From the IMG/VR virus record IMGVR_UViG_3300045988_003672, positions 1 through 5,665 of that record: a DNA stretch of 5,665 bases. One strand, 5' to 3'. The notes below the pieces were generated by a model. The model saw only the letters and a program-made list of their open reading frames with translations, made no database searches and was not told where the DNA came from. The DNA is from a virus. Position 1 is the stretch's first letter, and every line of letters begins with the position of its first letter. The translations under genes and the position numbers were made by a program. Positions 1 through 5,665 of the stretch are shown piece after piece.

Positions 1-55
1 AGCAATCCTCAACAAAGAAATCTATGCACAGGGCAACACGACAGATGAAGAGGCA
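1..55. repeat. Terminal redundancy (copy 1), identical to 5611-5665. This is the overlap left when a circular genome or contig is linearised.
   Basis: Direct reading shows agcaatcctcaacaaagaaatctatgcacagggcaacacgacagatgaagaggca at both ends. The repeat lies inside the capsid reading frame and preserves it. Confidence 0.95.
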
Positions 56-340
56 TTCGGCTATCAGGAAGCATGGGCCGACTACCGGTATAAACCGAGC
101 AAGGTTACCGGACTGTTCCGAAGCAACGCACAACAGAGTCTCGATGCATGGCACTATGCACAGGACTACGACGCACTGCCCACGCTGAGTACGGCATGGA
201 TGGAGCAGAACGATACCGAAATGAAGAGAACACTTGCGGTACAGTCTCAACCAGACTTTATCGCAGACTTCTACTTTATGAACAAAACAACCAGATGTAT
301 GCCGGTGTACAGCATTCCCGGCCTCATCGACCATCACTAA
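1..340 (+). CDS. Major capsid protein VP1 (F-like), C-terminal part. It continues from 5665 across the circular junction. Base 1 is the third base of a codon, the in-frame codons start at 2, and the stop TAA is at 338-340.
   Basis: The frame from base 2 is open to TAA 338-340. It reads [39 protein letters not shown]...[15 protein letters not shown], a typical Microviridae VP1 C-terminus. It is contiguous in frame with 4280..5665 once the 55-nt duplicate is collapsed. Confidence 0.9.
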
Positions 341-351
341 AGAAAGGAGAC

Positions 352-379
352 AGCCGGGGACAAAACCCCGGCTATTTTT
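352..379 (+). terminator. Rho-independent terminator downstream of VP1.
   Basis: An 8-bp GC-rich stem pairs agccgggg (352-359) with ccccggct (366-373). The loop is acaaaa and the stem is followed by aTTTTT (374-379). It starts 12 nt after the VP1 stop. Confidence 0.75.
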
Positions 380-383
380 GAAA

Positions 384-1238
384 ATGGCAATACCAGCCTT
401 TTTAGGAGCCTTATCAACAGGCGCGAAAATACTGGGCGGAGTAAGCGGCCTCATAAACGCCGGAACAGGCATCTTTAACGCACTCAAAGGCACATCAGGC
501 AGTGGCAGCACATCAGCCGACAGTTACAACAGCGCACACGGCGAAGGCGGCTCTAGCATGACCAGCGAAAGCGGAGTAAACATGGACCAGACAAAAGAGC
601 TGGCAAAATACTTTCTGGGGCAGAGCCAACAAGCACAGGGCATGCAGAGCATGCAAAACAACAAAAACTCTCTCCTGGCACTGGGCTTAAACACTCTGGG
701 AGCTATCCAGCAGGGCGTTTACAATCGTATCCAGCAGGACGCGGCAATGTCCTACAACTCCGCAGAGGCAGCAGCTAACAGAGCGTGGCAGGAGCGTATG
801 AGTAACACAAGCTATCAGAGGGCAATGGCCGACATGAAAAAAGCCGGCTTAAATCCAATACTGGCGTATCAGCAGGGCGGAGCAAGCACACCGGGAGGAG
901 CACAAGGCACAATCGGGCAAAGCAGTATGAGCGCGCCGAGTGTCGGAACACAGTCGGCAAGTATGCCGACAATCTCCGGCACAACCGCAAACTACTCGAA
1001 AACCAAAGCGGAAAGTTGGAACTGGACAGACTCAAGCGGAGAAATGCACAGTAGCGGTTACAACAGCTATCAGACGGACTTTCCAGACTTAACCGGATGG
1101 CTCAACCAAAACAACAACAGCGGCAAAAAAGCCGGAAGCAACACGGTGGACGCGCTAAGCGGAGCTGACCACAAAGCAAAAAGCGGCAAAGTGCCAAATC
1201 TTAATCCGATGAACAAATATATTAACGGAGGTAAATAA
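384..1238 (+). CDS. VP2 minor capsid / DNA pilot protein (H-like), 284 aa from ATG 384. The ORF track starts it at TTG 378.
   Basis: The N-terminus is Gly-rich and hydrophobic ([31 protein letters not shown]). The conserved gokushovirus VP2 core [29 protein letters not shown] is present. The rest is Gln/Ser/Asn-rich low complexity. The gene sits directly after VP1, as in Gokushovirinae. Confidence 0.8.
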
Positions 1239-2261
1239 ATGAGCTGCGCAAGACCACTCATCAGAGTATACAATCCAAATGACCACAACATAACAGGGTC
1301 AATCATGACTCTGGAAACGTACCGCGAAAGAACACACAATCCAACAGCAACTTATGAGAGTATCGCATACCGAACAGACGTAATGCTCCTACCATGCGGT
1401 AAATGTCTCGGGTGCAGACTCAGACAACGACAAGACTGGGAAACAAGAATGCTAATGGAGTCAAAAACACTAACGCCAGTGTGGTTTTTGACCCTAACGT
1501 GGAATCAAGAATATGTGCCGGGTATGGTAAGAGCAACAGGCGAAATCATAAGAGGTGCAGTACATCAGTGGACGACCGGAGACGCACCGGAAGTGGTGCA
1601 AATTCTCCTACAAGAGGACATGGTACGCTTTAACAAGAGGCTGAGGAAAAAACAAGAAACGTCCAATAAATGGGGCTTAGACCTGAGATATTTTTACTGT
1701 GGCGAATACGGCGAAAACACGGGAAGACCACATCATCACGGCATTTATTATGGTTTGGAGATACCAGACCTCAAGAAAAAAAGGGGTGATAATCCGTACT
1801 TCGAAAGCGAAGAGATAAACAAAATATGGGGCATGGGTAACGTCATCATCGCAGAGGCATCGCCGGAAACGATGGCTTATGTAGCAGGATATGTAACCAA
1901 AAAGACATACGGCAACGACAACAAAAGGTATAGGGAGTTAGGTTTAACACCGCCGTACTGTTGTATGTCAAGGAATCCGGGTCTGGGCTATGACTACTAC
2001 ACGAGCCATAAAGAGCAGATGTACGCAGATGATGGGCTATACTTTAACGGTAAAAAAAGGCCAATACCGAGGTACTTTGATAAAAAGTATGAGAGTGAGC
2101 GGCCAAAAGAGCTATGGGAGACAAAGCGCAAGAGACAAGAGAGTGCAATCAATGCACTAAAGCTCAAAATGAGCAATACAGGGCTGACCATCGAACAGGA
2201 AGCAAAGGTAGAAGAAGAGACAAAACGACAGAGGTTTAGAAAAGCCAGAGGGCTATTATAG
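1239..2261 (+). CDS. VP4 replication initiation protein (HUH rolling-circle endonuclease), 340 aa.
   Basis: The start abuts the VP2 stop (TAAATG) and GGAGG at 1227-1231 lies 7 nt upstream. Motifs seen: N-terminal MSCARPL, Cys cluster PCGKCLGCR, motif 1 FLTLT (1485-1499), HUH-type PHHHG (1728-1742), and the two-tyrosine motif YVAGYVTKK (1878-1904). Confidence 0.92.
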   Translation: MSCARPLIRVYNPNDHNITGSIMTLETYRERTHNPTATYESIAYRTDVMLLPCGKCLGCRLRQRQDWETRMLMESKTLTPVWFLTLTWNQEYVPGMVRATGEIIRGAVHQWTTGDAPEVVQILLQEDMVRFNKRLRKKQETSNKWGLDLRYFYCGEYGENTGRPHHHGIYYGLEIPDLKKKRGDNPYFESEEINKIWGMGNVIIAEASPETMAYVAGYVTKKTYGNDNKRYRELGLTPPYCCMSRNPGLGYDYYTSHKEQMYADDGLYFNGKKRPIPRYFDKKYESERPKELWETKRKRQESAINALKLKMSNTGLTIEQEAKVEEETKRQRFRKARGLL

Positions 2262-2266
2262 TGTCA

Positions 2267-2303
2267 GTGGGCCTAATCCTATCAAGGAGAGGATTAGGCC
2301 CAC
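2267..2303 (+). other. Perfect 14-bp stem with a 9-nt loop immediately after rep. It is a candidate origin or ssDNA structural element, or a terminator lacking a T-tract.
   Basis: gtgggcctaatcct (2267-2280) pairs perfectly with aggattaggcccac (2290-2303). The loop is atcaaggag. It begins 6 nt after the VP4 stop and no U-tract follows. Confidence 0.7.
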
Positions 2304-2347
2304 ACCCAAGCTTCACAGTTATCCATGGTTAACTTAAATAATCTGAC

Positions 2348-2371
2348 AAGGGGGGACAAAAGTCCCCCCTT
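2348..2371 (+). other. 10-bp G6/C6 hairpin, followed by a second small G/C hairpin at 2380-2393.
   Basis: aaggggggac (2348-2357) pairs with gtcccccctt (2362-2371) around the loop aaaa. The hairpin shares the 10-mer ggggacaaaa with the VP1 terminator hairpin (356-365 and 2352-2361). gcccc/ggggc at 2380-2393 forms a 5-bp stem. Confidence 0.65.
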
Positions 2372-2432
2372 GCGTGTACGCCCCCCAAGGGGCTACCGCA
2401 GAAAAACGGAGTTACGAGCTATAACATACAGG

Positions 2433-2468
2433 CATACGCGCACGCGCGAAACACGCACGCACGCACGC
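2433..2468. repeat. Alternating pyrimidine-purine CG/CA tract including (ACGC)4, bracketed by a 7-bp inverted repeat and followed by a T-run.
   Basis: catacgcgcacgcgcg (2433-2448) and cacgcacgcacgcacgc (2452-2468) both alternate Y-R strictly. tacaggc (2427-2433) pairs with gcctgta (2467-2473), and attttttatttt follows. Confidence 0.7.
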
Positions 2469-2528
2469 CTGTATTTTTTATTTTATAATATAACTTGTTG
2501 TAGCCGTAGTAATAGGGGCTGTGGAAAA

Positions 2529-2712
2529 GTTGAAAACCATAAATTTGAAACGCAACATCATAAAAAAAAAGAATATTTCATTGTTGAAAGATTTGTTAAA
2601 AACTTGTTGAAATGTTGAAACACTTTACCAGGCTAAAATCTATTGCGTATAACGATGTTGAAAAGTATGTTGAAAATGTTGAAAAGCATAAACTTTCCAC
2701 AAAGTGTTGAAA
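2529..2712 (+). repeat. Iteron-like array of 8 same-orientation copies of GTTGAAA, 7 of them as TGTTGAAA(A), in an AT-rich block.
   Basis: The exact copies are at 2529-2536, 2582-2589, 2605-2612, 2613-2620, 2656-2664, 2668-2676, 2677-2685 and 2704-2712. Degenerate copies are TTGTTGtag 2495-2503, TTTGAAA 2544-2550, TGTTaAAAA 2594-2602 and TTTGAAt 2714-2720. An A9 tract lies at 2562-2570. I did not find the exact 7-mer anywhere else in the window. Confidence 0.85.
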
Positions 2713-2723
2713 ATTTGAATTAA

Positions 2724-2813
2724 AGGCAGTCCGACGAGCGAAACCGGAAAGTCACGTCATGCTCTTCGCACGGCGCACCGCGCCTACCGCATGACATTCA
2801 AGGCAAAGTCCGA
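2724..2813 (+). other. GC-rich structured island with nested inverted repeats, flanked by an imperfect direct repeat.
   Basis: gtcatgc (2756-2762) pairs with gcatgac (2789-2795). This encloses ggcgc (2772-2776) paired with gcgcc (2780-2784). The flanks are aggcagtccga (2724-2734) and aggcaaagtccga (2801-2813). A T7 run lies at 2820-2826. Confidence 0.5.
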
Positions 2814-2836
2814 TAAAACTTTTTTTCAAAAACCTC

Positions 2837-2865
2837 TTGACAAAATAGAAAAAGTATGGTATAAT
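2837..2865 (+). promoter_or_regulatory. Consensus sigma70-type promoter with an extended -10 element.
   Basis: TTGACA (2837-2842) is followed by a 17-nt spacer ending in TG (2857-2858), then TATAAT (2860-2865). The upstream flank is A/T-rich (aaaactttttttcaaaaa). The predicted transcription start is near 2872, ahead of the SD agagagg (2876-2882) and ATG 2891. Confidence 0.8.
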
Positions 2866-2890
2866 GCAAACAGAAAGAGAGGTAAGAACC

Positions 2891-3076
2891 ATGAAAGCAA
2901 GATCCTTATGGCACCTCAGTCCTGAGGCCATCAAAGAGCTGTACGAAATCGGAATCTACGATACAAAAAAGTACAGGTACGTACAAGACAAGTGCGACGG
3001 CGAAATATACCGCATCGAAAAAGACCTCTTAGGAACAACAGAAGCACTCGACCCGGAAAACTGGATAAAGCAGTAA
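2891..3076 (+). CDS. Hypothetical small protein (61 aa), first gene after the consensus promoter.
   Basis: MKARSLWHLSPEAIKELYEIGIYDTKKYRYVQDKCDGEIYRIEKDLLGTTEALDPENWIKQ. The SD agagagg lies 8 nt upstream. The ATG at 2864 used by the ORF track sits inside the -10 box, upstream of the predicted transcription start, so it is unlikely to be used. I recognise no family. Confidence 0.55.
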   Translation: MKARSLWHLSPEAIKELYEIGIYDTKKYRYVQDKCDGEIYRIEKDLLGTTEALDPENWIKQ

Positions 3077-3117
3077 AAGAGGGATTGACAAGCCCCTTTT
3101 TCAAATACAACAAAAGC

Positions 3118-3135
3118 AAAAAAAAAGGGGGGGGG
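3118..3135. repeat. A9G9 double homopolymer in the leader of ORF 3141..3347.
   Basis: There are nine A (3118-3126) followed by nine G (3127-3135), then ataaa and ATG 3141. The A/G junction reads as an extended SD-like AAGGGGG. Confidence 0.9.
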
Positions 3136-3140
3136 ATAAA

Positions 3141-3347
3141 ATGTACGATAGAGCATATTATGAGCTGTATAAAGGATACAGAGGGCCAGAAACACCAGAC
3201 GAATGTGAATACTTCATTCGAAAGCTTTACAGGCAGCTCAAAAGAGCGTATACTGTAGAGGAGGCGAAAGCCATCATAGAAGAAATTTACAAATACAAAG
3301 GCCAAAAGGCAGAAATGGAGTTGAAGCAATGGCAATCATCAGTGTGA
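3141..3347 (+). CDS. Hypothetical small protein (68 aa), predicted helical and rich in Tyr, Lys and Glu.
   Basis: MYDRAYYELYKGYRGPETPDECEYFIRKLYRQLKRAYTVEEAKAIIEEIYKYKGQKAEMELKQWQSSV. The purine-rich SD ends 5 nt before the ATG. I recognise no family. Confidence 0.55.
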   Translation: MYDRAYYELYKGYRGPETPDECEYFIRKLYRQLKRAYTVEEAKAIIEEIYKYKGQKAEMELKQWQSSV

Positions 3348-3472
3348 AGGAAATCAAGAACGCCATCAAAATCATGATGGACATTCTCGAGAAGCTGGAC
3401 GAAATTTATCACGCGCTGCACGACAAGGAGGATGACAGCAATGGCAAAACGCACGAAGATGACCAGCAGTAA
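3329..3472 (+). CDS. Possible small acidic protein (47 aa). It falls below the ORF-track size cutoff.
   Basis: MAIISVKEIKNAIKIMMDILEKLDEIYHALHDKEDDSNGKTHEDDQQ*. GGAG (3317-3320) lies 8 nt upstream. The ORF overlaps the end of the previous ORF by 19 nt and the start of the next by 32 nt, which fits microvirus-style packing. Confidence 0.35.
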   Translation: MAIISVKEIKNAIKIMMDILEKLDEIYHALHDKEDDSNGKTHEDDQQ

Positions 3473-3560
3473 AGACAAAAAGGTCTTTACCCAGACGGCA
3501 AAAAAGACAAAAGCCGTCAACGTCAGCCCGAAGAACATGAGAGGAGGCACCAGACTGTAA
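3441..3560 (+). CDS. Small basic DNA-binding/packaging protein (J / VP8-like), 39 aa. Not in the ORF track.
   Basis: MAKRTKMTSSKDKKVFTQTAKKTKAVNVSPKNMRGGTRL*. It is Lys/Arg-rich and ends in the ...MRGGxRL pattern typical of gokushovirus ORF8-type proteins. AAGGAGG (3425-3431) lies 9 nt upstream. Confidence 0.7.
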   Translation: MAKRTKMTSSKDKKVFTQTAKKTKAVNVSPKNMRGGTRL

Positions 3561-3802
3561 TGCTGAGACATTATTATGCAATCTATGACAAGGTGGCCAA
3601 GACCTTCAGCGGCCTTTTCGAGCAGCAGAACGATGCAGTTGCAAGCAGGCTCTTCGAAAGCCAGCAGAAGAACAAGGACAGCTTTATCAGCGTCAAGCCG
3701 GAAGACTTCCAGCTGCACTACATCTGCACCATGGAGGACGAGACCGGCGAAATCGTCGATAACGTCAACACGTGCGTATGTGAGGGCAAACCCAATGAGT
3801 GA
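3560..3802 (+). CDS. Conserved gokushovirus non-structural protein (VP5-like), 80 aa.
   Basis: The start overlaps the previous stop (TAATG). The pattern YAIYDKVAKTFSGLF..ND.VA.R.F....K.S....PEDFQL..I....DETGEI matches the small protein found between VP4 and VP3 in many gokushoviruses, as I recall it. Confidence 0.6.
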   Translation: MLRHYYAIYDKVAKTFSGLFEQQNDAVASRLFESQQKNKDSFISVKPEDFQLHYICTMEDETGEIVDNVNTCVCEGKPNE

Positions 3803-4283
3803 GTTTCGGAGCGCGTACAGCGGACAGGTAAGACATACGAGCCTGACCGGCAACGGCCGTGAACCTGAGTATGAGTACAAGGTAACGGAAGAAGGCCGGG
3901 AGCTGGTAAAAACCGGCGAAACAGACGTCTATGCACTCATCCAGAGCCGTCTGGATGAAACCAAAATCGAAAACATCATCAAGCGGGCAACATACGACCC
4001 GACTGCACTGGGCAGTCAGGACTGGCAGACCAGCGAGACGATAACCGATATTTCGGACGCGCCGACAAACTATCACGAGTGGTATGGGCGTATCAAAGAC
4101 GCGGAAGCGGAGTTTGACAAGCTGCCCATCGAAATCAAAAACAAGTGGGACAACGATGTGGAAAAATACATCATGGCCTACGGAACCCAAGAGTGGGCAG
4201 ACAAAATGGGCATAGCAAAGCAGAAAGCCGAGGCAGAAAAACCGGCTGAAAAACCGGCTGAAAAAAGTGAGGTGAAAGAATGA
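3795..4283 (+). CDS. VP3 internal scaffolding protein, 162 aa from ATG 3795. The ORF track extends this frame upstream to 3576.
   Basis: MSEFRSAYSG...DISDAPTNYHEWYGRIKDAEAEFDKLPIEIKNKWDNDVEKYI... matches the conserved VP3 core (AE.EFDKLP.EIR.KFDND.EKF). GAGGG lies 8 nt upstream. The stop overlaps the VP1 start (ATGA, 4280-4283). Confidence 0.8.
   Translation: MSEFRSAYSGQVRHTSLTGNGREPEYEYKVTEEGRELVKTGETDVYALIQSRLDETKIENIIKRATYDPTALGSQDWQTSETITDISDAPTNYHEWYGRIKDAEAEFDKLPIEIKNKWDNDVEKYIMAYGTQEWADKMGIAKQKAEAEKPAEKPAEKSEVKE
4236..4266 (+). repeat. 12-nt tandem repeat (2.6 copies) encoding (EKPA)n at the VP3 C-terminus.
   Basis: gaaaaaccggct occurs at 4236-4247 and 4248-4259, followed by gaaaaaa at 4260-4266. 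The protein reads AEKPAEKPAEKSE. Confidence 0.85.
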
Positions 4284-5665
4284 ACCGCAACAGTGAATAC
4301 AGCTTTGCACAAAATCCGCAGGTCGGAGTAAGCCGCAGCCGATTCCAGCGCAACAGCGACAACAAAACGACCTTCAACACGGGCGACCTCATCCCGGTCT
4401 ATCTAGACGAGGTGCTTCCGGGTGATACGCACCAAGTAGACGTTGCCTGTGTGATGCGAATGGCAACACCCATCTTCCCGGTGATGGACAACGCCTTTTG
4501 CGACTTTTACTTCTTCTTCGTACCTAACCGCTTGCTCTGGGAGCACTGGAAGGAGTTTATGGGCGAGAACAAGGAAACAGCATGGACGCCTAAGACAGAG
4601 TACAGTGTGCCACAGGTGACGGCACCAACAGGCGGATGGGCAGAAGGTACGCTGGCAGACTATCTGGGACTGCCCACCAAGGTCGAAGGCATCAGCGTAA
4701 GCGCTCTGCCCGGTCGAGCATACGGCCTAATCTACAACGAGTGGTTTCGAAACCAAAACGTCACGCAGCCGACGCTCGTAGAGGTGACGGACGCAACGAC
4801 GACCGGCAAAAACGACGGCAGCGCTACCAACGACAGCGCTATCACGCTGGCAAAACCTCTTAAAGCAGCGAAGGTGTTTGACTACTACACCGGAGCTTTG
4901 CCGGAGCCGCAGAAAGGCGAGCCGATTACCATTCCGCTGAGCGGTAACGCGCCCATTAAAAGCTACCTAAACCAAGAAATGACAATACCAGCCGCCGTAA
5001 TTAAAACCGGCAGCTCATACACTACGACCGGCTGGCCATGGGATATCAACGGCAAAGCATACCTGTTCCAAAACAACATAGACGGAACGGCAACGATGAC
5101 AGGCCAAACTAAAAGCGGAACCTCTTTTGGCGATAAAGTCGACGGGCAAACAAGCGACATAGCCTTCTTGGGAGCCGACCTTGGAGCAGTAACAGCGGCG
5201 ACCATCAACCAACTCCGACAGGCATTCCAGATCCAGAAACTGCTCGAAAAAGATGCACGAGGCGGCACGAGATACCGCGAGGTACTGCGCGAGCACTTCG
5301 GAGTTATCTCTCCTGACTCTCGTATGCAGATTCCGGAGTATCTGGGCGGCTACAGACTACCTATCAACGTGTCTCAGGTTATCCAGACCTCTTCGACCGA
5401 CGGCACGAGTCCGCTGGGCAACACAGCGGCGCTAAGTGTGACCACAATGAACAAACCCATGTTTACCAAGTCCTTTACCGAGCATGGCTTCATCATGGGT
5501 CTGGCAGTCGTCCGTACCGACCAGACCTATCAGCAGGGTATCGAGCGCATGTGGAGCCGCAAAGGCCGGTATGATTACTACTGGCCTGTACTGGCAAACA
5601 TCGGCGAGCAAGCAATCCTCAACAAAGAAATCTATGCACAGGGCAACACGACAGATGAAGAGGCA
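4280..5665 (+). CDS. Major capsid protein VP1 (F-like), N-terminal 462 codons. It runs off the window end and continues at base 2. The full protein is 556 aa.
   Basis: I translated this frame by hand from ATG 4280 and found no stop through 5665. Motifs: MNRNSEYSFAQNPQVGVSRSRF...TFNTGDLIPVYLDEVLPGDT, GRAYGLIYNEWFRNQN, DYYTGALPEPQKG, and INQLRQAFQIQKLLEKDARGGTRYREVLREHFGV. A variable insertion of about 85 aa (residues ~221-305) sits between conserved blocks, as in the gokushovirus surface loop. Confidence 0.93.
   Translation, partial: MNRNSEYSFAQNPQVGVSRSRFQRNSDNKTTFNTGDLIPVYLDEVLPGDTHQVDVACVMRMATPIFPVMDNAFCDFYFFFVPNRLLWEHWKEFMGENKETAWTPKTEYSVPQVTAPTGGWAEGTLADYLGLPTKVEGISVSALPGRAYGLIYNEWFRNQNVTQPTLVEVTDATTTGKNDGSATNDSAITLAKPLKAAKVFDYYTGALPEPQKGEPITIPLSGNAPIKSYLNQEMTIPAAVIKTGSSYTTTGWPWDINGKAYLFQNNIDGTATMTGQTKSGTSFGDKVDGQTSDIAFLGADLGAVTAATINQLRQAFQIQKLLEKDARGGTRYREVLREHFGVISPDSRMQIPEYLGGYRLPINVSQVIQTSSTDGTSPLGNTAALSVTTMNKPMFTKSFTEHGFIMGLAVVRTDQTYQQGIERMWSRKGRYDYYWPVLANIGEQAILNKEIYAQGNTTDEEA
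5611..5665. repeat. Terminal redundancy (copy 2), identical to 1-55.
   Basis: The 55-nt identity to the window start was read directly from the sequence. Confidence 0.95.

Follow-up and report, generated by a model that had tools for sequence, protein, structure and literature searches.

What does a dense array of short direct repeats do in a phage that encodes its own rolling-circle initiator, VP4? The window, the whole 5665-nt stretch that we analysed, represents a circular gokushovirus genome; its ends overlap by 55 nt, which leaves a circle of 5610 nt. Its VP4/rep gene (1239-2261) matches a PHROG replication initiation protein (E = 1e-103). The non-coding stretch that follows (2262-2890, 629 nt) runs from the VP4/rep stop to the first ORF behind a promoter and contains the array. 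Microvirus replication is known almost entirely from phiX174, with its gene A nick site, Rep helicase and PriA primosome. In Gram-positive hosts, microviruses were barely known in 2022 (PMC9239249).

The heptamer GTTGAAA occurs eight times, always on the + strand (2529, 2583, 2606, 2614, 2657, 2669, 2678 and 2706). The copies span 184 bp (2529-2712), and the 5665-nt window contains no further copy on either strand. In 200 dinucleotide-preserving shuffles the whole window holds 0.69 copies on average and 4 at most. The initial annotation had reported eight same-strand copies, and our count confirms them. The degenerate copies it mentioned can be located as well: three lie on the + strand (TGTGGAAAA at 2520-2528, TGTTAAAAA at 2594-2602, ATTTGAATT at 2713-2721) and a single one is inverted (CTTTCCACA at 2693-2701). 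Its near-tandem sub-clusters (2605/2613 and 2656/2668/2677) are correct when numbered from the T of TGTTGAAA, and so is its A9 tract (2562-2570). The GC content, put at about 30%, is 27-36% across 2450-2750. The 6-mer AACTTG indeed occurs at 2492-2497 and 2601-2606, each time within the 9-mer AACTTGTTG.

We propose that the array is a phage-borne version of a host chromosomal origin module, made up of about 12 Oscillospiraceae-type DnaA boxes, DnaA-trios and an AT-rich duplex-unwinding element (DUE). We give this reading a probability of roughly 0.6. It builds on what we observed: the motifs, the way in which they are arranged and conserved, and the fact that they are identical to motifs of host origins. 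The putative module and its flanks comprise the following features.

2267-2303, + strand: stem-loop just 3' of the VP4 stop; 17-nt arms, 94% complementary
2429-2471, + strand: GC-rich hairpin of alternating purines and pyrimidines (CGCA/CGCG), then a T-run; 20 pairs, 12 of them G-C
2471-2497, no strand: AT-rich DUE candidate, the least stable 27-mer of the whole genome
2491-2500, + strand: TAACTTGTTG, which with the next TAG forms the phage-specific, nearly invariant TAACTTGTTGTAG
2501-2515, + strand: putative DnaA-trios TAG CCG TAG TAA TAG (3'-GAT-5' as read on the + strand)
2516-2519, no strand: 4-nt spacer GGGC between trios and first box; length fixed, sequence drifts
2520-2536, + strand: putative box cluster A, TGTGGAAAA (one mismatch to canonical TGTGGATAA) and AGTTGAAAA, starts 8 nt apart
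2582-2621, + strand: putative box cluster B, TGTTGAAAG at 2582, degenerate TGTTAAAAA at 2594, TGTTGAAAT at 2605, TGTTGAAAC at 2613
2656-2685, + strand: putative box cluster C, TGTTGAAAA three times, at 2656, 2668 and 2677
2693-2721, no single strand: putative distal boxes, inverted CTTTCCACA (2693-2701), TGTTGAAAA (2705-2713) and degenerate ATTTGAATT (2713-2721)
2716-2795, + strand: 80-nt element with two hairpins (AATTAAAGGC...GTCATGC...GCATGAC), optional and outside the universal module
2837-2865, + strand: sigma-70-type consensus promoter TTGACA-17-TATAAT with TG before the -10; all 12 consensus positions match

Both the minimum-free-energy fold and the centroid fold contain the first stem-loop (2267-2303), which looks terminator-like and is also conserved in L001, L004 and L005. 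In relatives without the next two hairpins, a T-rich run follows directly after it. The GC-rich hairpin (2429-2471) appears in the centroid fold and bounds the AT-rich element on its 5' side. Relatives have the same kind of hairpin with another sequence at this position, and it is likely the terminator of the VP1-VP2-VP4 transcript. An Rfam scan of the whole window (E <= 1) yields only a chance match to a microRNA model, on this hairpin. An ORF of 97 aa (2325-2618) overlaps the region; it has no family match and is missing in relatives that lack the middle hairpins. The 80-nt element is found in 29 of 162 module-bearing loci and is very highly conserved among those (88% identical across otherwise divergent genomes). 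Its first hairpin varies in sequence between variants and retains its pairing.

How strong is the evidence for DnaA boxes within the window? Between 2475 and 2720 there are six canonical-type boxes with at most two mismatches, and local shuffles contain 1.1 on average and 6 at most. Taken alone, this count is only suggestive. The case rests on the relatives of the phage and on its hosts.

The geometry around the first boxes is that of the basal unwinding system (BUS) of bacterial origins. According to the published criteria, a BUS box has at most two mismatches to TTATCCACA or to a species-specific box and lies 0-16 nt from the trios (PMC8287927). DnaA-trios are defined as 3'-[G/A]A[T/A]-5' and are preceded by a GC cluster (PMC7561715). 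As written, the published search rule does not discriminate: it matches the window at 22 places and is passed by 96% of shuffled genomes. Since the rule is too permissive outside a predefined origin, we substituted a stricter test that demands a box with at most one mismatch, separated by 3-5 nt from three [T/A]A[G/A] trios. The window passes this test, as against none of 300 shuffled genomes and 0.25% of local shuffles.

From 5' to 3', the module consists of an AT-rich tract, the three box-proximal trios TAG TAA TAG (2507-2515), a 4-nt spacer, a box with one mismatch and a second box. The first box (TGTGGAAAA, 2520-2528) lies 4 nt from the trios. The tandem second box (AGTTGAAAA, 2528-2536), for which up to four mismatches are allowed, differs from the canonical box at three positions and agrees with the host-type box. 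The trios (at least three consecutive NAN) lie on the correct strand and are oriented as in host dnaA-dnaN regions. The spacer GGGC is of the GC type and has the usual length of about 4 nt. Beyond the trios, the AT-rich element (2471-2497) has a nearest-neighbour dG of -24.5 kcal/mol (genome mean -36.5, sd 3.2) and only 2 G/C in 27 nt. A chromosomal oriC lies beside dnaA and dnaN on a chromosome, whereas this module has VP4 on one side and the small ORFs on the other, in a phage genome of 5610 nt. We therefore call it an origin-like module and not an oriC.

As a single strand, the array folds no better than shuffled sequence (z = +0.9). Hence it should act as duplex DNA. We rejected a DnaA-box hairpin as complementary-strand origin, at least as the main mode, on the same value. 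An inverted 8-bp pair (2520/2694) is too weak and not universal.

The module is kept at fixed positions in about 160 microvirus-size contigs. The VP1 proteins of these relatives have a median identity of 44% to that of the window (minimum 39%), and their VP4 proteins one of 45% (minimum 32%). The phages come from human, pig, dog and monkey faeces, where they are common. The consensus of the sites over 99 loci reads T-G-T-[T 83% / G 17%]-G-A-A-A-[A/G], and the commoner variants include TGTGGAAAA (88 copies) and canonical TGTGGATAA (20 copies). These two also stand at the equivalent array positions of relatives. The commonest first boxes over the 99 loci are TGTGGAAAA, TGTTGAAAT and AGTGGAAAA; the commonest second box is GTTGAAAAC. 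Box positions are conserved over about 100 loci, and a given position can carry either a G-type or a T-type box (GTGGA or GTTGA). Within 300 nt downstream of the trios TGTTGAA is found 634 times, versus 12 times elsewhere in those genomes; its reverse complement occurs once. Start-to-start box spacings are almost exclusively 8, 9, 11 and 12 nt (161 phage arrays), and the median genome has about 10 boxes. The inverted box CTTTCCACA reads TGTGGAAAG on the - strand, and an inverted G-type box recurs there in a subset of relatives.

The box-proximal core is conserved too. All relatives have an AT-rich tract at the DUE position. The trios are kept, and the variant trios TAA, CAG and GAG retain the central A. 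The spacer is 4 nt long throughout the relatives (3 nt in one subgroup; 148 unique loci), and its sequence may be GGAG, GCAA, GGGC, AGTA, AGGT or others. Among 64 unique sequences chosen solely for a match to TAGTAGTAG-N4-TGTGGAWAA, 62 carry the motif TAACTTGTTGTAG; the two without it, microvirus-size outliers with canonical boxes, are pieces of 28- and 95-kb contigs and not microviruses. The motif is absent from the host origins examined and was not found in sister microvirus clades. These sister clades (VP4 31-39% identical) lack the whole module, so that microvirus replication does not require it in general.

The initial annotation had asked whether repeat number and orientation are conserved in relatives while the spacers drift. 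Box positions and orientation are indeed kept and the spacers drift, but KT264799 has lost its distal boxes. This genome retains the AT-rich tract, (TAG)5, GGAG and TGTTGAAATGTTGAAT, which points to the core, rather than the mass of distal boxes, as the more important part.

One alternative is that the boxes only bind DnaA. The replicative form would then act as a sink or sensor that soaks up DnaA and blocks or retimes initiation, or that ties phage development to the DnaA-ATP level, with neither opening nor helicase loading. The genomes have a median of about 10 boxes and are multicopy during infection, which fits this idea, and the majority of the boxes lie far from the trios. Origin-derived DnaA-box regions on multicopy plasmids do inhibit initiation in B. 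subtilis. Yet a sink needs no trios, no fixed 4-nt spacer and no adjacent DUE, although these are the best-conserved parts of the module, and this core survives the loss of the distal array. Furthermore, the promoter, which faces away from the array and towards a variable set of small ORFs, overlaps no boxes and begins 124 nt past the last one. We consider binding without opening rather unlikely.

Another alternative is that the array is an operator, either for a small downstream protein, as the initial annotation had suggested, or for the host regulator Spo0A (0A box TGTCGAA). The array lies upstream of the strongest promoter of the genome, and TGTTGAA and TGTCGAA differ by one base. Many Oscillospiraceae form spores. 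However, position 4 of the repeat is T at 1020, G at 222, C at 1 and A at 2 sites. With C at one of about 1245 sites, the repeats are not 0A boxes. Relatives differ in their downstream ORFs, which show no matches to DNA-binding families, whereas the array stays the same. An operator also leaves the geometry of trios, spacer and DUE unexplained, and we regard it as very unlikely. Nor do the repeats look like promoters themselves (TTGAAA as -35), since a properly spaced -10 is lacking except for weak 9/12 matches.

Where else does this motif occur? Five loci from metagenome-assembled genomes (MAGs) have such arrays adjoining dnaA: L139, L176 and L243 (Oscillospiraceae), L204 (Ruminococcus sp.) and L216 (Negativibacillus sp.). 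Four of these loci carry dnaN on the far side, so that the array sits between dnaA and dnaN where both are on the contig. The T-type core is present in L139, L176, L204 and L243. L176 reads (TAG)5-GGGG-TGTTGAAAC and then TGTTGAAAA; L139 reads (TAG)5-GGGG-TGTTGAAAC and then GGTGGAAAA; L204 reads (TAG)5-GGTA-TGTTGAAAC-TGTGGAAAA; and L243 reads TAGTAGTAATAG-GGGG-TGTTGAAAC-TGTTGAAAA. L216 has (TAG)6-TAA and then a weaker box, TGTGAAAAA. The host spacers are also 4 nt long (GGGG, GGTA). These loci hold dozens of such boxes, spaced at 8-12 nt with a mode of 11. The starts of boxes 1 and 2 are 8 nt apart in the phages versus 9 nt in the hosts, and the resulting one-base overlap of the phage boxes might hinder double occupancy.

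The phage repeat, TGT[T/G]GAAAA, reads as a variant of the DnaA box. From the location and number of the boxes in the MAG loci, we infer that these hosts use TTTTCAACA as their DnaA box. Oscillospiraceae appear to use this shifted box. The DnaA proteins of L176 and L204 have the recognition helix RDHSTIVYS, compared to RDHTTV(I/L)HA in E. coli, B. subtilis and Aquifex. In E. coli numbering, the substitutions are T435S, H439Y and P423V/A, and these positions are three of the six DnaA residues listed as base-specific (PMC7561715). Such changes are consistent with a shifted box consensus. The module predicts a Gram-positive gut host, where host assignment is based on MAG bins and a similar core is also found on a contig binned as Anaerolineae (L164).

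The host loci bear on two further explanations. The initial annotation had favoured an analogy with the bind locus of rolling-circle plasmid origins such as pMV158 and with the iterons of CRESS viruses, in which VP4 itself would bind the repeats. The repeats do share one orientation and adjoin the rep gene, and a phiX-like AACTTG lies at the edge of the array. However, the motif is invariant across VP4 proteins that are 32-45% identical to that of the window, and the same motif fills the dnaA-dnaN regions of Oscillospiraceae. Neither in the array nor next to it is there a hairpin or nick loop, and the array itself has no hairpin potential; trios lie at a fixed 4 nt; and sister clades with a homologous Rep have no repeats. 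We find binding by VP4 highly improbable.

The second explanation is that the array has no function and is either a passenger, a piece of a host origin carried along passively, or a chimera that arose in assembly. Its motif content is host-like. Against this, about 160 circular genomes that stem from independent studies carry the array at an identical place, box positions are held while spacers drift, and microvirus genomes are limited in size. Extended nucleotide homology between the region and the sampled host origins was not found by BLAST, which returned box-repeat matches only. This result argues against recent capture from a host, and we hardly credit a passenger at all.

The interpretation in the initial annotation is supported in part. 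Its general idea of a multimeric protein-binding platform in non-coding DNA holds at the level of sequence. Among its more specific candidates, a "host-factor or DnaA-like loading site" is favoured by the identity with host origin motifs and by the trios at 4 nt.

How would the origin-like module work? DnaA binding, opening and all later steps are what we infer from the motifs. The incoming single strand would be converted to the double-stranded replicative form, and host DnaA-ATP would then occupy the boxes. From boxes 1 and 2, DnaA would oligomerise onto the + strand trios and open 2471-2515. The bubble would recruit the host replication machinery, in Firmicutes via DnaA, DnaD, DnaB, and DnaI with the DnaC helicase, followed by primase. 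The outcome would be replication of the replicative form, either through helicase and primosome loading for the complementary strand or through theta-type copying. The bubble may also present the adjacent, invariant TAACTTGTTG to the VP4 nuclease.

This last step leads to a more specific and more tentative idea. TAACTTGTTG is a candidate nick or recognition site of VP4, or may represent distal trios. The first copy of AACTTG lies within TAACTTGTTGTAG, which is nearly invariant in the phage clade; a nick-site role for AACTTG is speculative. Possibly, this large clade of gut gokushoviruses has a hybrid origin, in which a complete host-type module of DnaA boxes, trios and DUE is fused to a rolling-circle nick site at the bubble edge (the invariant TAACTTG/TTGTAG). 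DnaA could melt the DNA for the HUH nuclease or permit a theta-mode, cell-cycle-coupled episome (a carrier state). Either way, DnaA would be an obligatory, host-specific cofactor. We think that this hybrid origin is somewhat doubtful.

A DnaA-origin module in such phages is unreported in the searchable literature, which contains no report linking DnaA or oriC with microviruses or gokushoviruses, or DnaA boxes with rolling-circle origins. A literature search for the 9-mer gave primer noise only. If our reading is true, a clade with a host DnaA unwinding module would have another way to start or support the replication of a rolling-circle phage. It would also allow host prediction from non-coding DNA, since box variant and trios match the origins of Oscillospiraceae, Ruminococcus and Negativibacillus. 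Finally, the 250-bp module is a compact candidate for replicons or DnaA-titration tools in gut Clostridia that are hard to manipulate.

Which known systems does the module resemble? In phiX174 the nick region is CAACTTG^ATA, and the origin lies inside gene A. With this origin of about 30 nt (CAACTTG^ATATTAATAAC) the phage shares AACTTG only, 6 nt, and its module is intergenic instead of inside rep. The phiX174 primosome site would do the same job as the phage module if the latter loads helicase and primase on the viral strand. However, the phiX174 site is a PriA-dependent single-strand hairpin, whereas the phage module would be a DnaA-dependent duplex. The pMV158 bind locus and the CRESS iterons are also short direct repeats in the same orientation near rep. 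In contrast to them, the phage repeats do not covary with Rep and have no nick hairpin, and their motif appears to be that of the host initiator.

Theta origins of plasmids and phages (P1 oriR, F, pSC101, RK2) recruit host DnaA through boxes in the origin, as we propose for the phage module. They carry iterons for their own initiator, use DnaA as an accessory and are not rolling-circle origins; no theta-type initiator is evident in our phage. To our knowledge, none of the four has been described with a full module of box, spacer and trios. Clusters that titrate DnaA, such as datA, have many boxes in a short span, and the array shares their potential to sequester DnaA. Titration sites need no trios or DUE at a fixed spacing, yet these are the parts that the phages conserve best.

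The remaining systems are bacterial origins. The MAG origins L139, L176, L204 and L243 share with the phage the box variant (TGTTGAAAA or TGTGGAAAA), (TAG)n and the 4-nt spacer; L216 shares the trios and has the weaker first box TGTGAAAAA. Box spacing is similar, at 8-12 nt. Unlike the phage module, the MAG origins have boxes on both strands, longer AT-rich regions and no TAACTTGTTG. Compared to the BUS of bacterial oriC (DnaA-boxes 6 and 7 with trios at incC of B. subtilis, oriC2 of C. difficile), the phage module sits on a 5.6-kb ssDNA phage with a rolling-circle Rep and not beside dnaA/dnaN. Its boxes are mostly T-type and nearly all in one direction, and boxes 1 and 2 start 8 nt apart instead of 9-12 nt. 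Order and orientation are nevertheless the same: tandem boxes come first, followed by a short GC-type spacer (about 4 nt), three or more 3'-GAT-5' trios and an AT-rich DUE. The trio tract of C. difficile, on the other strand (TAGTAGTAATAGTAGTAG), is very like that of the phage (TAGTAATAG).

The eight GTTGAAA copies reported in the initial annotation lie on the + strand only and are confined to 2529-2712 of the window; whole-window shuffles give 0.69. Degenerate copies, an A9 tract, a low GC content and two AACTTG sites were described with them, and all are present. A distant BLAST search with the non-coding stretch matched 58 phage records, many of which have no other nucleotide similarity to the window. 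Of 15 GenBank genomes examined, 14 have three to nine copies of GTTGAAA clustered just 3' of the gene for VP4, the rolling-circle initiator (Rep), on the coding strand. With IMG/VR pattern scans added, the element occurs in ~160 microvirus-size contigs in total. Their identity to the window has a median of 44% for VP1 (minimum 39%; a shortened query of 457 aa was used) and 45% for VP4 (minimum 32%).

Comparing relatives, as had been proposed, shows that array position and coding-strand orientation are kept. The repeats occupy constant positions in three clusters, and start-to-start distances in phage arrays are limited to 8, 9, 11 or 12 nt. Across 99 loci, the 300 nt past the DnaA-trios contain 634 copies of TGTTGAA, versus 12 in the other ~5.3 kb of the same genomes; the reverse complement was seen once. 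The array is conserved, not a local oddity.

The window holds one complete gokushovirus genome, circular and 5610 nt long (the first 55 nt are repeated as the last 55; GC 48.8%). A family search with its four small ORFs gave zero matches.

Features of the window
4280 to 340, across the circle junction: VP1
378-1238: VP2 (pilot protein)
1239-2261: VP4 (replication initiator)
2262-2890: non-coding stretch (629 nt), directly after VP4
2429-2471: GC-rich hairpin of alternating purine/pyrimidine (CGCA/CGCG runs) with a T-run, abutting the AT-rich element
2471-2497: candidate duplex-unwinding element (DUE), the least stable 27-mer of the genome (dG -24.5 kcal/mol; mean -36.5, sd 3.2)
2491-2500, +: TAACTTGTTG
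2501-2515, +: DnaA-trio tract TAG CCG TAG TAA TAG
2516-2519: spacer GGGC
2520-2528, +: box 1, TGTGGAAAA
2528-2536, +: box 2, AGTTGAAAA
2716-2795: 80-nt element, AATTAAAGGC..., then a GTCATGC...GCATGAC hairpin around GCGCACCGCGC
2837-2865: perfect promoter TTGACA-17-TATAAT with TG before the -10, at the end of the non-coding stretch
3560-3802: VP5
ending at 4283: VP3 (scaffold)

The consensus of the repeat over 99 related loci is T-G-T-[T 83% / G 17%]-G-A-A-A-[A/G]. GTTGA in some relatives corresponds to GTGGA in others at the identical array position, and several relatives (L006, L009, L010 and L066) carry TGTGGATAA or TGTTGATAA, TGTGGATAA being the canonical DnaA box on the opposite strand. 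At position 4, T is found in 1020 sites, G in 222, A in 2 and C in just 1; these counts exclude the Spo0A box (TGTCGAA).

The core beside the array has the layout of the published bacterial basal unwinding system (BUS), in which tandem DnaA boxes are followed, across a spacer of ~4 nt, by three or more DnaA-trios (3'-GAT-5') and then an AT-rich unwinding element (PMC8287927; PMC7561715; PMC10201434). The published search rule is passed by 96% of shuffled genomes and is therefore too loose outside a predefined origin. A stricter test (box with at most one mismatch, spacer of 3-5 nt, three [T/A]A[G/A] trios) is passed by none of 300 shuffled genomes; when the non-coding stretch alone is shuffled, 0.25% pass. 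Among 148 unique phage sequences, the spacer drifts in sequence at a fixed length, and the three box-proximal trios are TAG or keep the central A. Every sequence-level feature of a BUS is found in the phage module. The chromosomal location of an oriC is not, hence we regard it as an origin-like module on a phage.

A search of 185,579 species genomes for clusters of three nearby GTTGAAA copies returned, apart from unrelated tandem repeats, contigs of Oscillospiraceae-type metagenome-assembled genomes (MAGs). In five MAG contigs the array adjoins dnaA (tblastn; Pfam for L176 and L204), and in four of these it is flanked by dnaN on the other side. In B. subtilis and C. difficile the unwinding module likewise lies between dnaA and dnaN.

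Cores of the five arrays adjoining dnaA (taxon by MAG bin)
L176 (Oscillospiraceae): (TAG)5-GGGG-TGTTGAAAC-TGTTGAAAA; origin 1586-2329
L204 (Ruminococcus sp.): (TAG)5-GGTA-TGTTGAAAC-TGTGGAAAA; origin 6478-8000
L243 (Oscillospiraceae): TAGTAGTAATAG-GGGG-TGTTGAAAC-TGTTGAAAA; origin 1628-2496
L139 (Oscillospiraceae): a similar core
L216 (Negativibacillus sp.): (TAG)6-TAA, then a weaker TGTGAAAAA box; origin 2831-3540

The same module is present at the origin of these bacteria, the presumed hosts as judged by MAG bins. Box-to-trio orientation is identical in host and phage, which makes the match independent of the model systems. Box 1 and box 2 start 8 nt apart in phages versus 9 nt in hosts. L176, L204 and L243 hold 15-35 further boxes of T type and G type (T or G at position 4), on both strands in L176 and L204. 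All five origins are full of TGTTGAAAA (TTTTCAACA) boxes, not the canonical TTATCCACA. The DnaA recognition helix in L176 and L204, the two translated, reads RDHSTIVYS versus RDHTTV(I/L)HA in E. coli, B. subtilis and Aquifex, and the LPEIG proline is also substituted. In E. coli numbering the changes are T435S, H439Y and P423V/A, three of the six base-specific residues conserved among the Firmicutes analysed (PMC7561715). They would fit a shifted box consensus in these bacteria. Together this suggests a family-specific DnaA-box consensus; the searched literature yielded no description of it.

Some other contigs carry similar modules. L164, binned as Anaerolineae, has a like core (TAATAGTAG-GGG-TGTTGAAA, ~7218) at the contig end, with 10 boxes in a span of 500 nt. 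The contig may be mis-binned; otherwise T-type boxes are not confined to Oscillospiraceae, a point that bears on the specificity of host prediction. Six IMG/VR contigs of 16-46 kb (L407, reverse complement ~1486; L362 ~3045; L389 ~9883; L406 ~2740; L333; L386) have canonical modules, with (TAG)3-4, 4 nt, TGTGGATAA and more boxes, some directly 5' of an ORF. Possible sources are double-stranded DNA phages or phage-plasmids whose origins depend on DnaA. L329, L337 and L393, from contigs of 95-160 kb, look like chromosomal origins within 'viral' contigs.

Of the roles first proposed, Rep iterons do not fit: the motif is constant while Rep varies, the same motif occurs in host origins, and there is no nick hairpin. 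Moreover, sister clades whose Rep is homologous (31-39% identity) lack both repeats and trios, and most also lack a non-coding stretch. Nor is the array an operator for small proteins encoded downstream, because those ORFs differ between relatives whereas the array does not. A recent host fragment was rejected too, as matches to host origins exist at box level only.

A single-strand structure was likewise rejected. Folding of the array is no more stable than that of shuffled sequence (z = +0.9), so action on the duplex replicative form is expected; the z of -5.9 for the whole non-coding stretch comes from flanking GC hairpins. The analysis establishes the motifs, how they are arranged and conserved, and that they are identical with host origin motifs; how DnaA would act is inferred. 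Host DnaA-ATP would occupy the boxes on the replicative form and extend from boxes 1 and 2 onto the + strand trios, opening 2471-2515. The bubble would let in the host loading pathway, in Firmicutes DnaD, DnaB and DnaI with DnaC helicase, then primase. For B. subtilis, it has been proposed that the trio strand is the one encircled by the first helicase (PMC10201434). In the phage this is the viral strand, and helicase loading there would prime the complementary strand.

Alternatively, the boxes might merely titrate DnaA. However, the core of trios, spacer and DUE is the best-conserved part of the module. Furthermore, KT264799, 92.5% identical to the window across the aligned 79%, has dropped the distal boxes but kept the AT-rich tract, (TAG)5, GGAG and two boxes (3531-3590). 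In that genome, unrelated sequence with other small ORFs replaces the distal two-thirds of the array together with the early promoter region. We thus favour an opening function, with titration by the multicopy replicative form probably a side effect.

At the edge of the predicted bubble, TAACTTGTTGTAG is near-invariant in the clade (62 of 64 unique sequences selected independently of it; the other two are fragments of large contigs that are not microviruses). The adjoining trio varies freely, and TAACTTGTTGTAG is absent from the host origins examined, which suggests a phage-specific site. VP4 is the obvious candidate to use it, because AACTTG is shared with the phiX nick region. Yet a 6-mer match is weak, and no conserved AACTTG was seen in sister clades. 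A coupled reading, in which DnaA opens and VP4 nicks, is possible but less likely than not.

Relatives have hairpins of like character and other sequence at the 2429-2471 position; this hairpin could be a terminator, a boundary of the melted region, a Z-DNA/cruciform-prone tract or a single-strand origin. Of 162 genomes with the module, only 29 have the 80-nt element, which is near-invariant wherever found; the first hairpin of the element has the variants CCGGCGAGCGAAACCGG and CGGCAGTCAGCCG with pairing kept. Complementary-strand origin, small RNA and Rep site are candidate roles. Behind the promoter lies a variable cargo region (2866-3560) of small ORFs without family matches, which in some relatives holds a peptidase M15 gene. 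Here A9 then G8 (caaaaaaaaaggggggggataaaATG, 3117-3134) lie just 5' of an ORF starting at 3141 and overlap its expected ribosome-binding site, so a slippage-prone expression switch is possible. A tandem direct 12-nt duplication, gaaaaaccggct gaaaaaccggct, lies at 4236-4262 near the VP3 3' end. Module-bearing genomes measure ~5.3-6.1 kb, sister clades 4.4-5.3 kb.

A full-text literature search gave no report of DnaA, DnaA boxes or oriC in Microviridae, microviruses or gokushoviruses, nor of DnaA boxes in rolling-circle origins; with most subscription journals outside its scope, this is absence of evidence only. Host DnaA boxes are known in plasmid and phage theta origins. To our knowledge, no rolling-circle single-stranded DNA phage is known to carry the full module of boxes, spacer, trios and DUE. 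In phiX174, the PriA primosome site provides for complementary-strand priming, and loading at the phage module would serve the same end.

Follow-up and report, generated by a model that had tools for sequence, protein, structure and literature searches.

Organisation of the promoter-proximal region

The DNA analysed in this study, a stretch of 5,665 nt hereafter called the window, represents a circular gokushovirus of 5,610 nt, a small ssDNA phage of the gut. Downstream of a promoter, designated P1, lie three small open reading frames in the order ORF A, ORF B and ORF C, each led by an SD sequence, as an earlier note on this DNA had read them. By profile searches, the genes flanking the three were found to match the J-like phrog_10695, Phage_ORF5, Chlamy_scaf, the pilot protein and Rep. 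The features of the region, all given for the + strand, are as follows.

2582-2712, +, array made up of 7 exact copies of TGTTGAAA, within the non-coding region and 125-255 nt before the -35 box
2756-2795, +, hairpin GTCATGC...GCATGAC, an inverted repeat about 40 nt upstream of the -35 box
2815-2836, +, A/T-rich, UP-element-like flank, read from the sequence and aligned with relatives
2837-2865, +, promoter P1: TTGACA, 17 nt, TGgTATAAT (extended -10), with a predicted transcription start near 2872
2866-2890, +, leader with the SD sequence GAGAGG (2877-2882), 8 nt before the ATG of A
2891-3076, +, ORF A, 61 aa, in the promoter-proximal variable slot, with SD GAGAGG at 2877-2882
3078-3111, +, decayed combined terminator and promoter element, intact in close relatives
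3118-3135, +, A9 G9 homopolymer run, of which the G-run is the ribosome-binding site of B
3141-3347, +, ORF B, 68 aa, with the G-run as SD and a three-helix model, always directly upstream of C in its clade
3329-3472, +, ORF C, 47 aa, with SD GGAG at 3317-3320, overlapping the end of B and the start of J
3441-3560, +, J/VP8-like basic DNA-binding protein, 39 aa (phrog_10695, E 8e-9)

The non-coding region (629 nt) and the segment 2891-3440 (550 nt) add up to 1,179 nt, and a genome lacking both would measure 4,431 nt, so that the earlier proposal that the ORFs and the long non-coding region explain a genome of 5.6 kb instead of 4.4-4.9 kb is borne out. A 97-aa ORF at 2325-2618, within the non-coding region, was also considered as a gene and was rejected: it belongs to no family, its conservation tracks that of the DNA, and its frame is broken in relatives. 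No tRNA was found in the window, and a search of Rfam gave one sub-threshold miRNA match on a CGCA palindrome, which was considered spurious.

ORFs A, B and C as genes

Searches of Pfam, PHROG and NCBIfam gave no family match for ORFs A, B and C, in agreement with the earlier reading that they carry no known motif of Microviridae; the canonical families (VP1-VP5 and VP8/J, and A-K of phiX) gave no profile match to any of the three, and no homology to a structural protein of microviruses was detected. In a large protein collection, homologues of A formed 125 clusters, those of B 126 and those of C 251, and C was found at 233 loci of IMG/VR, with 92 unique sequences among the loci fetched. The median dN/dS of the three ORFs was between 0.24 and 0.32 with a full spread of 0.22-0.44 (0.22-0.32 for A; medians of 0.24 for B and 0.25 for C), the third codon position of C is variable in 41 of its 47 codons, and the cores of A, B and C carry neither internal stops nor frameshifts in relatives. 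The homologue clusters, the low dN/dS and the unbroken frames mark all three, on the evidence of sequence comparison, as real genes; for C this removes the doubt with which it had been listed. In GenBank, B and C are unannotated or misannotated.

ORF A may also be read as a 70-aa form, but this form was rejected: its ATG (2864) falls within the -10 box, and relatives such as L018 and L011, with TATAATA at that place, lack this start. The 61-aa form is therefore taken as the gene, and its leader (2866-2890) is kept in all carriers of A, including L011, a bacterial contig. From relatives and the SD spacing, the start of J was placed at 3441 and not at 3432, which gives a C-J overlap of 32 nt.

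A near-consensus promoter at the P1 position in nearly all anchorable relatives

P1 consists of a -35 box TTGACA (2837-2842), a spacer of 17 nt, TG at 2857-2858 and a -10 box TATAAT (2860-2865), and thus holds all the elements of the extended -10 class of sigma70/sigmaA promoters, namely the -35 box, a 17±1 nt spacer, the -10 box and TGn. It is the sole 12/12 promoter match in the window, against about 1.3e-4 such sites expected for both strands of 5.6 kb at uniform base composition. The consensus promoter and its A/T-rich upstream flank are both present as described in the earlier note.

The hairpin at 2756-2795 delimits the conserved non-coding region on its right side, where positions 2701-2795 are 88% identical even in the distant genomes KT264788 and KT264789, and it was used as an anchor for locating the promoter position in relatives. 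In nearly all relatives that could be anchored, a near-consensus promoter, TTGACx-16/17-(TGn)TAnAAT, is located about 40 nt past the hairpin irrespective of whether the next gene is A, X, Y, Z or N65 (letters denote small genes of the relatives), and at two loci, L039 and L044, it directly precedes B. Since the site is occupied by such a promoter whatever gene follows, P1 does not form part of the cassette claimed earlier; it is rather probable that P1 is the conserved strong promoter of the phage backbone, set where the long non-coding region ends on the right.

The TGTTGAAA array further upstream gave seven matches, all on the + strand, where 0.25 would be expected, and none of 200 shuffled sequences reached seven. 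Repeats resembling TGTTGAAA are present in both clades described below, and the array may be a binding site for a regulator or a replication factor. A scan for paired TGTTGAAA repeats yielded, among the matches listed, mostly single chance matches in large contigs.

A decayed terminator and promoter between A and B

The element at 3078-3111 is composed of a hairpin remnant (3078-3098) with TTGACA in its loop (3085-3090), a T-run (3097-3101) and, after a spacer of 15 nt from the TTGACA, TACAAC (3106-3111). In close relatives including L008 and L016, an intact + strand terminator plus an 11/12 promoter stands between the slot and B, whereas only a weak 5-pair stem is left in the window, and the predicted RNA fold of the A-B spacer is no better than that of shuffled sequences (z = -0.5). 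The sequence GGG(C/A)TTGACAAGCCC precedes B in the window and in L008, L015, L016, L021-23 and L026, and relatives show GCAGAAGGGGGAT in place of the A9 G9 run. Because the terminator and the second promoter before B are decayed in the window, P1 most likely drives one long transcript, which would cover A, B, C, J, VP5, VP3 and VP1.

A variable slot with an anti-CRISPR gene in the sister genome

Across about 45 loci of relatives, the space between the promoter and B was found to hold nothing, A, A plus X, X, Y, Q, N65, Z or R, and A is carried by about a third of the B-bearing relatives. The position that the earlier note took as variable is thus variable for the slot of A, while B and C next to it are constant. 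Co-occurrence of slot genes was observed for A-R, N65-R, Z-N65 and Z-Q; A and an Acr were never seen together in one genome, and the two are connected by the chain of co-occurrence A-R, R-N65, N65-Z and Z-Q.

In the sister genome KT264799, 92.5% identical in nucleotide sequence to the window, the slot ORF Q matches the Pfam family AcrIC5 over the full profile (E 5.7e-21; 74.8 bits, cutoff 27) and also the PDB entry 7yhr_A, 'Anti-CRISPR protein Type I-C5' (E 6.7e-9). The hairpin element found after A in the window directly follows Q as well. P1 and one half of the adjacent ORF are missing from KT264799, which may be a defective or misassembled genome. In MG945373, from a second microvirus lineage, an 11/12 promoter precedes an AcrIC5 homologue (E 2e-25); a scan of IMG/VR gave no close relative of the AcrIC5-like Q. 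The AcrIC5 family is known from Firmicutes, Actinobacteria and Proteobacteria, and AcrIC5 blocks DNA binding by type I-C systems (Leon et al. 2021, PMC7913775). Gut Microviridae are targets of CRISPR, with Firmicutes among the targeting hosts (PMC8530359).

Only one of about 20 slot families, AcrIC5, matches a known family, so that the functional theme of the slot has a single anchor. Several slot proteins are small and acidic, as is AcrIC5, and no Aca-type regulator with a helix-turn-helix (HTH) or ribbon-helix-helix (RHH) was found beside the slot. In the second clade, an endolysin gene (peptidase M15) adjoins the slot, between the slot and C.

Small early phage proteins related to ORF A

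The family of A is recognised by the motif YDT[KR]KYRY...RI...LGTT.ALD..NW. The AlphaFold model of A is a small alpha/beta fold (pLDDT 88), for which Foldseek gave no match below E = 1 in PDB (best E 1.7) and in BFVD returned only the orthologue of A itself; profile searches of PDB with A and B gave noise only. A thus showed no likeness in sequence or fold to known anti-defence proteins in Pfam, PHROG, NCBIfam, PDB and BFVD, and neither A nor B nor C matched the AcrIC5 profile (PF22147) at E <= 1. A is mildly acidic (pI 5.3) and has no membrane segment, and its GC content, 0.45, is not distinct from that of its neighbours.

By profile search, 69 representatives of remote relatives of A were identified, and three that were looked up lie in contigs of phi29-like podoviruses. 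In L141 and L139, the A-family gene stands first at the contig end, under an extended -10 promoter of its own; that of L141 is also followed by a strong terminator, making up a promoter-gene-terminator unit. One relative of A is fused to an RHH domain. Between the window and L009, A is 59% identical while VP4 is 44% and VP5 24% identical. The A profile detected no bacterial homologue among the GTDB species representatives; matches in Advenella and Colwellia covered only 13-15 residues of the motif and were rejected as chance.

The variable slot, the AcrIC5 gene in the slot of the sister genome and the promoter-gene-terminator units of podoviruses together point to A as a mobile early gene and, by its position, a candidate anti-defence gene. 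The anti-defence guess of the earlier note is thus a reasonable lead for A, since the variable spot holds a member of a recognisable anti-CRISPR family in a sister genome, even though A itself matches no known family or fold. A would be the current occupant of a hypervariable promoter-proximal slot through which small genes pass between microvirus lineages and also to and from dsDNA phages sharing their habitat. Judging from its position, A would be the first and most strongly expressed protein after conversion of ssDNA into dsDNA, and most likely a small soluble inhibitor that binds a host protein and thereby blocks a host defence or another early host function.

It is also conceivable, although we think it unlikely, that A serves in early host takeover or superinfection exclusion, for instance by inhibiting a housekeeping protein of the host or the entry of competing phages, and does not inhibit a dedicated defence system. 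A is small, soluble, mobile and by position the first expressed, and its family is found at the early ends of phi29-like genomes, where terminal early genes include inhibitors of host enzymes such as p56, the inhibitor of UDG. Exclusion, too, has a precedent: according to the summary in PMC9239249 of Kirchberger et al. (2021, PNAS), temperate microviruses use a defensive hypervariable region for blocking DNA injection by other microviruses, a segment linked, like the slot, to conflict with competitors but located inside the pilot protein VP2, whereas the slot holds separate small genes behind a promoter. Against this reading, the sole slot occupant of a recognisable family is an anti-CRISPR protein, the fast turnover of the slot between closely related genomes fits arms-race genes better than takeover functions, and A has no membrane segment suited to an entry block. 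We thus keep the anti-defence reading as the leading one for A.

B and C form a conserved pair beside J

B and C are contiguous with J-VP5 in all of the about 45 close relatives, and a pair adjoining J-VP5 was found in more than 100 genomes, as B-C in one clade and as C-S in another. In the second clade, the gene S is located downstream of C. On cleaned profile sets, free of read-through ORFs, hhalign aligned B with S at a probability of 85% (E 6e-6, against E 0.04 for the reversed decoy), and the two are mutually exclusive (67 loci with B, about 46 with S); B is probably homologous to S, as judged from this profile comparison. The clusters of B and C come almost entirely from contigs no longer than 6 kb. 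Stop and start codons overlap at both the B/C and the C/J junctions, and the B-C pair is predicted to be translationally coupled. J, the first canonical gene past the pair, hardly differs between relatives, if at all (dN/dS about 0).

The model of B (pLDDT 90) consists of three helices at residues 3-11, 19-35 and 39-67 (9, 17 and 29 residues), for which all Foldseek matches in PDB had E > 1, the best being generic helical hairpins; the structure searches with both the A and the B model, which the earlier note had called for, thus ended with no match below E = 1. C is composed of a 32-residue core (3329-3424), an amphipathic heptad-repeat helix with the invariant ILEKLDxIYHA, and an acidic tail of variable length that is cut off at differing points in relatives; its charge is -6. 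The core of C is 78-84% identical across backbones whose VP4, VP5, VP3 and VP1 share 27-45%, the most conserved protein of those compared, and B and C both exceed these four proteins in conservation across backbones. Because the pair is constant beside J-VP5 and a homologous C-S pair stands in the second clade, B and C are judged to be core genes of the lineage, specific to a large group of gut gokushoviruses, and not an insert. They would be small helical proteins co-expressed with J, VP5 and VP3, and the two most likely form a small helical complex that serves the phage's own cycle.

Small non-structural proteins K, C and E are known from microviruses of phiX174 type. B and C of the window resemble these in size, in their overlapping coupled frames and in their location beside J and morphogenesis genes, but share no sequence similarity with them (Pfam, PHROGs) and have no membrane segment as in phiX174 E; the role of the phiX174 C protein is already filled by VP5 in gokushoviruses.

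A role of B and/or C in lysis or egress, with C as a membrane-active amphipathic helix and B/S as a possible helper, was considered and appears improbable. In its favour, C is an amphipathic helix, and the window has no recognisable lysis gene, as the earlier note had seen: no peptidase or endolysin matched in Pfam or PHROG, and no membrane-span-like segment (a hydrophobic window of 15-18 residues) was found in the + strand ORFs of at least 15 aa, the highest value for C being 0.85. Genomes with an empty slot have only B and C beyond the six canonical genes, and C of the second clade begins right at the stop of the peptidase M15 endolysin gene (phrog_894, E 3e-43), with S next. The same scan, however, leaves B and C devoid of a hydrophobic membrane span, C has eight charged residues among its first 25, and the clade without the endolysin keeps the pair unchanged. 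Moreover, six-gene gokushoviruses that lack B and C still give confluent lysis of the host (PMC7062461), indicating that lysis by gokushoviruses does not depend on this pair. As to the lysis or lysogeny-control function proposed in the earlier note, nothing ties A, B or C to either.

Regulation of the phage's own non-coding region by B and/or C, through binding to the TGTTGAAA array or P1, with Aca-like feedback or control of replication or packaging, is decidedly improbable. Variable genes followed by a conserved small helical gene are reminiscent of acr-aca operons (AcaFinder preprint), and the repeat array just upstream of P1, itself highly significant, recurs in both of the clades that carry C and B/S. 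The B model, however, is made of long helices, with no HTH or RHH in the model or in its fold matches (E > 1) and no match in Pfam that would indicate an Aca-type repressor; S does not adjoin the slot in the second clade, C is acidic, and P1 apparently also drives essential structural genes.

Proposed division into three elements of different history

The earlier note had treated the region as one accessory cassette, with A, B and C inserted together with their own promoter between rep and the J/VP5/VP3 block. The three ORFs are indeed adjacent, small and without known homologues behind a single strong promoter, and the canonical enterobacterial gokushoviruses (4.3-4.7 kb) lack all of them (PMC7062461). 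This origin is nevertheless very improbable, since A does not travel with the other two: most B-bearing relatives have other genes or nothing in its place, while the B-C pair is invariant and contiguous with J, the promoter stays at its site whatever follows, a terminator and a second promoter separate the slot from B in close relatives, and B and C outdo VP1, VP3, VP4 and VP5 in conservation across backbones. That the ORFs, or some of them, are frames that happen to be open in a non-coding spacer is hardly credible, for although they are short and belong to no database family, each has more than 100 homologue clusters, a dN/dS far below 1 with variation mainly at third codon positions, frames kept intact in relatives and a well-placed ribosome-binding site, and the AlphaFold models of A and B are confident. 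The region is, in our judgement, more plausibly composed of three elements of different history, namely P1, ORF A and the B-C pair.

Comparison with known systems and implications

The slot resembles the acr and anti-defence clusters of dsDNA phages and prophages in several respects: small, fast-turnover ORFs behind a strong early promoter, different unrelated small genes at one position in close relatives, a characterised Acr family member (AcrIC5) in a sister genome, and genes common to unrelated mobile elements. It differs from them in that it lies in a 5.6-kb ssDNA microvirus, has no Aca-type HTH/RHH regulator at its side and has a promoter that apparently serves structural genes as well, and in that the candidate A matches no known Acr. 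AcrIC5 itself (PF22147; PDB 7YHR) is found in the equivalent slot of KT264799 and in the promoter-led slot of MG945373, but shows no detectable similarity to A, B or C, and A (pI 5.3) has a differing predicted alpha/beta fold.

The moron of tailed phages is, as reportedly defined by Juhala and Hendrix in 2000, a gene with its own promoter and terminator between backbone genes. The slot is moron-like in its variable presence between the same flanking genes and in being bracketed by P1 and an intact terminator in close relatives, and the A-family gene of the L141 podovirus is a textbook promoter-gene-terminator unit. In the window, however, the terminator is decayed, P1 is a backbone element and the GC content of A, 0.45, is that of its neighbours.

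The accessory genes known from microviruses are peptidase M15/amidase and methyltransferase genes, and a survey came to the conclusion that the uptake of genes is confined in essence to peptidases and methyltransferases, with microviruses cut off from the gene pool at large (Kirchberger et al. 2022, PMC9239249). The present genes agree with this in being non-core and intergenic, with peptidase M15 located between the slot and C in the second clade, but differ in that small genes of two families, A and AcrIC5, occur in dsDNA phages as well.

As a wider and more tentative possibility, the slot may trade small anti-defence genes with dsDNA phages, with A, X, Y, Z, N65 and R as new families of inhibitors, and the core of C together with B/S may form an unrecognised essential module of this large virus group, perhaps for lysis or host shutoff, with a conservation above that of capsid and replication proteins. 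A defined promoter-side slot in a lineage of 5.6-kb gokushoviruses stands against the nearly closed gene pool published for these phages (PMC9239249). In the literature searched, Acr genes in ssDNA phages are touched upon only by a passing count of six. If the slot does carry genes against host defences, ssDNA phages would join the arms race of tailed phages, and these tiny genomes would be a compact and easily synthesised source of new inhibitors. B and C, very small and very conserved, are present in hundreds of genomes of gut microviruses, and bear on the open questions of lysis and assembly of gokushoviruses.

Genome organization and the promoter P1

Bases 1-55 of the window are identical to bases 5611-5665, and this terminal repeat, an assembly overlap, indicates that the window represents a complete genome, circular and 5,610 nt long. 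Its nearest matches in GenBank, with 85-92% nucleotide identity, come from uncultured gokushoviruses of dog, pig and human faeces. All the genes are encoded on the + strand, and those marked canonical were assigned with Pfam and PHROGs.

Features of the window
4281 across the junction to 340, +, VP1, canonical
378-1238, +, VP2 (pilot protein), canonical
1239-2261, +, VP4 (Rep), canonical
2262-2890, non-coding region of 629 nt between VP4 and ORF A
2267-2303, 2347-2372 and 2420-2480, three strong hairpins 3' of the rep stop codon
2582-2712, +, TGTTGAAA repeats upstream of the promoter, with degenerate copies from about 2520
2891-3076, +, ORF A, with a well-placed ribosome-binding site
3141-3347, +, ORF B, with a well-placed ribosome-binding site
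3329-3472, +, ORF C, with a well-placed ribosome-binding site
3441-3560, +, J/VP8-like basic protein (J), canonical
3560-3802, +, VP5, canonical
3795-4283, +, VP3, canonical

The promoter P1 is as described in the earlier note: TTGACA at 2837-2842, a 17-nt spacer, TG at 2857-2858 and TATAAT at 2860-2865. It is the sole 12/12 site in the genome, against a chance expectation of about 1e-4. In nearly all the relatives that could be anchored, a near-consensus promoter is located about 40 nt past a conserved hairpin (window 2756-2795), whichever gene lies downstream; from this fixed position P1 belongs to the phage backbone. On top of a core of 4.43 kb, the non-coding region and the three small ORFs account for a further 1,179 nt; the explanation offered for the 5.6-kb genome size is arithmetically right.

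Several other elements were noted. The TGTTGAAA repeats, present in 7 exact copies on the + strand against 0.25 expected, and with similar repeats in distant relatives, might be iteron-like binding sites. The three post-rep hairpins may act as terminators, or may mark the origin of the complementary strand of the ssDNA genome; the third is a palindrome rich in (CGCA)n with a T-run after it, and an Rfam miRNA match on this palindrome was sub-threshold and was rejected as spurious. A clean terminator-like hairpin with a T-run (352-373), 12 nt past the VP1 stop codon, could attenuate transcription ahead of VP2 and VP4. A 10/12 promoter-like site within ORF B (3226-3254, TTTACA-17-TATACT) recurs in relatives and may be a by-product of protein-sequence conservation.

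The three small ORFs

Homologue clusters for all three ORFs (A, 125; B, 126; C, 251) were identified in a large protein collection, almost all on contigs of about 5-6 kb. Against 3-8 GenBank relatives, dN/dS was 0.22-0.24 (A), 0.07-0.44 (B) and 0.07-0.23 (C), with one outlier that rests on two synonymous changes, and the median pairwise values were 0.32, 0.24 and 0.25 (15, 37 and 39 unique sequences, respectively). The variation falls mostly at third codon positions, and the conserved cores are free of frameshifts, the length varying only in the last few codons of B and in the acidic tail of C. AlphaFold gave confident models on these alignments for A (pLDDT 88; a helix, three strands and short helices) and B (pLDDT 90; three helices). 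Judged from sequence comparison, A, B and C are genes. They showed no match in Pfam, PHROGs or NCBIfam. A 70-aa form of A was rejected, since its ATG falls within the -10 box and is not conserved in all relatives, indicating that the gene is the 61-aa form.

A variable slot ahead of a constant block

The grouping of the three ORFs into a single accessory cassette did not hold, because about 45 relatives all carry B, C, J and VP5 as an uninterrupted block of unchanged order, and only the space between the promoter and B (hereafter the slot) is variable. The slot carries nothing in L039 and L044, where the promoter lies directly 5' of B, and in other relatives A by itself, A together with ORF X (65 aa), X by itself, the Cys-rich ORF Y (58 aa), ORF Z (61 aa), ORF N65 (65 aa), ORF R (56 aa) or ORF Q (66 aa). 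By this comparison, ORF A is the only one of the three that sits in the slot. A second clade, which is more distant, has the order promoter, variable ORFs, peptidase M15 endolysin, C, a protein S and J.

In the closest sub-lineage (L008, L015, L016, L021-23 and L026), a GC-rich hairpin and T-run lie 3' of the slot genes, with TTGACA in the hairpin loop and TACAAT or TAAAAT after the T-run, an element that was scored in our scan as both a + strand terminator and an 11/12 promoter. The slot of this sub-lineage would then be an insulated transcription unit, with B-C-J and the later genes under their own promoter. Positions 3078-3111 of the window are a decayed copy, with three G-C pairs left, a five-base T-run, a 15-nt spacer and a -10-like TACAAC, and from this decay we infer that transcripts begun at P1 continue past A to cover B, C and the structural genes. 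An A9 G9 run just upstream of B (3118-3135), where relatives have GCAGAAGGGGGAT, could be genuine and prone to slippage, or could have arisen as an artefact of sequencing or assembly.

Other observations concern the slot. ORF Y (55-58 aa; L004 1621-1797, L005 1330-1497, L006 1469-1645) carries a CX3CX2C motif and further cysteines without a family match, and is probably a small metal-binding protein. L007 (MG945423) is recombinant, with VP4 95% identical to the window versus 62% for J, 27% for VP5 and 38% for VP3; the breakpoint is at the end of C, which is shortened to about 30 aa, and a degraded remnant of an AcrIC5-like gene is present. On a 16-kb contig (L012, 1-10418), conjugative-element genes typical of Firmicutes (NlpC/P60, DUF4315, CD1107-like, topoisomerase) are joined to a microvirus genome present at more than unit length, of which the two slot copies differ (A-X versus X alone); the junction could be an integration or a chimera. 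L011 is a 13-kb bacterial contig with a ClpB-like ATPase gene; at its end (7860-8249), a promoter resembling P1, a homologue of A (64% identity) and the beginning of a further slot-type ORF directly adjoin the terminator of bacterial glyA. This could represent the junction of a prophage, a module that was captured or a chimeric assembly.

ORF A and the AcrIC5 link

A profile search of 1.84 billion representative proteins identified 69 relatives of A, mostly of 55-70 aa, with the common motif YDT[KR]KYRY...RI...LGTT.ALD..NW. The three looked up all lie in phi29-like podovirus contigs encoding Phi29_MCP, connector, gp16 and protein-primed polymerase. In L141 the A relative is the first gene at the contig end; a TTGACT-N17-TGgTACAAT promoter of its own precedes it and a strong terminator follows. 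The gene in L139 likewise lies at the contig end and has an extended -10 promoter. Another member of the set carries a fused ribbon-helix-helix domain. In the microvirus L009 (KT264790), A is 59% identical to that of the window, versus 44% for VP4 and 24% for VP5. This closeness beyond that of the backbone, together with the phi29-like relatives, indicates that A is a mobile, early-position gene of unrelated gut phages. A Firmicutes host is suggested by three features: promoters of the extended -10 type, strong Shine-Dalgarno sites and a gene family in common with phi29-like phages. No true A homologue was found in GTDB representative genomes. A protein 98% identical to A (P0001), on a 5.6-kb contig, is labelled 'hypothetical protein [Pseudomonas putida]' at NCBI; this is most likely a microvirus contig within a bacterial assembly, not host evidence. 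In P0386, a predicted 58-aa protein, the 24 N-terminal residues of C are joined to the middle of A, either through recombination or through a chimeric assembly.

The sole slot occupant with a recognisable family is ORF Q of KT264799 (92.5% identical to the window), which matches the whole Pfam AcrIC5 profile (E 5.7e-21; 74.8 bits, cutoff 27) and, by sequence, the solved AcrIC5 structure 7YHR (E 6.7e-9). Q ends 10 nt before the hairpin element that also follows A in the window, so that the two are in equivalent positions. MG945373, a microvirus organized differently, also has an 11/12 promoter with an AcrIC5 homologue downstream of it (Pfam E 2e-25).

AcrIC5-family loci in two relatives
KT264799 (L008), 1430-1630, AcrIC5-family gene
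KT264799, 1639-1663, perfect terminator, of which the loop and T-run make an 11/12 promoter
KT264799, 1700-1774, hydrophobic 24-aa ORF (MVDVIQSIAIMLLSIAVIINAKRR) between the terminator and the B homologue
KT264799, 1777-1983, B homologue, labelled 'VP5' in GenBank
MG945373 (L265), 1511-1539, 11/12 promoter, between VP2 and VP4 as are the next two
MG945373, 1586-1771, AcrIC5 homologue
MG945373, 1768-1950, overlapping 60-aa ORF of no known family

Neither P1 nor the 5' half of the adjacent ORF Z is present in KT264799, which may be a deleted or misassembled genome.

AcrIC5 prevents DNA binding by type I-C Cascade, and its homologues are reported from Firmicutes, Actinobacteria and Proteobacteria (PMC7913775; preprint 10.1101/2025.06.06.658234); gut Microviridae are targeted by CRISPR, that of Firmicutes included (PMC8530359). 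Anti-defence, one of the functions suggested in the earlier note, is the best-supported for A and a reasonable candidate on positional grounds with Q as single anchor, although A itself gave no PDB fold match (best E 1.7) and, in BFVD, only its own orthologue from another uncultured microvirus.

ORFs B and C as a conserved pair

The C core of 32 residues has a clean heptad pattern (V6, I9, I13, M16, L20, L23, Y27, L30) and the invariant ILEKLDxIYHA, followed by an acidic tail of variable length. It is the most conserved of the proteins compared, being 78-84% identical between backbones of which VP4, VP5, VP3 and the VP1 N-terminus are only 27-45% identical, and its free synonymous variation places the constraint on the peptide, not on a DNA element. 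The second-clade protein S (73-75 aa), encoded downstream of C, and B are mutually exclusive (about 46 versus 67 loci). After removal of cross-contaminating read-through ORFs, B and S were aligned by hhalign with 85% probability (E 6e-6; reversed decoy, E 0.04), and BLASTP gave 42-45% identity across 36-38 residues. The alignment and the lack of co-occurrence indicate that B/S and C form a conserved pair with flipped order.

Stop and start codons overlap at B/C and C/J, and we propose that B and C would act together in the phage's own cycle. Lysis is a less probable role, as no membrane span was found in B or C, and so is regulation of the non-coding region, as no DNA-binding fold was found in either. 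In the second clade, a 38-aa ORF between J and VP5 of KT264790 (2780-2896), absent from the window, has a clear membrane-span-like segment (VNIIIWIGCIASLIAICSASFALIAMGIDIIKNWKEKE) and is a candidate lysis or holin-like peptide.

Comparison with known accessory loci

The slot behaves like the acr or anti-defence loci and morons of tailed phages, but it lies in a 5.6-kb ssDNA genome, lacks an Aca-type regulator and heads what is probably the main operon. In a survey of microvirus diversity, the acquired genes were essentially peptidases and methyltransferases only, and small shared peptides were beyond interpretation; the 'defensive hypervariable region' of microviruses, as cited in that survey, is inside VP2, unlike the slot (PMC9239249). 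No description of Acr genes in gokushoviruses was found in the literature searched, and a 2026 preprint mentions in passing six anti-CRISPR genes in ssDNA phages. Of the original interpretation, the strong promoter and the three real ORFs stand, the single cassette does not, and anti-defence is kept as a lead for A only. The structure is that of a conserved backbone promoter, then a single early gene that is mobile and swappable, then a pair of small genes belonging to the lineage core.
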